A stretch of 64,000 nt of DNA, taken from contig JANXAG010000006.1 in the NCBI GenBank assembly GCA_025062375.1, positions 9,956 through 73,955 on the forward strand. The letters run 5' to 3'. The notes beneath the pieces are model-generated. The model searched no databases. It had not been told where the DNA came from and saw only the letters and a program-made list of their open reading frames with translations. The position numbers and the translations under genes were made by a program. This stretch comes from Anaerolineae bacterium. GTDB lineage: Bacteria > Chloroflexota > Anaerolineae > SpSt-600. Positions 1-64,000 of the stretch are shown in pieces (positions within the stretch are counted from its first letter, which is position 1; each line of letters starts with the position of its first letter).

Positions 1-48
1 TGGCTGCAGCGCCTTCTGATAGTGGGGTAAGTCCAGCAAGGCAGACAT
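1..48 (-). CDS. Possible 5' end of a gene running off the window (MSALLDLPHYQKALQP...)
   Basis: ATG at 48 with a GGAG SD-like motif just upstream; frame open to the window edge; too short to identify. Confidence 0.3.
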   Translation of the reverse strand, partial: MSALLDLPHYQKALQP

Positions 49-308
49 GTGGGCTCCTGGATTTCCCTGGAAGAGGAAGCAGATTCGGCCAGAGGCGAGT
101 TTGAGGCGATCTCAAGGCCCGATTCGGGAATTCTGGCCCCGGGATTTAGCAACGGCTATGCAATGATAGCTCTTTTGATAGCTTGAGCGAAACAACAGAT
201 AAAGCCTTGGCCGGGGGGTAAAAAGCTGACCTTTATACAAAGAGAATGAAGAGGCTTTAACCTTCATTGTGTGGATAAGCCAGATAAGATGCTGCACAGG
301 CCTTTTGC

Positions 309-1052
309 TTACCAGCCGAAGGTAAGTCTGGCGATCAAACGGGGCGGGAGTCCTACTTTTTCCATTTTGTCCTGAGTTTTATTAACCGGATAATAAACCC
401 TTCTGAGCTCCACAACACCACTGTTCAAGTCCAGTAAAGCGTAGCTTGCCCTCGGGTCTCCATCTCTAGGCTGGCCTACACTTCCAGGATTTATTATGAA
501 CCGAAACTCAGGATCTAAGGAGAACGGCTTGTTTTCCTCCAGAACAATGGTTTCACAAGCCCTCTGGTTAGCTTCGCGTAAGGCAAAGATCACCGGAATA
601 TGGCTGTGACCCACAAGACACCAGGGAGTGATAAAATGCTGGAAATTCTCCAGAGCTACCGTAGAGGTCAGGATATACTCCCATATTGGATAACGGGGGC
701 TTCCGTGCACGATGGTGAGTTTATCTTCTAAAATTATCCTTTCGGGGAGACTGTTAAGGTAAGTTACGGACGTAGGGGTTAAAACGCTCTGAGTCCACAA
801 AGTAGCTATTCTGGCATCAGTGTTAAATTCCTCAACCCCAAGCTTGCCAATAGCTGCCCAATCGTGATTGCCGGCCACACATGAGAGAGACGGTAACCCC
901 TTTACACGTTCCACGCATTCATTGGGATCTGGTCCATAACCCACTATGTCTCCGAGGCAGAGCACTGCCTCATAGAGGCCTTCAGCATCTTTAAGGACAG
1001 CTTCCAAGGCTTCTAAGTTTGAGTGGACGTCGGATATAACAAGGAAACGCAT
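309..1052 (-). CDS. Calcineurin-like metallophosphoesterase (YfcE/MPP family)
   Basis: Motifs SDVHSN, GDIVGYG, GNHD, VHGSP, GHSH, NPGSVGQPRD. Confidence 0.9.
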   Translation of the reverse strand: MRFLVISDVHSNLEALEAVLKDAEGLYEAVLCLGDIVGYGPDPNECVERVKGLPSLSCVAGNHDWAAIGKLGVEEFNTDARIATLWTQSVLTPTSVTYLNSLPERIILEDKLTIVHGSPRYPIWEYILTSTVALENFQHFITPWCLVGHSHIPVIFALREANQRACETIVLEENKPFSLDPEFRFIINPGSVGQPRDGDPRASYALLDLNSGVVELRRVYYPVNKTQDKMEKVGLPPRLIARLTFGW

Positions 1053-1073
1053 TATTTCATTACCTCCTACGGA

Positions 1074-1101
1074 ATTATAGACTTAAAGGAGTTTTTGTCA
1101 A
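1074..1101 (-). promoter_or_regulatory. Sigma70-type promoter for the metallophosphoesterase
   Basis: Minus strand TTGACA-16 nt-TATAAT, followed by GGAGG SD. Confidence 0.65.
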
Positions 1102-1120
1102 AAAGCCCGCCCGTATAGTT

Positions 1121-1440
1121 CATGGGGGCTTTGCCCTCTGGGCTCTCAAAATTCCCCCACCCTTGTGGGCTTTGGGCTTGCCGCGGTTAAGGCCACTCGT
1201 GGGCGGGATGTAAGAGGTTATTGATCGCTCCCTTTTGGGGGTTTTCTGGGGGCACATCCCCCAGACCCCCTGCCAGGGGGCAAGCCCCCTGGACCCCCCG
1301 ATTTCCCCCACCCTCGTGGGCTCAGGGTTCGCCACGGTTCCGGGTCCCACTCGTGGGCGGGATGCAAGAGTTGGCTGATCGCTCCCTTTTTGAAGGTTTC
1401 TGAGGGCACATCCCCCAGACCCTCGCCAGGAGCTTTGCCC
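1121..1440. repeat. Tandem ~154-bp GC-rich multi-hairpin repeat (REP/MITE-like), about 2 units
   Basis: GATCGCTCCC at 1223 and 1377 (period 154); hairpins CCAGGGGGC-AA-GCCCCCTGG, GGGGG-CACAT-CCCCC, CCCAC-TC-GTGGG; same family at 59534-59935. Confidence 0.85.
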
Positions 1441-1514
1441 TTAAACTTCCTTAAAGCACGATTTGCTCTCTAAAGCTCAGGTGTAGATAATTGATAACGA
1501 GGGAAGGGGATAGG

Positions 1515-2192
1515 ATGAAACCCTCTATCATCGCAATAGACGGGCCAGCAGCTTCTGGCAAAAGCACTCTGGGCGAGAGGCTCGCCCGAGAGCTTGGTTA
1601 TGTCTACTTTGATACCGGGGTTATGTACAGGGCAGTGGCCTGGATTGCTCTCAAACGCGGGATACCTGTGGAGGATGAAAAGGCTATTACTGCTCTTGCC
1701 CAGGCTATCCAGATCGAAGTTACTCCCCCTACTGTCCATGATGGCAGGCAATATTCAGTTTTCGTGGATGGAGAAGACGTAACCTGGGATATACGAAGGC
1801 CCGAGGTGGACAGAGTGGTTTCACCTGTTTCCGCCTATGCCGGGGTAAGAAAAGCCCTTACAGCCCAGCAACGACGCATTGGCCTCAGAGGAAAAATCGT
1901 AATGGTGGGAAGGGATATAGGAACTGTAGTTTTACCCGAGGCTGACCTCAAAATTTACCTTGAAGCTTCCCTGGAGGAAAGGGCAAGACGACGCTGGAGA
2001 GAGCTCTTAGCTATGGGCAAAAACATTTCTTACGAAGAAGTGTTGGCCATTATGCGCGATAGAGACCGTATAGACAGCACCCGCTGGCTGGCTCCATTGC
2101 GCCCGGCTGAAGACGCCGTGGTCATTGATACTACTTACCTAGATATAGAAGAAGTTTTCCAGAAAGTTATGGAAATCATTGGCGATGATTAA
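1515..2192 (+). CDS. cmk: Cytidylate kinase
   Basis: IAIDGPAASGKST P-loop, DTGVMYRAVA, GRDIGTVVLPEADLKIYL; ATG 1515 preferred over the ORF-track start 1491. Confidence 0.95.
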   Translation: MKPSIIAIDGPAASGKSTLGERLARELGYVYFDTGVMYRAVAWIALKRGIPVEDEKAITALAQAIQIEVTPPTVHDGRQYSVFVDGEDVTWDIRRPEVDRVVSPVSAYAGVRKALTAQQRRIGLRGKIVMVGRDIGTVVLPEADLKIYLEASLEERARRRWRELLAMGKNISYEEVLAIMRDRDRIDSTRWLAPLRPAEDAVVIDTTYLDIEEVFQKVMEIIGDD

Positions 2193-2814
2193 GAGGATTT
2201 TCCGCCGGATTGCAGTTCCAGTTTTGAGATTCCTTTTCAAGCTTCTGAGCAAAGTTGAAGTGCGGGGAAGGGAGAACGTCCCCAGAGAAGGGCCCATTAT
2301 CATAGCCATAAACCACCTGGGACACCTGGATGCCCCCCTCGTTGTGGCTTTTACTCCAAGGGAAGTGGAAGGCATAGCCCTGGTTGACCTTTACAGGGTA
2401 CCTGTAGTAGGACAGCTTCTGCGGCTCTACGGTGTAATTCCGGTGCATCGCGACCAATTTGACCGTAACGTAATAAACCTTTCATTGAAAGTGCTCGCTC
2501 AGGGAAAAGCCCTTGCTCTAGCCCCAGAAGCCCGCCGTAGCCCCTCTAAAGCCTTGGAAAAGGCCCGAAATGGGGTAGCATACCTGGCTATGAAAGGGCA
2601 GGTTCCAGTGATTCCCGCCGCAATCACAGGAACCGAAGATGCGCCGGAAAAGCTCCTTAAGTTCCAGAGGCCCCGAATTACGTTAACCTTTGGAAGACCC
2701 ATTACCCCTCCGCCTTTCTCACGAAATAAGGCTGCATTGGAGAGTTTCACGGAAAAAATCATGAGGGAAATAGCAGCTATGCTCCCTCCCCGATACAGAG
2801 GCTATTATTCCTGA
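2185..2814 (+). CDS. 1-acyl-sn-glycerol-3-phosphate acyltransferase (PlsC family)
   Basis: NHLGHLD (HX4D), APEARRS, GQVPVIP motifs; overlaps the cmk stop. Confidence 0.85.
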   Translation: MIKRIFRRIAVPVLRFLFKLLSKVEVRGRENVPREGPIIIAINHLGHLDAPLVVAFTPREVEGIALVDLYRVPVVGQLLRLYGVIPVHRDQFDRNVINLSLKVLAQGKALALAPEARRSPSKALEKARNGVAYLAMKGQVPVIPAAITGTEDAPEKLLKFQRPRITLTFGRPITPPPFSRNKAALESFTEKIMREIAAMLPPRYRGYYS

Positions 2815-2823
2815 ACAAGGAGG

Positions 2824-3579
2824 ATGCTTATGGCTTTCCCCCTAAGACCACAGGGAAAGACCCTCATCCTTGGCCACCGCGGAGCTAAGGGATACGCCCC
2901 GGAAAACACTTTCCCTTCCTTCCAGAAAGCTCTGGAACTGGGAGTAGATATTATCGAGCTGGATGTTCACATAACCAAAGATGGCCGAATAATAGTCTGC
3001 CACGATGATTCCCTTGACCGCACCACAGGGCTGCGAAAGCTGATCGGAGAATCTACCTGGGATGAAATCCGGAACCTGGACGCCGGAAAATGGTTCGGGC
3101 CCGAATTTGCCGGAGCTAAAATCCCTCTTTTAGAGGAAGTATTGGAATGGGCCAGAGGGAGAATACCGCTCGTAGTGGAAATAAAGCGGGGCTTCGGGGA
3201 ACGGGAAGATATAGTGGAAAAGACGGTTGAGATAATAAAAGAGTGTAAAATGGAACGCGAGGTAGAATTGATTTCCTTTGACCATCGCTTCGTCAGAAAG
3301 GCTAAAGAAATCGCCCCGGAAATACCTGGAGGTATCCTTTACGTGGGAGCACTCATAGACCCCGTCAGAGCAGCCAGAGATGCCCTCGCCGATGCCCTTC
3401 ACCCCCACTTCGCCTATGTGGATAAAGCATTAATAGAGAAAGCTCATGAAGCCGGCCTTGCGGTGAGTGCGTGGGTGGTAAATGACCCAGAAACAGCGCG
3501 CCTTTTAGCCTTGTGGGGAGTGGACTGCATCGGATCTGACTACCCCGATAGGGTTAAGAAGGCTCTGGAAAGCCTTTAG
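2824..3579 (+). CDS. Glycerophosphodiester phosphodiesterase
   Basis: GHRG...PENT...ELDVH..KDG..IVCHD, VEIK, ISFD motifs. Confidence 0.92.
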   Translation: MLMAFPLRPQGKTLILGHRGAKGYAPENTFPSFQKALELGVDIIELDVHITKDGRIIVCHDDSLDRTTGLRKLIGESTWDEIRNLDAGKWFGPEFAGAKIPLLEEVLEWARGRIPLVVEIKRGFGEREDIVEKTVEIIKECKMEREVELISFDHRFVRKAKEIAPEIPGGILYVGALIDPVRAARDALADALHPHFAYVDKALIEKAHEAGLAVSAWVVNDPETARLLALWGVDCIGSDYPDRVKKALESL

Positions 3580-6500
3580 CGTCCGCCCCAGTTCCGCAAG
3601 ACCAGTGGGAGGAAAATTTTGCGCATTGCCTCACCCGTTATTTGCAAGTTACGCCGGCCCGCCCAGTTATTGACTTCACAGCTTTCCGATACGCACCCAT
3701 TGCTATCGTGGCAATCCCAACTTTTATCACCCACGTCCACATAGGCATAGAGGTCATACGCCCCGGGCCTATCAACAGCAAACCCAGGTCTCACGTCAAA
3801 GTAGACTGTCTTGGATGTTCCGGGCCCAAGGTCTAATTTGGAGAGCCACTCAAAGCAGTATCCTTGATATTTATCCGGACAGGCCTGCAGAAGTCCATCC
3901 CAATCTCCTGAACGAGCTGGCGGAGATGAAGGATAGGCTTTGAGATAGAGGGCAAGGCCTACATAGCCACTCTGATTGATGGATCGATCGCCTTGATTGA
4001 GCACTGTTACAGTAACCCTCATAGTTCCAGTGAGGGGCACAGCACTCGGTGAAACCTCCAGCTTTTCCACCACCAAATCCACCCCGCCGGTTACGTTCCA
4101 ATCGCTGGCTACATTGTTCCACGGATCCCACTCAGGCTGAGAAGTGTAAATGGTAACCGTAACCCCGACGCTTTCCGGAGGCGAGGAAGCAACCGATGCT
4201 GAAAAGCTAAAGGCAGAGCCCCTTCCTCCCGGTATCGGGCCAACAGTGCGGGTGAAGTAGTTCCCGGAGCCAGACCAGCCAGGGTTGGAACCCGCAATAA
4301 GACCATTGCTCAAAGTTATTCCCAAAACGGCACTACCCACTTGAATTCCGCAAACGTTAGTGTAAGCGATGGTATAAGTGAGAGATTCACCCCTGGAAAC
4401 CAAACTTTTACCATCGCTCACGGAAACTGCAAGGTCGGGCACGAACTCGACAGGGTGCTCAACTTTCATTCCCCGTAAGCCCGGGAAGGTTCCATAGCTT
4501 TCCCGAGCTTCTATCCCGTAGAATTCATTGGTGATGGTGTGAACCTGACAGCGGGTAATGGAGGGATCAACCTGAACGACAAAACTCCTCTGGCCTGAAG
4601 CCCCCTGTCCGACAACTAACCCAGTCCAGGAAAGGACCCTATCGCTAACGCTGGCCCCTCCGGAGTTCACTAGGATAACCTTGGCAGGAAGCAGATCCGT
4701 CACCACCGTGTTCCTGGCAATCCCCCCCGAATTGGTGAAATAGAGGGTGTAAGTTATGAGGTCGCCTGGAAATACGAAGGAGCCGGATGGAGGCACTGAA
4801 CCCTTACTAACCGAAAGGGCCGGGCATCCTGCTATAGCGTGGGTTATCAACCCAGAGGAGGCCAGCCCGAGACCTTGCCCGGTGGCATAGGCAACGTTGG
4901 AAATCGTCCCTGTAGTGCAAGTTATAACCTTAGCAGTAAAGGTTAGCCCAACGGAAGCTCCCACGCCCAAATTACCCAATTCCCAGCGAAGGACCCCACC
5001 TGAAAGGCTCGGGGGTGGGCTTCCTCCCACAAATTCCAGCTTAACATCCAGCGGGTCTGTGACTACCACGCTGAGAGCTTGTGCTGCGCCTGTGTTTGTG
5101 ATGCGGATGGAATAAGTGATCAAATCGCCGGCCTGAACGGTGTTGCCGGCTCCGGGCAGGGAAGCTTTGCTGAGGACAAGATAGGGGGTTGGGGCTGTTA
5201 CAGTATGAGTTACCGGGTTGCTCCGAAGAGTCTCCAAACACTCAGCCCTAATGTAAGCGTAGTTGGTTATAGTGCCTGAAGCATCTCCCTTTACCCGAGC
5301 GGTGAAGGTAACGGAGCCCGAAACCCCAGGCTTGAGGGTTCCTACACTCCAGCTTATCACATCTCCATCCTTTGTCCCTCCTCCAATATACTCAAGCCTT
5401 AAATCAATGGGGTCTGTTATCACTACGTTCCCGGCTGGCGATTGGCCTGTGTTAGTGTAGCGGATGGTATAAGTGATGGTGCTGTTGGGAGGGATTGAAG
5501 AGCCGGAAGGGGGTGAGGCCTCTTTAGTTATAATCAAAACAGGTGGACCGGCTACAGGATGAGTTATGGAATTAGAGGAAAAAACATCGGACTGCGCAGC
5601 TGTGGCGCGAGCTACGTTAGCTATTTCATAGCCTTCCTGAAGCCCGCATTTGACCCTAGCCGTAAGGGTTACAACTCCTGAGGAACCCGGCCCTAAAGGC
5701 CCTACCGTCCAGGTGACTGTACCGCCGGAGTGAACACCACCTGGGGCAGTGAGGAAATCCAGCGCGCTTGTATCCAGAGTATCGGTTAAGGCGATGGTAA
5801 AGGTATAGTAGCCAGTGTTGGTTACAGCGATGGAATAGGTTATGAGGTCATACCAGCGGACTCGAGAGCCAGGAGGTGGCGTTGAGGACTTAGAGAGGGA
5901 AAGAGTCGTGCCTTTCACTCTATAGGAAACCTCGTTGCTGAGCTGGGAGAGAACCGGTTCTACTTCATCAGACACAAAGGCCTGGGAATAGGCAACGTCG
6001 GTTATGAGGGTGCCAGCTGGGAGGCCTGGGGTTATACGCGCCGTGAAGCTCAACCATTTAGTTTCACCGGGAGTCACATTGCTTAGGGTCCAGGAAATGA
6101 CCCCGTCCTTCAGGACTCCCCCACCAAAAGGAACAACGTTGAAAAGATAAGAGAGGTTTACCGGATCAGTTATGTTTAAGGTGGAGAATGTAGTGCGGTA
6201 GAGGTTGGAGAAAGCAATGGTGTAGGTAACAGGCTGTCCCCAATAGACGATACTCCCTGGCTCCGGATAGGCGCTCTTGTGGAGAGCGCGAATCCCAGTA
6301 ATCTGAAGAGTGTATGTGGCAGATACGGGAGCGAATGTGTAAACTCTACCTAAGGCATCGGTGACAGGTGGATGGGCGATCCAGGCAGTATTTGTGATGT
6401 ATTCCGAAGTGATGCCTTCCCTGATTCGGATGCGGAAGCGGGCAATACCCAACTTACCGTAGCTTTCAGCTCTGACAGTTCTTGTGTAATAGTTGCCACC

Positions 6501-8297
6501 GGCTGGGCTCCATCCCCAACCCACAAAGCTTGTGTCCGGGGGAAGCTCTTCGGTTATAACCGTTTGGGGCAGATCGACTCCTCCCGTGTTGGAAAAGATC
6601 AGGATGTAGTCAAGGATGTCGCCTGGAGAAGCTATACCGAGATAGGAAGTTTTAGTTATGCCGAGCTGGGGATCTGGCACTTCGTAGTAGAACTCAATCC
6701 AATCCAGAGACGGTGTAACGGTAATAGCCTGGCCTCTCGTGAGCTCCAATTGATACTGGAGTTTAAGCACCCCCGAAAGGTTCAGATTTATCGAGTTAGT
6801 CCCGGTAATAAAACTGCTCCAGCTTGACCAACCGCTCCATCCGCTTTCAGTTTGATGGCGCTCCCTGAACCTCAGCCCGGTATCCTGAGGGACAGAAGCG
6901 CTGTACCTTATCTGGGTGACCGTAACGGGCTTTCCTGGCTCAAATGAAATTATGCTGGAAAAGTAAAATCCCCTGGGAGCATAATAAGGTTCACCGGCCC
7001 CTGCTTCGTCTATGTTTCCCCTGTAGATGGTGTTTTTCCTCTGAGGTGGGGTCTCAGGCCCGTCTCCGCCTATGACATAAATATAGCTCCGCCAAATTGC
7101 GGTAGCGTGGAGGGAACGCTCCTGAGGTAAAATAGGTCCCCCAACCCATGCTCCAATGCCGGAGCCCCAGTCGTAAAGGCGTGTATCGGGGCTATTTTCA
7201 TCCACCAGAGCCAACTGAACAGTATTAGACACCTGTTGTCCAAGCCCAACCTCTCCACCGGTGAGGAAAATTTCACCCCTTGCCTCAGCGACACCATGGC
7301 TGGAAAGGGGCTGAGGCAATCCACCTCCGGCGGAAGTATACCACCCAGTGAGGGTGGGAGTTGGCGGCGTTGATGAAGTAATCACATCCGCAAAGAGCAC
7401 TTCACTCCTTGAACCATCAAGATTTTCTCCACCGATGACATAGATGGTCCTGCTCAGTTCACCAGTGTAGTAAACAGCGGCAAAGTTCCTGAGAGGCCAC
7501 GGCAGTTTTTCGCTGGGCTCACAAAACCATTCACTCAGTGAACCGTCGGGATTTATACGAGCTTTACAAACTTCATCGGTTGGTTTGGCGTTGCCTGCAC
7601 CTGTTCCTAAGTTACCTCCTATCACAAAGATAAACCCTTCTACCGCAATAGCTGAATGGTAATAACGTCCATATTCTTCCTCCAAAGGTGTGGTTTCTAC
7701 CCATCTGCTTATCTCCCCCGTGGCTCCATTCACAGTGGCCGTGTAAACCTTGCTGGAGATAGAATTATCGTCCCTGATCCCGCCTATGTAATACAAAGTG
7801 GCCGTTAATTCGGAGTGAGGGTGAAGGACAAGGGCACCACTGCTCAGACCATCGTGCCCCACTCCTCCACACTCATACCTTCCTTTATTCTGTTTAGGGA
7901 GCCATGAGTCTTGAGGAAGAGTAACCCATGGCTGGAGAGAACCATCGGGGTTGATGGTGGTGCTGTAAACCTCGCGGCGACGGCAGCCATTGCTATCATC
8001 ACCGCCCACCACGAAGATTTTGCCCTGCCAGGCTACTGCACTCAGGCTGCTTAACGCTATGGGTAAACTCTGAGTATCGGTTACCCATCGCCCCCCCTGC
8101 CACAGGGGAAGCAACCTTACTCCTCCCTCAGGGGTAAGGGCTGTGAAACGGAAAGAGCCGTCGGCAAAGTCCTCTGTGGAGTCTTCCTTAACCTTGAGAG
8201 CGAATGAAAAGGAGGAAATAGGGAGTAAAAACAGTAGAACGAACAATAAAAACATGGCCTCCATGAAGAGGACAAGAAGCCATTTACTCCTGACCAT
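3576..8297 (-). CDS. Large secreted surface protein: signal peptide, ~6 Kelch repeats, ~7 DUF11 Ig-like domains, CARDB domain, C-terminal FLPLVLR motif
   Basis: Repeated (I/F)(Y/F)V(I/V)GG Kelch motifs; repeated K...G..ITY(T/S)I...N.G...TD...N DUF11 pattern; DLVV..VLNQG..VD..ES.E.NN CARDB pattern. Confidence 0.8.
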   Translation of the reverse strand: MVRSKWLLVLFMEAMFLLFVLLFLLPISSFSFALKVKEDSTEDFADGSFRFTALTPEGGVRLLPLWQGGRWVTDTQSLPIALSSLSAVAWQGKIFVVGGDDSNGCRRREVYSTTINPDGSLQPWVTLPQDSWLPKQNKGRYECGGVGHDGLSSGALVLHPHSELTATLYYIGGIRDDNSISSKVYTATVNGATGEISRWVETTPLEEEYGRYYHSAIAVEGFIFVIGGNLGTGAGNAKPTDEVCKARINPDGSLSEWFCEPSEKLPWPLRNFAAVYYTGELSRTIYVIGGENLDGSRSEVLFADVITSSTPPTPTLTGWYTSAGGGLPQPLSSHGVAEARGEIFLTGGEVGLGQQVSNTVQLALVDENSPDTRLYDWGSGIGAWVGGPILPQERSLHATAIWRSYIYVIGGDGPETPPQRKNTIYRGNIDEAGAGEPYYAPRGFYFSSIISFEPGKPVTVTQIRYSASVPQDTGLRFRERHQTESGWSGWSSWSSFITGTNSINLNLSGVLKLQYQLELTRGQAITVTPSLDWIEFYYEVPDPQLGITKTSYLGIASPGDILDYILIFSNTGGVDLPQTVITEELPPDTSFVGWGWSPAGGNYYTRTVRAESYGKLGIARFRIRIREGITSEYITNTAWIAHPPVTDALGRVYTFAPVSATYTLQITGIRALHKSAYPEPGSIVYWGQPVTYTIAFSNLYRTTFSTLNITDPVNLSYLFNVVPFGGGVLKDGVISWTLSNVTPGETKWLSFTARITPGLPAGTLITDVAYSQAFVSDEVEPVLSQLSNEVSYRVKGTTLSLSKSSTPPPGSRVRWYDLITYSIAVTNTGYYTFTIALTDTLDTSALDFLTAPGGVHSGGTVTWTVGPLGPGSSGVVTLTARVKCGLQEGYEIANVARATAAQSDVFSSNSITHPVAGPPVLIITKEASPPSGSSIPPNSTITYTIRYTNTGQSPAGNVVITDPIDLRLEYIGGGTKDGDVISWSVGTLKPGVSGSVTFTARVKGDASGTITNYAYIRAECLETLRSNPVTHTVTAPTPYLVLSKASLPGAGNTVQAGDLITYSIRITNTGAAQALSVVVTDPLDVKLEFVGGSPPPSLSGGVLRWELGNLGVGASVGLTFTAKVITCTTGTISNVAYATGQGLGLASSGLITHAIAGCPALSVSKGSVPPSGSFVFPGDLITYTLYFTNSGGIARNTVVTDLLPAKVILVNSGGASVSDRVLSWTGLVVGQGASGQRSFVVQVDPSITRCQVHTITNEFYGIEARESYGTFPGLRGMKVEHPVEFVPDLAVSVSDGKSLVSRGESLTYTIAYTNVCGIQVGSAVLGITLSNGLIAGSNPGWSGSGNYFTRTVGPIPGGRGSAFSFSASVASSPPESVGVTVTIYTSQPEWDPWNNVASDWNVTGGVDLVVEKLEVSPSAVPLTGTMRVTVTVLNQGDRSINQSGYVGLALYLKAYPSSPPARSGDWDGLLQACPDKYQGYCFEWLSKLDLGPGTSKTVYFDVRPGFAVDRPGAYDLYAYVDVGDKSWDCHDSNGCVSESCEVNNWAGRRNLQITGEAMRKIFLPLVLRNWGGR

Positions 8298-8314
8298 TTA
8301 CTCCTCCGGGACAA

Positions 8315-8358
8315 TCTACCCCCTCTACCTCCACCGGCAAGGGGGTAGAGGGGGTAGA
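8315..8358. other. Perfect 15-bp inverted repeat (hairpin) between tadG-like gene and adhesin gene
   Basis: TCTACCCCCTCTACC (8315-8329) and GGTAGAGGGGGTAGA (8344-8358), 14-nt spacer, no clear U-tract on the minus strand. Confidence 0.7.
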
Positions 8359-8362
8359 AATT

Positions 8363-10534
8363 TTACGGGCACACTAACGGGGTTGAGTTCTTAAGGTAGA
8401 GGTTGATGTTTTTAACTTCGTAGGCAGGGGAACTGGATATCTCAATAGTGGGAAGCTGCTGAAGCGGGTTACCACCGAGAGTATCAGTCAAGATATCGTA
8501 GCGGAGGCCGTCCCTCTCGAGCCAGGCCGCTATCTGGTAGGTCCCGGGTTCAACGCCTGTGAACTGGAAAGCTCCCGTAGATGAAGCGGTGGTGGTCCTG
8601 TAAACCTGGCCATTCTTGTAAAGGACAACAGTAGCTCCAGCACCTGGAAGAGGATATTCTTCTATGTAACAATTCTCGCTTCCGATGTTTTGGACCCGTT
8701 CTGCTACACGGCGGTAAATTTGCTCCAACTCTGCAGGGCCAGGGGCCACGAAGAAGTGCGGTTTGGAAGGGTCAGTGTCGGGGGAAGCTATAGGCCTGAG
8801 GAGGTCATACTGGAAGTTATCTCCTATGGCGATGGAGAAGACTATAGCTCCTATTCCTCCCCTGTCTGCTGGCTTCTTGCTCTCGTTAGCCTGATTTATG
8901 GCATCATCAATAGCGGGCTGGTTGCATGGTGGGCTGGTCTGCCAGCTCTCACCTGCAAAACCGGTCCACTGCCCGTTAATGCGGATGTTGGCAATCCCAT
9001 CGGAAGCCAGGATTATAACTGGAACGTTAGTCCCGCGGTTTGGTGAGTTAATGAGGATATCGTTGGCTTTCTTAAGCCCACCAGCTATAGGGGTCCCTCC
9101 TCTTGCCGAAAGGTTCTGGATTTTTTGCCTGACAAAATTGATGTTGGAAGTGAGGTCAGCCTCCACATGTCCTATGGCATAATATGTGCTTGTGCCTCCA
9201 CCGCAAAGGAGCTGGTATCGTGATGTGGTGCCATCCAGCGGGAATTTAACCAGGGCTACCCTATCGCCTTTATCTGGCCTGAGGTAGTTGAGGAAAGTCA
9301 GGAGGACGTTTTTGGCTGTATCAATCTTTCTTTGCCTGTTAGCTCCGCTGCCCCAGTAATCGTTCATACTGCCGGAAGTATCGATAACCAATACCACATC
9401 CACAGGGATATGCTGGGTTGTGGTCACCACCTGAGTGAATTCGTTGAGTCTCAGAGCTTGAATAGCTACAGTCCCCACTATATTCTTGTTGGCCTGTGGC
9501 GGAGGAGATCCCTCACCAGATTTTACTGCGCAAACCCCGTACGAAGTGCACCCGGCCAGGTCAGAGGGCTCTGCCCATTCCTCAAAAGTGCCCACTATGA
9601 CCTTATCGTTTGAACCAAATTGGTTGCAGTTATACGAAGATGGATAACCGCTCCTGCCTCTGCAGTAAGCCTTAATCTTGAACCTGGCAAACCCTACAAC
9701 CTTGTATTGGGTATTAGCGCCCTGTCCCTGGCTCTGTTCGTAGACGATTAAAGTAACAGAAGAAGGACGTGTTCCGTCTATACGTTTTTGTAACTCTTCT
9801 CTTACCCCACTACCCCAGGTGACACCAGTGGTTCCATAGACCCACTCTCCCACGCTCCAGCGGCCACTTCTTGTGGTATCAGCCATGTTCTGGACCAGGG
9901 TCTGCTCATCGGGGTTCTGGTCTCTCCATCTTATCCATCCAAAGTTTCCAGGAGCTTGCGGATTACCCGTATCCCATATTATGTAGTCATAACCGAATAC
10001 CGGAACGCCTCCGGTGCTGTCAAAGACTGAATCGTGAACGGCGATGGGGAAGAGGTTAGAAGCTGAACAAGAGCCACAGATAATGGTGGCTTTAGCGCTA
10101 GCTGGTGCTGGCATGCTTTCAAAACCGATAATGCGGGCGAAAAAGGTCCCAGAGTTTCTGGTGGCCTTGACCAGAACACCGTTAGCCTGAGAGGGGGGTG
10201 GGTTATTATTAGCGGGGATTAAACCCAATATATTGCCATCCTGATCCAGATAATAGGCCTCTATCCGGTCATTCTGCCAGGAAAGGCCATTGCGCTCAAC
10301 GTAGTCGCGTACAGCTAAAAGGACGTTCTGATTAGTGACGTTTTGCTGGGTTAATTTATGAGCCCCAGCTATGGCCCCTGCTTCTACTGCGTTTCTGACA
10401 ATCCGCTGCTGGGCATAGTAGTATCCCAGGTCTGTTACTAAGGCGAAAAGAGCCATAATGCCTACTATCGCCCCAGCGATAATTAAAATTGACTGACCTT
10501 TGTCCTTTTGCATATTTGTCACCTCCCTATTCAT
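8363..10534 (-). CDS. TadG-like pilus-associated protein with vWA domain and C-terminal Ig/carboxypeptidase-regulatory-like domain
   Basis: KGQS prepilin-like N-terminus plus hydrophobic helix and DLG motif; MIDAS DTSGS, GGTP, LASDG. Confidence 0.8.
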   Translation of the reverse strand: MNREVTNMQKDKGQSILIIAGAIVGIMALFALVTDLGYYYAQQRIVRNAVEAGAIAGAHKLTQQNVTNQNVLLAVRDYVERNGLSWQNDRIEAYYLDQDGNILGLIPANNNPPPSQANGVLVKATRNSGTFFARIIGFESMPAPASAKATIICGSCSASNLFPIAVHDSVFDSTGGVPVFGYDYIIWDTGNPQAPGNFGWIRWRDQNPDEQTLVQNMADTTRSGRWSVGEWVYGTTGVTWGSGVREELQKRIDGTRPSSVTLIVYEQSQGQGANTQYKVVGFARFKIKAYCRGRSGYPSSYNCNQFGSNDKVIVGTFEEWAEPSDLAGCTSYGVCAVKSGEGSPPPQANKNIVGTVAIQALRLNEFTQVVTTTQHIPVDVVLVIDTSGSMNDYWGSGANRQRKIDTAKNVLLTFLNYLRPDKGDRVALVKFPLDGTTSRYQLLCGGGTSTYYAIGHVEADLTSNINFVRQKIQNLSARGGTPIAGGLKKANDILINSPNRGTNVPVIILASDGIANIRINGQWTGFAGESWQTSPPCNQPAIDDAINQANESKKPADRGGIGAIVFSIAIGDNFQYDLLRPIASPDTDPSKPHFFVAPGPAELEQIYRRVAERVQNIGSENCYIEEYPLPGAGATVVLYKNGQVYRTTTASSTGAFQFTGVEPGTYQIAAWLERDGLRYDILTDTLGGNPLQQLPTIEISSSPAYEVKNINLYLKNSTPLVCP

Positions 10535-10973
10535 AAAATGAACCAGCTGCTGCGCTTATCCATATAGGCCTTATTACCTGAATCTCCCTACCACTCAAGG
10601 GGTTGGGCAAACTCAGGGACAGAAGGTTGAAGTGGTAAGAAACCTTCACCTCAAAGTAGCCCCCTGGCATCCTCATGTTGGGAGGAGGGCTTATCTCTAT
10701 CTTCATTGGATAGGGTTCGGTGGTGTTAAGGAAGCCGGCCAGAGATTTTATGTAATCTTTCAAGGGTTTATCGGGCTGATTGGGGTTTTGCTGGTTCCAT
10801 TCAGCCAGGGTAAGGGCATTATCCATCATATAGCTTACCCCCGCTCTGGCCATGTGACCGAGGGTTACATAAGTGTAGAAAACCAGGCTGAAGATCACAA
10901 GCCCAACAAGTAATGCTACGAATATAACTATAACCAGCGCAAATTCCACAAGGGATTGCCCCCTCTTCATCAC
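10527..10973 (-). CDS. TadE-like pseudopilin
   Basis: RGQSLVEFALV cleavage motif plus hydrophobic helix, ARAG motif. Confidence 0.85.
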   Translation of the reverse strand: MMKRGQSLVEFALVIVIFVALLVGLVIFSLVFYTYVTLGHMARAGVSYMMDNALTLAEWNQQNPNQPDKPLKDYIKSLAGFLNTTEPYPMKIEISPPPNMRMPGGYFEVKVSYHFNLLSLSLPNPLSGREIQVIRPIWISAAAGSFYE

Positions 10974-11440
10974 TCACCCCTTATGGGCATCGTCACCTGC
11001 GCTGTTATTCGGTAACGGTTGGGGAGACCAAACCGGCCAAACCAGGGCAATTCTACTGTGCTGAAGAAAGTTGAAAGTTCATAGTCCACTTTGACTTTTA
11101 CTGGTTTCCCTGCTCCTACTCCCTGATCCATTTCCGGAAGGTGAATTCTGAGGTTTCTGGTATCAAGGCCAGCCCCCTGCGCTTCGTAATATATCCTTGT
11201 GTAATACTGCTGGTAATCAGGATCAAGAGCTGGGTTATAACCTGGCTGCTGGACACGCCGGAGCCAGTCTGGACGGCCAGAGGCGTAAAGACAACCAGCT
11301 CGAGCAGCACTTAACACATTGAGGTAGGCAAAGAAAATGATCGCGAATTCGAAAAGGACCAGCAATGATAGTAAAAGAAAAGCTGCCCCTGCTGTAAACT
11401 CTAAGAGACTTTGGCCTCCCTCCTTACTCCTTCGGAACAT
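10970..11440 (-). CDS. TadE/TadF-like pseudopilin
   Basis: GGQSLLEF motif, hydrophobic helix, AARAG motif. Confidence 0.85.
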   Translation of the reverse strand: MFRRSKEGGQSLLEFTAGAAFLLLSLLVLFEFAIIFFAYLNVLSAARAGCLYASGRPDWLRRVQQPGYNPALDPDYQQYYTRIYYEAQGAGLDTRNLRIHLPEMDQGVGAGKPVKVKVDYELSTFFSTVELPWFGRFGLPNRYRITAQVTMPIRGE

Positions 11441-11491
11441 ATTTCTGCTTTCCTTCAGGAGAAATTATATTGCAATTTCGATGAAAACGCA

Positions 11492-11533
11492 ATTTAAAAA
11501 TCCAGGCCCCACCTTCTCTCAGGCGGGGCCTGG
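11492..11533 (-). terminator. Probable intrinsic terminator or stabilising hairpin after the flp genes
   Basis: CCAGGCCCC (11502-11510) / GGGGCCTGG (11525-11533) stem followed on the minus strand by ATTTTTAAATT. Confidence 0.6.
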
Positions 11534-11566
11534 TGTCTTTTGGGGAATCTGGTGGATTGCTTCAGT

Positions 11567-11710
11567 TTAGATGGCGCTTATAATCCGGCTGAAGACGTTC
11601 CCGATAGCCGGGCCCAGGAGAGCCAGGACGGCGATAACGACAATAGCCACCAGGACCAGGATGAGGGCATACTCCACCAGACCCTGCCCCCTCTCACGCC
11701 GGAACAACAT
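11567..11710 (-). CDS. flp: Flp (type IVb) pilin, copy 2: MLFRRERGQGLVEYALILVLVAIVVIAVLALLGPAIGNVFSRIISAI
   Basis: Hand translation; G|QGLVEY Flp motif, AGGAGGTG SD; 47 aa, below the ORF-track cutoff. Confidence 0.92.
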   Translation of the reverse strand: MLFRRERGQGLVEYALILVLVAIVVIAVLALLGPAIGNVFSRIISAI

Positions 11711-11732
11711 GGCCACTCACCTCCTTTCCTTG

Positions 11733-11876
11733 TTAAATTGCGCTTATGATAGCACTGAAGACGTTCCCGATGGCCGGGCCCAAGAGGGCCAGAACAGCAA
11801 TAACGACAATAGCCACCAGGACCAGGATGAGGGCATACTCCACCAGACCCTGCCCCCTCTCACGCCGGAACAACAT
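11733..11876 (-). CDS. flp: Flp (type IVb) pilin, copy 1: MLFRRERGQGLVEYALILVLVAIVVIAVLALLGPAIGNVFSAIISAI
   Basis: Hand translation; same motif and SD; 166-bp tandem duplication with copy 2. Confidence 0.92.
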   Translation of the reverse strand: MLFRRERGQGLVEYALILVLVAIVVIAVLALLGPAIGNVFSAIISAI

Positions 11877-12420
11877 GGCCACTCACCTCCTTAAGTTACT
11901 CAATTTTAGCGTAGCACCAAAACCCGATAAGGGCAATAGTACTTTAGTTCTATGCTCCAAAGCTGAAAAGGGGGCCAGACCTTTCCACCAACTTTCATAC
12001 ACTTTGCACAGAAACTTCCACTCTGATATACTTAGCGTAGATTTCAATAAAAATTAAGCGCAAATGGGAAAAAAGCCCTTTGTCTAAAATTGAACTGATG
12101 GCTCTCATAACTGCCCTTTCGTGGGGGGGTTCTACCACTGGGATGGCCAGGATTGAACCCCTTTGTCTTCGATAAAGCTCGCCTCAGCCTAATGGTCCTT
12201 GAGCTAACCAGAAACCTTCATAAGTTCAATCACCTTTACCTTATGGAACTTTTGGACCTTTCCTGGTACACGATGGACCCACTTCTTCTGAGGCTTGGAT
12301 GGAAGGGGATTACCTTATTACCTGGGCTGATTTCCCTATCGTTAAAGAAAAGTTTAAAATAGCCGTGGAAATGCATTACCACCTTTCTATGGAAAGAGTT
12401 CGTGGGTCAGAGGATGGCAT

Positions 12421-13788
12421 ATGGATGAAAGAAAAGTAACTCTCTGGGTAGCAGCCCTCGGAGCCTTTGTGGCCCCCTTCATGGGCTCTTCTTTCAACAT
12501 CGCTCTCCCCTCCATCGGGAAGGAGTTTTCGGCTGGGGCAGTTATTTTGGGCTGGCTGGCTACCCTTTACCTCTTAGCTTCGGCGGTCTTCCTGGTTCCT
12601 TTCGGCAAGCTGGCCGACATCTACGGCAGGAAAAGGATTTTCCTGGCAGGTCTTACAGTATATTCCATCGCTTCTATTCTGTGTGGACTCACCACTTCTC
12701 TGAGGGTTTTCATGGTCCTACGCATCTTGCAGGGGATGGGAGCAGCAGCTATCTTCGGAACTGGAGTTGCTATCCTTACCTCTGTTTTTCCACCAGATGA
12801 AAGGGGCAGAGCCCTGGGAATCAATGTATCCTCCACTTACCTAGGCTTATCTTCAGGCCCTTTCCTGGGGGGCCTAATGACTCAATACCTTGGCTGGAGA
12901 AGCGTTTTCTTCCTTAATGCCTTCATAAGCTTACTGGCTGCAGGAGTTACTTTGAGTAAACTTAAGGGTGAATGGAGAGGAGATCCGAAAGGAAAGTTTG
13001 ACCTCACCGGGTTCTTTGTCTACGCTATTGCCCTTTCAAGCTTCATTTATGGATTCTCTCGTTTGCCCCATGAAGTGGGTTGGCTTCTCACTGGGCTTGG
13101 AATTGTCACCCTCTTTTTCTTTGTTTGGTGGGAAAATCGAGAGCAGAGCCCTCTTTTGAGCATGAGGTTATTCCGGGGTAACCCTGCTTTTACCTTTTCC
13201 AATTTAGCAGCCCTCATAAATTACAGCGCTACTCATGCTGTGAGCTTTATCTTGAGCTTATACCTTCAGTACGTCCGGGGCTTTTTGCCAGGAAAAGCTG
13301 GGACCTTCCTTGTAGCTCAGCCCATTGTGATGGCCTTTCTGTCCCCCCTGGCTGGCAGAGCCTCAGACTGGGTTGAGCCCAGGATTTTGGCTTCAAGCGG
13401 GATGGCAGTAATAGTCGTAGGGCTTCTTCTGCTATCCTCACTGGGGCAGAATTCCCCCATTGAGTTCTTGCTGGCAGTGCTGGCTTTTCTGGGAGTTGGG
13501 TTTGCTTTCTTCTCTTCCCCTAATACCAATGCCGTAATGAGTTCGGTGGATAAAAGGTTTTATGGCGTAGCCTCAGCCACCCTTGCCACTATGCGCCTTA
13601 CAGGTCAGATGCTCAGCATGGGCATCGCTACAATGGTCCTGAACCTATTTTTAGGGAATGCGCCTGTTAACTTCCAGACTCTCCCAGCATTCATGAAAGC
13701 AATGAAAGTCCTTTTTTACTTTTTTGCTCTCCTATGTTTCGGGGGAATCTTTGCTTCACTGGCCAGGGGAAACGTGCGTGAAGCTTAG
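12421..13788 (+). CDS. MFS drug:H+ antiporter (DHA2/EmrB-QacA-like)
   Basis: GKLADIYGRK motif A, RILQGMG, about 14 hydrophobic segments. Confidence 0.9.
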   Translation: MDERKVTLWVAALGAFVAPFMGSSFNIALPSIGKEFSAGAVILGWLATLYLLASAVFLVPFGKLADIYGRKRIFLAGLTVYSIASILCGLTTSLRVFMVLRILQGMGAAAIFGTGVAILTSVFPPDERGRALGINVSSTYLGLSSGPFLGGLMTQYLGWRSVFFLNAFISLLAAGVTLSKLKGEWRGDPKGKFDLTGFFVYAIALSSFIYGFSRLPHEVGWLLTGLGIVTLFFFVWWENREQSPLLSMRLFRGNPAFTFSNLAALINYSATHAVSFILSLYLQYVRGFLPGKAGTFLVAQPIVMAFLSPLAGRASDWVEPRILASSGMAVIVVGLLLLSSLGQNSPIEFLLAVLAFLGVGFAFFSSPNTNAVMSSVDKRFYGVASATLATMRLTGQMLSMGIATMVLNLFLGNAPVNFQTLPAFMKAMKVLFYFFALLCFGGIFASLARGNVREA

Positions 13789-15636
13789 GGTATAACGAGC
13801 AGGCTCAGAAGTAGCAGGAGCAAAGGCGCTAACCACCACTACTGCTCCGAAGTTCAGGACTACTTCAAAGGGGATATCATCGGCAAGTTTCCAGCGTTTA
13901 ACTGATGGCGGTTTTCCCCCTTCAATTGCTTGAACTATCCACCCCTGTTTGACTACCCCATCAGTGTAGACGAAACCATTAGGCACCCATCCCCCGTAGC
14001 CCCTTTCAAAATCTTCATGGTAGCCAATCTCTGGTATGGTTACATTATCAATGAAAAAGCCCGGGCGATTAACAGCATCATCCGTTATGCATTCAAACCG
14101 CAGAAGGATTTCCTTCCCGGCCCATGGGGTGAGGTCCACTACCTCCTCAATCCACCCCCCTGATTTTCCGGTATAACCATAGCCCAGATTATGTCCTACC
14201 GGGTTTTCTGAGGTAGAGTGAAGCCCCCGTAGAATTTTCCAGGTTTTGCCTCCATCGGAAGAAACCTCCAGGTAGGCGTAATCGTAACCCTTTTCCAGAT
14301 CATACCATGTCTGGAAGCGCAACGTGGCCTTATCGGTGTTTTTGAGGTTGAAATGGCGGGTGAGGGTTGAATTGCTCTCATCGCCTCGCCCCGACCACCA
14401 CATGAATTTTCCGCTGTAAGGGGCAGGGGGGCCTAAAGTAACGGTTGTATTTCCGGTAAAACGCAGGAGGACAGGGTTTTCGGTCTGGATTTTAAAATAG
14501 TCGGTGGCGTACTGATGGACGGTCTCCGTCAAGGTGATGGGAAGGGTGGAAATTATCGCGGAGATTCGGGGTTTGGGAAGGTCAAGTTTATGATAACCGT
14601 AACCGGAGTCCGGATCATCCAGGTAATTGGCTACAGCCCAATCGGCAAAGAGGTCTTCAAAGCCGTAGCCATGGGGAGCCAGAACTTCATTGAAAGCTTG
14701 AGGGCCGTTTGATGGCGATTTTACCAGCCGCTGAAATGCTTCTTCGCCAAAGCGTTCCCAGAAATAGAGCATGAAGAGGAAGCTTGCTCCATAGTTAGGG
14801 TAAGCTTGCTCAAGGTCACCGGGCCAGGAGGTGAGCTGGGTATCGGGCTGCTCCAGGAAAGCTCTGGCAGCACCATCCTCTGAAAGGCCGCTCAGGAACT
14901 CCGCCATCTGAGAAAATCCTTCGTTGACCCATGTGTCCTCATTGCGATCTATGTACCACTGGAGCATATGCTGAAGTTCATGAACTAAAACCGAAAGATA
15001 ATGTCTGGTCCCAGGCCTCAGGACTTGAAGGTTAAGGTAGAAGGCATTCTTCTCATTGGAATGAGCGTATACCTGGCGGGGGTAGTTATCGCTTCCGGAG
15101 AAATAGCCCCCAACTCCGGGCACAGTGCCGTTGAAGATGTGGATGCAGGAATTGCTCCAGGGAACAGGAGAGGATGGTGGACCGAAAGTCTCCATGATGT
15201 GGGGGTAAACCTCTTTCTCCAATTGTTCTACAGAAGCTCTAAGGGCTTTCCGGTCTACTTTAGCTCCTTCTTCCACCCAGACACAGAAGTTTGGGGTTAG
15301 GATGGATAAAGTGGCGGTAGTGGTAAAGTAGCGATTTGAAGGATGGTCAAGGAGCCAGAAAACAGCTTTCTCACCGGGGTGATGGAGCGCGGGAGTTGGG
15401 GTAGGGATTGGTCCCGGAGGTATTTTACCGAGCCTTGCGGCTATATCCCCCAAATCCCTGACCGGGAGTTCTGATGGTATCGGGTCAGGTACAGGGACGG
15501 GGGTAGGAGTTGGAGTGAACTGCGGAGTCGGAGAAGGCAAAGGAACTGGAGTGGGGCTTGGGGTAAAGACGGGATTGGGAGGAAAGCATCCTGAAAGAAG
15601 AAACAGGGCAAAGATGATGGGGAAAATCTTTTTCAA
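13756..15636 (-). CDS. Lipoprotein metallopeptidase with immune inhibitor A-like C-terminal domain
   Basis: LSGC lipobox, PT linker, HELQH (HExxH), WVNEGFS, WYDLEKGYDY..EVS.DGG..W InhA/MAM-like segment. Confidence 0.8.
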   Translation of the reverse strand: MKKIFPIIFALFLLSGCFPPNPVFTPSPTPVPLPSPTPQFTPTPTPVPVPDPIPSELPVRDLGDIAARLGKIPPGPIPTPTPALHHPGEKAVFWLLDHPSNRYFTTTATLSILTPNFCVWVEEGAKVDRKALRASVEQLEKEVYPHIMETFGPPSSPVPWSNSCIHIFNGTVPGVGGYFSGSDNYPRQVYAHSNEKNAFYLNLQVLRPGTRHYLSVLVHELQHMLQWYIDRNEDTWVNEGFSQMAEFLSGLSEDGAARAFLEQPDTQLTSWPGDLEQAYPNYGASFLFMLYFWERFGEEAFQRLVKSPSNGPQAFNEVLAPHGYGFEDLFADWAVANYLDDPDSGYGYHKLDLPKPRISAIISTLPITLTETVHQYATDYFKIQTENPVLLRFTGNTTVTLGPPAPYSGKFMWWSGRGDESNSTLTRHFNLKNTDKATLRFQTWYDLEKGYDYAYLEVSSDGGKTWKILRGLHSTSENPVGHNLGYGYTGKSGGWIEEVVDLTPWAGKEILLRFECITDDAVNRPGFFIDNVTIPEIGYHEDFERGYGGWVPNGFVYTDGVVKQGWIVQAIEGGKPPSVKRWKLADDIPFEVVLNFGAVVVVSAFAPATSEPARYTLSFTHVSPGQ

Positions 15637-16460
15637 AGAGGTTCTCCTTCCACTAATTTGCTCCAGGCCCTTTCAAAGGCTGGAAGGAAGAAGCTTTTGC
15701 TATCGCCGGGGAAAGTTTGAGCCAGCTCCATACATAGGGAACGGAGCTGCCATGCCGCTGAGGCAGACAGGTGAGCGGTAATCTCCTGGATTCTGGTAGC
15801 AATGTAAGGGGCATAGGGTATTGAAGGGTAGGCAAAGAGGATGTTTTTCAGCATAGTCGCCAGATATAAAGCTCGGCCGATAGCATTGTTTTCTATGAAT
15901 TTCCAGATTGATTTTTCGCTTTCCTCCAGACTAAGTTGATCCAGGGCAAGGTTCGTGTGCTCCGGGATAAAGCCGCAGCGGACAAGGAGCCTGGCAACGG
16001 CTAAATTTTTAATCCCTGAAGCTATAAGGTAAAGAAACCTTTCAAGGTGCTCTGTATCCCATCCTTTTTCCCGGCCACGACGAACAGCTTCAGGAGAAAG
16101 GCGATAACGGTAATATTCCTGAGAGCCGTGGAGGATGGAATGAGCGGCTGCCACCAGGATGGAAGCTTTGGCTATTATGGGGGCAAGCTTGGTTAAACTT
16201 TCAACGCAGGCCACAATGCGAGGTGTGCCAAACCAGGCCTCGTGGGTGACGGGATAGTCTTCGGAAACTCTAACCCCAAGCTTTTTCTCTTCTTCTCTCA
16301 TTATCTTTTCGCGTCGGCTTACCGTATCCACCACGACAATTTCCAAGGTCTCCGGTGTCCCAAAGGGAGACCGGCGATAGAGCTGGGTGATAGTCTCCAC
16401 AATCTGTTTTATTTCTTCCTCAGGCACATTACCCTGAACCGAAATGTTGAACTGCACCAT
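15633..16460 (-). CDS. Hypothetical protein, possible degenerate zincin-like fold
   Basis: Long ORF coupled to neighbours; AAAHSILHGSQEYY segment; ATG 16460 with GGGAG SD. Confidence 0.6.
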   Translation of the reverse strand: MVQFNISVQGNVPEEEIKQIVETITQLYRRSPFGTPETLEIVVVDTVSRREKIMREEEKKLGVRVSEDYPVTHEAWFGTPRIVACVESLTKLAPIIAKASILVAAAHSILHGSQEYYRYRLSPEAVRRGREKGWDTEHLERFLYLIASGIKNLAVARLLVRCGFIPEHTNLALDQLSLEESEKSIWKFIENNAIGRALYLATMLKNILFAYPSIPYAPYIATRIQEITAHLSASAAWQLRSLCMELAQTFPGDSKSFFLPAFERAWSKLVEGEPL

Positions 16461-16474
16461 ATACTCCCACCACC

Positions 16475-17485
16475 TCACCTGTTGGTAAATTGAACCAGCT
16501 GGTTGAGTTTTTCCATAGCCCGGCCGGAGTCTATAGATTCCCGGGCCATCTCTAAAGCCTCTTCCATGTCGGAGGCTTTGCCTCCTATGAGGATGGCAGC
16601 AGCGGCGTTAAGGAGCACTATATCCCTGCGGGGGCCCTTTTCCCCTTCGAGGATGGATCTGGTTATAGCAGCATTTTCCTCAGGTTCCCCGCCTTGAAAG
16701 TCGGAAAGTCGGGCTCTGGGCAAGCCAAACTCCGTCGGATCCAGAGGGAAAGTGGTGACAGTTCCTCTTTCGAGGCGGCTCACTTTGTTAACTCCAGTGG
16801 TGGAGAGCTCATCCAACCCATCGGCCCCATAAACCACGAAGGCCGACTGGCTTCCCAGGGCTTTCAGGGTCTGAGCCACCAGCTCTGTGAGGCGACCATC
16901 GTAGAGGCCCAGGACCTGCCTCTTGGCTCCTGCCGGATTTACCAGGGGTCCGAGGAGATCCAGGACAGTGCGCACTCCTATTTCTTTGCGGGCCTGGAGG
17001 ACGTGGTAAAGGGCCGGGTGGAAGGAAGGGGCATATATGAAGCCTATCCCTACTTCATCAATGCAACGGACGATTTTTTCAGGGCTTAAGTTGAGGTTTA
17101 CCCCCAAGGCATTCAGGAGCTCTGCGCTTCCACATTTACTGGAGACAGCCCTTGCCCCGTGTTTGGCCACGGCCAGGCCTGCCCCTGCTACTACAAAGGC
17201 AGCAGTGGTGGAAATATTGAAAGTTCCCCACGGATCTCCCCCCGTCCCTGAGATGTCCACCAGGTCTTCACGGGCGGGCTTTATGAATAGGGCTCTTTCT
17301 TTCATCGCCATAGCACATCCCTGCAACTCCTGCGTTGTTAGCCCCTTTATCTGCAAAGCCACCAGGAAACCTCCAGCCTGCCAAGGGGAAACCTTTTCGT
17401 CCAGGATCAGGCTCATAGCCTCCTGGGCTTCTTCTGGAGAAAGGCTTTCTCCTTCTACGAGGCGGGAAATGTATTTGCGCAACAA
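16475..17485 (-). CDS. trpD: Anthranilate phosphoribosyltransferase (TrpD family)
   Basis: GTGGD, NISTT, KHG.R..SSKCGSA, GPLVNPAG, GLDE motifs; TTG start at 17485 after GAGGAGG. Confidence 0.88.
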   Translation of the reverse strand: MLRKYISRLVEGESLSPEEAQEAMSLILDEKVSPWQAGGFLVALQIKGLTTQELQGCAMAMKERALFIKPAREDLVDISGTGGDPWGTFNISTTAAFVVAGAGLAVAKHGARAVSSKCGSAELLNALGVNLNLSPEKIVRCIDEVGIGFIYAPSFHPALYHVLQARKEIGVRTVLDLLGPLVNPAGAKRQVLGLYDGRLTELVAQTLKALGSQSAFVVYGADGLDELSTTGVNKVSRLERGTVTTFPLDPTEFGLPRARLSDFQGGEPEENAAITRSILEGEKGPRRDIVLLNAAAAILIGGKASDMEEALEMARESIDSGRAMEKLNQLVQFTNR

Positions 17486-17515
17486 TTTTTTCCTCCTCAA
17501 AGATATTTCCAATCC

Positions 17516-17544
17516 ATTATACCCCTGGCCTCAACTTGGTGCAA
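17516..17544 (-). promoter_or_regulatory. Sigma70-type promoter for the trpD operon
   Basis: TTGCAC-17 nt-TATAAT on the minus strand. Confidence 0.65.
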
Positions 17545-18087
17545 AAGTCTGAGGCCTCCGTAATGGGTCAAAGGAGCCAAGAACCACCTGCGCGGTATTC
17601 TGTACTCAGGTCCCTTGATATCAAATTTCGTGCCTTCAATACCATCCAAGCGATAAGTGCAAGCCAGGAAATGAGTCCCGGTTGCCCATCGCCGGTAGTT
17701 CTCTCAATGAGGGTGTGCGGGCAATTATCTCCGTTCCAAAGCCCATTTCCGAGCTAACGTTTGCCCTGCCCATTTCTTTTGAAATTTAGCGGGAATGTGC
17801 CAAGCAGAGGTTGTGGCATTTACGCCTTTCATGGGCAACAGCAAATATCCGGGGTGTCCTACCTTTTTCCAAAATCGCCTCTACCAACTTAACCTTGGCT
17901 TTACCCACATTCCAGAAGGTATCCAGAGCCCGGAGAACCAGGGTAGATAGGGCCCGCCCCGCTCACCCTTCAATCCCTGCTTGCCGCCCAAAACGGGCAG
18001 CAAATGATGGAGATTTACCAACCACCGGATGGCTTTCAGGGTGGGTTTGTCCAGATGCTCCAAAAATGCGGGCTGAGGTTCGGATGC

Positions 18088-18116
18088 TTGCTTCAGAAGG
18101 CATTTTGTGATATAAT
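18088..18116 (+). promoter_or_regulatory. Sigma70-type promoter for tRNA-Val
   Basis: TTGCTT-17 nt-TATAAT with extended TGn. Confidence 0.7.
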
Positions 18117-18128
18117 ATAAACAGAAGT

Positions 18129-18202
18129 GGGCGGTTAGCTCAGCTGGTTAGAGCGCAGCGTTGACATCGCTGAGGTCACTGGTTCGAGTCCAGTACCGCC
18201 CA
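18129..18202 (+). tRNA. tRNA-Val(GAC)
   Basis: GGGCGGT/ACCGCCC acceptor, CAGCG-TTGACAT-CGCTG anticodon arm, GGTTCGAGTCC T-arm; full CCA not encoded. Confidence 0.97.
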
Positions 18203-18212
18203 CTTTTAATTT

Positions 18213-19490
18213 TCAGAAAATTGGTTTGGTCCAGATGCGGTAAAGTTCGGTAAAAAGAGCAATATACTTTACCCTTTTGCCCCCGAGGAGCCTGAGAGAG
18301 CGCCAAAACCTCCATATGAAGACGTCTTTTTTGTAGTATCTTTGCACTTCTTCCCAAGTAATGGGGGGCCAGTTTTCTTGCCAAAAAATGGAAAAAAGAG
18401 CCTCATTGCTCAACTCAATCAAAAGAGGTACCAGGTCAGGCCTGTGGCGAACTATGAAGTTTGAGACAAAATCCAGCATTATCGTCCGAAAATTGTAGTA
18501 ACGGTTCAGCACTTCCTTGTCAAGGTTCAAAGCCTTTATAAGCCTCCGGGCAAAGGATGGAAGAGTTTGAAGGTAAATTTCAGGGCTAATTACGTCTCGC
18601 CCTTCTATGCGGATCATGGGGACAGTGGTATCAAGGTAGATAAGGCCTTCGTTCCCAGTCAGAGTCTCAGCGCTACCTTTAAACTCTCTGATTGCCCAAT
18701 TGGGGATTTGGCCATCTATCCCTATCTGGATCCCCTCGCGAGCGTGGCGTTTGTTAAAATTGTAAACTTTGCCGTATTCTTTCAAAATCATCCGGTAAAG
18801 GATTGCAGCTGAGGTAGAGGTGAGTCTCTCTAAAAATCTGCCCACGCATACTCGCTCGGGATCTATCCTCCCTTGAAGCATGTAAACCGTCACCGGACCT
18901 GGCCCTTTGCCAGCAATCCGGACATCAAAGGGAGGAACTTCTACACCCACTTTATCCCGAAGAAGCCGGTTGTATTCTAAATACCAATAAGCATGATACT
19001 CCGCCGCCTCGCGAGATGGGAAGGGGAGCATCTTTTTGAAAACCATCCTTACGGGTTTTCCAGTTTCTGAATCGCACCATAAATCAAGCGGGCTTCCTTC
19101 TAAATCCAACACCCTGGTTATTTCTCCGAATCCAAGGAGGGTAACCCGTAGCTTTGGCCTCATCCGGAGTTCCGCTTCTCTTATCATTTTGTTTAGCGCC
19201 TGGCATGCAGCTCGCCAATAGCTTTTATAAAGCTTGCAGGCTTGAGGCGAACCCTTTTCCAACTCTGGCCATAGGCTTTCCATTTCCCTTACATAACCCA
19301 AAAATCTGCTCCATAAACTGAGAAGATAACTGGCAGCAAGGGGGGAAGTAACGGATTGAAACCATTCAGCCAAGTCATCGGGTTTTAGAGCGATAAAAAA
19401 ATCCAGAGCTTTTCGGGCCTCACTAAGATAAAGGCCTGATTTAAGGCCAAGATCTTTCAGCTTTTTCCAGTCTTCTTCAGAAAAGGGCAT
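18213..19490 (-). CDS. Protein-kinase-like fold protein (DUF6206-like)
   Basis: LGFGEI Gly-loop, VFKKM Lys, IDGQIPNW catalytic-loop-like, YLDTT; ATG 19490 overlaps the aminotransferase stop. Confidence 0.6.
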   Translation of the reverse strand: MPFSEEDWKKLKDLGLKSGLYLSEARKALDFFIALKPDDLAEWFQSVTSPLAASYLLSLWSRFLGYVREMESLWPELEKGSPQACKLYKSYWRAACQALNKMIREAELRMRPKLRVTLLGFGEITRVLDLEGSPLDLWCDSETGKPVRMVFKKMLPFPSREAAEYHAYWYLEYNRLLRDKVGVEVPPFDVRIAGKGPGPVTVYMLQGRIDPERVCVGRFLERLTSTSAAILYRMILKEYGKVYNFNKRHAREGIQIGIDGQIPNWAIREFKGSAETLTGNEGLIYLDTTVPMIRIEGRDVISPEIYLQTLPSFARRLIKALNLDKEVLNRYYNFRTIMLDFVSNFIVRHRPDLVPLLIELSNEALFSIFWQENWPPITWEEVQRYYKKDVFIWRFWRSLRLLGGKRVKYIALFTELYRIWTKPIF

Positions 19491-20805
19491 CCAGAAACCT
19501 CCGCATGGGCCCTTCAAGTTTCACATTCATGACATCAATGTGCGGAGGGATAAATCTCCTGATTTTCTCCAACGCCTTTATAGACTTTTCAAGCGCCTCC
19601 AGAGCCTCTGTGGCTTCTTTTTCAGTGATAATAAGCGGGGGAAGAAACTGCAAGACCCGCCGGTCGTTGTTGGCAAAAAGGGCCAACACGCCGTTCTCAT
19701 ATAGCAACTTGGTCATGAGGGGGCCACAGTTGCGGTCAGGGAAGACGAGGCCTATCATGAGGCCTTTCTGGCGAATTTCCACCAGGGTGTTGGGGTATTT
19801 GCGATGCAAATCCTCAAACTTTTCAGCAAAGAAAGAGGCCATTTTGTTAACGTGATTCAAAAATTCTGCTTTGGCCGTTTCTTCCAGAACTTTTAGTGCT
19901 ACCACACACCCGAGTTCAGCTCCGCCAAAAGTGGAAATGTGGATGAAAGGGTTTTTATCCAGGAAAGCGTTGAGCTCTTCACGGTAAGAGGTGGATGCTA
20001 TCGGATAAAGGCCGCCACTCAAGCCCTTCCCTGCCACTAAAATATCAGGTTCAACTCCCCAGTGCTCTATAGCCCAAAACTTACCCGTGCGCCCCAAACC
20101 GCTCTGCACCTCATCCAGAATGAGGAGGGCCCCATATTTATTGCACAATTCCCTGACTTCTCCGAAGTAATCCTGCGGAGCTATGGGCATGCCCAGGGTG
20201 GCAGGAATTGTCTCCAGAAGCACAGCAGCCGTTTCATCGTCTATTTCACGCGCTAAAGCCTGAATGTCAGCGAAAGGGACTTGAACGAAACCTGGAGCCA
20301 GGGGGCCAAATGGCTCACGATACTCTGGGTCTCCGGCAGCGAGGGCTAAACCAGTGTGTCCGTGATATCCTCCCTTGGCTGAGATAATTTTAGGACGCCG
20401 GGTGTGAGCTCGGGCAAGCTTTATTGCAAAATCAATGGCTTCCCCGCCTCCTACAGCAAAGGTAGTGTAGGGAAGAGAACCCGGGGCAAGCTCTGCAAGG
20501 CGTCTGGCAAGCCTCGCTCGATGCTCGGATATGAGATGATGGTTGCCTATATCAAGCTCTTCTAAGGCTTCCCTCAAGGTCTGCAATATAGCAGGATGCC
20601 GATGGCCTAAATTGAACACTCCTCCATTGCAGTGGCAATCCAGCAATCTTTTATGGCCGTCTACGTCCCACAAATAGACTCCTTCCCTCCTCCCCGCCAC
20701 AAAATCCATCCCGAACCCTGTCCAGGTGCGAGCTTTTCCAGAGGAAACAAAGGAGGAAAAGGTTTCGATGATATCTTTTTTGGACCACTGAGCTATAAAG
20801 GGCAA
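19477..20805 (-). CDS. Class III PLP aminotransferase (putrescine/acetylornithine aminotransferase-like)
   Basis: GGEAID, YHGHT, LILDEVQSGLGRTG, GKGLSGG (PLP Lys), STFGG. Confidence 0.92.
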   Translation of the reverse strand: MPFIAQWSKKDIIETFSSFVSSGKARTWTGFGMDFVAGRREGVYLWDVDGHKRLLDCHCNGGVFNLGHRHPAILQTLREALEELDIGNHHLISEHRARLARRLAELAPGSLPYTTFAVGGGEAIDFAIKLARAHTRRPKIISAKGGYHGHTGLALAAGDPEYREPFGPLAPGFVQVPFADIQALAREIDDETAAVLLETIPATLGMPIAPQDYFGEVRELCNKYGALLILDEVQSGLGRTGKFWAIEHWGVEPDILVAGKGLSGGLYPIASTSYREELNAFLDKNPFIHISTFGGAELGCVVALKVLEETAKAEFLNHVNKMASFFAEKFEDLHRKYPNTLVEIRQKGLMIGLVFPDRNCGPLMTKLLYENGVLALFANNDRRVLQFLPPLIITEKEATEALEALEKSIKALEKIRRFIPPHIDVMNVKLEGPMRRFLDALF

Positions 20806-20808
20806 GGT

Positions 20809-21234
20809 TTACCTCCATAGAAAACGAGAGGTAAAGCCGAAAGGGTAAAGCTCTCTTAGGGTAAGGATTTTACTTTCCCCTTCGGCCGAGACCAAGATTA
20901 CTTGGAAAGAGGAAAAGTCTTCGACAAATTCGGCCATGACCTGGAGGCACGCTCCGCAGGGAGGTGCTCCGTTAGGAGTGGCCACAGCTATGCCTGAGAA
21001 ATCCTTTTCCCCTTCGGAAATGGCTTTGAAGAAAGCGATCCTTTCAGCGCATACAGTGAGGCCGTAGGAGGCGTTCTCCACGTTGCACCCGGTGTATATA
21101 GTGCCCGAGCGGCCTAAGAGGGCAGCGCCAACTTTATATTTTGAATAGGGAGCATGAGCTTTTTCCCTGGCCTCTAACGCCTGCTTGATGAGGGTTTCAA
21201 CCATCTCTTTTTCCATAGGGCTCACCCTTTTCAC
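20809..21234 (-). CDS. cdd: Cytidine deaminase
   Basis: APYSKYKVGAAL, GCNVENASYGLTVCAER, PCGACLQ. Confidence 0.95.
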   Translation of the reverse strand: MKRVSPMEKEMVETLIKQALEAREKAHAPYSKYKVGAALLGRSGTIYTGCNVENASYGLTVCAERIAFFKAISEGEKDFSGIAVATPNGAPPCGACLQVMAEFVEDFSSFQVILVSAEGESKILTLRELYPFGFTSRFLWR

Positions 21235-21237
21235 GAA

Positions 21238-22644
21238 CTAATGGTCGCTTGGGAAACTGAAGTTTTTTCCTACGATCACTCTGATATCTATGCCGTGGAG
21301 GTTAACAGGGCTATGGCGTATCTCTTCAGGTCTAACGTTGAACAGGAGGGCCAGTTGTTCCAAGGTATAACTTTTGTAGGTGTAGTTTACAATGACGGTG
21401 CGCTGATAGTCGGTTCGGTCAGCGGGGCCGTAAGCTACTATTTGGAAACCTTTTTCCATGAGAAATCTGGCTACTTTTTCTGCCAGCTCTTTGTCTTCCG
21501 TGCCGTTTTGGACCACTATTTTAGCTCCTTCTGCGGCCAGCCTCTGCTTTTCCATAGCATCTTGGGTCAAAAGCCGGCTTGCCGGTGGGGTAGGGGTGGC
21601 AAAAAGCTCTTCTATCAATGGGCGGATTTTCTCCCTCACAGGAATCAGAACATCGGCACCGCTTGGAGTTACAGTGTTTATGCACATGGAACTACCGATG
21701 ATGGCTCTTTTTATGTTTTGAGGCTCTATTTCTCGCGCTATGGGGGCAAGCTCCAGGATAACTTCTGGAGGAATGTCGGTCTGAATTGTATCGGAGAAAC
21801 TCTTGATTAATTCCGGAAGTTTCGGCAAAAGTTTGGGGATTAGATCCAGACTCATAACTCTTTCCCGCACCGCCATTATTATCTGCTGCTGACGGCGAAG
21901 CCTATCAAAGTCTGATGCACCATGTCGGGTGCGAGCGTATTTCAAAGCTAAATCCCCATTCATGTGATGCCATCCTGCCGGGATATAAAGGGGTTCATAA
22001 CCGTAACCATCGTACGCAGGATAGGTGGGGTCATTTATTTCCTCTTCTACGTATATTTCAATCCCTCCGATTAAGTCAATTATCCGTTTGAATCCCTCAA
22101 AATTTATCTTCACGTAATAGTGAACAGGAACACCGAAATTGTACTGGACGGTCTTTTTGGCCAGGGCTGGGCCACCTCCAGGGTAACCGTGTTTATCCCC
22201 AAGGTAATTTGCAGTATTTATCCGGCCTTCGCCGTAGCCGGGAATTGGAACCCAAAGATCCCTGGGGATAGAAAGCATGGAAACTGTTTTAGAGTTAGGA
22301 TCCACACTAAAAAGAATTATGGTGTCGGTCCGAGCAGGTCCCTTCTCACTGGGGCGCCTGTCTTCTCCCAAGAGGAGGATGTTTATCCTTTCGCCTCGCT
22401 TTATGTCAGGAAGATTGAGGGCTTCCTGGTATTCCTGGCTCTGTTGCAGATGGAAAGAAATTCCTGGCATTTTGTCAAGGAAAGAGGAGAAGAAAGGATT
22501 TGAAAAGTAAGAAGAAGCCCAAGCCTTTGCTGTCAGGTAAATCATAAAGGCCGTGTAAAGGGTGGCCACCAGGAAGAAGATGAGGAGAAGCAAACACATT
22601 CCTTCTATCCAGGCATCAACCCTGAATTGTTTTGAGCTTTCCAA
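21238..22644 (-). CDS. LCP (LytR-CpsA-Psr) family protein with LytR C-terminal domain
   Basis: TM anchor, NILLLGED, RTDTI, SIPRDL, RINTA, YARTR..SDFDR..RQQ, V.NGT C-terminal domain. Confidence 0.92.
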   Translation of the reverse strand: MESSKQFRVDAWIEGMCLLLLIFFLVATLYTAFMIYLTAKAWASSYFSNPFFSSFLDKMPGISFHLQQSQEYQEALNLPDIKRGERINILLLGEDRRPSEKGPARTDTIILFSVDPNSKTVSMLSIPRDLWVPIPGYGEGRINTANYLGDKHGYPGGGPALAKKTVQYNFGVPVHYYVKINFEGFKRIIDLIGGIEIYVEEEINDPTYPAYDGYGYEPLYIPAGWHHMNGDLALKYARTRHGASDFDRLRRQQQIIMAVRERVMSLDLIPKLLPKLPELIKSFSDTIQTDIPPEVILELAPIAREIEPQNIKRAIIGSSMCINTVTPSGADVLIPVREKIRPLIEELFATPTPPASRLLTQDAMEKQRLAAEGAKIVVQNGTEDKELAEKVARFLMEKGFQIVAYGPADRTDYQRTVIVNYTYKSYTLEQLALLFNVRPEEIRHSPVNLHGIDIRVIVGKNFSFPSDH

Positions 22645-22659
22645 CTTTTATCACCTCCT

Positions 22660-23724
22660 TCAATAAACCAATACGAGGGGCTTAGGGGTAAAAAGGAGGG
22701 CGAAAATTATGAACATGGCTACTGCTATAAGGCGATCTGCTGGCTTCAGAGGGGTAACCTCGTCCATAGGCCTGGCGTGTTCTCTCCCCAGAAAGGCGAT
22801 GAGCAAGGCCCAGATAAACCATCCCTGCCACCAGAAGCCCATTATTATTAAAGCGCCCACGATGAACCAGGTTAGAAGCTTGGCTTTATCTCCCAGGACA
22901 GCGTAAGCTATGTGTCCTCCGTCCAGTTGTCCTGCCGGAATAAGGTTGAGGCCGGTGACCATAAGGCTTGCCCATCCGGCGAAAGCCATGGGGTGAAGGA
23001 AGACATCTTTCCCACCAGAAGGCAAAATTTGGCCAAAAATCATGAGCTTGATCAACAAATAGAGGATTGAATTGCCCTCCATATAATAAGGGCGATCGGT
23101 TGGAAGGCTTTCTACTCTGGAAAGCAGAAGTCCTATGATCAGCATTGGTATACCAATCACGAGGCCGGCAAGAGGTCCTGCTGCCCCTATCCTCAAAAGG
23201 GCCCTGCGGTTTAGAGGTGGCGATTTCATCTTAATTATAGCCCCCATAGTTCCGAAGGGGCTCAGAGGCATAGGGATAAAGTATGGGGGGCTTACAGAAG
23301 AACCAAACTGTCGGGAAACAAAGTAATGGCCAAGTTCATGAGCCACGAGGCTACCCAGAAGGGCGACGGCAAATAACAGGCCAGAAAGCAGACTGGGCCT
23401 TTCTCCCATGAATATTCCGGTGAAAATTACCGAAAGGAGGGTGAGAACAAAAAGCAGTAGACTTAAAAACTTAGCTGGAGGGGATTCATGGATGACACCG
23501 GGAACAGTTACGACCTGCAGTCCTTGTTTATCTTTCCGAAAAAGAGGAGTATAGCCCAAGGGTTTTAATTCAGCGCTCAAGAGCGCGTAAGCTTTTTCTG
23601 GTTCGTAAAGAAAGTAACCTCTGAAGCGAAAAGCTCCCGGCAAATCAGGCAAGGGGGAGAAATTCTCTATACGAAAGACTTTCCCCACTGCCCTGAGTAG
23701 AAACTCTGGGATTATCTCTTCCAT
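22660..23724 (-). CDS. Site-2 protease (M50 family)
   Basis: HELGH, AAGPLAG, NLIPAGQLDGGH. Confidence 0.92.
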   Translation of the reverse strand: MEEIIPEFLLRAVGKVFRIENFSPLPDLPGAFRFRGYFLYEPEKAYALLSAELKPLGYTPLFRKDKQGLQVVTVPGVIHESPPAKFLSLLLFVLTLLSVIFTGIFMGERPSLLSGLLFAVALLGSLVAHELGHYFVSRQFGSSVSPPYFIPMPLSPFGTMGAIIKMKSPPLNRRALLRIGAAGPLAGLVIGIPMLIIGLLLSRVESLPTDRPYYMEGNSILYLLIKLMIFGQILPSGGKDVFLHPMAFAGWASLMVTGLNLIPAGQLDGGHIAYAVLGDKAKLLTWFIVGALIIMGFWWQGWFIWALLIAFLGREHARPMDEVTPLKPADRLIAVAMFIIFALLFTPKPLVLVY

Positions 23725-23792
23725 AATTATTTTCAGGCCTTTTAATTTTAAATTAGGCCAGGCAATGTCCTGAAGACACCGCCTGGCCCTAA

Positions 23793-24150
23793 GGTGGAGA
23801 TGGCGGGAGTTGAACCCGCGTCCAGAGAACTTGGCCCGGGATGGTTTACAAGCTTAGTCGGCTACTTCGTCTCGCCCGAAACCTCCTGAGCCGACCAAGG
23901 TGTTTCGGGCCAGCCGATCTCTTCTTAAATGGCCCTATCGGCGTCAGGCCATCGCACCCCGAATTTTCTGACGCCCTTCCCCAGCTCTTCGGGGCTAAGC
24001 CAGGGAGGACGTGGCTGCTCCATTAGGCAGCCATCGGAACGGTTGCGTAGTTGGCACTTCTTTTTTTAAAGAACCCCTGTTTTACGAGGTTGGGGCACCT
24101 CGGCTTGCCACCCAGGACCACCGGTTCCCTGTCGACCCCACATCATCCCC
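23793..24150 (-). ncRNA. ssrA: tmRNA; tag reading frame (A)ANYATVPMAA at 24055-24023
   Basis: 5' GGGGATG..GGGGTCGAC, 3' GGACGCGGGTTCAACTCCCGCCATCTCCACC; GCC resume codon after TAAAAAAAAGT; tag ends in AA-stop. Confidence 0.95.
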
Positions 24151-24163
24151 TCAAGCTACTTAA

Positions 24164-24192
24164 ATTATACACCCGAAAGGGTGCACTGTCAA
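24164..24192 (-). promoter_or_regulatory. Consensus sigma70 promoter of ssrA
   Basis: TTGACA-17 nt-TATAAT. Confidence 0.85.
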
Positions 24193-24417
24193 ATTGCTTT
24201 GAGGCCGTTTGAAATCCCTCAAGATTATGAACCAGTCACGGAGATGGCCCTGAACGCCAGAGCTTTTTGCGCTCAGCATCCAGTGCCTCATCGGATAAGC
24301 CACCTCTGTTTTTTGCGAAAGCCGTAATCCCTGCTCCGGCAAATCCTCCCCGTAGCTCCCGATTTCTCCACACTTCATTCTTATCCTGGGGCTTTTCAAG
24401 CAGCCTTTCAAGTGTGC

Positions 24418-24446
24418 TTGACAATAAGCTAAAGCTATGCTATATT
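24418..24446 (+). promoter_or_regulatory. Sigma70-type promoter of tRNA-Glu
   Basis: TTGACA-17 nt-TATATT. Confidence 0.75.
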
Positions 24447-24458
24447 TTTAAGCGGTAT

Positions 24459-24530
24459 GGCGCATTCGTCTAGAGGTTAGGACGCGGGCCTCTCAAGCCC
24501 GAAGCAGGGGTTCGAATCCCCTATGCGCCA
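24459..24530 (+). tRNA. tRNA-Glu(CTC)
   Basis: GGCGCAT/ATGCGCC acceptor, CGGGC-CTCTCAA-GCCCG anticodon arm, GGTTCGAATCC. Confidence 0.97.
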
Positions 24531-24558
24531 TTTTTTATTTTAGCCCCAGGAGAAAAAT

Positions 24559-25896
24559 ATGATAGGTGAAGAAAAAGCCCGATTAATTTGTCAAAAGGTC
24601 CTTTCTTTTTCTAAAGCCGACCAAACAGAAGTCCTGCTCATCGGATACAACCGCCAGCTTACTCGTTTTGCAAACTCCTATATCCACCAGAATGTTTACG
24701 AAAGCGATGTCCAGCTAAGAGTAAGGGTGATAATAGGTAAACGCGTTGGAGTAGCAGTTACCAATCGTCTGGATGATCTTTCTATAAATCAGGTGGTAGA
24801 TAACGCTATGGCCATTGCTCGCCTTCAACCAGAAAATCCAAACTTTAAATCGCTACCTCGCCCCGCTCCAGTTCCAGAGGTTAAAGTTTTTGATGATAAA
24901 GTCGCTTCCCTTTCACCGTCTGATAAAGCTGAAACGGTGGGAAAAATTTGCCGTAGGGCAAGGGAGCTGGGCCTCGTGGCTTCAGGGGCATATAGCTCTG
25001 AAACTTTTGAAGTAGCCGTGGCTAATTCCCTGGGCATATTCGCCTACTCACCAGGTACCGAGCTTTCTTTCAGCACTGTGATCATGTCCGACACAGGTTC
25101 AGGTTATGCGGCTGGAATAGGATGGCAATTGGAAAGCCTGGATCCGGAAGCCCTTGGAGAAGAAGCTATGCAGAAGGCCCTCAAAAGTCGTAACCCCAGA
25201 GAAATTCCTCCAGGCATTTACCCTGTTATTCTGCAAGAATACGCTGTCGCTGATATGATCGCTACCCTGGCTTACCTGGGGATGGGAGCTCTGGCTGTCC
25301 AGGAAGGGCGTAGTTTTATGTGTGATAACTTTGGCAAGCAAATAATGTCTCCCCTTATATCTATATGGGATGATGGCCTTGATCCTTCCGGATTGCCCAG
25401 GCCTTTTGACTTTGAAGGAGTCCCTAAGCAGAAGGTGATCATCATAGAAAAAGGCGTGGCTAAGAACGTGGTTTTTGACTCTTATACTGCTGGAATTGAA
25501 GGGCGAGATTCCACTGGGCATGCTCTTCCAGCTCCCAATACTATGGGGCCTCTCCCTATCAACCTCTTCATGGCTTCCGGTTCATCATCCTTGGAAGAGA
25601 TGCTAAGTTCGCTGGACAAAGGCCTCCTGATAACTCGCTTCCACTACACTGTACCCGTAGATCCGAAACGCACCGTGGTAACAGGGATGACCCGAGATGG
25701 AACATTTTGGGTTGAAAAGGGAGAAGTAGCCTATCCGGTGAAAAATCTCCGTTTCACTCAAAATTATGTGAAAGCTTTTGCAGCGGCCGAGGCCGTTGCT
25801 TCATATGCTCGCCTCGTCCCAACCGATATGGGAGGGGTGAGAGCTCCAGCAATAAAAATAGCTGAATTTGAATTCACTGGAGTTACAGAGTTCTAA
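24559..25896 (+). CDS. TldD/PmbA family protein
   Basis: TRFANS.IHQN, DDG..P..L.RPFDFEGVP, GLLITRFHY, TGMTRDG. Confidence 0.92.
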   Translation: MIGEEKARLICQKVLSFSKADQTEVLLIGYNRQLTRFANSYIHQNVYESDVQLRVRVIIGKRVGVAVTNRLDDLSINQVVDNAMAIARLQPENPNFKSLPRPAPVPEVKVFDDKVASLSPSDKAETVGKICRRARELGLVASGAYSSETFEVAVANSLGIFAYSPGTELSFSTVIMSDTGSGYAAGIGWQLESLDPEALGEEAMQKALKSRNPREIPPGIYPVILQEYAVADMIATLAYLGMGALAVQEGRSFMCDNFGKQIMSPLISIWDDGLDPSGLPRPFDFEGVPKQKVIIIEKGVAKNVVFDSYTAGIEGRDSTGHALPAPNTMGPLPINLFMASGSSSLEEMLSSLDKGLLITRFHYTVPVDPKRTVVTGMTRDGTFWVEKGEVAYPVKNLRFTQNYVKAFAAAEAVASYARLVPTDMGGVRAPAIKIAEFEFTGVTEF

Positions 25897-25917
25897 AGTT
25901 CCCAAAGGAGGGAAAAT

Positions 25918-27012
25918 ATGAAAGTCACCTTGAGCGTGATAAAGGCCGATATTGGGGGCCTTGTGGGACATTGCTATATCCACCCCGACCTTCTGGAAAT
26001 CGGGGAAGAGTCCCTCAAAAAAGCTCGCAATGAAGGTCTCGTTATGGATTACCATATTACAGCGGTTGGCGATGACTTGCAGCTTATTATCACCCACAAC
26101 AAAGGCGTTAATGCTGAACCAATTCACCGTTTAGCCTGGGAAACCTTCGAAAAGGCCGCAGCCAGGGCCAAAGAGTTAAAGCTATACGGGGCCGGGCAAG
26201 ATCTCATAAAGGAGGCCTTTAGCGGAAATATAAGAGGTATGGGGCCTGGCCTGGCCGAGATGGAATTTGAAGAACGTCCTTCGGAACCCATTATTATCTT
26301 CATAGCTGATAAAACCTCCGCAGGCGCCTGGAATCTTCCGCTTTACCGAATTTTCGCCGACCCCTTTAACACCATCGGTCTGGTAATTTCCCCATCAATG
26401 CATGATGGGTTCGCTTTTGAAGTCCACGATGTAAAAGCAGGAACGAAAGTTCTGCTCAAATGCCCTGAAGAGCTCTATGATCTTCTTTTGTTAATTGGTT
26501 CTCCATCCCGGTATGCGATAAAAGCCGTATACCACAAAGCCACAGGCGAGATCGCGGCTGTATCTTCTACCGAACGTCTTTCCCTCATTGCCGGACGCTA
26601 CGTCGGGAAAGATGACCCGGTATGCGTGGTGAGATGCCAGCATGAATTTCCAGCGGTTGGGGAGGTGCTGGAGCCATTCGCTTTCCCCCACCTGGTTGAG
26701 GGATGGATGAGGGGTTCCCACCACGGTCCCCTTATGCCGGTAGCCTTGCGCAATGCTACTCCCACTCGCTTTGATGGTCCCCCAAGGGTGGTAGCTCTGG
26801 GCTTCCAGTTAACTCAAGGGCATTTAATCGGACCAAAAGACCTGTTTGACGATCCCAGTTTTGACGAAGCGCGACGTTTCTGCAACGCCGTAGCCGATTA
26901 CCTTCGCCGCCATGGGCCCTTCGAGCCCCATCGCCTTCCTATGGAAGAGATGGAATACACAACTTTGCCCCAGGTCCTGGCGAAGTTAAAAGACCGCTTT
27001 GAAGAAATCTAA
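25918..27012 (+). CDS. fbp: Bifunctional fructose-1,6-bisphosphate aldolase/phosphatase (class V FBPase)
   Basis: IKADIGG, GDD, YGAGQDL, GPG.AE, DKT..GA.N, YVGKDDP, GWMRGSH.GPLMP. Confidence 0.95.
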   Translation: MKVTLSVIKADIGGLVGHCYIHPDLLEIGEESLKKARNEGLVMDYHITAVGDDLQLIITHNKGVNAEPIHRLAWETFEKAAARAKELKLYGAGQDLIKEAFSGNIRGMGPGLAEMEFEERPSEPIIIFIADKTSAGAWNLPLYRIFADPFNTIGLVISPSMHDGFAFEVHDVKAGTKVLLKCPEELYDLLLLIGSPSRYAIKAVYHKATGEIAAVSSTERLSLIAGRYVGKDDPVCVVRCQHEFPAVGEVLEPFAFPHLVEGWMRGSHHGPLMPVALRNATPTRFDGPPRVVALGFQLTQGHLIGPKDLFDDPSFDEARRFCNAVADYLRRHGPFEPHRLPMEEMEYTTLPQVLAKLKDRFEEI

Positions 27013-27030
27013 ACCTTAGCCAGAGTAATT

Positions 27031-27531
27031 TCATCTGAAGCATATGGACCTATATCCGCATCTATGGCATTTTGAGCTTTCTTTCACTTCTGGCTCCTGG
27101 CCCAGGGTTAAAGTCTTTCGCATCTCTTCCACAATTTTAAGAAGCTCGGCCTTAAGAGCTGGCGTATACTTTACACAAAAATGCCCATCTCGATAAGCTA
27201 TAATGCCGTAAGGGGGGACAAAACCTGTGTTTTCCTCTACAAGGAGACAATAGGCTACGAGCTGAAATACATGAGAAGCATAGGGGGAATGGGGAGAGCG
27301 CCCGGACTTGATTTCCACGGGGATGAATTGGCCTTTTTCCTGGAAAAGGTAATCTGGCCGGCCCACAAGACGATGGCGGGGAGAAAAAAGTTCACGCTCG
27401 CACCGGCTCCATTTCTGCGAATCAGCTATATGAAGTTTCCCGCGAGGTAACCCCATGGCTTTCTTTTTTAAAGTTACCAGGGCTAGAATACCCAGAGCAA
27501 GCAACAACAGCGAAAGCCCCAAAAGAAGCAC
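27031..27531 (-). CDS. Solo Cas4-like RecB-family (PD-(D/E)xK) nuclease with N-terminal TM helix
   Basis: GRPDYL..PVEIKSG..QL.AY; C-terminal CxxCxxxxxC; 20-residue hydrophobic N-terminus; GTG 27531 with GGAGGG SD; no cas1/cas2 nearby. Confidence 0.8.
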   Translation of the reverse strand: MLLLGLSLLLLALGILALVTLKKKAMGLPRGKLHIADSQKWSRCERELFSPRHRLVGRPDYLFQEKGQFIPVEIKSGRSPHSPYASHVFQLVAYCLLVEENTGFVPPYGIIAYRDGHFCVKYTPALKAELLKIVEEMRKTLTLGQEPEVKESSKCHRCGYRSICFR

Positions 27532-28720
27532 GCTTCCCTCCCGCTCCAAATTGCTATTTACTCTACTGCTCGCCTTTATTTTAGCATTAAATGTGACTTT
27601 TACCCAACGTATCTTTACTTCTCGTTTTCCCGGAGCTAACGATTTTTTCTCCCGCTGGGAGGGAGCGAGGGTTTTCTGGCAAGAAGGGCTCAGCCCCTAT
27701 TCCCAGGAAGCCACTCTCTCCATTCAGAGGGGAATCTACGGCAGACCAGCATACCCCTATGAAGATCAGGGCCTGTTCGTTTACCCATTTTATACCGTTT
27801 TCTTTCTTTTCCCGTTAGTATGGTTCCCCTATTCTTGGGTTCAAGCCTTCTGGATGGTGCTTCTGGAATTTTTGTTGCTGACAGGATTTTGGCTTTGTAT
27901 TGATCTGTTCCGGTGGCGTCCTCCCTTGACTCTTCTGGCCCTGACCGGCCTATGGACCATTCTTTTTTACTATCACGCCAGAGCCATAATCCTGGGTCAG
28001 TTTGCTGTGGTGGTTTTCTTTTTCCTGGCTCTTTCCCTTTGGGCTTTAAGTAAGCGCAAGGACTTCTTAGCTGGTGCCTCGCTGGCCCTTACTACTTTTA
28101 AGCCCCAGATGGTTTTCCTGGCTATCCCCTTTCTCCTCCTGTGGTCTGGCTATAAGAAGCGGTGGAGTGTAATTAAAGGTTTCACCGGGGTTATGGCCTT
28201 GCTCTTAGGACTTTCCTGGATTGCGGAACCCCACTGGTTCCAGGGATTTTTAAGCCAGGTCAGAGCTTACCCGGCTTATACGATTTTTGGCTCACCGCTC
28301 TGGATTTTAACTTCTTATTACTTTCCCGCCCTCGGAAAACCAGTTGAAGTCATTCTAACCCTGGCATTGCTTATCCTTCTGGGTTACTTCTGGGCCTTAG
28401 TTCTCAAAACTGAAAACGAATTTGTTTTCCATCAGGCCTTTGGCCTCACCCTCGTGGTGACTAATTTGATAGCTCCTCGCACTGCCACCACTAATTATGT
28501 CGTTTTCCTCATCCCCATCTGCTTTCTCTTTTCTCTTACGCGCCGTCACCTTTGGATTGCCCTGGGGGAAATTTTGAGCCTTCCGGCTTTCTGGGCTCTT
28601 TTTATCCTGACGGTGAAGGGAGATTTTGAACAGCCTCCTATGTATATCCCTCCGCCTTTCATCCTCCTGGCGGCTCTTCTGATTCAAAGCAGCCGCTTTC
28701 GCATGGCTTTCAGGATTTAA
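27455..28720 (+). CDS. GT-C fold polytopic glycosyltransferase (GT87/DUF2029-like); true start probably near 27551
   Basis: NDF..RW, F.YP, GQ, KPQ motifs and many TM helices; the first ~30 codons overlap the divergent cas4-like gene. Confidence 0.75.
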   Translation: MAFFFKVTRARIPRASNNSESPKRSTLPSRSKLLFTLLLAFILALNVTFTQRIFTSRFPGANDFFSRWEGARVFWQEGLSPYSQEATLSIQRGIYGRPAYPYEDQGLFVYPFYTVFFLFPLVWFPYSWVQAFWMVLLEFLLLTGFWLCIDLFRWRPPLTLLALTGLWTILFYYHARAIILGQFAVVVFFFLALSLWALSKRKDFLAGASLALTTFKPQMVFLAIPFLLLWSGYKKRWSVIKGFTGVMALLLGLSWIAEPHWFQGFLSQVRAYPAYTIFGSPLWILTSYYFPALGKPVEVILTLALLILLGYFWALVLKTENEFVFHQAFGLTLVVTNLIAPRTATTNYVVFLIPICFLFSLTRRHLWIALGEILSLPAFWALFILTVKGDFEQPPMYIPPPFILLAALLIQSSRFRMAFRI

Positions 28721-28756
28721 CCCCTGATCCTGACTTCCCGTGGCGGAAGAGGTCAT

Positions 28757-29833
28757 TTACTCCAGACTCCGCCTCACGTTCAGGGAAGCAATCGTGAGGA
28801 TCACTATGCCCAGCAGTAAAAGCGTTAAAATTCTGGGCCAAAGCTCAAAGAAGCCGGCCCCTTTCAGCATTATGCTGCGTATTATAAAAAGGTAATGCTG
28901 AAGAGGGACGAAAAAGGCTATAATCCTGAGGTGGGTGGGCAGGTTTTTAATGGGGACGATAAATCCTGAAAAGGCTACATCTACCATAACCTGGATGAAA
29001 ACGAAGAGGATGGCTTGTTGAGGATTGCGAGCCAGAGTTGATAGAGCAAGTCCCCATCCTGATTCTACCACTAAGAATAAGGCGGTAATAGCACCCAGCA
29101 GGGCTAAAGATCCCCTGAAGGGGACTCCATAAACTTTTGTAGCCAAAAGCAATAACAGCCAGAAGTTTACAAAGCCAGCCAGGAAAGCCACGAGTCCCTT
29201 GCCCAATATTATTTCTTCCCGACGCAGAGGACTTACCATAAGCTGTTCTATCGTACCCATCTCCCGTTCTCTCACAAGGCTGAGGGAGGCTATGGCAATG
29301 GTTATCTGATAGACGATAAAGCCCACCATAGCTGGCAAAGTGAAATGACGAACATCGTAAGTAGGGTTGAAAAGTATGCGGGTTTCCAGTTTTACTTTGT
29401 CTTCGGCTCTGATTCCGGTTTCCCGCAATTTACCGCTGGAGAAGGCATCAATTGCTTCATAGAGCCCTGAAAGTCCTAAGGATGCCGGAGTAACTGAGGA
29501 GCCATCCAGGAGAACGTAGATTTCAAATTCGCGCGATATTATAAGCCCCAAAGTAGCTTCACCCCTGGAAATTAGTTCCTCAAGCTTTTCCTGGCTTTCG
29601 GGATAAAAGACCACTTTGAGCCTGTGGGTTTCGTCAATTACCTTTACAAGTTCCCGGCTTGCCTTTGATTTATGTAGGTCCAGAACTGCTACGGGGATAT
29701 CTTTTATCTCCCTACCGGTGGCTCTGGTCATCAAGGCGAACTCGAACATAGGGATAAGGAGGATGAAAAAGGTAAGGAGGATGTTGCGGCGCAGCTGTAT
29801 AAATTCCTTCCAAATAAGGCTCACAATCCCCAT
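28757..29833 (-). CDS. ABC-2 type transporter permease (YbhR-like)
   Basis: KEFIQLRR, VLDL.KS..SR, REREMGTIEQLMVSPL, FSGFIVPI. Confidence 0.9.
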   Translation of the reverse strand: MGIVSLIWKEFIQLRRNILLTFFILLIPMFEFALMTRATGREIKDIPVAVLDLHKSKASRELVKVIDETHRLKVVFYPESQEKLEELISRGEATLGLIISREFEIYVLLDGSSVTPASLGLSGLYEAIDAFSSGKLRETGIRAEDKVKLETRILFNPTYDVRHFTLPAMVGFIVYQITIAIASLSLVREREMGTIEQLMVSPLRREEIILGKGLVAFLAGFVNFWLLLLLATKVYGVPFRGSLALLGAITALFLVVESGWGLALSTLARNPQQAILFVFIQVMVDVAFSGFIVPIKNLPTHLRIIAFFVPLQHYLFIIRSIMLKGAGFFELWPRILTLLLLGIVILTIASLNVRRSLE

Positions 29834-29835
29834 AT

Positions 29836-30948
29836 TTAACCGACCCTCTTCCGGAAGGAAGCGAAGCCAAGGCCGATAGAGATAAAACCAATAATCGCTA
29901 ACATCAGGGCTGGTTCTATTAGTTGAGCGATTCCAAGCCCTTTAAGCATTACGCCTCTGCACACTTTTATGAAGTGAGTTGTGCACAGAGCATAGGAGGC
30001 CAGAAGATCAAGGGGCGATTCTTCTCTGAGCGGTAGCACAAGGCCAGCTATGAAGAAACTGGGCACTATGAAGTAAAGGAGGGTTAAAAACATGGTAGAC
30101 TGCTGGTTTTTCACGCTCTGACCGATGAACAGCCCTACCCCCATGCTGGCCAGAAGGAAATCGAGACTTAATAGAAGAAAAGCCCAGACGCTTCCTCTGA
30201 AGGGGACTTTGAACCAGAAGGTAGCTACTCCGAGGGTTATAAAGGCACTTACAAGGCCCACCCCTAAATAGGCTGATAGTTTGCCCAAAAGATATTCCAT
30301 ACCCCGTATAGGGGAAGCAATCAACGCCTCGAAAGTTCCTGTTTCCCACTCCCTGGACAGGGACAAAGCCAGAGCCATGGCTGGCAACGTGAGGACAATA
30401 GCCATAAGCCCGGGTATGAGGGAAATCTGGGAATCAAGGCCGGGATTATAGCGTGCACGATAGAGAAGCTGCAGAGGAGGAGCAGAAACGGGAGGTGCAG
30501 GGGCTATTTCCTGCCCATACGCCTTTACCATCGCCTGAAGGTCGTAAAAAGTGCCTATAGCCTCAATTGGATCCATCCCATCCACCAGGGCCTGCACGGT
30601 AACCATTTCGCCCCTTTCCAGCTGCGAGGCAAACCCTGACCCTATCACGAAGATCACGTCCAGAGTGCCATTGCGCAAAAGTTCATGAGCTTCCCGATAG
30701 CTCCACACATGGCCTCTGTACTGGTATCCCCTCGTGGCGGATATCCTCTGGATAAATTGCCGCGAAAGCTCCGTCTGATCCAGATCCATTACCCCGAAAT
30801 TTACGTTTTTCACTTCCAGGCCGAAGATAGAGCTCATTATCACCAGCAAAAATGGAGGGGAAATTATAACGAGGAGAATGGTCCTTATGTCCCTGCTTAT
30901 GTGTTTAAGCTCTTTGAGGGAAATGGCCCAGAATCGCTTCAGGCTCAT
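29836..30948 (-). CDS. ABC-2 type transporter permease (YbhS-like)
   Basis: KELKHI.RD, DLDQT..SR, YNP, REWETGTFEALIASP. Confidence 0.9.
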   Translation of the reverse strand: MSLKRFWAISLKELKHISRDIRTILLVIISPPFLLVIMSSIFGLEVKNVNFGVMDLDQTELSRQFIQRISATRGYQYRGHVWSYREAHELLRNGTLDVIFVIGSGFASQLERGEMVTVQALVDGMDPIEAIGTFYDLQAMVKAYGQEIAPAPPVSAPPLQLLYRARYNPGLDSQISLIPGLMAIVLTLPAMALALSLSREWETGTFEALIASPIRGMEYLLGKLSAYLGVGLVSAFITLGVATFWFKVPFRGSVWAFLLLSLDFLLASMGVGLFIGQSVKNQQSTMFLTLLYFIVPSFFIAGLVLPLREESPLDLLASYALCTTHFIKVCRGVMLKGLGIAQLIEPALMLAIIGFISIGLGFASFRKRVG

Positions 30949-30954
30949 AGCTTT

Positions 30955-30982
30955 ATTATACCCCCGATTTGTCCTTTGTCCA
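30955..30982 (-). promoter_or_regulatory. Promoter placing the TSS at or near the ATG (leaderless) of the ABC permease pair
   Basis: TGGACA-16 nt-TATAAT-6 nt-ATG, no SD. Confidence 0.55.
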
Positions 30983-31011
30983 GATTGGTCGGGGTTCAGA
31001 GGAGGGTTGTG

Positions 31012-31130
31012 ACAGGTGCTCTACGAGCCTAGCTGGCTTCATCCTCAGGATGCCATAGGGAGCGGAGGAAAGCCTGATAGCCGCCGCTCATCCGAGATTT
31101 CAGAGGACGCGATCCAGGTCGCTAGCCTGT
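31012..31130. ncRNA. Candidate rod-shaped structured RNA, unassigned
   Basis: Six nested complementary segments (see findings); not matched to a known family. Confidence 0.3.
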
Positions 31131-31184
31131 GCCATTTTTCGGCAAATCTTGCCATAATTTTACTGGCGATTGGTGTCCTGACGG

Positions 31185-31213
31185 TTGACTTCAGTTAACC
31201 CTCAAGATATAAT
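31185..31213 (+). promoter_or_regulatory. Sigma70-type promoter of the mutL operon
   Basis: TTGACT-17 nt-TATAAT. Confidence 0.7.
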
Positions 31214-31226
31214 TTCCCCAAAAGCC

Positions 31227-32858
31227 ATGCCCATAAGAATTCTTCCCCAAGAGGTAATATCCCGTATAGCTGCGGGGGAGGTCATTGAGAGGCCAGCTTC
31301 AGTGGTGAAGGAGCTGGTGGAGAATTCTATTGATGCTGGAGCTTTGGCCATAAGCATTGAAATAAGGGACGGGGGCCTCTCCCTCATTCGGGTTGCCGAT
31401 AATGGCTCGGGGATACCGAGGGAGGATGCCCCTCTTCTGCTGGAAAGGTTTGCCACCAGTAAGATTTCCTCTCCGGAAGATCTCCAGGCCATCAGGACCC
31501 TGGGTTTCAGGGGGGAGGCTTTAGCCAGCATTGCTGCTGTATCCAAGGTTGAAATCCTCACCAGAGCAAAGGGTGAGGAGGTGGGGACGAGAATTAGAGC
31601 TGAAGACGGTGTTAAGACTATAGAGACAGCCGCCAGCCCTCAGGGAACCCAGGTCACTGTGCGGAATTTGTTCTACAATCTTCCAGCCAGAAGGAAATTC
31701 CTTAAATCCCATTTCCGTGAAGCTGAACTCGTCCGCACCACTGTTATCCGTTACGCTCTTTCTTATCCCCATATTGCTTTCAGGTTTACAGTTGACGGGA
31801 AAGAACGCTTTCTCGCCCCCAGCGCCAGGCCTCTGGAAAGGATAGCTCAGGCTCTAGGCAGGGATGTGGCTTCAGAGATGGTGGGGATAGACTGGGAAGG
31901 AGGGGATATCAAGGTGAAGGGTTTCATAAGCCGGCCTGCGCTGGGGAAGAGCGGACGGGATTGGCAGTTCTTCTTTATCAACGGTAGGCCTGTGAGAGCT
32001 GGGCTCCTGGCTGTAGTCCTGGAAAGACCTTACACTGGAAAGATTGCCCCCGGAAGAAGGCCTGTGGCCGTTATCTGGATTGAGGTGAACCCCAGCTTTG
32101 TGGATGTGAACATTCACCCCCGTAAGGCTGAAGTTCGCCTCGCCCAGGAAAGAGCCGTCTACTATGCTTTGGGTAAAGCTGTGGAAGAAGCTTTGAGCGC
32201 TTTCCCCCATAGGGAAGAATGTGCTCCAGTGGCATGGCCCTTTGAGGGGGTGTCTTACCTTCCGGCTGTGAAGGAGGTGAGGGAGGAATACTTCACCCCA
32301 TCCTTTTCAATCCTTGGCCAAGTTGATTATACTTACATCCTGGCCTGGAGTTCAGAAGGGTTGATGGTGGTGGACCAGCATGCTGCCCATGAGCAGGTGC
32401 TCTTTGAAAAAATCCTGGAAGGGAAAGAGCGGTATCCCTTAGAGCCACCTTCGTATTTGGAGCTCCCTCTACCTGAGGCAGAACTTTTGGAAGAGCGCCT
32501 CGGGATTCTGCAGGAACTTGGCTTAGAAGCGGAGCCTTTTGGCAGAGGTGCTTTTGTTATCCGGGCAGCCCCTTTCCCATTATCATCGACTCTTTTACCA
32601 GAGCTTATGGAAAAAATCGTGGAAGAAATCCGGGAAACCAGTCGGCTTTCTGAAGAGGAGGTGCGGGAAAGATTGGCTTTGCGAATGGCTTGCCTGGCCG
32701 CTGTGAAGAAAGGCGATATACTTACTGCCGAAAGAATGCAGGAAATCGTTAATGAATTTTTCAACTCCTGGTCTCCATCCACCTGTCCCCACGGCCGGCC
32801 AGCTTTTTTCCTCCTGAGCCGGGAGGAAATAGAGCGAAGGTTCCTGCGAGGAAGATAG
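31227..32858 (+). CDS. mutL: DNA mismatch repair endonuclease MutL (short linker)
   Basis: IAAGEVIERPASVVKELVENSIDAGA, GFRGEALASI, DVNIHP.K.EV, DQHAAHE, CPHGRP. Confidence 0.96.
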   Translation: MPIRILPQEVISRIAAGEVIERPASVVKELVENSIDAGALAISIEIRDGGLSLIRVADNGSGIPREDAPLLLERFATSKISSPEDLQAIRTLGFRGEALASIAAVSKVEILTRAKGEEVGTRIRAEDGVKTIETAASPQGTQVTVRNLFYNLPARRKFLKSHFREAELVRTTVIRYALSYPHIAFRFTVDGKERFLAPSARPLERIAQALGRDVASEMVGIDWEGGDIKVKGFISRPALGKSGRDWQFFFINGRPVRAGLLAVVLERPYTGKIAPGRRPVAVIWIEVNPSFVDVNIHPRKAEVRLAQERAVYYALGKAVEEALSAFPHREECAPVAWPFEGVSYLPAVKEVREEYFTPSFSILGQVDYTYILAWSSEGLMVVDQHAAHEQVLFEKILEGKERYPLEPPSYLELPLPEAELLEERLGILQELGLEAEPFGRGAFVIRAAPFPLSSTLLPELMEKIVEEIRETSRLSEEEVRERLALRMACLAAVKKGDILTAERMQEIVNEFFNSWSPSTCPHGRPAFFLLSREEIERRFLRGR

Positions 32859-32868
32859 TACCGGGAGG

Positions 32869-34299
32869 GTGAAAATGAGGGTACTTTTTATTACAAGGCA
32901 TGCCGATTATATTCCTTTTGGGCTTACGCATCTTTCCAGCATCCTTAAGAGAGAAGGACATCAGGTGGATCTGGTCATTGCTACTCATCAGGACCCCATC
33001 CAGGCGGCTAAGGAGTTTAAGCCGCAAATTGTGGGTTACACCATCTATACAGGCCTTCACCGCTATTACCTTGAACTCAACAAAGCCATAAAGGAGGCAC
33101 TGGGTGGTAAAGTCCTCTCAGTTTTCGGGGGGCCCCATGCCACTTTCTTCCCCGAGGTGATTGAAGAGGAGGGCGTGGATGGAGTATGCATCGGGGAAGG
33201 GGAAGAGGCCATGGTGGATCTGGCCAATGCTCTGGAAGGAGGTTCAGATTACCTTTCAATTCCCAACTGGTGGTTCAAAAGGGATGGAGAGATAATCCGC
33301 AATCCCCTGAGGCCTCTGCTTGAAGATCTGGATTCTTTACCCTTTCCAGACCGCGAGCTTTTCTATTCCAAAGATGCTTTCAGTCGGGAGAGCGGGCTCA
33401 AGCATTTTATCTCCAGCCGTGGCTGTCCATACCGTTGTAGCTACTGTTACAATCAGGCTTTCAATGAGATATACCGCGGGCTGGGGAAAATCGTGCGGCA
33501 CAGAAGTGTGGAAAACGTTCTGGAGGAACTCAGGTGGGTGAGAAGCAAATACCCCCTGCGGTTCGTGGTGTTCCTCGATGACCTTTTCATCTGGCCTCTG
33601 AAATGGGTGGAGGAATTTGCCGAGAAGTATCCGCGAGCGATAGGTTTACCCTTCTTCTGCAACGTGCGGCCGAACCTGGTGAGCAGGGAATTGGTGAGGC
33701 TTCTAAAGGAGGCCGGATGTCACAGCGTGGGAATGGGAGTGGAAACCGGCGATGAGGAGGTCAGGAGGAAACTCCTCAATAGAGATGTAAGCCAGGAACA
33801 AATTCTGGAAGCAGCTCGTCTTATCAAAGAAGCAGGTTTGAGGCTCATAACGACCAATATGATAGGACTTCCTGGTGGCTCTCTGGAGATAGACTTCAAG
33901 ACTCTGGAGCTCAATATTGCCTGCCGGCCCGATTATGCCAACGTTTTCCTTTACCAGCCCTATCCCAGGACAGCCCTCGGGGAGTACGCGAGGGAACACG
34001 GCTTATTGGATGGTTTCTACGATGATATAGGACCGTCTGCCTGGGATCATTCCATAATCAAGTTTTCAAAAGGGGAAAAAAGGCAGATTGAGAACTTCTC
34101 TAAGCTTTTCGCCCTGGTGGTGGAGTGGCCTTTCCTGAAGCCGCTGGTGAGGTTACTTATCCGACTGCCGCCAAACCCTCTTTTCCGGCTTGTATACAAG
34201 CTCTGGAAGGGCTACACGATAAAGGCTAGGATTCATCCTTATCCAATCTCTCCAAGGGAGTTCTGGCAAACAGTCAGGCATTTCCTGAGGATGTATTGA
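32869..34299 (+). CDS. B12-binding domain radical SAM protein
   Basis: GGPHAT, GEGE in cobalamin-binding domain; SRGCPYRCSYC; DD.F; MGVETG. Confidence 0.92.
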   Translation: MKMRVLFITRHADYIPFGLTHLSSILKREGHQVDLVIATHQDPIQAAKEFKPQIVGYTIYTGLHRYYLELNKAIKEALGGKVLSVFGGPHATFFPEVIEEEGVDGVCIGEGEEAMVDLANALEGGSDYLSIPNWWFKRDGEIIRNPLRPLLEDLDSLPFPDRELFYSKDAFSRESGLKHFISSRGCPYRCSYCYNQAFNEIYRGLGKIVRHRSVENVLEELRWVRSKYPLRFVVFLDDLFIWPLKWVEEFAEKYPRAIGLPFFCNVRPNLVSRELVRLLKEAGCHSVGMGVETGDEEVRRKLLNRDVSQEQILEAARLIKEAGLRLITTNMIGLPGGSLEIDFKTLELNIACRPDYANVFLYQPYPRTALGEYAREHGLLDGFYDDIGPSAWDHSIIKFSKGEKRQIENFSKLFALVVEWPFLKPLVRLLIRLPPNPLFRLVYKLWKGYTIKARIHPYPISPREFWQTVRHFLRMY

Positions 34300-34300
34300 A

Positions 34301-36859
34301 ATGAAGGGGAAAAAAGAGCGAGAGCCGTACGCTTTCCTTTTGTGGGCTTTAATAGTTTCTTTCCTGGTTTCAAGCCTTTTCATTTCGGTGGGAGCCGCAG
34401 GGGCGGTTTTAGTTTACGCCTATGTTGCCCCGCAGCTTCCCCCACCGGAAGAGCTGGCCCAAAGAGCTGTGGCTTTCTCCAGTTCTAAGATTTACGATCG
34501 GGAAGGCCGCCTCCTCTACGAAGTAATCCCGCCAGGAGGAGGTAGGAGAACGGTAGTACCCCTGAGTTCTATATCCCCCTACCTTATAATGGCCACTGTC
34601 GCTACCGAAGATGCCCGCTTCTTCCAGCACAGGGGGGTCGACCCTCTCGCTATCCTGAGAGCTCTCTGGCAGGATATTAGGGCAGGTAAAGCAGTATCTG
34701 GAGCCAGCACGATACCTCAGCAACTTGTCCGGAACCTACTCCTCCCTCCTGAGGAGAAAAGCCAGCGAACTTTGAAACGCAAGATAAAAGAGGCAATTCT
34801 TGCGGCAGAAATATCCCGCCGCTATTCCAAGGAGACCATCCTGGAACTTTATCTGAATGAGATTTATTACGGCAACATGGCCTATGGGGCCGAAGCCGCT
34901 GCCCAAACTTACTTCGGAAAGAGCGCTTCTGAGCTCACCCTCGCCGAGGCCTCCTTCCTGGCCGGATTACCCCAAGCTCCGGCCACTTACGACCCCTACA
35001 CTAACTTCAAAGCCGCCAAGGCCAGGCAGGCGGATGTCCTGCGGCTCATGGTTGAGGCGGGTTACATAACTCCGGAGGAAGCCGAGAAGGCTTATCAGGA
35101 GGAACTTAAATTAGTTCCACCGCGCTTTGAAATGAGAGCACCCCACTTTGTAATGTACGTCCGTCAGCTCCTGGAACAACGCTATGGACCAGAAGTGCTC
35201 TACAGAGCTGGCCTCAGGGTTTACACCACTCTTGACCTGCTCCTCCAGGAAATGGCCCAGGAAATCGTAAAGAGGCAGGTGGAAAAAATCAAAGAGAGAA
35301 AGGTGACCAATGGAGCTCTGCTGGCCATAAAGCCACAGACCGGGGAAATCCTGGTTATGGTAGGAAGCGCCGATTTCTACGACGAAAAAATCAGTGGGCA
35401 GGTTAACATGGCTTTAGCTCCCCGTCAGCCAGGCTCAGCCATAAAGCCTATCACTTATTTGGCCGCTTTTGAAAAAGGCTGGACCCCCGCTACGGTGATC
35501 TGGGATGTTCCAGTAGAGTTCCCCGATGGCTATAAGCCCACCAATTACGACAACCGCTTCCATGGTCCCGTTACGGTGAGGGTTGCCCTCGGAAGTTCCT
35601 ACAATATACCCGCTGTAAAAGCTCTGCAGTTTGTTGGGATCCCTTCTTTCCTGGAGATGGCCCGACGCCTCGGTATTACTTCTTTCACCAGGTCCGATTA
35701 CGGCCTTTCCATAACCCTCGGTGGGGGGGAAGTGAGCCTACTGGAACTCACCGCCGCCTACGCCGTTATAGCCAATGGTGGCAGGAGAGTCCCGCCGGTG
35801 GCCATCCTCCGGATAGAAGATGCTGCTGGTAGAGTTCTGGAGGAGTACACCCCACCACCCGGAGACCAGGTTATCTCCCCTCAACATGCTTACCTTATAA
35901 CTCACATCCTGGCCGATAACTGGGCCAGGACCCCTACTTTCGGCCCTAACAGCGTGTTGAAGCTTTCAAGACCTGCTGCTGTCAAAACCGGCACAACAGA
36001 CGACTGGCGTGATGGCTGGACTATAGGCTATACACCGGACCTGGTAGTAGGAGTGTGGGTGGGGAATGCCGATAATTCTCCAACCAAGAGGGTTCCGGGT
36101 GTGAGGGGAGCCGGCCCTATCTGGCGTGAATTTATGGAAAAAGCCCTTGCCAATGTTCCACCGAAGGATTTCCATCGCCCCCCAGGGATTGTGGAAGCAG
36201 AAATATGCGCTAAATCGGGGGCAAAGCCTTCTGAATATTGTCCCGAGAGAAGGATGGAACTTTTCGTAGCCGGGACAGAACCCAATGATCCGTCAAAAGA
36301 TTTCTATCAGAAAGTTCGGATAGACAGGCTCACCGGAAAGCTCGCCACCGAATATTGCCCTCCCCATCTGGTGGAGGAACGCATCTATGAAGTTTACCCT
36401 CCAGAAGGGGAATGGTGGGCTCTGCAACACAACATACCTCAGCCTCCCAAGGAATACTGCCCCCTCCATACATTTTCACCCGAGGTCAGGATTGATTACC
36501 CCCTGGAAGGGCAAACACTCCAGGGCTTGATTGAGATCAGGGGTACGGTTAAGGTTCCGGATTTCTCCCACTACATAGTGGAGTATGGGCTTGGCCCTGA
36601 CCCGGCGCGGTGGACGGCAATTGCTGGGCCGGTGTGGGTAATGGTAGAAAATGGCCTCCTGGCCCTATGGGATTCTTCGCTTGTGGAAAATGGATTTTAC
36701 ACTGTGAGGATTGTAGCCTTTGACCGTCTGGGCAATTTCTGGGAAGCCCGGGTGTGGCTTACGGTCTTCAATCTAGTACCCACCCCAACTCCAACCCCAA
36801 CACCCGAGCCTACCCCAGTTCCTGCTTCTCCCACTCCTGCTGCGACCCCCGAACATTAA
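34301..36859 (+). CDS. Class A penicillin-binding protein (PBP1A) with C-terminal Ig-like domain and PT tail
   Basis: TEDARF..H.G.D, GASTIPQQLVRN, RK.KE, YLNEIYYG; GSAIKP (SxxK), SYN, KTGT. Confidence 0.95.
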   Translation: MKGKKEREPYAFLLWALIVSFLVSSLFISVGAAGAVLVYAYVAPQLPPPEELAQRAVAFSSSKIYDREGRLLYEVIPPGGGRRTVVPLSSISPYLIMATVATEDARFFQHRGVDPLAILRALWQDIRAGKAVSGASTIPQQLVRNLLLPPEEKSQRTLKRKIKEAILAAEISRRYSKETILELYLNEIYYGNMAYGAEAAAQTYFGKSASELTLAEASFLAGLPQAPATYDPYTNFKAAKARQADVLRLMVEAGYITPEEAEKAYQEELKLVPPRFEMRAPHFVMYVRQLLEQRYGPEVLYRAGLRVYTTLDLLLQEMAQEIVKRQVEKIKERKVTNGALLAIKPQTGEILVMVGSADFYDEKISGQVNMALAPRQPGSAIKPITYLAAFEKGWTPATVIWDVPVEFPDGYKPTNYDNRFHGPVTVRVALGSSYNIPAVKALQFVGIPSFLEMARRLGITSFTRSDYGLSITLGGGEVSLLELTAAYAVIANGGRRVPPVAILRIEDAAGRVLEEYTPPPGDQVISPQHAYLITHILADNWARTPTFGPNSVLKLSRPAAVKTGTTDDWRDGWTIGYTPDLVVGVWVGNADNSPTKRVPGVRGAGPIWREFMEKALANVPPKDFHRPPGIVEAEICAKSGAKPSEYCPERRMELFVAGTEPNDPSKDFYQKVRIDRLTGKLATEYCPPHLVEERIYEVYPPEGEWWALQHNIPQPPKEYCPLHTFSPEVRIDYPLEGQTLQGLIEIRGTVKVPDFSHYIVEYGLGPDPARWTAIAGPVWVMVENGLLALWDSSLVENGFYTVRIVAFDRLGNFWEARVWLTVFNLVPTPTPTPTPEPTPVPASPTPAATPEH

Positions 36860-36883
36860 ACTTCTAAAGGAGGTCAGGTAAGT

Positions 36884-37690
36884 ATGCTTATAGTAAAATC
36901 GGTTGGGCCTGTAAAAGCCTTCAAAATGGGCAGAGATATACTGCCGGGTAGGGCTTTCTATTTTACTTCAGCCTATTTAGTGGATGGCCTCTTAATAGAC
37001 GCCGGGAACCCCCACCAAAGGGGGGAATTTCTCAAAGCCCTGGAAAATACCCCCATCCATACCCTGGTAAACACCCACTCCCATGAAGATCACATCGGGG
37101 CCAATAGCCTCCTGGAGAAGCGGGGCATAGCGATAAAAGCTCACCGGGAAGCCTTGCCTATCCTCCGCAACCCTTCCCTGCTGGGAATGACCTTCTATCG
37201 CCGGTTCTTCTGGGGAATTCCAGAGCCATCGGAGGCTTCCCCGGTGGGTGAAAAGGTGGAAACGGAGAAGTATTCTTTCCTGATAATAGAAACTCCCGGC
37301 CACTCCCCGGACCATATAGCCCTTTATGAACCGTCGGAGGGGTGGCTTTTCAGCGGAGATGCTTACGTGGGCGGAAAAGACCTGGCTTATAGGAAAGTTT
37401 ACAGACCCAAATTGATAATGGAATCTCTCAGGAAACTGGCCTCTTTGGAGATTAGCTACCTGTTTCCAGGAAGCGGGACCGTTCATCAGAATGGGCGGGA
37501 GAAAATTTTAGCAAAACTTGAGAGCCTTGAAGAACTAAAGGAGCGCATTCTGGAGTTGCACCAGCGGGGGTTCCCATCCAGTGTTATCGCCCGGAAAATC
37601 GTTGGGCATGAACCAGCTATCACGTGGCTAACCTTTGGGGATTTCAGCGCTCTCAATCTGGTGGAGTGCTTTTTGAGAGACTTCGCCTGA
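36884..37690 (+). CDS. MBL-fold metallo-hydrolase
   Basis: THSHEDHIG, TPGHSPDH, FSGD; last His site appears as PGSG. Confidence 0.88.
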   Translation: MLIVKSVGPVKAFKMGRDILPGRAFYFTSAYLVDGLLIDAGNPHQRGEFLKALENTPIHTLVNTHSHEDHIGANSLLEKRGIAIKAHREALPILRNPSLLGMTFYRRFFWGIPEPSEASPVGEKVETEKYSFLIIETPGHSPDHIALYEPSEGWLFSGDAYVGGKDLAYRKVYRPKLIMESLRKLASLEISYLFPGSGTVHQNGREKILAKLESLEELKERILELHQRGFPSSVIARKIVGHEPAITWLTFGDFSALNLVECFLRDFA

Positions 37691-37862
37691 TAACAGAGTT
37701 ATCTGGAAACCTGTTCCCCAGAACTCCCCTTTTATCGGCTCTGCTGCGCTCCTGCAGGGTCTTTAGAAGTTCCGGAGCCCGTCCACAGGCTGGGAGCAAA
37801 AAGTTACAGTTCACCACTATTTTGGAGGATGTTTTGTAGTTCTACCCGCTTTACACTGAAAC

Positions 37863-38543
37863 CTATCGCTGGAAGGGCCACCTTCTGCGCCTGGGTATTT
37901 CTCCGAGAACTTTTAACCCCAGAGCTTCCAGCTCTTCCCGGGAGCGAACAGATACATCAAGATAATCCAGGAGGAAAGCCAGGGCTATTCCAGCACCCAG
38001 AGCCAGAACCAGCTTTATCGGAAGGTCCAGCTTTTCCCGCAAGCTCGGCCCGATGGGGTAGATAACCGGTGGGTCTATTATTATTAATCTGGCTTCCTGC
38101 CCTCCGAGCTGGGGGAAAAACTCTTGAGGCTTCTGAATTAACTCCGCCACTGTTCCTGCTATTTCCTGAAGCTGACGAGGGTCATGCCAGGAAAGATGGA
38201 CGGTAAGGACCCTGTGCTTTGACTCTGAAGCTATGGTTCCATACAGGCTTCCTGGGGGGAGCGAAATCCTTGATGCTACTTTGTCAGCGAAGGTTCGGCC
38301 TCTTACCACCTCTGCCATATCATCCACCATATACTCTGAGGCGAGCCAAGTGTAGTAGCGGTCGTATTCGTAATAGTTACCTCCCGATTGAGGGATCACT
38401 CCTACTACGAAACGCATAGAAGCACCGTAACGAGGAGCAGAGGGACGCCGGGTGAGGAAGCTGCCCGCCAGGACTATAAGAAAGATCAGGGCTATAAGCC
38501 AAAAGTAGCGTCTTAGAACTGCCCAGTATCTTCGCAATTCCAT
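37863..38543 (-). CDS. Wzz/YveK-like polysaccharide chain-length determinant
   Basis: MELRRYW.VLRR N-terminus, two TM helices, AFLLDYLD.SVRS.EELE.LG..VLGEIP. Confidence 0.85.
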   Translation of the reverse strand: MELRRYWAVLRRYFWLIALIFLIVLAGSFLTRRPSAPRYGASMRFVVGVIPQSGGNYYEYDRYYTWLASEYMVDDMAEVVRGRTFADKVASRISLPPGSLYGTIASESKHRVLTVHLSWHDPRQLQEIAGTVAELIQKPQEFFPQLGGQEARLIIIDPPVIYPIGPSLREKLDLPIKLVLALGAGIALAFLLDYLDVSVRSREELEALGLKVLGEIPRRRRWPFQR

Positions 38544-39277
38544 GACTCTTCCTCCATAGCGCATCCACCGAGCTCTTCCAGAGCTTCAAGGACTTTTCTC
38601 AAGGCTTCGGCTGGGGATTTAAGGACTAATTCGGGGTCAAGGTGGAGGGGAACCCAGCCCAAAGCAGCCAGCTCATAATCCTGAGCAGCGGATTTCTCCC
38701 GCACCAGACCCGAAAGGAGCGGTTCTTCATCGCACATCACAGCCAATTTCCCTCTGCGGCAGAAGAAAGCGAAATCTACTTCCTTTTCTTCTTCTTCCCC
38801 GTGAATAAGGAAGCGCCTCTCGGCAGGAAGGCCGTTTTCCCGGAACATCTCCCACAGGCTTTCTTCAGCTTCGCCTCCAATCCAGAGGTCATTTATTTCC
38901 TGGGCCCTGAAGAGTCTGCCTAAGGTTGTGGGGATAAAAGTAATTCGGCGAAGCCTACGGCTTGGTATCGGCCTGGGAAGCCTCTCAAGGGGGCCTATTT
39001 CAATTTTGTAGTACCAATCTTTGGCTCTGGGATGGGCTGATTCATCCGGCAGGAGCTCTTCCCTACGCGCAAGACGATAGGCTTTAACAGGCGCATAATA
39101 GTTTATTGACAGCCCCTCAGGGCCGAAAACCTTTGTCTGATAGAAAGCCAGGTATTCTGCTCCGAGGCGGGAAGGCGCCCTTTTTACCGGTATCCTGTAC
39201 CACCCTTCCCGGCGCGCTATTTCCATATCCCTCAGGTTGTTCATTACTACCACCAGAACAGGAGCCATTTCATCCAT
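38513..39277 (-). CDS. Two-domain protein: N-terminal WYRIP/LAFYQ domain plus Vsr/DUF559-like endonuclease domain
   Basis: C-terminal E..F...EVDFAFFC..GKLAV.CD...L...GW..L pattern; coupled to uvsE and wzz. Confidence 0.65.
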   Translation of the reverse strand: MDEMAPVLVVVMNNLRDMEIARREGWYRIPVKRAPSRLGAEYLAFYQTKVFGPEGLSINYYAPVKAYRLARREELLPDESAHPRAKDWYYKIEIGPLERLPRPIPSRRLRRITFIPTTLGRLFRAQEINDLWIGGEAEESLWEMFRENGLPAERRFLIHGEEEEKEVDFAFFCRRGKLAVMCDEEPLLSGLVREKSAAQDYELAALGWVPLHLDPELVLKSPAEALRKVLEALEELGGCAMEEESWNCEDTGQF

Positions 39278-40212
39278 TATTCCACCTCTAACTCTGGCGC
39301 AAATTTTTTCAGGTTTTCCCTGAGCTCAAGAAGGGCCAGGTCCCGTGCTTTCGCTTCCAACATTATATCAAAATTTCGGTTTTTCGCCTTCATAGCCATA
39401 CGGCAGAAAGCGATGAACTCAAAAGGGTCCACAAAATCGGCATGCTCGGAAGGGTGCGGAGGGTAAGCCCTCTTCTTCCCGCCCTCTCCCATCAGCTTCA
39501 TGGCCGTTCTGGGGGAGCTGAAGTGAACTTTGGGGGTTATACTTTCTGGCCATGTTTCAAGGCAGAGGCTAAGGGCTTCGTTCTCTTCCATACCATCGCT
39601 ATGGTTGAGAAAGTGAAGGTGATCAAAAGTTATGGGAATCCCTGAGCGCTTATGAACCCAGAGGAGATCTCTGACCGAGAAAAGGGAATCATCGTTCTCC
39701 AGAGATAAACGGGAGCGAACCTCCTGTGGCACCTTTTCCAGAACCCGGCACAGGCGATCCAGGGCTGAGGCTTTATCTCCGTAAGTTCCTCCCGCATGGA
39801 TAACCACGACTGCGTCGGGGCCCAGCCCCATCGCGTCCAGGATCCTGGCTAAAGCGGCAACACGCTGGAGGCTGCGTTCCACTGTTTCCTGGTGGGGCGA
39901 GGTCAAGTTGACATAGGAAGGGTGGAAGGAAAGACGTATTCCTCTCTCCCGGGCCATTCTTCCAAATTCTTCCAGTTCTCTGGAACATTCCTCTATCTGA
40001 TGGTGGAAGGCCGGAAGGCCAGGATGTGTTACATAGGGAGCGAGTTCCGAAGCGAGCCTGTAGAATTTTATCCCCTTGCGCTCAAGGTAAAGGATTATAT
40101 CCCGCAAGTAAGCCAGGCTCACGCTCAGGTGAGGGCTGTTCTGCCATCGGCGGGAATCATAGGGCCTGAGGCCAGGGTGCCCCAGGATTTTGACGGGGAA
40201 ACCCAGGCGCAA
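39277..40212 (-). CDS. uvsE: UV-damage endonuclease (UvdE)
   Basis: MRLGF, FYRLAS, RLSFHP, VIHAGG.YGDK, LENDD, FDHLH, PKVHFSSP, HAD, IMLEAKARDLA. Confidence 0.93.
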   Translation of the reverse strand: MRLGFPVKILGHPGLRPYDSRRWQNSPHLSVSLAYLRDIILYLERKGIKFYRLASELAPYVTHPGLPAFHHQIEECSRELEEFGRMARERGIRLSFHPSYVNLTSPHQETVERSLQRVAALARILDAMGLGPDAVVVIHAGGTYGDKASALDRLCRVLEKVPQEVRSRLSLENDDSLFSVRDLLWVHKRSGIPITFDHLHFLNHSDGMEENEALSLCLETWPESITPKVHFSSPRTAMKLMGEGGKKRAYPPHPSEHADFVDPFEFIAFCRMAMKAKNRNFDIMLEAKARDLALLELRENLKKFAPELEVE

Positions 40213-40221
40213 GATTTCCTC

Positions 40222-40830
40222 CTAACGGGAGAATCGGCCCATGAGTTCGGCTACGGCCAGGATGTGACCTTCCATGGCTCTTAAAATCTCAGCTTTACGG
40301 GCTTTCGGTGGGATGTTCAGGGTTTTATCCAGGGCATAAAGTCTGAAAAAGTAGCGGTGCGTGGAACCTGGCGGAGGACACGGCCCATCATAGCCTATCT
40401 TCCCAAAGCTGTTGAATCCTTGAAAGGAGCCATCTGGCAGGGAAGGGAGTGGGGGAACACCTTCGGGCAAATTTGTGGTGGAGGGAGGGATGTTGTAGAG
40501 AAGCCAGTGGTTGAAGGGGCCTCCCGGGGCATCAGGATCATCGCATATGAGCACCAGGCTCTTAGCCTCCGCTGGGACTCCAGTCCACCCAAGGGGTGGT
40601 GAAATGTTTTCACCTTTACAGGTATAACGTTCGGGTATAAGGCTCCCGTTAGTAAAAGCCGGGCTGAAAAGGCTCATACCCGGCACGGTTGGGGTGGGGA
40701 TAGGGGAAAGCAAAGCAGGGGTAAAAGTTGGGGTTGGAAAAGGAGGAGGGGATACAGGAGCAGTGGCTGGTCGGCAGGAAAGGGCGAGAACAGCGGTTAT
40801 TATCAGGAGAAAAAGGTTTTTTCCTTTCAT
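40222..40830 (-). CDS. YbhB/YbcL (PEBP/Raf kinase inhibitor-like) lipoprotein
   Basis: LALSC lipobox, PT linker, DDPDAP..F.HW, GYDGPCPP....HRYFF; start at ATG 40830 (ORF-track start overlaps the upstream gene). Confidence 0.9.
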   Translation of the reverse strand: MKGKNLFLLIITAVLALSCRPATAPVSPPPFPTPTFTPALLSPIPTPTVPGMSLFSPAFTNGSLIPERYTCKGENISPPLGWTGVPAEAKSLVLICDDPDAPGGPFNHWLLYNIPPSTTNLPEGVPPLPSLPDGSFQGFNSFGKIGYDGPCPPPGSTHRYFFRLYALDKTLNIPPKARKAEILRAMEGHILAVAELMGRFSR

Positions 40831-40870
40831 GCTTACCTCCTCAAAAACCTGGAGAAAGCCCGGCGGGCTT

Positions 40871-41974
40871 TTAAAATCTCCGGAAAAGGCCAGCAACGTA
40901 AAAGGGGAAGCGAGCCAGCATGGTCCTGTAGGAAAGTTTGCCCTCAAACATCCGGGCAAAATCTGCAATGATAAAGGGGTTACGGACCCCCAGTTCAAAA
41001 CTGATTTCGGGATAGCGGTAGAAGACCCAAGCCCAGAGGCGAGCTGCTTTGAAGTTAGGGGCTAAAATCCTGTGAACTGCCCTGGTGTAAGAGGGCAGGT
41101 CGCCTTTGAGGATGGCCTGAACGGCAAGGTGTGCGCTCTTCACCCCATACCTTATGCCTTCTCCGAGAAGTGGGTCCATCATTCTGGCAGCGTCGCCAAT
41201 TAGAACCGTTCGCGAGGAGTGAAGCCTGCGGTCCTTTAGGTAAACAGGCAAGGGGTGAGCCCTCAACGGAATCTTATCCGCGGGAAGGCCCAGGCGAGCC
41301 ATCCAGTAGAGAAAAGTGGTCTTAAGGTTATCGCGGGTCTTGCCCATAGCCCCAATGCCCGCAGAAAGGACAGCTTTTTTAGGAAAAACCCATATATACC
41401 CCGGGTTTACGACTCCAAAGAGAAAGAAAGCTTTATTAAAGAAATCCAGAAGCTTTTCGTCAGCCGGGATTTCAGCCTCGAGGGCCGCTCCCACAGGGCC
41501 ACCAGTTTCAAAATCAAGGGCTCGGGCTACCACCGAATTAGCTCCATCGGCTCCGATAAGGTAACGGGCCTGCCACCTGTATCCTTTTTCGGCTAACACG
41601 GTGACTTTGTCTCTATCTTCATAAACTCCGATGACTTTTACCCCTTCGGCCACCTCTGCCCCGGATTTCTCCAGGACAAACCAGTCAAACTGATCCCTCA
41701 TCACCATCAGGACGGGTGAGGTGGGGAAGGGTACATCGACCTCTTTCTTACCCCGGAAAGAATAACGGACTCCGTTAATTTCCCTTTCAATCACCGGCTC
41801 AAAGTTGAGGTGGAAGAACTGTAGAACTGAACGGGGCACACCTCCGGCACACGGTTTATAGCGAGGGAGTTTTTCTTTTTCTATCACGAGCACCTTTGTC
41901 CCTTGCCTTTTGAGGAAGAAAGCTGCCGATGCTCCTGCTATCCCCCCGCCTACCACAATTACGTCGTAAATCAT
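40871..41974 (-). CDS. Geranylgeranyl reductase family FAD-dependent oxidoreductase
   Basis: GGGIAG, PRYKPCAGG, IGADGANS, GYIWVFPK, GDAA...DPL.GEGI. Confidence 0.9.
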   Translation of the reverse strand: MIYDVIVVGGGIAGASAAFFLKRQGTKVLVIEKEKLPRYKPCAGGVPRSVLQFFHLNFEPVIEREINGVRYSFRGKKEVDVPFPTSPVLMVMRDQFDWFVLEKSGAEVAEGVKVIGVYEDRDKVTVLAEKGYRWQARYLIGADGANSVVARALDFETGGPVGAALEAEIPADEKLLDFFNKAFFLFGVVNPGYIWVFPKKAVLSAGIGAMGKTRDNLKTTFLYWMARLGLPADKIPLRAHPLPVYLKDRRLHSSRTVLIGDAARMMDPLLGEGIRYGVKSAHLAVQAILKGDLPSYTRAVHRILAPNFKAARLWAWVFYRYPEISFELGVRNPFIIADFARMFEGKLSYRTMLARFPFYVAGLFRRF

Positions 41975-41986
41975 GGTGCTTGCTCC

Positions 41987-42808
41987 TTACAAGGTTATGG
42001 AAGAGCCGGCGGGGAAAGGCACAACACCATCCCCTAAAATCTCCCTCAAAATAGTAAGGGCCCTGGCACCAGTGCAATGGTTGATGTAAAGCCTTAATAC
42101 ACCCCAGTCCTTAAGGGTCTCCCCCGTCCTAAGTATGGTGAGCTCATCAGCATCCTCTAAATGAAGGCCTCCGAAGATGGCTTCCACGGGTTTTCGGAAT
42201 CTTTCTTTTACGACGTTCAGGGTGTTGAGGATTCCCGCATGGCAGCATCCGCATACTACGGCTAATTTATTTCCCAAATCCAGTATGAGGGCGATATCAT
42301 CCCGGTAAGGGTCAGGGACAAGGCGTCCTTCAATTCGGGCAAAATGGCGTTCACTGCGCCCCTCTGGCTCTGTCCTTGGGCTTATATCCCCCGAGGTCCA
42401 GATACCAGGGCTCACTTCCACAGGGTCTTTTCTCAGGATAAGCCTGAGCTTCAACATGGCTGCGGCCCAGCTTATGGGGAAACTTACATCTTTAAGCCTT
42501 TCTTCCCGGAGGGAGAAGCGGGGGATGAAGATATCGGGATGAGCATACACAGGAGTATCTGGTGTGCGTTCCAGGATGGCAGCCAATCCTCCTGTATGGT
42601 CAATGTGAGCGTGGCTTAGAACTATAGCTGAAAGGCTCTCGGGCTCAATTTCCAGGCGCGCCAGGTTCTGAAGGATCACTTTACCATTGGGGCCCGTGTC
42701 AAAGAGGATATAACGTTCATTGTGCTCAATTAGAAACGAGAGGCCATGCTGGTTCAAAAGCCTTGCACCAGGAAGTACAGAATCATCCACCACGCAGCTT
42801 ACTTTCAC
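41987..42808 (-). CDS. MBL-fold hydrolase (dihydropterin/methanopterin-pathway-like family)
   Basis: HGLS, FDTG, SHAHIDHTGG, GCCHAG, GGLHL, HCTG. Confidence 0.85.
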   Translation of the reverse strand: MKVSCVVDDSVLPGARLLNQHGLSFLIEHNERYILFDTGPNGKVILQNLARLEIEPESLSAIVLSHAHIDHTGGLAAILERTPDTPVYAHPDIFIPRFSLREERLKDVSFPISWAAAMLKLRLILRKDPVEVSPGIWTSGDISPRTEPEGRSERHFARIEGRLVPDPYRDDIALILDLGNKLAVVCGCCHAGILNTLNVVKERFRKPVEAIFGGLHLEDADELTILRTGETLKDWGVLRLYINHCTGARALTILREILGDGVVPFPAGSSITL

Positions 42809-44463
42809 GCTTTACCTCCCCTCAGCTTTCTGATGGCCAAAGGCAACTTGCCCGGAAGGTCTCCTGCTGTGGGGCCAGCCTCCCCCAGCTCTTCCTTTAC
42901 CATTTCCCCGGCTAAAGAGTGCACGTAAGTCCCGACTACCGCAGCTTTAATGGGCTCAAGGCCCTGAGCTATGAACCCAGCGATCGCTCCAGCCAGAACA
43001 TCACCGCTTCCTGCGGTGGCCATGGCCGGGTTGGCAAATGGATTTATGTATACCAAACCTTCAGGAGATGCTATGCAGGTATAAGCTCCCTTGAGGACGA
43101 TTACTTGACCCCATTCCTGGGCCTTCTCCAGGGCCAAATCAATGCGGCGCCGATTTATCTCTTCGGTAGAGAGCCCGCAGAGCCTTGACATCTCCCCCGG
43201 ATGAGGGGTCAGGACGTTTAACCCCTTTAGTTCTTCCCACCAGAGGGGCAGATCGGCAAGGGCATTGAGGCCGTCGGCATCTATTACCATAGGCGGTAAA
43301 GGAGGAAGGGGCGTTTCCTGGCTTCCAAGGAAGCCCATTTTCCTCTTTTCCCACTTTCCCCTGATTAGCTGGTGAACGAACTCAACTGTTTGCTTATCCC
43401 TTCCAAGGCCAGGGCCTAACAGAATCGCCTGGTAGGAGGGCCAGCTTTCGGAAAGAACTTCCAGAGCGTCGGGCACTATGGCACCCATGTCACTCGGAAG
43501 GAGCAAAAAGGTGGTTTCGGTAAGCTTTGAGGCAACGATGGGGTGGATGGAGCTGGGTATGGCCATAGTGACAAGCCCTGCCCCTACCCTCATGGCCCCC
43601 AGGCCTGCCAGGCAGGGAGCTCCTGTGTAATTGGTGGAGCCTGCTATGATCAGAACCTTGCCGAAGGTCCCCTTGTGGCTTCCTTTGGGTCTGGGAGGAA
43701 GCCATTTTTGAACCAGCTCCGGTGTGACCAATTCAACCCGAATGCCAGAGGCCAGCTCTTGTGGGATACCGATATCGGCCACTAATAGCTCACCTGTAAG
43801 CTCCGCCCCTGGAAAAAGGAAATGCCCCCTCTTTGGAAAACCAAATGTTACTGTGATATCAGCAGGGACAGCTGCCGGATCAGATTCCCCGGTAGTCCCA
43901 TTTACCCCTGTCGGTATATCTACTGCCACGATGAAGGGACGGTGTTTCGCGGTAGAGGGCAACGCCCTCACCGAACGAATTGAAACCTTAGCGGGGGGAT
44001 CAAATCGTTTCTCCCTTTCTTGAGCGAGGGTCCGGAGTATCAGTTCAAGGTCTCTCTTCACCGGTGGGCGGAACCCTGTACCCAGGAGGGCATCTACCAC
44101 GATTTCGGCCTCTTTGAGGAGGCTCTGGAGGTTTTTGAGGTCTTCGTCTTCTTGGGCGAAAACCAGCGTAGTCCCTTCTTGGACGAGCCTGTCCACCAGG
44201 GGGTCACTTTCGGTTTGCCTTTTCCAAAGATAGGCTGTTACCTTGACTCCAGCCTTGAGGAGGTAATAGGCAGCGACCAGGCCATCGCCGCCGTTGTTAC
44301 CTGGCCCTACCAGGACCAGCACAGTTTTAGGCGTGGGCTTAAGGGCCAGGATAACCCGGGCCACAGCGTGGCCGGCTTTTTCCATCATCCCGGCCACTGT
44401 AATCCCCTTTGAAACAGCCTCTTTCTCCAGAGAAGCCATCTCTTCGGCGGTTACTACTTTCAC
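42805..44463 (-). CDS. nnr: Bifunctional NAD(P)H-hydrate epimerase/dehydratase
   Basis: GPGNNGGDG, DALLGTG, AVDIPTG; HKG.FG, GPGLG, DADG, TPHPGE, LKGA, ATAGSGDVLAG. Confidence 0.95.
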   Translation of the reverse strand: MKVVTAEEMASLEKEAVSKGITVAGMMEKAGHAVARVILALKPTPKTVLVLVGPGNNGGDGLVAAYYLLKAGVKVTAYLWKRQTESDPLVDRLVQEGTTLVFAQEDEDLKNLQSLLKEAEIVVDALLGTGFRPPVKRDLELILRTLAQEREKRFDPPAKVSIRSVRALPSTAKHRPFIVAVDIPTGVNGTTGESDPAAVPADITVTFGFPKRGHFLFPGAELTGELLVADIGIPQELASGIRVELVTPELVQKWLPPRPKGSHKGTFGKVLIIAGSTNYTGAPCLAGLGAMRVGAGLVTMAIPSSIHPIVASKLTETTFLLLPSDMGAIVPDALEVLSESWPSYQAILLGPGLGRDKQTVEFVHQLIRGKWEKRKMGFLGSQETPLPPLPPMVIDADGLNALADLPLWWEELKGLNVLTPHPGEMSRLCGLSTEEINRRRIDLALEKAQEWGQVIVLKGAYTCIASPEGLVYINPFANPAMATAGSGDVLAGAIAGFIAQGLEPIKAAVVGTYVHSLAGEMVKEELGEAGPTAGDLPGKLPLAIRKLRGGKA

Positions 44464-44478
44464 AAGACCCCTCCGGTT

Positions 44479-45138
44479 TCAGATTTCTTCAAAGGGCGCC
44501 AGGGAACGGCGTGTCCTCCTCCGTATGACCCCTTTAGTTTCCAACTCTTTGATTAATCCAGCCACCTCCTCCACGGTTATATCAACCCAAGCTTTTCTCA
44601 AGGTTTCGGTGATTTGCATTATATTCTGGGCCCTTGTCAGGCTCATAACCAGGGCCCTGGCTTTGGGGGAAGAACCCGCATCCTTGAGGGCTTCTTCCGG
44701 AGTTCGGTACTGGAGCCCGATCTCAAAAAGGATGTCTGGCGGAGGAAGGGCCTCTTCCACCTTCGCCGGAGCTGGAACTTCAGGGATTTCGGGGCAGATT
44801 TTCTGGGCCTGTCTGGCGGCAAGGAGCAGGACACCTTCCTTTTCAAAGCCTTCCAAGACAAGGATGCAGGAGCGGGAAACCTTAAAAGCCATGATTTTTC
44901 TTCCCCCTTCTAGGCCCTTTACCTGATAATCGCCTACTTCCCACAATTCTGACCCAGCCTTTACAATTTTAGAGGCTAAATCTTCGGTTTCGGGGGCAAG
45001 TTCAGAGTGGATTTTTTCCCCTTTCCGATTGAAAAGGGCCCAGCGGGTTCCCGGGGGTATAAGCTCTCGGATCCTGGGGATAACTTCTTCCATAACTCTT
45101 TCTCCTAACAGGGTTTCAGAGTCAAGGCCCTGCAGCAC
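44479..45138 (-). CDS. Hypothetical protein (possible roadblock/profilin-like N-domain plus winged helix)
   Basis: 219-aa ORF with its own upstream gap; C-terminal ITVEEVAGLIKELETKGVI wHTH-like pattern. Confidence 0.55.
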   Translation of the reverse strand: MLQGLDSETLLGERVMEEVIPRIRELIPPGTRWALFNRKGEKIHSELAPETEDLASKIVKAGSELWEVGDYQVKGLEGGRKIMAFKVSRSCILVLEGFEKEGVLLLAARQAQKICPEIPEVPAPAKVEEALPPPDILFEIGLQYRTPEEALKDAGSSPKARALVMSLTRAQNIMQITETLRKAWVDITVEEVAGLIKELETKGVIRRRTRRSLAPFEEI

Positions 45139-45204
45139 AGGAAAGCTTTAAGCTCGGCTCCTTCCTTAGGAATAATAGAACAAATTCAGGAATCACGCAA
45201 GGAT

Positions 45205-45233
45205 TTGACCAGACTTAAAGCAAAGGCTAAAAT
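45205..45233 (+). promoter_or_regulatory. Sigma70-type promoter of the acyl-CoA dehydrogenase
   Basis: TTGACC-17 nt-TAAAAT. Confidence 0.6.
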
Positions 45234-45305
45234 TTCCCCAGGCCCTGGGGGTGGGTAAAGGGGGCTTGGGGGAACTTCCCTCAATCCCAGAATTGGAGGT
45301 GCAAC

Positions 45306-46541
45306 ATGTTAGAAGCACTCCTTACGCCTCAGCAAAGAAAACTGCGGGAAGAAGTCAGGGATTTTGTTAAATGGGTTCCCCGCCAGCTTATTTTGGACAT
45401 GGATGCCGATAAGGTGCGTTATCCCAGAGAATTTGTGGAGGAAGCTGCCCGGCGGAACCTTCTCGGGCTGCGCTTTTCTCCCGAATACGGAGGAAGAGGC
45501 TTAGGCTGGGCCGAAGAAATCATCGCCCTTGAAGAGGTAGGAGTTCTTGGCACTTCCCTGGCCTGTCTCTATTCCCTTCCAAGCATCGTTGGGGAAGCCC
45601 TTCACAAGTTTGGCACACCAGAGCAAAAGGAGCGATGGTTAAAACCACTCCTCCAAGGCAAGTTAATGGCTGCTGAAGCCCTCACCGAACCAAGAGGGGG
45701 TTCCGATTTCTTCGGAACTACCACCACCGCTCAAAGGGAAGGTAACCATTACATCTTAAGAGGCCACAAACGCTTCATTGTGGGGGCTGAAGGAGCTGAT
45801 TTCTTCCTGGTTTATGCCAGAACTGACCCCAGTGCACCCTCCCATCAGGCTCTTACGGCTTTCATCGTGGAAAGGGGGCCGGGGGTTGAGGTGCAGTATA
45901 TATATGGCTTGATGGGAACAAGAGGGGGTGGGACAGGTAAGGTCTACTTCCGGGATGTGAGGGTTCCGGTTGAAAATGTCATTGGGAAGGAAAATGGCGG
46001 TGCTGACGTCTTCTGGCACATGATGATTCCGGAGAGGATGACCAGCGCGGCGGGAGCTCTGGGCATGGCCAGAGCGGCTCTGGAGATAGCCGCCCGATAT
46101 TCAGACAAACGCAAGGCTTTCGGGCAGAAAATTCGCTCTTTCCAGGGGGTTTCCTTCAAAGTGGCCGAGAGCATTACTTTACTGGATGCGGCCAGAGGAC
46201 TTGTTTATTTGGCCGCAAAAACGATAGATGAAGGAGATGAACCTGGCCGAGTCAGGAGGCTTGTCTCGGAAGCCAAGAAATTCGCCACTGAAGCTGCCTG
46301 GCAAATTGTAAATCACGCGATGCAGATTCTCGGAGGCATAGGTTACACCACCGTCTACCCCATCGAAAGGCTGCTGCGGGACACAAGGCTGATTATGATC
46401 TGGACCGGCACCAACGAAATCATGAACCTTATAATCCAGCATGAATATTTCAAAGAGCTTCTGGAGACAAAGCCTGAGGTGAGGGATGTAGAAGCCGATG
46501 CGCCTGAAGCGCACAGGGAGGAGGAGAAAGTATACGAATGA
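45306..46541 (+). CDS. Acyl-CoA dehydrogenase
   Basis: [17 protein letters not shown]...A...G.A, R..FG..I..FQ, QILGG.GY, ER..RD, WTGTNEI. Confidence 0.95.
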
Positions 46542-46556
46542 CCTTCCTTCAGAAAA

Positions 46557-47531
46557 TCAGGGCAAAAAGCCCAGAGGGTTACGGGGCACCCCGTTAAGCC
46601 TTATCTCAAAGTGCAGGTGGGGTCCAGTGCTTTTGCCCGTATTCCCCGAAAGGCCTATTATCTGGCCCTTGTGAACTGACATCCCCACATCGACCTTTAC
46701 CACGCTGAGGTGAGCATAATATGTCATGAACCCGTTGCGGTGGTCTATTACGACCAGTTTTCCGTACCCTTGATCGTTCCAGCCTGCATAAACTACGAAG
46801 CCTGAATCGGCCGCATAGACAGGGGTACCCTCAGGCACTCCAAGGTCTATAGCCCGATGAAGCCGCCAGTAATACTGGGTTATATAGAGCACTCCATCAA
46901 TTGGCCAGGCGAACTTTCCAGTCCCCTTGGCTGCACCGGGTGGTATCGGTCCTGTATAATGGCGGACAATCTTTGGTTTGTAAGGTTTCTCGCCACCGGG
47001 CACTATGATCTTTTGCCCCGGGGTCAGTTCGTAAGGAGGTTTCAGGTTATTGAGAGGGAAGTTTATTATGGCCGAAGGGTCTACCTTGTATTCCTTGGCC
47101 AGCTTCTCCACTGTGTCACCGGCTTTCACCGTGTGATAGACGCCGGAAACAGGCAATATAACGATTTCCATCCCCACTGGAAGCCAGTCCGGATTGTCTT
47201 CCAGATCGGGGTTTGACCACATAATGGTTTCAGGGGTTATGCCGAAGCGCCTGGCAATATCGAAAACCGTATCTCCAGCCTGGACCGTATAGGTAATAAC
47301 AGTATCGCGGGGTCTTTCCTGAATCACGGTGTGGAAGACAGGGAAAGGGCTCAAGGCTTCATTCCAGAAGGAATGCATATTTGTGGGGGCTGCTATGGAA
47401 AGGAGCCCTTTACGTTCAGAGGTAGAGGACGGAACCGTCAGCCATTCATCTGGAAATTTAATGGGCACTCCCTCGGCCAGCATTACAAGGAAGAAAAATC
47501 CTGCTGCCAGGAAAGGGGGAAGCTTTCTCAT
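46557..47531 (-). CDS. LysM-domain M23 family peptidase
   Basis: Two LysM repeats (YTVQAGDT, HTVKAGDT); H.AID, YAHL, STGPHLHFE. Confidence 0.93.
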   Translation of the reverse strand: MRKLPPFLAAGFFFLVMLAEGVPIKFPDEWLTVPSSTSERKGLLSIAAPTNMHSFWNEALSPFPVFHTVIQERPRDTVITYTVQAGDTVFDIARRFGITPETIMWSNPDLEDNPDWLPVGMEIVILPVSGVYHTVKAGDTVEKLAKEYKVDPSAIINFPLNNLKPPYELTPGQKIIVPGGEKPYKPKIVRHYTGPIPPGAAKGTGKFAWPIDGVLYITQYYWRLHRAIDLGVPEGTPVYAADSGFVVYAGWNDQGYGKLVVIDHRNGFMTYYAHLSVVKVDVGMSVHKGQIIGLSGNTGKSTGPHLHFEIRLNGVPRNPLGFLP

Positions 47532-47541
47532 TGCATGGGCC

Positions 47542-48870
47542 TCAGGGGATGGACTTATTGAGGAGTTCTAAGAATTCCCTGTTACTGCGGGTTTTGCGCA
47601 TGTGGTCGAGAAGTGCCTGCATCGCATCAGTTATATCCATTCCGGAACCGCTGGGGGGAGGAGAAATCATGTAAGAGAACATCCGGCGCATGAGCCATAC
47701 TCGGTTAAGGGTGTATTCGTCCAGGAGAAGCTCTTCGCGGCGAGTGCCAGATTTTTCAATATCAAAAGCTGGGAATATGCGTCTTTCCTGGAGTTTACGG
47801 CTTAGGTGCAATTCCATATTGCCGGTACCTTTGAATTCCTCATAGATTACATCGTCCATGCGGCTTCCGGTATCTATTAAACAGGTGGCTATAATGGTCA
47901 GGCTTCCCCCTTCCTGGATATTACGGGCCGCGCCGAAGAAGCGTTTGGGTGGGTAAAGGGCAGCAGGGTCAATACCCCCCGAGAGAGTTCTTCCGCTTAC
48001 GGGGACCAGTAAGTTATAGGCTCTGGTCAGGCGTGTTATCCCATCCAGAAGGATTACCACGTCTTTTTTGAGTTCTACCAGTCTCTTGGCCCTCTCTAAA
48101 GCCAGTTCAGCCACCCGGGCGTGGTTTTCTACCGGGTCATCAAAGGTGGAGGAGATCACTTCCACTCTGGGATCAACCGAGCGCTCGAAGTCCGTTACCT
48201 CCTCTGGGCGTTCTCCTATCAGGAGCACCATCAGGTGGATATCGTCGTAGTTAGTGGTGATGGCATTGGCTATGTGCTTAAGGACAGTGGTTTTTCCGGC
48301 TTTCGGAGGAGAAACGATTAGGCCACGTTGCCCTCGGCCAATGGGAGCGATGAGGTCCAGAAGCCTTGTGGTGAGGTTATCGGGTCTGGTTTCCAGTCGG
48401 ATCTGCTTGTTAGGGAAGATGGGGGTGAGTTCATCGAAGTGGGGGCGGTTTTTGGCCAGTTCAGCGTCCATACCGTTTACGGCTTCGACTTTTATTATGC
48501 TGAAGTATCTCTCGTTTTCCTTCGGTGGGCGGACGTGGCCGATAACGAAATCTCCGGGCCTGAGGGCAAAGCGCTTGATTTGGGAAGAAGATATGTAAAT
48601 ATCCTCGGGGCCGGGTAGAAGGTGGTCGGATCGGAGGAACCCGTGGCCTTCGGGCATTATATCCAAGATTCCACCCCCGAATATATAGCCCTGTCTTTCG
48701 GCGCTGGCCTTCAGGATACGCAGGATCAGCTCGTTTTTCTTAAGTCGGCTGTAGCCGCTTACTCCCAGGCTTTTAGCTATATCCTGAAGTTCGTTTAAAG
48801 TTTTGCTTTCCAGCTCAGCCACAGAAAAATCTGGAGGCAGGAGTCCTACACCGGTTTCAAGCTCCAGCAC
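47542..48870 (-). CDS. rho: Transcription termination factor Rho
   Basis: [56 protein letters not shown]. Confidence 0.97.
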
Positions 48871-48950
48871 TTTTACACCTCTCCAAAGGGGATTTTTAAA
48901 TTACAATGGGGCATGTTTAGTTCTGTGAGGCTTTAAATTCTTCGTCATAA

Positions 48951-49022
48951 AGCGGGCGACGGGATTCGAACCCGCGACCTTCTCCTTGGGAGGGAGACGT
49001 GCTACCTCTGCACCACGCCCGC
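48951..49022 (-). tRNA. tRNA-Gly(CCC)
   Basis: GCGGGCG acceptor; TCTCC-CTCCCAA-GGAGA anticodon arm. Confidence 0.96.
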
Positions 49023-49027
49023 ACAAG

Positions 49028-49100
49028 AGCCCTCGGTCGGACTCGAACCGACACCCCGGCGCTTACAAGGCGCCTGCGCTACCGATTGCGCTACGAGGGC
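49028..49100 (-). tRNA. tRNA-Thr(TGT)
   Basis: GCCCTCG acceptor; GGCGC-CTTGTAA-GCGCC. Confidence 0.95.
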
Positions 49101-49111
49101 ATTAATATTTT

Positions 49112-49184
49112 AGCCGCCCATCGGATTCGAACCGATAACCTGGCGCTTACGAGGCGCCCGCTCTACCCGTTGAGCTAGGGCGGC
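49112..49184 (-). tRNA. tRNA-Thr(CGT)
   Basis: GCCGCCC acceptor; GGCGC-CTCGTAA-GCGCC. Confidence 0.95.
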
Positions 49185-49190
49185 CCAGAA

Positions 49191-49263
49191 TGGAGCCGAG
49201 GGGAGTCGAACCCCTGACCTCGTCAATGCCATTGACGCGCTCTCCCAGCTGAGCTACGGCCCC
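49191..49263 (-). tRNA. tRNA-Ala(GGC)
   Basis: GGGGCCG acceptor with G3:U70; CGTCA-ATGGCAT-TGACG. Confidence 0.96.
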
Positions 49264-49273
49264 ATTCGAACCA

Positions 49274-49347
49274 GGTGGCCAGCGGGTCTCGAACCCGCAA
49301 CCCTCGGAGCCACAGTCCGATGCTCTGCCAATTGAGCTATGGCCACC
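49274..49347 (-). tRNA. tRNA-His(GTG), G-1 encoded
   Basis: (G)GTGGCCA acceptor, C73; TCGGA-CTGTGGC-TCCGA. Confidence 0.96.
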
Positions 49348-49353
49348 GCCCTT

Positions 49354-49427
49354 TGGGGCAGGGTGGATTCGAACCACCGACCTCTCCCTTATCAGGGGAG
49401 TGCTCTGGCCACCTGAGCTACTGCCCC
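49354..49427 (-). tRNA. tRNA-Ile(GAT)
   Basis: GGGGCAG acceptor; CTCCC-CTGATAA-GGGAG. Confidence 0.96.
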
Positions 49428-49439
49428 TTTCGCTTTTCT

Positions 49440-49468
49440 ATTATAATATAAAGCCCACTATTTTGCAA
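49440..49468 (-). promoter_or_regulatory. Promoter of the six-tRNA operon
   Basis: TTGCAA-17 nt-TATAAT. Confidence 0.8.
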
Positions 49469-49578
49469 GTCCTTGAATTGAAAGTAGCCCGCCTTCCCAA
49501 AGTTTTCATTTATGGCAAATTGTGGTAAAATAAAAACCAAATGGAGCGCACCCCAGCAAAAGTTAAGGAGAGAAAGCC

Positions 49579-50424
49579 ATGAAAGAGGAGGTGAGAAATT
49601 TTCTGGAGTATCTGCGTAAGGAAAAGGCTTACTCCGAGCATACCATAGAAAGTTACTGGAATGACCTTTCTTACGCAGCGAATTTCTTCTTCAAGAAGAA
49701 GGGTGCCACTTTCAAATGGGCTGACTTGAAACCAACGGATGTGCAGGAGTTTGTTTCCCACCTCAGGGGGAGAGGCTATGCTATGAGCTCCATCTCCCGG
49801 AAAATCTCCTCTTTTCGATCGTTCCTTCACTTCCTCCACCGGGAAGGCGTAATAGCCCAGAGCTATTCTGAGCTTCTCGGAGGGGCCAAAACGCCGAAAC
49901 GTCCTCCCAAGTTCTTGTCCGATGAGGAACTATCCAAACTCCTGGAAGCCCCGTCAGCTCAGGGTGGGCCGAAGGCTTTGAGGGATAAAGCTATCCTTGA
50001 AGTCCTTTCCTCCACAGGAATGAAAATCATTGAGCTTGTAGCTCTGAATTTGGACGATGTGGACCTGGCCTCAGGGGCTGTGCGGATCATATACAAGAAG
50101 GGGAAGGAAAGGGTAGTAAGCCTGAGCGACCAGGCCCGGGAAGCCCTGAGGGTGTATATAGAACAGGGCCGCATGCGCCTTATAAATCCTCAAAACCCAA
50201 CTGACGCCCTTTTCGTAAACGCCAAAGGCCAGAGGCTCACACGCCAGGGGGTTTGGGTAATAGTAAAACAATACGCCAGAAGCGTGGGGATGGAGACAAG
50301 CCCGAAGATCTTCCGCCACTCCCTCATCCGCAAGAAACTTCTGGAAAAAGCGAAGCCCAGGGATCTGAAAAAAATCCTGGGCTACTCAGGCCACCTGGAT
50401 ACGACCCTTTACAGCGGAGAATAG
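49579..50424 (+). CDS. XerD-like tyrosine recombinase homolog with degenerate catalytic residues
   Basis: SAM-like N-domain (SEHTIESYWNDL, SRKISSFRSF); RDKAILE..STGMK, KGKER, PKIFRHS, LGY..TTLY. Confidence 0.85.
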   Translation: MKEEVRNFLEYLRKEKAYSEHTIESYWNDLSYAANFFFKKKGATFKWADLKPTDVQEFVSHLRGRGYAMSSISRKISSFRSFLHFLHREGVIAQSYSELLGGAKTPKRPPKFLSDEELSKLLEAPSAQGGPKALRDKAILEVLSSTGMKIIELVALNLDDVDLASGAVRIIYKKGKERVVSLSDQAREALRVYIEQGRMRLINPQNPTDALFVNAKGQRLTRQGVWVIVKQYARSVGMETSPKIFRHSLIRKKLLEKAKPRDLKKILGYSGHLDTTLYSGE

Positions 50425-50428
50425 GGAT

Positions 50429-51286
50429 ATGACCGAAGCCTTCTTCTCCCACTCGGACTATTTGCGTTTTGCCGCTTTATTCAAAGAAAAACTGGGATGG
50501 ATACCGGCAGTGGGGATAATCCTGGGCTCTGGCCTCAATCCCGTAGCCGATGAAGTAGAAGTGGAAGCTTCAGCCCTTTACAGCGAAATCCCCGGCTTCC
50601 CTGTCCCAATGGTGGCGGGACACGAAGGCCGAATCCTGGTCGGCAGAATAAACGGGTTTCCGATCCTGGTCTTCCAGGGCCGCCCCCATTACTATGAAGG
50701 CTACTCAATGCAGGAAGTAGTCCTCCCGATAAGGGTTTTCCAAGTATCTGGAGGCAAAGTATTGATTGTAACCAATGCTGCTGGAGGCCTTAACCCCTAC
50801 TTTAAGCCCGGAGACTTGATGCTCATAACCGATCACATAAATATCCCAGGGCTGGCTGGTATCCACCCATTAAGGGGGCCCAATGAAGAAACCATCGGCC
50901 CCCGCTTTTTAGATATGGTCAACGCTTACGACCCTCAGCTTCGCTCCCTGGCTCAGAAGGCAGCTAAGAAAGCAGGGATTGAACTCCACGAGGGAATATA
51001 CGTTATGCTCACAGGCCCGTCCTATGAAACCCCCGCTGAAATTCGTTTCCTTCGCCTCATAGGCGCCGATGCCGTAGGAATGTCTACCGTCCCCGAAGTC
51101 ATAGCTGCCCGCCACGGCGGGATGAGGGTCTTAGGCATATCAGGCATAAGCAACGTCATCCCAATACAGCACGGAGAAAAAGGCCCTGACCATCAGGAAG
51201 TTCTGGAAGCGGGGAAGAAAATGGTCCCTAAATTGCAGGCTCTCCTCCGTCACCTCATCCCGATGATATACGAAACGGGGGTTTAA
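50429..51286 (+). CDS. punA: Purine nucleoside phosphorylase (PNP-I)
   Basis: IILGSGL, GH.G, QGR.H.YEG, TNAAGG, GPSYETPAE, GADAVGMSTVPE. Confidence 0.93.
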   Translation: MTEAFFSHSDYLRFAALFKEKLGWIPAVGIILGSGLNPVADEVEVEASALYSEIPGFPVPMVAGHEGRILVGRINGFPILVFQGRPHYYEGYSMQEVVLPIRVFQVSGGKVLIVTNAAGGLNPYFKPGDLMLITDHINIPGLAGIHPLRGPNEETIGPRFLDMVNAYDPQLRSLAQKAAKKAGIELHEGIYVMLTGPSYETPAEIRFLRLIGADAVGMSTVPEVIAARHGGMRVLGISGISNVIPIQHGEKGPDHQEVLEAGKKMVPKLQALLRHLIPMIYETGV

Positions 51287-52009
51287 ATGTCCATTCTCAT
51301 AGAAATCCTGGCGAAGAATACCCACTGGCTCTGGCTTTTGTGTATAATCTGGGCCATATACAACCTTAGACAGGCTTTCCTGGCCCGCAGGGAGAGAAAG
51401 GCGGCGCGTTTCTCCCTGGAGAAAGAAGCTGCGCAGGCCCGCCTCTACCGGACATGGGGCTGGAGCGCGGCTCTCTTCTTTTTCCTGGGTTTCACCCTTT
51501 ACCTCCAGCTGGCAATATCTCCAGGGTTGGAAAATCCGCCGCCAGCCCAGGAATCCGCCAGCAATGTTCTTCCCCTTCCCACGCCCACCCCAACCCCCAA
51601 ACCCACCCCGACCCCTATTCCAACCCCTCCCAGGCCTCCAACTCCTCCCATGATTTACTTTCCCACCCCTGAGCTGACTCCGACTCCAACTCCGCTTCCC
51701 CCCTGTCCTAACCCGGGAGTGGTTATCACAAGCCCCGGGGTAAACGCTACTATAAGGGGCCCCGTGGAAATAAAGGGGACTGCGAACATCCCCAACTTTC
51801 AGTTCTACAAACTTGAGTTCGGAGCAGGCCAGAACCCCCAACTTTGGTCCTTCATCCTTTCCGGCAACACACCAGTCGTGGGCGGAACCCTCGGGATTTG
51901 GGATCCTTCCCCTCTACCGCCAGGGGAATACAGGCTTCGCCTCGTAGTGGTGGATATAACGGGAAACTACCCTCCTCCATGCGAGATTCCAATCAGGATT
52001 CAGAGGTAA
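51287..52009 (+). CDS. Membrane protein: 2 TM helices, PT linker, C-terminal Ig-like domain homologous to the PBP1A C-terminus
   Basis: Hydrophobic helices, (PT)n linker, visible alignment to PBP1A at about 36478-36770. Confidence 0.75.
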   Translation: MSILIEILAKNTHWLWLLCIIWAIYNLRQAFLARRERKAARFSLEKEAAQARLYRTWGWSAALFFFLGFTLYLQLAISPGLENPPPAQESASNVLPLPTPTPTPKPTPTPIPTPPRPPTPPMIYFPTPELTPTPTPLPPCPNPGVVITSPGVNATIRGPVEIKGTANIPNFQFYKLEFGAGQNPQLWSFILSGNTPVVGGTLGIWDPSPLPPGEYRLRLVVVDITGNYPPPCEIPIRIQR

Positions 52010-52111
52010 AAGCTTATTGAAAGAGCAGTATATTCTTTGGAGGGAGAAGAAACCTTCCCAGCCGGGGATTTGGGAATTTCTTATTGTAACCCCACGCATC
52101 ACCCTGGTAAA

Positions 52112-52350
52112 CTGGGCCCGAACCGGCGGCAAGCTCTGCAGTACCCATTACGGGGTGGTGAACCTCAGGAGTGGGTGACCGGTAGTTAGGCGTGAGCAGG
52201 CCTGAACCCCTGAGCCCACAGAGGTGAAAGCGAGGTCAAACCCTATCCCGCAAAATTTTTAAAAGGGAGTGAGCTTCAGCCTTTTGGCCCGCCTGTGAGT
52301 GGGGCCCAGAACCGGCTGTAAACCCTGAACCAGCGGGGGTGGGAGAAACC
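52112..52350 (+). ncRNA. Candidate structured RNA or long leader upstream of the Rrf2 gene, unassigned
   Basis: Nested helices across ~200 nt; promoter-like TTGTAA-18-TAAACT at 52084-52113. Confidence 0.4.
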
Positions 52351-52367
52351 ACTGAAGGGAGGTGAAA

Positions 52368-52796
52368 ATGATGATTATCTCGAGAAAAACCGATTATGGC
52401 CTGCGTATCCTTCTGGAGCTTTCCAAACTGCCTCAGGGAACAGCGATATCAGCCAAAGAACTGGCCTTCCGTCAGGGAATCCCCTTCCCATTCCTCAGCA
52501 AAATAATCGCCGATCTGGCCTCCAAACACATTGTGGAGACCAAGAGAGGAATGAAGGGGGGGATAAAGCTCTCTCTGACACCAGATTCCATCTCCGTCCT
52601 GGATATAGTGGAAGCCATAGACGGAGGCATAAACCTCTGTTACTGTTCCGCCCGCTCTATAGATTGCCAGCGGCAAAACTATTGCTCCATCCGCAAAAAC
52701 CTCAAACTGGTGGAAGAAAAACTCAGGGAAGAACTCCGTAAAATTACCATCGCTGCCCTGACCCAGGAGGAGCTCAGGGCATTGGGGGAAGCCTAA
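52368..52796 (+). CDS. Rrf2 family transcriptional regulator, Cys-rich (probable Fe-S)
   Basis: KTDYGLR.L..L, FLSKI...L, RG.KGG..L, I.VLDIVEAIDG; C-x-C-x6-C-x5-C. Confidence 0.92.
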   Translation: MMIISRKTDYGLRILLELSKLPQGTAISAKELAFRQGIPFPFLSKIIADLASKHIVETKRGMKGGIKLSLTPDSISVLDIVEAIDGGINLCYCSARSIDCQRQNYCSIRKNLKLVEEKLREELRKITIAALTQEELRALGEA

Positions 52797-52814
52797 AACG
52801 ACGGAGGAACAGAG

Positions 52815-54242
52815 ATGCCAATAGAGTTCGGGACCGACGGCTGGAGGGCCGTAATAAGCGATGATTTCACCTTTGAGAACCTCCGCTATGTAGCCCAGGG
52901 CATAGCCGAAGCCTTCGGACCTGGAAGGAAAATCGCCATCGGCTTTGACACCAGATTTCTTTCAGACCGCTACGCTGCAGAAGTGGCCAGAGTGCTGGCC
53001 GCCAATGGGATAACGGTCTACCTTACAAGAACAGATACTCCGACCCCGGTTCTGGCCTTTGCCATTTCCCACCTTAAGGCTGACGGTGGGGTGATGATAA
53101 CCGCAAGCCACAATCCTCCGCGCTACAACGGTGTTAAAGTTAAAGGGCCCTACGGTGAACCCAACAAGGCCTTGGCTAAAAAAGTTGAAGCAATAATAAA
53201 TGCCAACCTTGAGCGTAAAATTCCTCCCCGCCTTGTGGATTACGAAAAGGCCCTAGCTGAAGGAGCGATTGTAAGGTTCGATCCCGCCCCTCCTTACTTC
53301 GAGCACGTAAAGAAGCTGGTGGATTTCTCCCTTATAGCCCAAAGTGGCTTTAAAGTAGTGGTGGACCCCATGTATGGGGCCGGACGAGGGTATATAAAGA
53401 GTCTGCTTACAGAAGCGGGCCTCTCTTCAGTTTTAGAAATAAGGGGAGAAATGAACCCGGGCTTTGGGGGAATCCATCCGGAGCCTATAGCCCGCTATTT
53501 GGAGGCTCTGGTTCAGGCGGTAAGGGAGGGCAGAGATGTAGGCCTTGCCCACGATGGCGATGCCGACCGGATTGGGGCTGTTGACGCTGAAGGGAATTTT
53601 GTGGACCCTCAAAAGATTTTCGCCCTCATACTTCGCTATCTGGTGGAAGAAAAGGGGTGGAAAGGGGCTGTGGTTAAAACCATATCCACCACTATGGCTG
53701 TGGACAGGCTGGCTTCCCGTTACGGCCTGCCTCTCTATGAGACACCTGTTGGCTTCAACTACATAGCTGAGCACATGATCAGCGGAGACGTCCTTATGGG
53801 TGGGGAAGAATCGGGCGGGATGAGCGTGAAAGGCCACATCCCCGAAGGCGATGGAATCCTTATGGGGCTTCTGGTTCTGGAAGCGATGGCAGCCAGTTCA
53901 ATGCCCCTTAAAGCTCTTGTGGAGGACCTGATTTCCGATCTTGGGCCTCTTCATTACGCCAGGAAAGATATTCCTTTGGAGAAGCCATGCTCAAAGAAAG
54001 CCCTCACCGAAGCTCTTAAAGCTTCAGTTCCCTCCCGGATAGCCGGGGTAGAGGTTAAAGGGATAAGCGATCTGGATGGTTTCAAATACTTCCTGGGTGA
54101 AGAAGGCTGGCTTCTCGTAAGGCCATCAGGGACAGAACCTCTCTTGCGGATTTACGCTGAAGCTGTAGACCATGTCCTGCTAAGGGCTTTCTTAGATGAA
54201 GGGGAGAAACTGGGCCTTAAAGCCCTCGAGGCTGGACTTTAA
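52815..54242 (+). CDS. Phosphoglucomutase/phosphomannomutase
   Basis: FGTDGWR, TASHNP, DGDADR, GGEESGG, RPSGTEP. Confidence 0.95.
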   Translation: MPIEFGTDGWRAVISDDFTFENLRYVAQGIAEAFGPGRKIAIGFDTRFLSDRYAAEVARVLAANGITVYLTRTDTPTPVLAFAISHLKADGGVMITASHNPPRYNGVKVKGPYGEPNKALAKKVEAIINANLERKIPPRLVDYEKALAEGAIVRFDPAPPYFEHVKKLVDFSLIAQSGFKVVVDPMYGAGRGYIKSLLTEAGLSSVLEIRGEMNPGFGGIHPEPIARYLEALVQAVREGRDVGLAHDGDADRIGAVDAEGNFVDPQKIFALILRYLVEEKGWKGAVVKTISTTMAVDRLASRYGLPLYETPVGFNYIAEHMISGDVLMGGEESGGMSVKGHIPEGDGILMGLLVLEAMAASSMPLKALVEDLISDLGPLHYARKDIPLEKPCSKKALTEALKASVPSRIAGVEVKGISDLDGFKYFLGEEGWLLVRPSGTEPLLRIYAEAVDHVLLRAFLDEGEKLGLKALEAGL

Positions 54243-55150
54243 ATAGGTAGCTGACCCATTACTTCTCGCAATCTTTCTAGGGATTTTATGGCTTCAGGGA
54301 TAGTTAACTCAAAGATGATCGGCCCTTCAAAGTTTACCTTTTTCAAGGAGGAGAAGAAATCCTCCAGGGGGACTTCCCCTTCTCCGAGGGGCAGGTGATC
54401 GGCCCAGCGAGCGGTTCCGTCGGGCTCAAGCCTGAACCAGGCATCGTGCAGGTGGACCTCTTTGAGGCGGGGTAAGCATTTAGCCAGAGCCTCGTGGAAA
54501 TCCACCGGGCCGGGCATACGGGCAAAGACATGCCCGGTATCAAAGCAAACGGAAAGGTCAAACTCCTCTGCCAGGCCGAGGGTCAAGTCCAAAGGGAACT
54601 GGATGGTTTCTACTGCCAAGGCTCTGGGTGGGAGGTTTGTCCGTTCAAGAATCTCCTCAATGCTTCGGGCAGCATTGCGCTGGAAAAGCAGCATAAGGAG
54701 GGGGCGGGCCAGGTCAGGTATGGAAGGTGATGTGAAGAACTCGGTAGCGAGGGGGCCTGTAGCGTGGAAGACATAGACCTCTGGCTCCAGAGGTGCGAAA
54801 CGCAGGATTGCATCCACCATAACGTCTACTGCTGCTTTTCTGACTTCCTCAAAGGGGCTTGAGGGCTCAAGGGACCACAGGGGAAGGTGAACAGTGTAGC
54901 TTAATCCCAGGCTTTCTTTAAAATCCATAAGGCGCTTGAGAGTGGGGACACCGAAGCTATGGGGGAAGAAAATATTGAGGTCGGTATTGAGCTCGAGGAG
55001 CCGGAATCCGTAACTGGTGATGCGCTCCACCATGGCTGGCACGTCAAGGGGGGGCAACTTTTCTGGAAGGCCGCCGGCTCCGGTCAAAAGTGGTGCGGCC
55101 ATTTCCAAAAGAAGGGGTTCCTGAATAATTTCAATCCCCAGCCGGACCAT
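54239..55150 (-). CDS. AP endonuclease 2 / xylose isomerase-like TIM barrel (possibly CbiR-like phosphodiesterase)
   Basis: VHLP, VFH, AVE, CFDTGH, VHLHD, DHLPLG.G, IFE metal motifs. Confidence 0.75.
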   Translation of the reverse strand: MVRLGIEIIQEPLLLEMAAPLLTGAGGLPEKLPPLDVPAMVERITSYGFRLLELNTDLNIFFPHSFGVPTLKRLMDFKESLGLSYTVHLPLWSLEPSSPFEEVRKAAVDVMVDAILRFAPLEPEVYVFHATGPLATEFFTSPSIPDLARPLLMLLFQRNAARSIEEILERTNLPPRALAVETIQFPLDLTLGLAEEFDLSVCFDTGHVFARMPGPVDFHEALAKCLPRLKEVHLHDAWFRLEPDGTARWADHLPLGEGEVPLEDFFSSLKKVNFEGPIIFELTIPEAIKSLERLREVMGQLPI

Positions 55151-55360
55151 ATTTGCCTCCGATTTTGTTTTCTGGTTTCATGATACTACGAGTGAAGATT
55201 TAGGGCAAATCCCGTTTGCGGGCTGATCTGCCCCTGGTTTACAGGGGTAACTGGGCAAATGGTAAAGCTCTTTTTAGGAGAAAATTTCGCCCAATTAAGA
55301 TCTTTTCCCGGTAACCGGGAGTCGTTAGACAGGAAATCCATTCCTCGTCCCTTACCGGAT

Positions 55361-55390
55361 TTGACAGTAGAGGAAAAATGGATGTAAAAT
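55361..55390 (+). promoter_or_regulatory. Promoter in the AT-rich CRISPR-leader-like region
   Basis: TTGACA-18 nt-TAAAAT with TG extension. Confidence 0.6.
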
Positions 55391-55454
55391 AAAGCTGGAT
55401 TTTGCACTAAAGCCTTTAACAGACTACGAACCTTAACAATTAAATATGCCTTTG

Positions 55455-55775
55455 ATTGTAATCGAACCAGAGTGGGATTGAAAGGTGTGGCGGTGGGAGT
55501 CATCTACTCCTACCGTTTTAGTCAGAGTAGGCTTGAAAGCTCGACCTCCCTTCGCCTGCACTGTAAAATCAACTGCTGTTATGGTCGAGTTAGAGAGGGC
55601 TTGATTGATGATTCATGTATCTTGTCGTAATCGCACCAGAGTGAGTTTGAAGGGAAAGGTTTCATTCCTCCTGGCCCACAAAATCTTCACCGTAATTGCC
55701 CCATAAAGAGGTTGAATCCTGTTAGGGCCTCGGCTGCTTTATTTGGTCGTAATTGCAGCATAGTAGAATTTAATG
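55455..55775 (+). CRISPR. Degenerate orphan CRISPR array, six 30-bp-class repeats
   Basis: R1 ATTGTAATCGAACCAGAGTGGGATTGAAAG (55455); R4 GTCGTAATCGCACCAGAGTGAGTTTGAAGG (55624, 24/30 to R1); R2 55515 (25 bp, internal deletion), R3 55578, R5 55689, R6 55746 (about 20-21/30 to R1 or R4); unique spacers of 30, 38, 16, 35 and 27 bp. Confidence 0.7.
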
Positions 55776-55801
55776 GGTTCGTTCTTTTCACAGGAGTTGC
55801 T

Positions 55802-58033
55802 ATGACCGGAAAACTTGGGCTAAAATTTTGGGGTGAAAAGTTTGCAGTTTTATTTTCGGCTTTGTTGGTTTTAGTGGTTATGCTCAGCTCTGGTTGCAGC
55901 CCAGCATTATCGGAAAAAGGCCAGCTCCTTCCCCATCATGCTGCCAACTATAGGGAAACCGTTTCTATTTCCAACGATCGTGTGACCATCTCTTTCAGTT
56001 TGCCCACAGGGTTGATCTCTTTTGCGGCCAGAGGGCGGGAGGTTTTTGAAGGTGCATTTTTCGGCGCCTTAATAAACGGAGAGGAATGGGTAAGTTCTCA
56101 ATTTACCTGGGAAGAGTGGAGCAAAATTACCATAGCCGACGCTTTGGGCCACGGTAATAGCCTAATTGTTATCAGCACGGAGAACAGGGGAATCAGGTGG
56201 GTATTGGAGATCACTCTATACGAAGGCAAGGATTATGCAATCTTCCAGCACACACTGACCAATACAGGTCAACAAGCTGTAAAGGTAGGTGGTCTGAAGC
56301 CTCTTGCTGTGGAGGCCAACGGCAAATTCTCCAGAGATTTCTCCTTAAGAGGGGCCGTGGTTTTCATTAACGGTTATACCAGCGTCGGCTACAGGGGAGT
56401 GGTGCCTGTATTGCCTGTTCCCCACGTGGCAATACCCGGCTCCTTGCCCGATGGCACAGGTAACCTCCGTTTCGGTGATTACTCCGGGTGGTGGGTGCAT
56501 GCCCTCTGGATCAGGAACAGGGGAATAGGGTTTATTGCCGGTGCACTTACAGCTGAGAAGTGGAAGACTTTTATTGATTTACGCCAGAATCTTCTTACCG
56601 GTAGAATATCCAGCTGGAGCGTGAACAACCTGGGCGATGCGCTGCTCCCTCCAGGTCAAGCTTTTGCTTCGGAAAAGATTATGATAGGGGTGTGCACCAA
56701 CCCTCTGACCTGCCTGGATGAGTACGGAGCGGCTGTGGGAAAGGTTAACCAGGTTAAGCCAGCCCCCGCTTCCCTCGGATGGTGCTCTTGGCCTTACTAT
56801 TACCGGAAGATCACCGAAACAGAGGTGTTGCGCAACGCTGCTTTTATGAAAGAAAGGCTCTCTCCCGCTTATAAATACGTCCTGATAGATAGCGGGTGGT
56901 TTACTTTCCGCGGTGATTGGAAGGCTAATGAGAAGTTCCCTGAAGGGATGAAGGCCACTGCTCAGAAGATCCGCAACCTGGGGCTGAGGCCAGGCCTGTG
57001 GTTCGCCCCTTTCCTGGTGGATAAGGGGTCAGCCCTTTTGCACCAGCATCCCGATTGGTTTGTGAAAAATGAGGATGGTTCGCTTTATGTTTATAAGCAA
57101 GACCCAGGAGCCCCGGAAAGGTACGTACTGGATGGTTCCCACCCTGAAGTGCAGGCGTGGCTGGAAAAGCTTTTCAGCACCGTAGTCAATGAATGGGGAT
57201 ACGAGTATCTGAAGCTGGATTTCCTACAAGCGGGCGCGGTGGAAGGCAAAAGATATAACCCTGCTGTAACTTCCCTGGAAGCTCTGCGCCAGGGCCTGCG
57301 GGCGATCAGAAGGGGAGCCGGCGATAAGACTTATATCCAGCAGGCTATAGGCCCATGGCTGGCGCCGGTGGGGATCCTCAACGAAAGCCGCATGGGCATG
57401 GATACAGAATTTCGCCTGAGCGCTGGCCTAACGACTAGCGATATTCCATGGCTCAACTGGCAATACGCCACCTGGTATATCCGGAACAACATAGCTGGCT
57501 ACTTCGCCAGGGGCAATCTTTTCAATGTGCAGTCAGGCGAAGGGATCAGACTTGGACCCTGGTCTCTTCAAGAGACGAAGACTCTGCTGGCTACTTACGC
57601 CTTGAACGGCAACCTGTGGCTTGCTGGGGATTTGACAGCCTTGTCCCCGGAACAGATAGACTTGCTGAACAATGAGGCCATTATCGCTTTGAGCACTTCT
57701 AATTTAAGGGTCAAGCCCGCAGATCTTTTTGAAAGGCCGGATTTCCTGGCAGCCTTTGGCGCCATGAATGTGTTTGGCGATAGCCAGCGTTTAACTTACG
57801 GTAATTTACCCACTGTCTGGTATGCTCCTGTAGAAGGCTCACTGCTGGTCGGCCTGTTCAATTGGGGGGATCGCAGGACTACAGTAACTTTACCCCTGGC
57901 TAAGATAGGGCTGGATCCAGATAGAAGGTATTCCTTTTTTGACCTCTGGACCGGCCAGAAAGTAGGAGAATATCGGGGAAGCATTACTATACCGATTGAC
58001 GCTCATTCTCATATGCTGCTGAGGATAGAATGA
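55802..58033 (+). CDS. GH36-family alpha-galactosidase-like lipoprotein
   Basis: LSSGC lipobox; GWCSW, IDSGW, KFPEGMK, GLWFAPF, YLKLDF (nucleophile), SRMGMD; ATG 55802 with AGGAG SD. Confidence 0.85.
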   Translation: MTGKLGLKFWGEKFAVLFSALLVLVVMLSSGCSPALSEKGQLLPHHAANYRETVSISNDRVTISFSLPTGLISFAARGREVFEGAFFGALINGEEWVSSQFTWEEWSKITIADALGHGNSLIVISTENRGIRWVLEITLYEGKDYAIFQHTLTNTGQQAVKVGGLKPLAVEANGKFSRDFSLRGAVVFINGYTSVGYRGVVPVLPVPHVAIPGSLPDGTGNLRFGDYSGWWVHALWIRNRGIGFIAGALTAEKWKTFIDLRQNLLTGRISSWSVNNLGDALLPPGQAFASEKIMIGVCTNPLTCLDEYGAAVGKVNQVKPAPASLGWCSWPYYYRKITETEVLRNAAFMKERLSPAYKYVLIDSGWFTFRGDWKANEKFPEGMKATAQKIRNLGLRPGLWFAPFLVDKGSALLHQHPDWFVKNEDGSLYVYKQDPGAPERYVLDGSHPEVQAWLEKLFSTVVNEWGYEYLKLDFLQAGAVEGKRYNPAVTSLEALRQGLRAIRRGAGDKTYIQQAIGPWLAPVGILNESRMGMDTEFRLSAGLTTSDIPWLNWQYATWYIRNNIAGYFARGNLFNVQSGEGIRLGPWSLQETKTLLATYALNGNLWLAGDLTALSPEQIDLLNNEAIIALSTSNLRVKPADLFERPDFLAAFGAMNVFGDSQRLTYGNLPTVWYAPVEGSLLVGLFNWGDRRTTVTLPLAKIGLDPDRRYSFFDLWTGQKVGEYRGSITIPIDAHSHMLLRIE

Positions 58034-58246
58034 GTTTTTGTCCGAGTTGGTGGCGGGCCTATCGTTGCGCCGGGCGCGGTGCGCGTCGTTTGCTTTCTGG
58101 ATTTATATTTTAGCGCCAGGCACCGCTGACCGACCGGCGGATCAGTTCAGTCTAGCTATTTGTGGCCCAGTTGAAGCCCGGTCGGTTGAATTGTTCAAAG
58201 AGATTGCCATGTTTGGTTAGCCGGGAAATAAAACAGGAGGATTACT

Positions 58247-59533
58247 ATGGCTTATCCGATAAGGCGCTGGCCCGTTGTGGTCATCTTTTTTTCTTTCATG
58301 CTCCTGCATCAGATGGATAAATTGCTCATCGGGCCTCTGACTACTCCTATTATGGAGACTTTCCGGATCAATGAGGCCCAGATGGGGGCAGTTTTCAGCG
58401 GAGCCCTGCTAGTAGGAGGCTTGCTTTACCCTGTCTGGGGTTACCTTTACGACCGGTTCGCCCGGCCTAAATTACTGGCCCTGGCTGCCTTTATCTGGGG
58501 TTCCACCACCTGGTTAAGTGCCCTTGCTCCTAATTACAGCACCTTTCTGGTCACCAGAGCTTCCACTGGCATAGATGATTCCAGCTACCCCGGGCTCCAT
58601 AGCTTGATATCCGATTACTTTGAGCCTGGCATACGGGGTAAAATATACGGATTGTTGCAGCTGGCCGCCCCCCTGGGTTACCTGCTGGGCATGGTCCTGG
58701 CTTTCAGTTTGCGGGATGTTATCGGCTGGCGGGGTGTGTATTATATAACCGGGGCCATGGGCATAATTCTGGCTCTGGCTATATACCGCTGGGTTATAGA
58801 AGTGCCACGGGGTCGGGCGGAGCCGGAAATGGCTGGCCTGGAGCAGATAAGCGTTTATAAATTTGACCCCAAGTTAGCTCGTGGTCTTTTCCGCAAGAAG
58901 AGCCTGGTCCTTCTCTACCTTCAAGGTTTCTTCGGCGTTTGGCCCTGGCAGGTCATCACTTACTGGTTTTTCCGCTATCTGGAGACGGAGCGGAAATATA
59001 GTGCGGATGTAATAATGATAACTATGCTGGTGGCTGTCCTGGTTCTGGCCTCCGGGTATTTTATAGGCGGCGCTATAGGCGATTTCTTGTTCAGGCGAAC
59101 CCGCAGGGGGCGTATTATTGTTTGCACTGCTGGTGTTTTTTTGGGTTTAATTTTCCTGGTTCTGACTATGAAGACGCCGCCGGAAAATTACGGCACTTTT
59201 ATGGTTTTCTTGATTTTAACTGCTCTCTTCATACCCTTTGCGGCACCTAACACCCTTTCCACTGTTTATGATGTTACTGAGCCTGAGGTACGGAGCACTG
59301 CTGTTGCCATTTCTAACTTCATAGAACAAGGAGGCACGGCTGTAGCACCATTCCTGGCCGGGCTTATCGCCACTGTATCATCTCTGGGCGATGCCATTCT
59401 CATTATTTGCACTGCGGGGTGGCTGGTGTGTGGTACTATCTTTCCCCTGGTGGGCTGGCTGCTGCCCAGGGATATGGATGCCCTGCGTCAGTTAATGCGC
59501 CAGAGGGCGGAAATGGAGATGGCACGAGGATAA
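58247..59533 (+). CDS. MFS transporter (spinster/ACS-like, probable sugar uptake)
   Basis: WGYLYDRFAR motif A, RASTGI, LISDYF..RGK..G, GAIGDFL. Confidence 0.88.
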   Translation: MAYPIRRWPVVVIFFSFMLLHQMDKLLIGPLTTPIMETFRINEAQMGAVFSGALLVGGLLYPVWGYLYDRFARPKLLALAAFIWGSTTWLSALAPNYSTFLVTRASTGIDDSSYPGLHSLISDYFEPGIRGKIYGLLQLAAPLGYLLGMVLAFSLRDVIGWRGVYYITGAMGIILALAIYRWVIEVPRGRAEPEMAGLEQISVYKFDPKLARGLFRKKSLVLLYLQGFFGVWPWQVITYWFFRYLETERKYSADVIMITMLVAVLVLASGYFIGGAIGDFLFRRTRRGRIIVCTAGVFLGLIFLVLTMKTPPENYGTFMVFLILTALFIPFAAPNTLSTVYDVTEPEVRSTAVAISNFIEQGGTAVAPFLAGLIATVSSLGDAILIICTAGWLVCGTIFPLVGWLLPRDMDALRQLMRQRAEMEMARG

Positions 59534-59935
59534 GTGGGGTTAGCAGTTTTTGAGGTTTCTGGGGGCACATCCCCCAGGCCCCCTGCCATGGGGCAAGCCC
59601 CCTGGACCCCCGAATTTTTCCCGCCCTCGTGGGCTTTGGGTTTGCCACGGTTTTGGGTCCCACTCGTGGGCAAGATGCAGGAGATGGCTGATCGCTCCCT
59701 TTTGGGGTTTCTGGGGGCACATCCCCAAGACCCCCTGCCAGGGGGCAAGCCCCCTGGACCCCCGAATTTTTCCCACCCTCGTGGGCTTGGGGTTTGCCAC
59801 GGTTTTGGGTCCCACTCGTGGGCGGGATGTAGGAGATGGCTGATCGCTCCCTTTTGAGGTTTTCGGGGGATGCCCCTAAAGTCTCAGGGAATGGAGGGTT
59901 TTTTCCTCACTTTCGTGGGTGGGATGCGGGTATTC
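59534..59935. repeat. Tandem ~152-bp multi-hairpin repeat, about 2.5 units, same family and orientation as 1121-1440
   Basis: GATCGCTCCC at 59690 and 59842; same GGGGCAAGCCCCCTGGACCCCC and CCCACTCGTGGG motifs; last unit decays. Confidence 0.85.
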
Positions 59936-59964
59936 GTTGGTCGCTAATTTTCAGATGCCCCAGG

Positions 59965-60921
59965 CTAAAAGCGGCGCCTTTTTATAGCCTCTTCAGGAGG
60001 AAGAGTAGTGCGGTCAAAGATCTCACGGATATGAGGCTTGGAATAGTGGGCATAAACGCGTTTGGTGGTGCTTATGTCAGCATGACCAAGAATATCCTGA
60101 ATGGCTTCCAGAGGAGCTCCTTCTTCCAGCATTTGGGTGGCCCTGTAGTGCCGAAAGTCATGCGGGGTGACATGGAGACCAAGAGCTCTGGCAGCTTTCT
60201 TTACTGTGGCCCAGATGCTCACTGTGCTTAGCCGACAACCATAATCCCGACCGTGAGAGATAAAAAGGGGCTCGTAGTGGTCTTTTCTCTCTTCCACATA
60301 TGCCCGAATAGCTTCCTGGGCCTCTGAAGTCAAAAAGATGAAACGCTGCCTCTGACCTTTGCCCACCACCACGACTTCTCTGCGGCGACCATCAGCCACA
60401 TCCTTGCGGTTGAGGGAGGCTACTTCGGCTATTCTACCCGCAGAGGCATAAAGGGTGTGAACTATAGCACGGCTCCGCAGGAGCCGCAGACGCTCAAGCC
60501 TGTCCTCCGGAAGGGGCTGTTCATCGTAAAAGAGGACTACCGCTGGTAACTCCGGATCAGGCATGGGAATAGGATAAGAAGCACGAGGAAGGATGGCCTT
60601 AACTTTTTCTTTAGCTCTTTCTATAGAGAAATCAGGTGGCAAGAGACGATGCCGAAATAAGTAACGGAGGAAGGCAGTAGCAGCAGCAAGGTAGGTTTGC
60701 TCTGTGAAGCGGGAAAAGCCCCTTTTATCAAGCCAGATAAAAAACTCTTCCAAGGCTTCCTCCCCTATGGAGGAAACCACAGGGTTTATCAATCCACTTC
60801 TTTCCGCGAGGAATTCCATAAAGGCCTTAAGGCCGGTGGAGTAAGTCTTATGGGTGCAGGGGCTTGCTTCCAGCCCCCTGAGGAATTTTTCTGCCGCTTC
60901 ACCCAGGGATAAGTCTACCAT
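59965..60921 (-). CDS. XerC/D-type tyrosine recombinase with intact R-K-H-R-H-Y residues
   Basis: ASAGRIAE, VGKGQRQR, TPHDFRH, LGHADISTTKRVY. Confidence 0.92.
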   Translation of the reverse strand: MVDLSLGEAAEKFLRGLEASPCTHKTYSTGLKAFMEFLAERSGLINPVVSSIGEEALEEFFIWLDKRGFSRFTEQTYLAAATAFLRYLFRHRLLPPDFSIERAKEKVKAILPRASYPIPMPDPELPAVVLFYDEQPLPEDRLERLRLLRSRAIVHTLYASAGRIAEVASLNRKDVADGRRREVVVVGKGQRQRFIFLTSEAQEAIRAYVEERKDHYEPLFISHGRDYGCRLSTVSIWATVKKAARALGLHVTPHDFRHYRATQMLEEGAPLEAIQDILGHADISTTKRVYAHYSKPHIREIFDRTTLPPEEAIKRRRF

Positions 60922-60925
60922 TGTC

Positions 60926-62191
60926 TCAGGCCGTCTCTTTCAGCTTATCCCACCAGTAAATTGGAATTCCACGGCTGTTTATCAGGATTGGGTGCCCTTT
61001 TCCCCGGATGGCATCGGCATTGACAATGCACCGGGTTACATCTGGCATAGAGGGTATTTCGTACATAACGTCCAGAAGCGTTTCTTCAATGATGGTGCGA
61101 AGACCCCTGGCCCCAGTTTTGCGCTTGAGGGCCTCTTCAGCAGCAGCTTCCAGAGCTTCAGGAGTGAAAACCAGTTCCACTCCATCCAGGGCAAAAAGTT
61201 GCTGGAACTGTTTAACTATGGCATTCCTGGGCTTCGTCAGGATGTCAATCATCGCTTGTTTATCCAGCGGGTCAACGCTCACGATAACGGGCAAGCGGCC
61301 TACAAATTCCGGGATAAAGCCGAACTTCATGAGGTCATCGGGAATGACTTGGCGCAGGAGTTCAGCAGTTTCCAGCTCCCGAGCCTTTGGTTCGCCTTCC
61401 CTCAGGAACCCTACCCTCCCTTTAAGGCCTATGCGTTCCGCTACAATTTTATCTAGACCCTCAAAAGCTCCTCCGCAGATGAAGAGGATATCGGTGGTGT
61501 CAATCTGGATGAATTCCTGGTAAGGGTGTTTACGCCCACCCTGAGGAGGAACGTTAGCTATGGTCCCTTCTATAATCTTGAGGAGGGCTTGTTGAACTCC
61601 TTCACCTGAGACATCCCTTGTAATTGAAGGGTTATCGCCTGATTTGCGAGCAATTTTGTCTATCTCATCAATGTAAACAATGCCCTTTTGGGCCCTGGCA
61701 ATATCGTAATCAGCGGCCTGGATAAGGCGGAGGAGGATGTTCTCCACATCCTCTCCAACGTATCCTGCCTCGGTAAGGGAGGTGGCGTCAGCTATGGCAA
61801 AAGGGACGTCCAGGATTCTGGCGAGGGTTTGGGCCAGAAGGGTCTTACCACAGCCAGTGGGGCCGATAAGTAGGATGTTGGATTTCTGGATTTCTACTTC
61901 GGCGGCATTTTTGCGGTTCAAAATCCGCTTGTAGTGGTTGTAAACGGCTACGGAGAGAACCTTTTTGGCCCTGTCCTGGCCCACCACATATTGGTTCAAA
62001 GCCTCATAGATTTCCTTTGGGGAAGGGACGTGAGGGATGAATTCGTCCTCTTCTGGCCTTCCTTTTTCTTCAAAGATTCTCACACATAGTTCGGCGCAGC
62101 CCCGGCAAATATAAACATCGCTGGGGCCAGCTATGAGCCTTCCGGCTATCGTCTCAGGCCGGCCACAGAAAGAGCAATGAGGCAGAAACAT
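60926..62191 (-). CDS. clpX: ATP-dependent Clp protease ATP-binding subunit ClpX
   Basis: CSFCG zinc finger, [39 protein letters not shown]. Confidence 0.97.
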
Positions 62192-62210
62192 TTAATTACC
62201 CCTTCTTCAC

Positions 62211-62831
62211 CTAAGTTCCCGGTGCTCCCCTCTTTTTGCCAGGAGGAACCTCTAAAACCTCATCTATAATCCCGTATTCAACAGCACCCTTGGCATCCAT
62301 GTAATAATCGCGGTCAAAATCCTGAATTATTCTCTCCAGCGGTTGGCCAGTGTGATAGGCCAAAAGCTCCTGAATTATCCTCTGGACTCTCAAGAGCTCT
62401 TTGGCCTGGATTTCAATGTCGGGTGCGTAACCCTGTATTCCACCTCCGGCCGGGTGCATGTGGATCGTGGCATGAGGCAAAGCGTAGCGCTTCCCTTTGG
62501 TCCCAGCTGCCAGAAGAACCGTCCCCATGCTGGCAGTCCAGCCCACGGCTATGGTGGACACGGGTGCTCTTATAAGCTGCATAGTGTCGTAAATGGCAAG
62601 ACCGGGGTATATCGCTCCGCCCGGACAGTTTATGTAGAGATAAATGTCCCTTTCCGGATCTTCCCGGTCCAGATAGAGAAGCTGAGCCACTATCAGGTTG
62701 GCCACCTGATCAGTAATGGGCGTGCCCAAAAATACTATCCTTTCCTTAAGGAGCAGGGAGTATATGTCGTAAACCCTCTCGCCTCTCCCTGTAGATTCAA
62801 TCACCATCGGGATTATGGCTCTCGCCCTCAT
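62211..62831 (-). CDS. clpP: ClpP protease proteolytic subunit
   Basis: [28 protein letters not shown] Ser, MH His, DRD; ATG 62831 with GGAGGA SD. Confidence 0.96.
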
Positions 62832-64000
62832 CCACTTCCTCCTCCAGCATAATTTCCAGAAGACGTCTCTCAACCTTAGCTCTGAATAGAGCCATGGTAA
62901 GGCCCTGTTTAAAATTAGGGGAGCGAACGTCTCTTTTGGTCTTTTTGTCGGTTAATGTGGATTCAAATTTCTCCAGAACTTTGGTAACCTCTTCTTCTGA
63001 AATTTTCAGCCCCTCCTCTTCAATGAATTTACGCAAAACCAGGCGCCTCTTCAGCCTTTCAGTGACCTCTGGCAGTATTTCCTGCCGGTGTTCCTCCAAA
63101 GTTTTGCCCTGCATTTTCAAGTAATTTTCGAGCGAAAGGCCTCTCTTCCGCAAAGCCTTGTCCTCTTCTTGAAGGAAGTTTTCTATTTCTAGTTCCACTA
63201 AAAGAGGGGGCATCTCCACCTTAGCGTTCTTTACCAGGATATCCAGAGCTTCCGCAAGGGCCTCTTCTTCGTTAACGAATTTCTTCAGTTCCAGCAATTC
63301 CTGCTGAATTTGTTCTTTCAGTTCCGAAAGAGAATTAAAATCTCCTACGGAACGGGCGAATTCGTCATCGAGGGGTGGAAGTTGCTTTTCCTTGACCTCA
63401 TGGACTTTGACCTGAAGGGTGATCTCCTCATTTTCTTTTTGCAGGGTGAAGGTTTTTTCCTGGCCAGGGGTGAGGCCCTCCAGGTTCTGGCTCAGCCCTT
63501 TAATTGGCTCAGTCTCAGGGTCCAGGTATAGGACGACGTTTTCCATCTTGTTTTCCTGGTGGCCTGATTTAAAGGTTAAATCGGCTATTATGAGGTCCCC
63601 TCCGGAAGCAGCGCGTTCCACCGTAATCCACGTGGCTTTCTCCTCTTGGAGCTTCAGAAGTTTTTCTTGAATTTCTTCCTCGTTGACCTTAACTTTTTTT
63701 CTTTTCACCCTCAAACTTCGGTAATCTCCCAGGTCAACGATGGGCTTGAGGGGCACCTTAAAAGTTATGGAAAAAGGCTCCACCGAAACTTCGTGAACTT
63801 GCCCCGGGGCTATGGGCTCAAGGTTGAGGTCAGTTATAAGTTTGGGGTAAATTTTCCGGGACAATTCTTCAAAGGCCACTTCGTAAATTAATCGCTCCCC
63901 CACTGTGCGCCGGACAACATCATAGGGAGCTTTGCCTTTCCGGAAGCCTGGGATGTTTATTTCGCCTGATATAATCTGGACGGCTTCCTTGAGAGCTTCC
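62797..64000 (-). CDS. tig: Trigger factor (5' end outside the window)
   Basis: Frame extends to the window edge and contains [10 protein letters not shown]; LDDEFA, tig-clpP-clpX order. Confidence 0.93.

Follow-up and report, generated by a model that had tools for sequence, protein, structure and literature searches.

Orphan CRISPR arrays are a familiar phenomenon, and so are degenerate repeats. RliB of Listeria is one of these orphans, a leader-bearing array without adjacent cas genes. Another example is CRISPR2 of Enterococcus faecalis, an orphan array that can work with Cas9 in trans (PMC4580645). Ectopic repeat-like sequences and mini-arrays have already been described as well; a mini-array comprises exactly two repeats, sits inside a cas locus or next to one, and its spacer is in part complementary to a promoter nearby (PMC10120712). 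The locus investigated here is located in a stretch of 64,000 nucleotides from an Anaerolineae bacterium (the window, to which all positions refer), which corresponds at 99.9% to contig JAVQUD010000005.1 of GCA_033580795.1 and also matches hot-spring metagenome runs. It resembles CRISPR2 and RliB as a leader-bearing array without adjacent cas genes among housekeeping genes, but those arrays retain near-identical repeats and regular spacers, whereas the copies of our locus match an intact repeat at only 17-25 of 30 positions, contain indels and are irregularly spaced. The locus is a later stage of decay than orphan arrays of the CRISPR2/RliB type. With CreA and the mini-arrays it has degenerate repeat-like sequences flanking short spacers in common, but it consists of six copies, no cas locus is near and its spacers have only chance-level matches in the window. 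We conclude that it is probably a decayed CRISPR array, inert for immunity, whose repeat family is type I-B-associated and native to this lineage of hot-spring Anaerolineae, and that any read-through into the adjacent GH36 gene would be a by-product.

The repeat belongs to a widespread family of true CRISPR arrays. A collection of 185,579 species genomes, which does not include this species' own genome (the window locus was not returned), was scanned for the loose core CAGAGTNNNNTTGAAR in two tandem copies. The scan yielded 110 stretches, nearly all of them CRISPR arrays that are long and regular and whose 30-nt repeat is GTTTTAATCGCACCAGAGTGGAATTGAAAT/C. In three loci (L008, L036, L037) the arrays adjoin genes for Cas1b (HMARI type, 431-450 bits), Cas4, Cas3, Cas5b and Cas7/Cst2, which is a type I-B gene set, and the subtype stated here rests on these loci of other genomes. 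Our locus agrees with the family in the repeat length, the 3' ATTGAAAN handle and the core AATCGNACCAGAGTGG, but differs in its lack of linked cas genes, the family arrays having cas1b, cas4, cas3, cas5b and cas7 at their flanks. The I-B repeat of Haloferax volcanii is of the same general kind (30 nt, 3' ATTGAAAN handle).

The closest repeat, GTCGCAATCGCACCAGAGTGGGATTGAAAC, was found in the Anaerolineae MAG H70_729 (GCA_034432815.1, contig DAOUBN010000183; loci L112 and L118) and agrees with the consensus of our six copies at 28 of 30 positions. The corresponding array, L112, is composed of eight identical repeats and one further repeat with unique spacers of 35-38 nt and is located beside M42 peptidases. 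The same MAG encodes a GH36 homologue (P0006, L116) that is 75% identical to that of the window and is thus a relative of the window's organism. The two loci have in common the 28/30 repeat, a homologous leader promoter and a junction block at the same offset, and cas genes are lacking over 8 kb on the leader side of both; in contrast, the repeats of L112 are identical, its spacer lengths are confined to 35-38 nt and its genomic context is a different one.

The array is located in a 651-bp intergenic gap (55151-55801) that extends from a CbiR-like gene on the minus strand to the ATG of the GH36 gene. The six copies of the 30-nt unit lie between 55455 and 55775, all on the same strand, with 3' ends at 55484, 55539, 55607, 55653, 55718 and 55775, and their column consensus is GTCGTAATYGMACCAGAGTGGGNTTGAAAG. 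Their similarity to the L112 repeat and their scores with a PWM derived from 30 distinct true-array repeats of other genomes are as follows:

55455..55484, + strand: repeat R1, ATTGTAATCGAACCAGAGTGGGATTGAAAG; the best-kept copy; PWM 36.8 bits, window rank 1; 25/30 to the L112 repeat
55510..55539 (effectively 55515-55539), + strand: repeat R2; 3' half intact (CAGAGTAGGCTTGAAAG), 5' half decayed; 18/30 with a 5-nt gap
55578..55607 (effectively 55584-55607), + strand: repeat R3; decayed furthest of all copies, internally deleted; 17/30 with gaps
55624..55653, + strand: repeat R4, GTCGTAATCGCACCAGAGTGAGTTTGAAGG; PWM 24.4 bits, rank 2; 25/30 to the L112 repeat
55689..55718, + strand: repeat R5, ACCGTAATTGCCCCATAAAGAGGTTGAATC; PWM 3.2 bits, top ~8 of 128,000 positions; 19/30 to the L112 repeat
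55746..55775, + strand: repeat R6, GTCGTAATTGCAGCATAGTAGAATTTAATG; PWM 16.1 bits, rank 3; 21/30 to the L112 repeat

The orientation is canonical, from the leader to repeats with ATTGAAAG at their 3' ends, and all copies are directed toward GH36. The coordinates bear out the layout of the original prediction, namely, six copies, a 5-nt internal deletion in one of them (R2, whose best alignment has a gap of this size), a last repeat ending 26 nt before the GH36 ATG at 55802, and irregular spacers of 30, 38, 16, 35 and 27 nt, for which we obtained about 25-30, 38-44, 16, 35 and 27 nt.

Most copies are individually distinguishable from random sequence. Semiglobal alignment to the L112 repeat gave scores of 40, 13, 6, 40, 16 and 24 for R1 to R6, and the null distribution from 3000 random 45-mers of the window has its 99th percentile at 11 and its maximum at 15. 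R1, R4, R5 and R6 accordingly exceed the null maximum and R2 exceeds the 99th percentile; R3 falls inside the null range, is not significant alone and is accepted as a member solely by its register in the repeat series. The independent PWM places R1, R4 and R6 as the top three among the ~128,000 window positions on both strands, with R5 and R2 within about the top ten, and R1 still holds the first rank when only those columns are used that were left free by the search pattern. The 17-mer core occurs three times in comparison to an expected 0.17 occurrences. Tandem Repeats Finder (minimum score 30) reported no array at the locus, and Rfam, searched in E-value mode, returned nothing but chance matches under the gathering scores, in line with the expectation that standard finders would probably miss this array.

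Upstream of R1 we found a leader, whose elements are the following:

55290..55335, + strand: distal leader element, conserved in the L112 leader (block TTTCCCGGTAACCGGGAGT..AGAC versus TTTTCCGGCGATCGGGGGT..AGAC in L112)
55361..55390, + strand: leader promoter, TTGACA, 18-nt spacer, TAAAAT; 11/12 consensus match
55430..55447, + strand: leader-end block, ACCTTAACAATTAAATAT; separated from R1 by 7 nt; 17/18 to L112 1875-1892

The leader has a GC content of 36.5% compared with 51.2% for the window, and the AT-rich leader with a near-consensus promoter that had been noticed at the outset is thus present. The distal element contains a hairpin, CCCGG-TAA-CCGGG at about 55306-55320 (fold -11.3 kcal/mol). 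In the comparison with the L112 leader the -35 regions (TTGACAG) are aligned, GGAAAA between the hexamers is common to both, and the -10 region reads GTAAAAT versus GTATAAT. The two leaders share the 18-nt block ACCTTAACAATTRAATAT, which ends 7 nt short of the first repeat in each case, is absent from 36 other family leaders and likely represents the leader-repeat junction signal. A local alignment restricted to the leaders scored 31, a value reached by none of 2000 shuffles (mean 16.3, maximum 29). Judged by these alignments, the leader, promoter and leader-repeat junction are homologous to the leader of the intact L112 array. The repeat family, the PWM ranks and the leader homology all agree with the fossil array that had originally been proposed, and the reading as a fossil orphan array is well supported.

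The extent of the decay can be traced from copy to copy. T5 is common to R1, R4 and R6, and G30 to R1 and R4, thereby suggesting that the array's own ancestral repeat was probably GTCGTAATCGCACCAGAGTGGGATTGAAAG, which matches the L112 repeat at 28 of 30 positions. R1 and R4 differ from this sequence at three positions, R6 at eight and R5 at about ten, and R2 and R3 differ at more and additionally contain deletions. The repeats are thus not near-identical (17-25/30 to the intact repeat, two copies with internal deletions), the regular spacing of 35-38 nt seen in L112 is missing, and indels have altered the lengths of both repeats and spacers. No two of the six copies form an identical pair, indicating that there was no recent spacer acquisition, since none has duplicated R1. 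We searched the spacers in distant mode against phages, with chance matches at E 0.9 only, and against plasmids, with no match, and also against the window and the compared loci, where only chance matches of 12-16 nt were found. A lack of true matches is expected at this stage of decay; with 10-40% of positions changed, an unaltered 20-mer would not be expected to persist. The locus documents late array decay, in which the leader promoter, the junction and two repeats are still recognisable and the rest is eroded.

The genomic surroundings of the array comprise three genes:

54239..55150, - strand: CbiR-like gene, divergent upstream; xylose-isomerase-like TIM barrel; last gene of a conserved syntenic block
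55792..58033 (including the Shine-Dalgarno sequence), + strand: GH36-like alpha-galactosidase; AGGAG at 55792-55796, ATG at 55802; Pfam Melibiase, Melibiase_C and GH31 TIM-barrel
58247..59533, + strand: MFS transporter, second gene of the putative operon; Pfam MFS_1, E 3e-43

Homologues of the first gene in Thermoflexus and Anaerolineae are named CbiR by NCBI. The GH36 product has an N-terminal signal or lipoprotein-like peptide, and the N-termini of its homologues are similar in length. An open reading frame of 105 aa on the minus strand (55186-55503) was considered as a gene and rejected; it has no Pfam match, and the NCBI assembly does not annotate it. Pfam annotation of about 9-10 kb upstream and 6-8 kb downstream revealed no cas genes, and tblastn with Cas1b, Cas2, Cas3, Cas4, Cas5b and Cas7 found no match in the 64-kb window or in locus L001, so the earlier statement that no cas operon is adjacent stands. 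A solo Cas4-family ORF is located 28 kb away, at 27031-27549.

The comparison with relatives revealed that the array is absent from all of the loci investigated. The left flank is a block of genes for an integrase, PNP, a hypothetical protein, Rrf2, PGM and the CbiR-like protein, with 81-86% protein identity in relatives. In those that share it (L120-L123) a co-directional gene abuts the CbiR-like gene, and both the array and GH36 are missing. The relatives that share GH36 (L113-L116; 67-78% identity) have other neighbours, short upstream regions and no array, and PWM scans of the relatives' loci gave no matches. Nucleotide homology to the relatives ends at 55161-55210 and resumes at 55962. 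This break of synteny and nucleotide homology places the fossil at a lineage-specific breakpoint.

In summary, an ancestral array with GTCGTAATCGCACCAGAGTGGGATTGAAAG as repeat and its own leader has lost its repeat identity, and indels have reshaped repeats and spacers. The remnant is situated, with no cas genes nearby, at the lineage-specific breakpoint between the CbiR-like block and the GH36-MFS pair. The array presumably no longer serves immunity. The near-consensus leader promoter probably still fires through the array toward GH36 and would thus generate a non-coding transcript, part of which may read through into GH36-MFS. A meaningful contribution of such read-through to GH36-MFS expression is conceivable, but we lean against it, and we regard the read-through, if it occurs, as a by-product of the fossil's position rather than a demonstrated adaptation. 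In uncultured lineages, fossils of this kind can serve as markers of former CRISPR loci and of rearrangement breakpoints, and they leave strong orphan promoters that point into neighbouring genes.

The foremost alternative is that the leader promoter has been exapted as the main promoter of GH36-MFS, with the decayed array as a 5' UTR of ~400 nt that may be trimmed by Cas6b at R1, R4 or R6. This co-option would be the only really novel part of the locus, and if the promoter drives the sugar operon, it would provide a clear case of defence-system debris recruited for metabolism. The promoter matches the consensus at 11/12, is retained relative to L112 and shares its strand with GH36. Only 26 nt separate R6 from the ATG, which has a good Shine-Dalgarno sequence, and the GH36 upstream regions of the relatives are unrelated, so that no inherited promoter is evident. 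The only other plus-strand candidates downstream of the leader promoter and ahead of the ATG reach 9/12. A weaker promoter-like site is located inside the array at 55541-55569, and a promoter unlike the sigma-70 consensus could sit anywhere in the array. The retention of 11/12 is itself unremarkable given the decay of R1 and R4 (estimate ~0.66 at 10% divergence). A consensus scan of 55000-56000 found no terminator, which is in favour of a continuous transcript, but one structure that was not among its calls is located directly after R1:

55489..55517, + strand: terminator-like hairpin in spacer 1; 12 bp, then UUUAG; -18.3 kcal/mol, z -4.49

None of 200 shuffles folds as well, and this hairpin could curb the read-through. 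The 5' UTR as a whole has no excess structure (z -0.6). Taken together, we consider exaptation unlikely and prefer the reading as an inert fossil, with read-through, if it occurs, as a by-product.

R1 and R4 keep 7 of the 8 inner hairpin pairs, as do many true family repeats, and residual Cas6b processing is for this reason conceivable if the enzyme is present in the cell. Both copies are plausible Cas6b cleavage sites in case a cognate Cas6b is encoded elsewhere in the genome. Conservation of the repeat hairpin was discarded as a diagnostic character because the true family repeats span -1.9 to -10.3 kcal/mol. It is highly unlikely that both processes coincide, with a leader promoter exapted for GH36-MFS and R1, R4 and R6 still cut by a Cas6b encoded elsewhere; in this case a sugar-uptake operon would be dependent for its expression on the CRISPR-Cas status of the cell, or be tuned by it.

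A remote prospect is a still-functional element that is served in trans, either as a small array for a type I-B system encoded at another site of the genome, or as a regulatory mini-array comparable to CreA or scaRNA. In its favour, I-B systems are known to contain regulatory elements that resemble repeats (PMC10120712), the copies R1 and R4 are nearly intact, and the same metagenomes are rich in arrays with the repeat. Contigs with an L112-type repeat (95-99% alike) amount to 99, 506, 325 and 53 in four hot-spring runs (Logan contigs). One of these runs holds the window locus at full identity, with 99 repeat-bearing contigs in that metagenome, and some of them have a depth of 5.5-10.7 compared with 5.4-6.9 for the organism; due to the similar depths in the same metagenome, this genome may contain a cognate system. 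Live arrays of the family thus abound in the community, and the placement of one of them in this genome is possible. Two scans of metagenome contigs, in which we looked for the leader together with the repeat and, separately, for the lineage-type repeat, gave 0 matches, and the loose ends of array-bearing contigs from run X1 had no match to the compared loci. The structure of the locus argues against a function in trans: there are six copies rather than two, no type I-B cas homologue was detected in the 64-kb window, and spacers of 16, 27 and ~30 nt contrast with 34-40 nt in the family arrays. The spacers have no target in phages, plasmids or the window, where only chance-level matches of 12 nt occurred, and the lack of identical copies gives no sign of acquisition. 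The regulatory mini-array that had originally been offered as a second possibility is therefore not supported, and the fossil array remains the preferred reading.

An origin outside CRISPR, be it as a cluster arisen by chance or as a tandem or regulatory repeat of unrelated origin, is effectively refuted, as the random-range score of R3 alone and the blank results of Tandem Repeats Finder and Rfam are opposed by the membership in a family of true arrays, by three copies to which an independent PWM gives the three highest scores among 128,000 positions (with R1 first even on the columns free of the search pattern) and by a leader homologous to that of an intact array. All strain-level copies of the locus that were found are identical.

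The fossil CRISPR array coincides with a synteny breakpoint (window 55151-55961), as seen in comparison with the GH36-bearing loci of relatives (L113-L116) and those that share the left flank (L120-L123). It marks the end point of a conserved integrase-PNP-Rrf2-PGM-CbiR-like block, and the GH36-MFS neighbours differ in every relative examined. The upstream TIM-barrel protein (54239-55150, minus strand) has Thermoflexus and Anaerolineae homologues that are 56-65% identical and are named cobamide remodeling phosphodiesterase CbiR at NCBI. On the other side, the N-terminus of the GH36-like protein (55802-55900) is a hydrophobic signal peptide ending in LSSGC, whose resemblance to a lipoprotein signal suggests a cell-surface glycosidase.

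The leader of the fossil array and that of L112, the intact array of the related MAG H70_729, each have a -35 box flanked by an inverted repeat, with arm sequences that differ between them. The L112 array comprises eight identical repeats, followed by about 265 nt of non-repeat sequence and a ninth repeat ending in T, and is thus interrupted.

Window 55336-55349 / 55370-55383: inverted repeat ATCCATT...AATGGAT bracketing the -35 box of the fossil array leader
L112 about 1786-1796 / 1821-1830: inverted repeat CCCTTTT...AAAAGGG bracketing the -35 box of the L112 leader
L112 2401-2696: interrupted stretch of the array, up to the end of contig DAOUBN010000183

Such an inverted repeat at a CRISPR promoter could represent a conserved operator or a hairpin, an anecdotal observation from two sequences.

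A solo Cas4-family ORF, located 28 kb from the fossil array, has no cas neighbours, and by tblastn it shows no detectable resemblance to the I-B Cas4 proteins encoded next to arrays of this repeat family in other genomes.

Window 27031-27549, minus strand: Cas4-family / PD-(D/E)XK nuclease ORF, 172 aa (Pfam Cas_Cas4, E 3e-13)

Downstream (3') of the MFS stop lies a 152-nt composite hairpin repeat family that is also present in the genomes of relatives.

Window 59548-59869 and 1133-1422: composite hairpin repeat family
L116 123-472 and L121 3464-3717: the same family in relatives

In L116, likewise from H70_729, the repeat is located immediately 5' of the GH36 homologue. It is precisely at this repeat that the sequences of the window and of NCBI contig JAVQUD010000005.1 (99.9% match) part, an indication of a breakpoint from either assembly or rearrangement.
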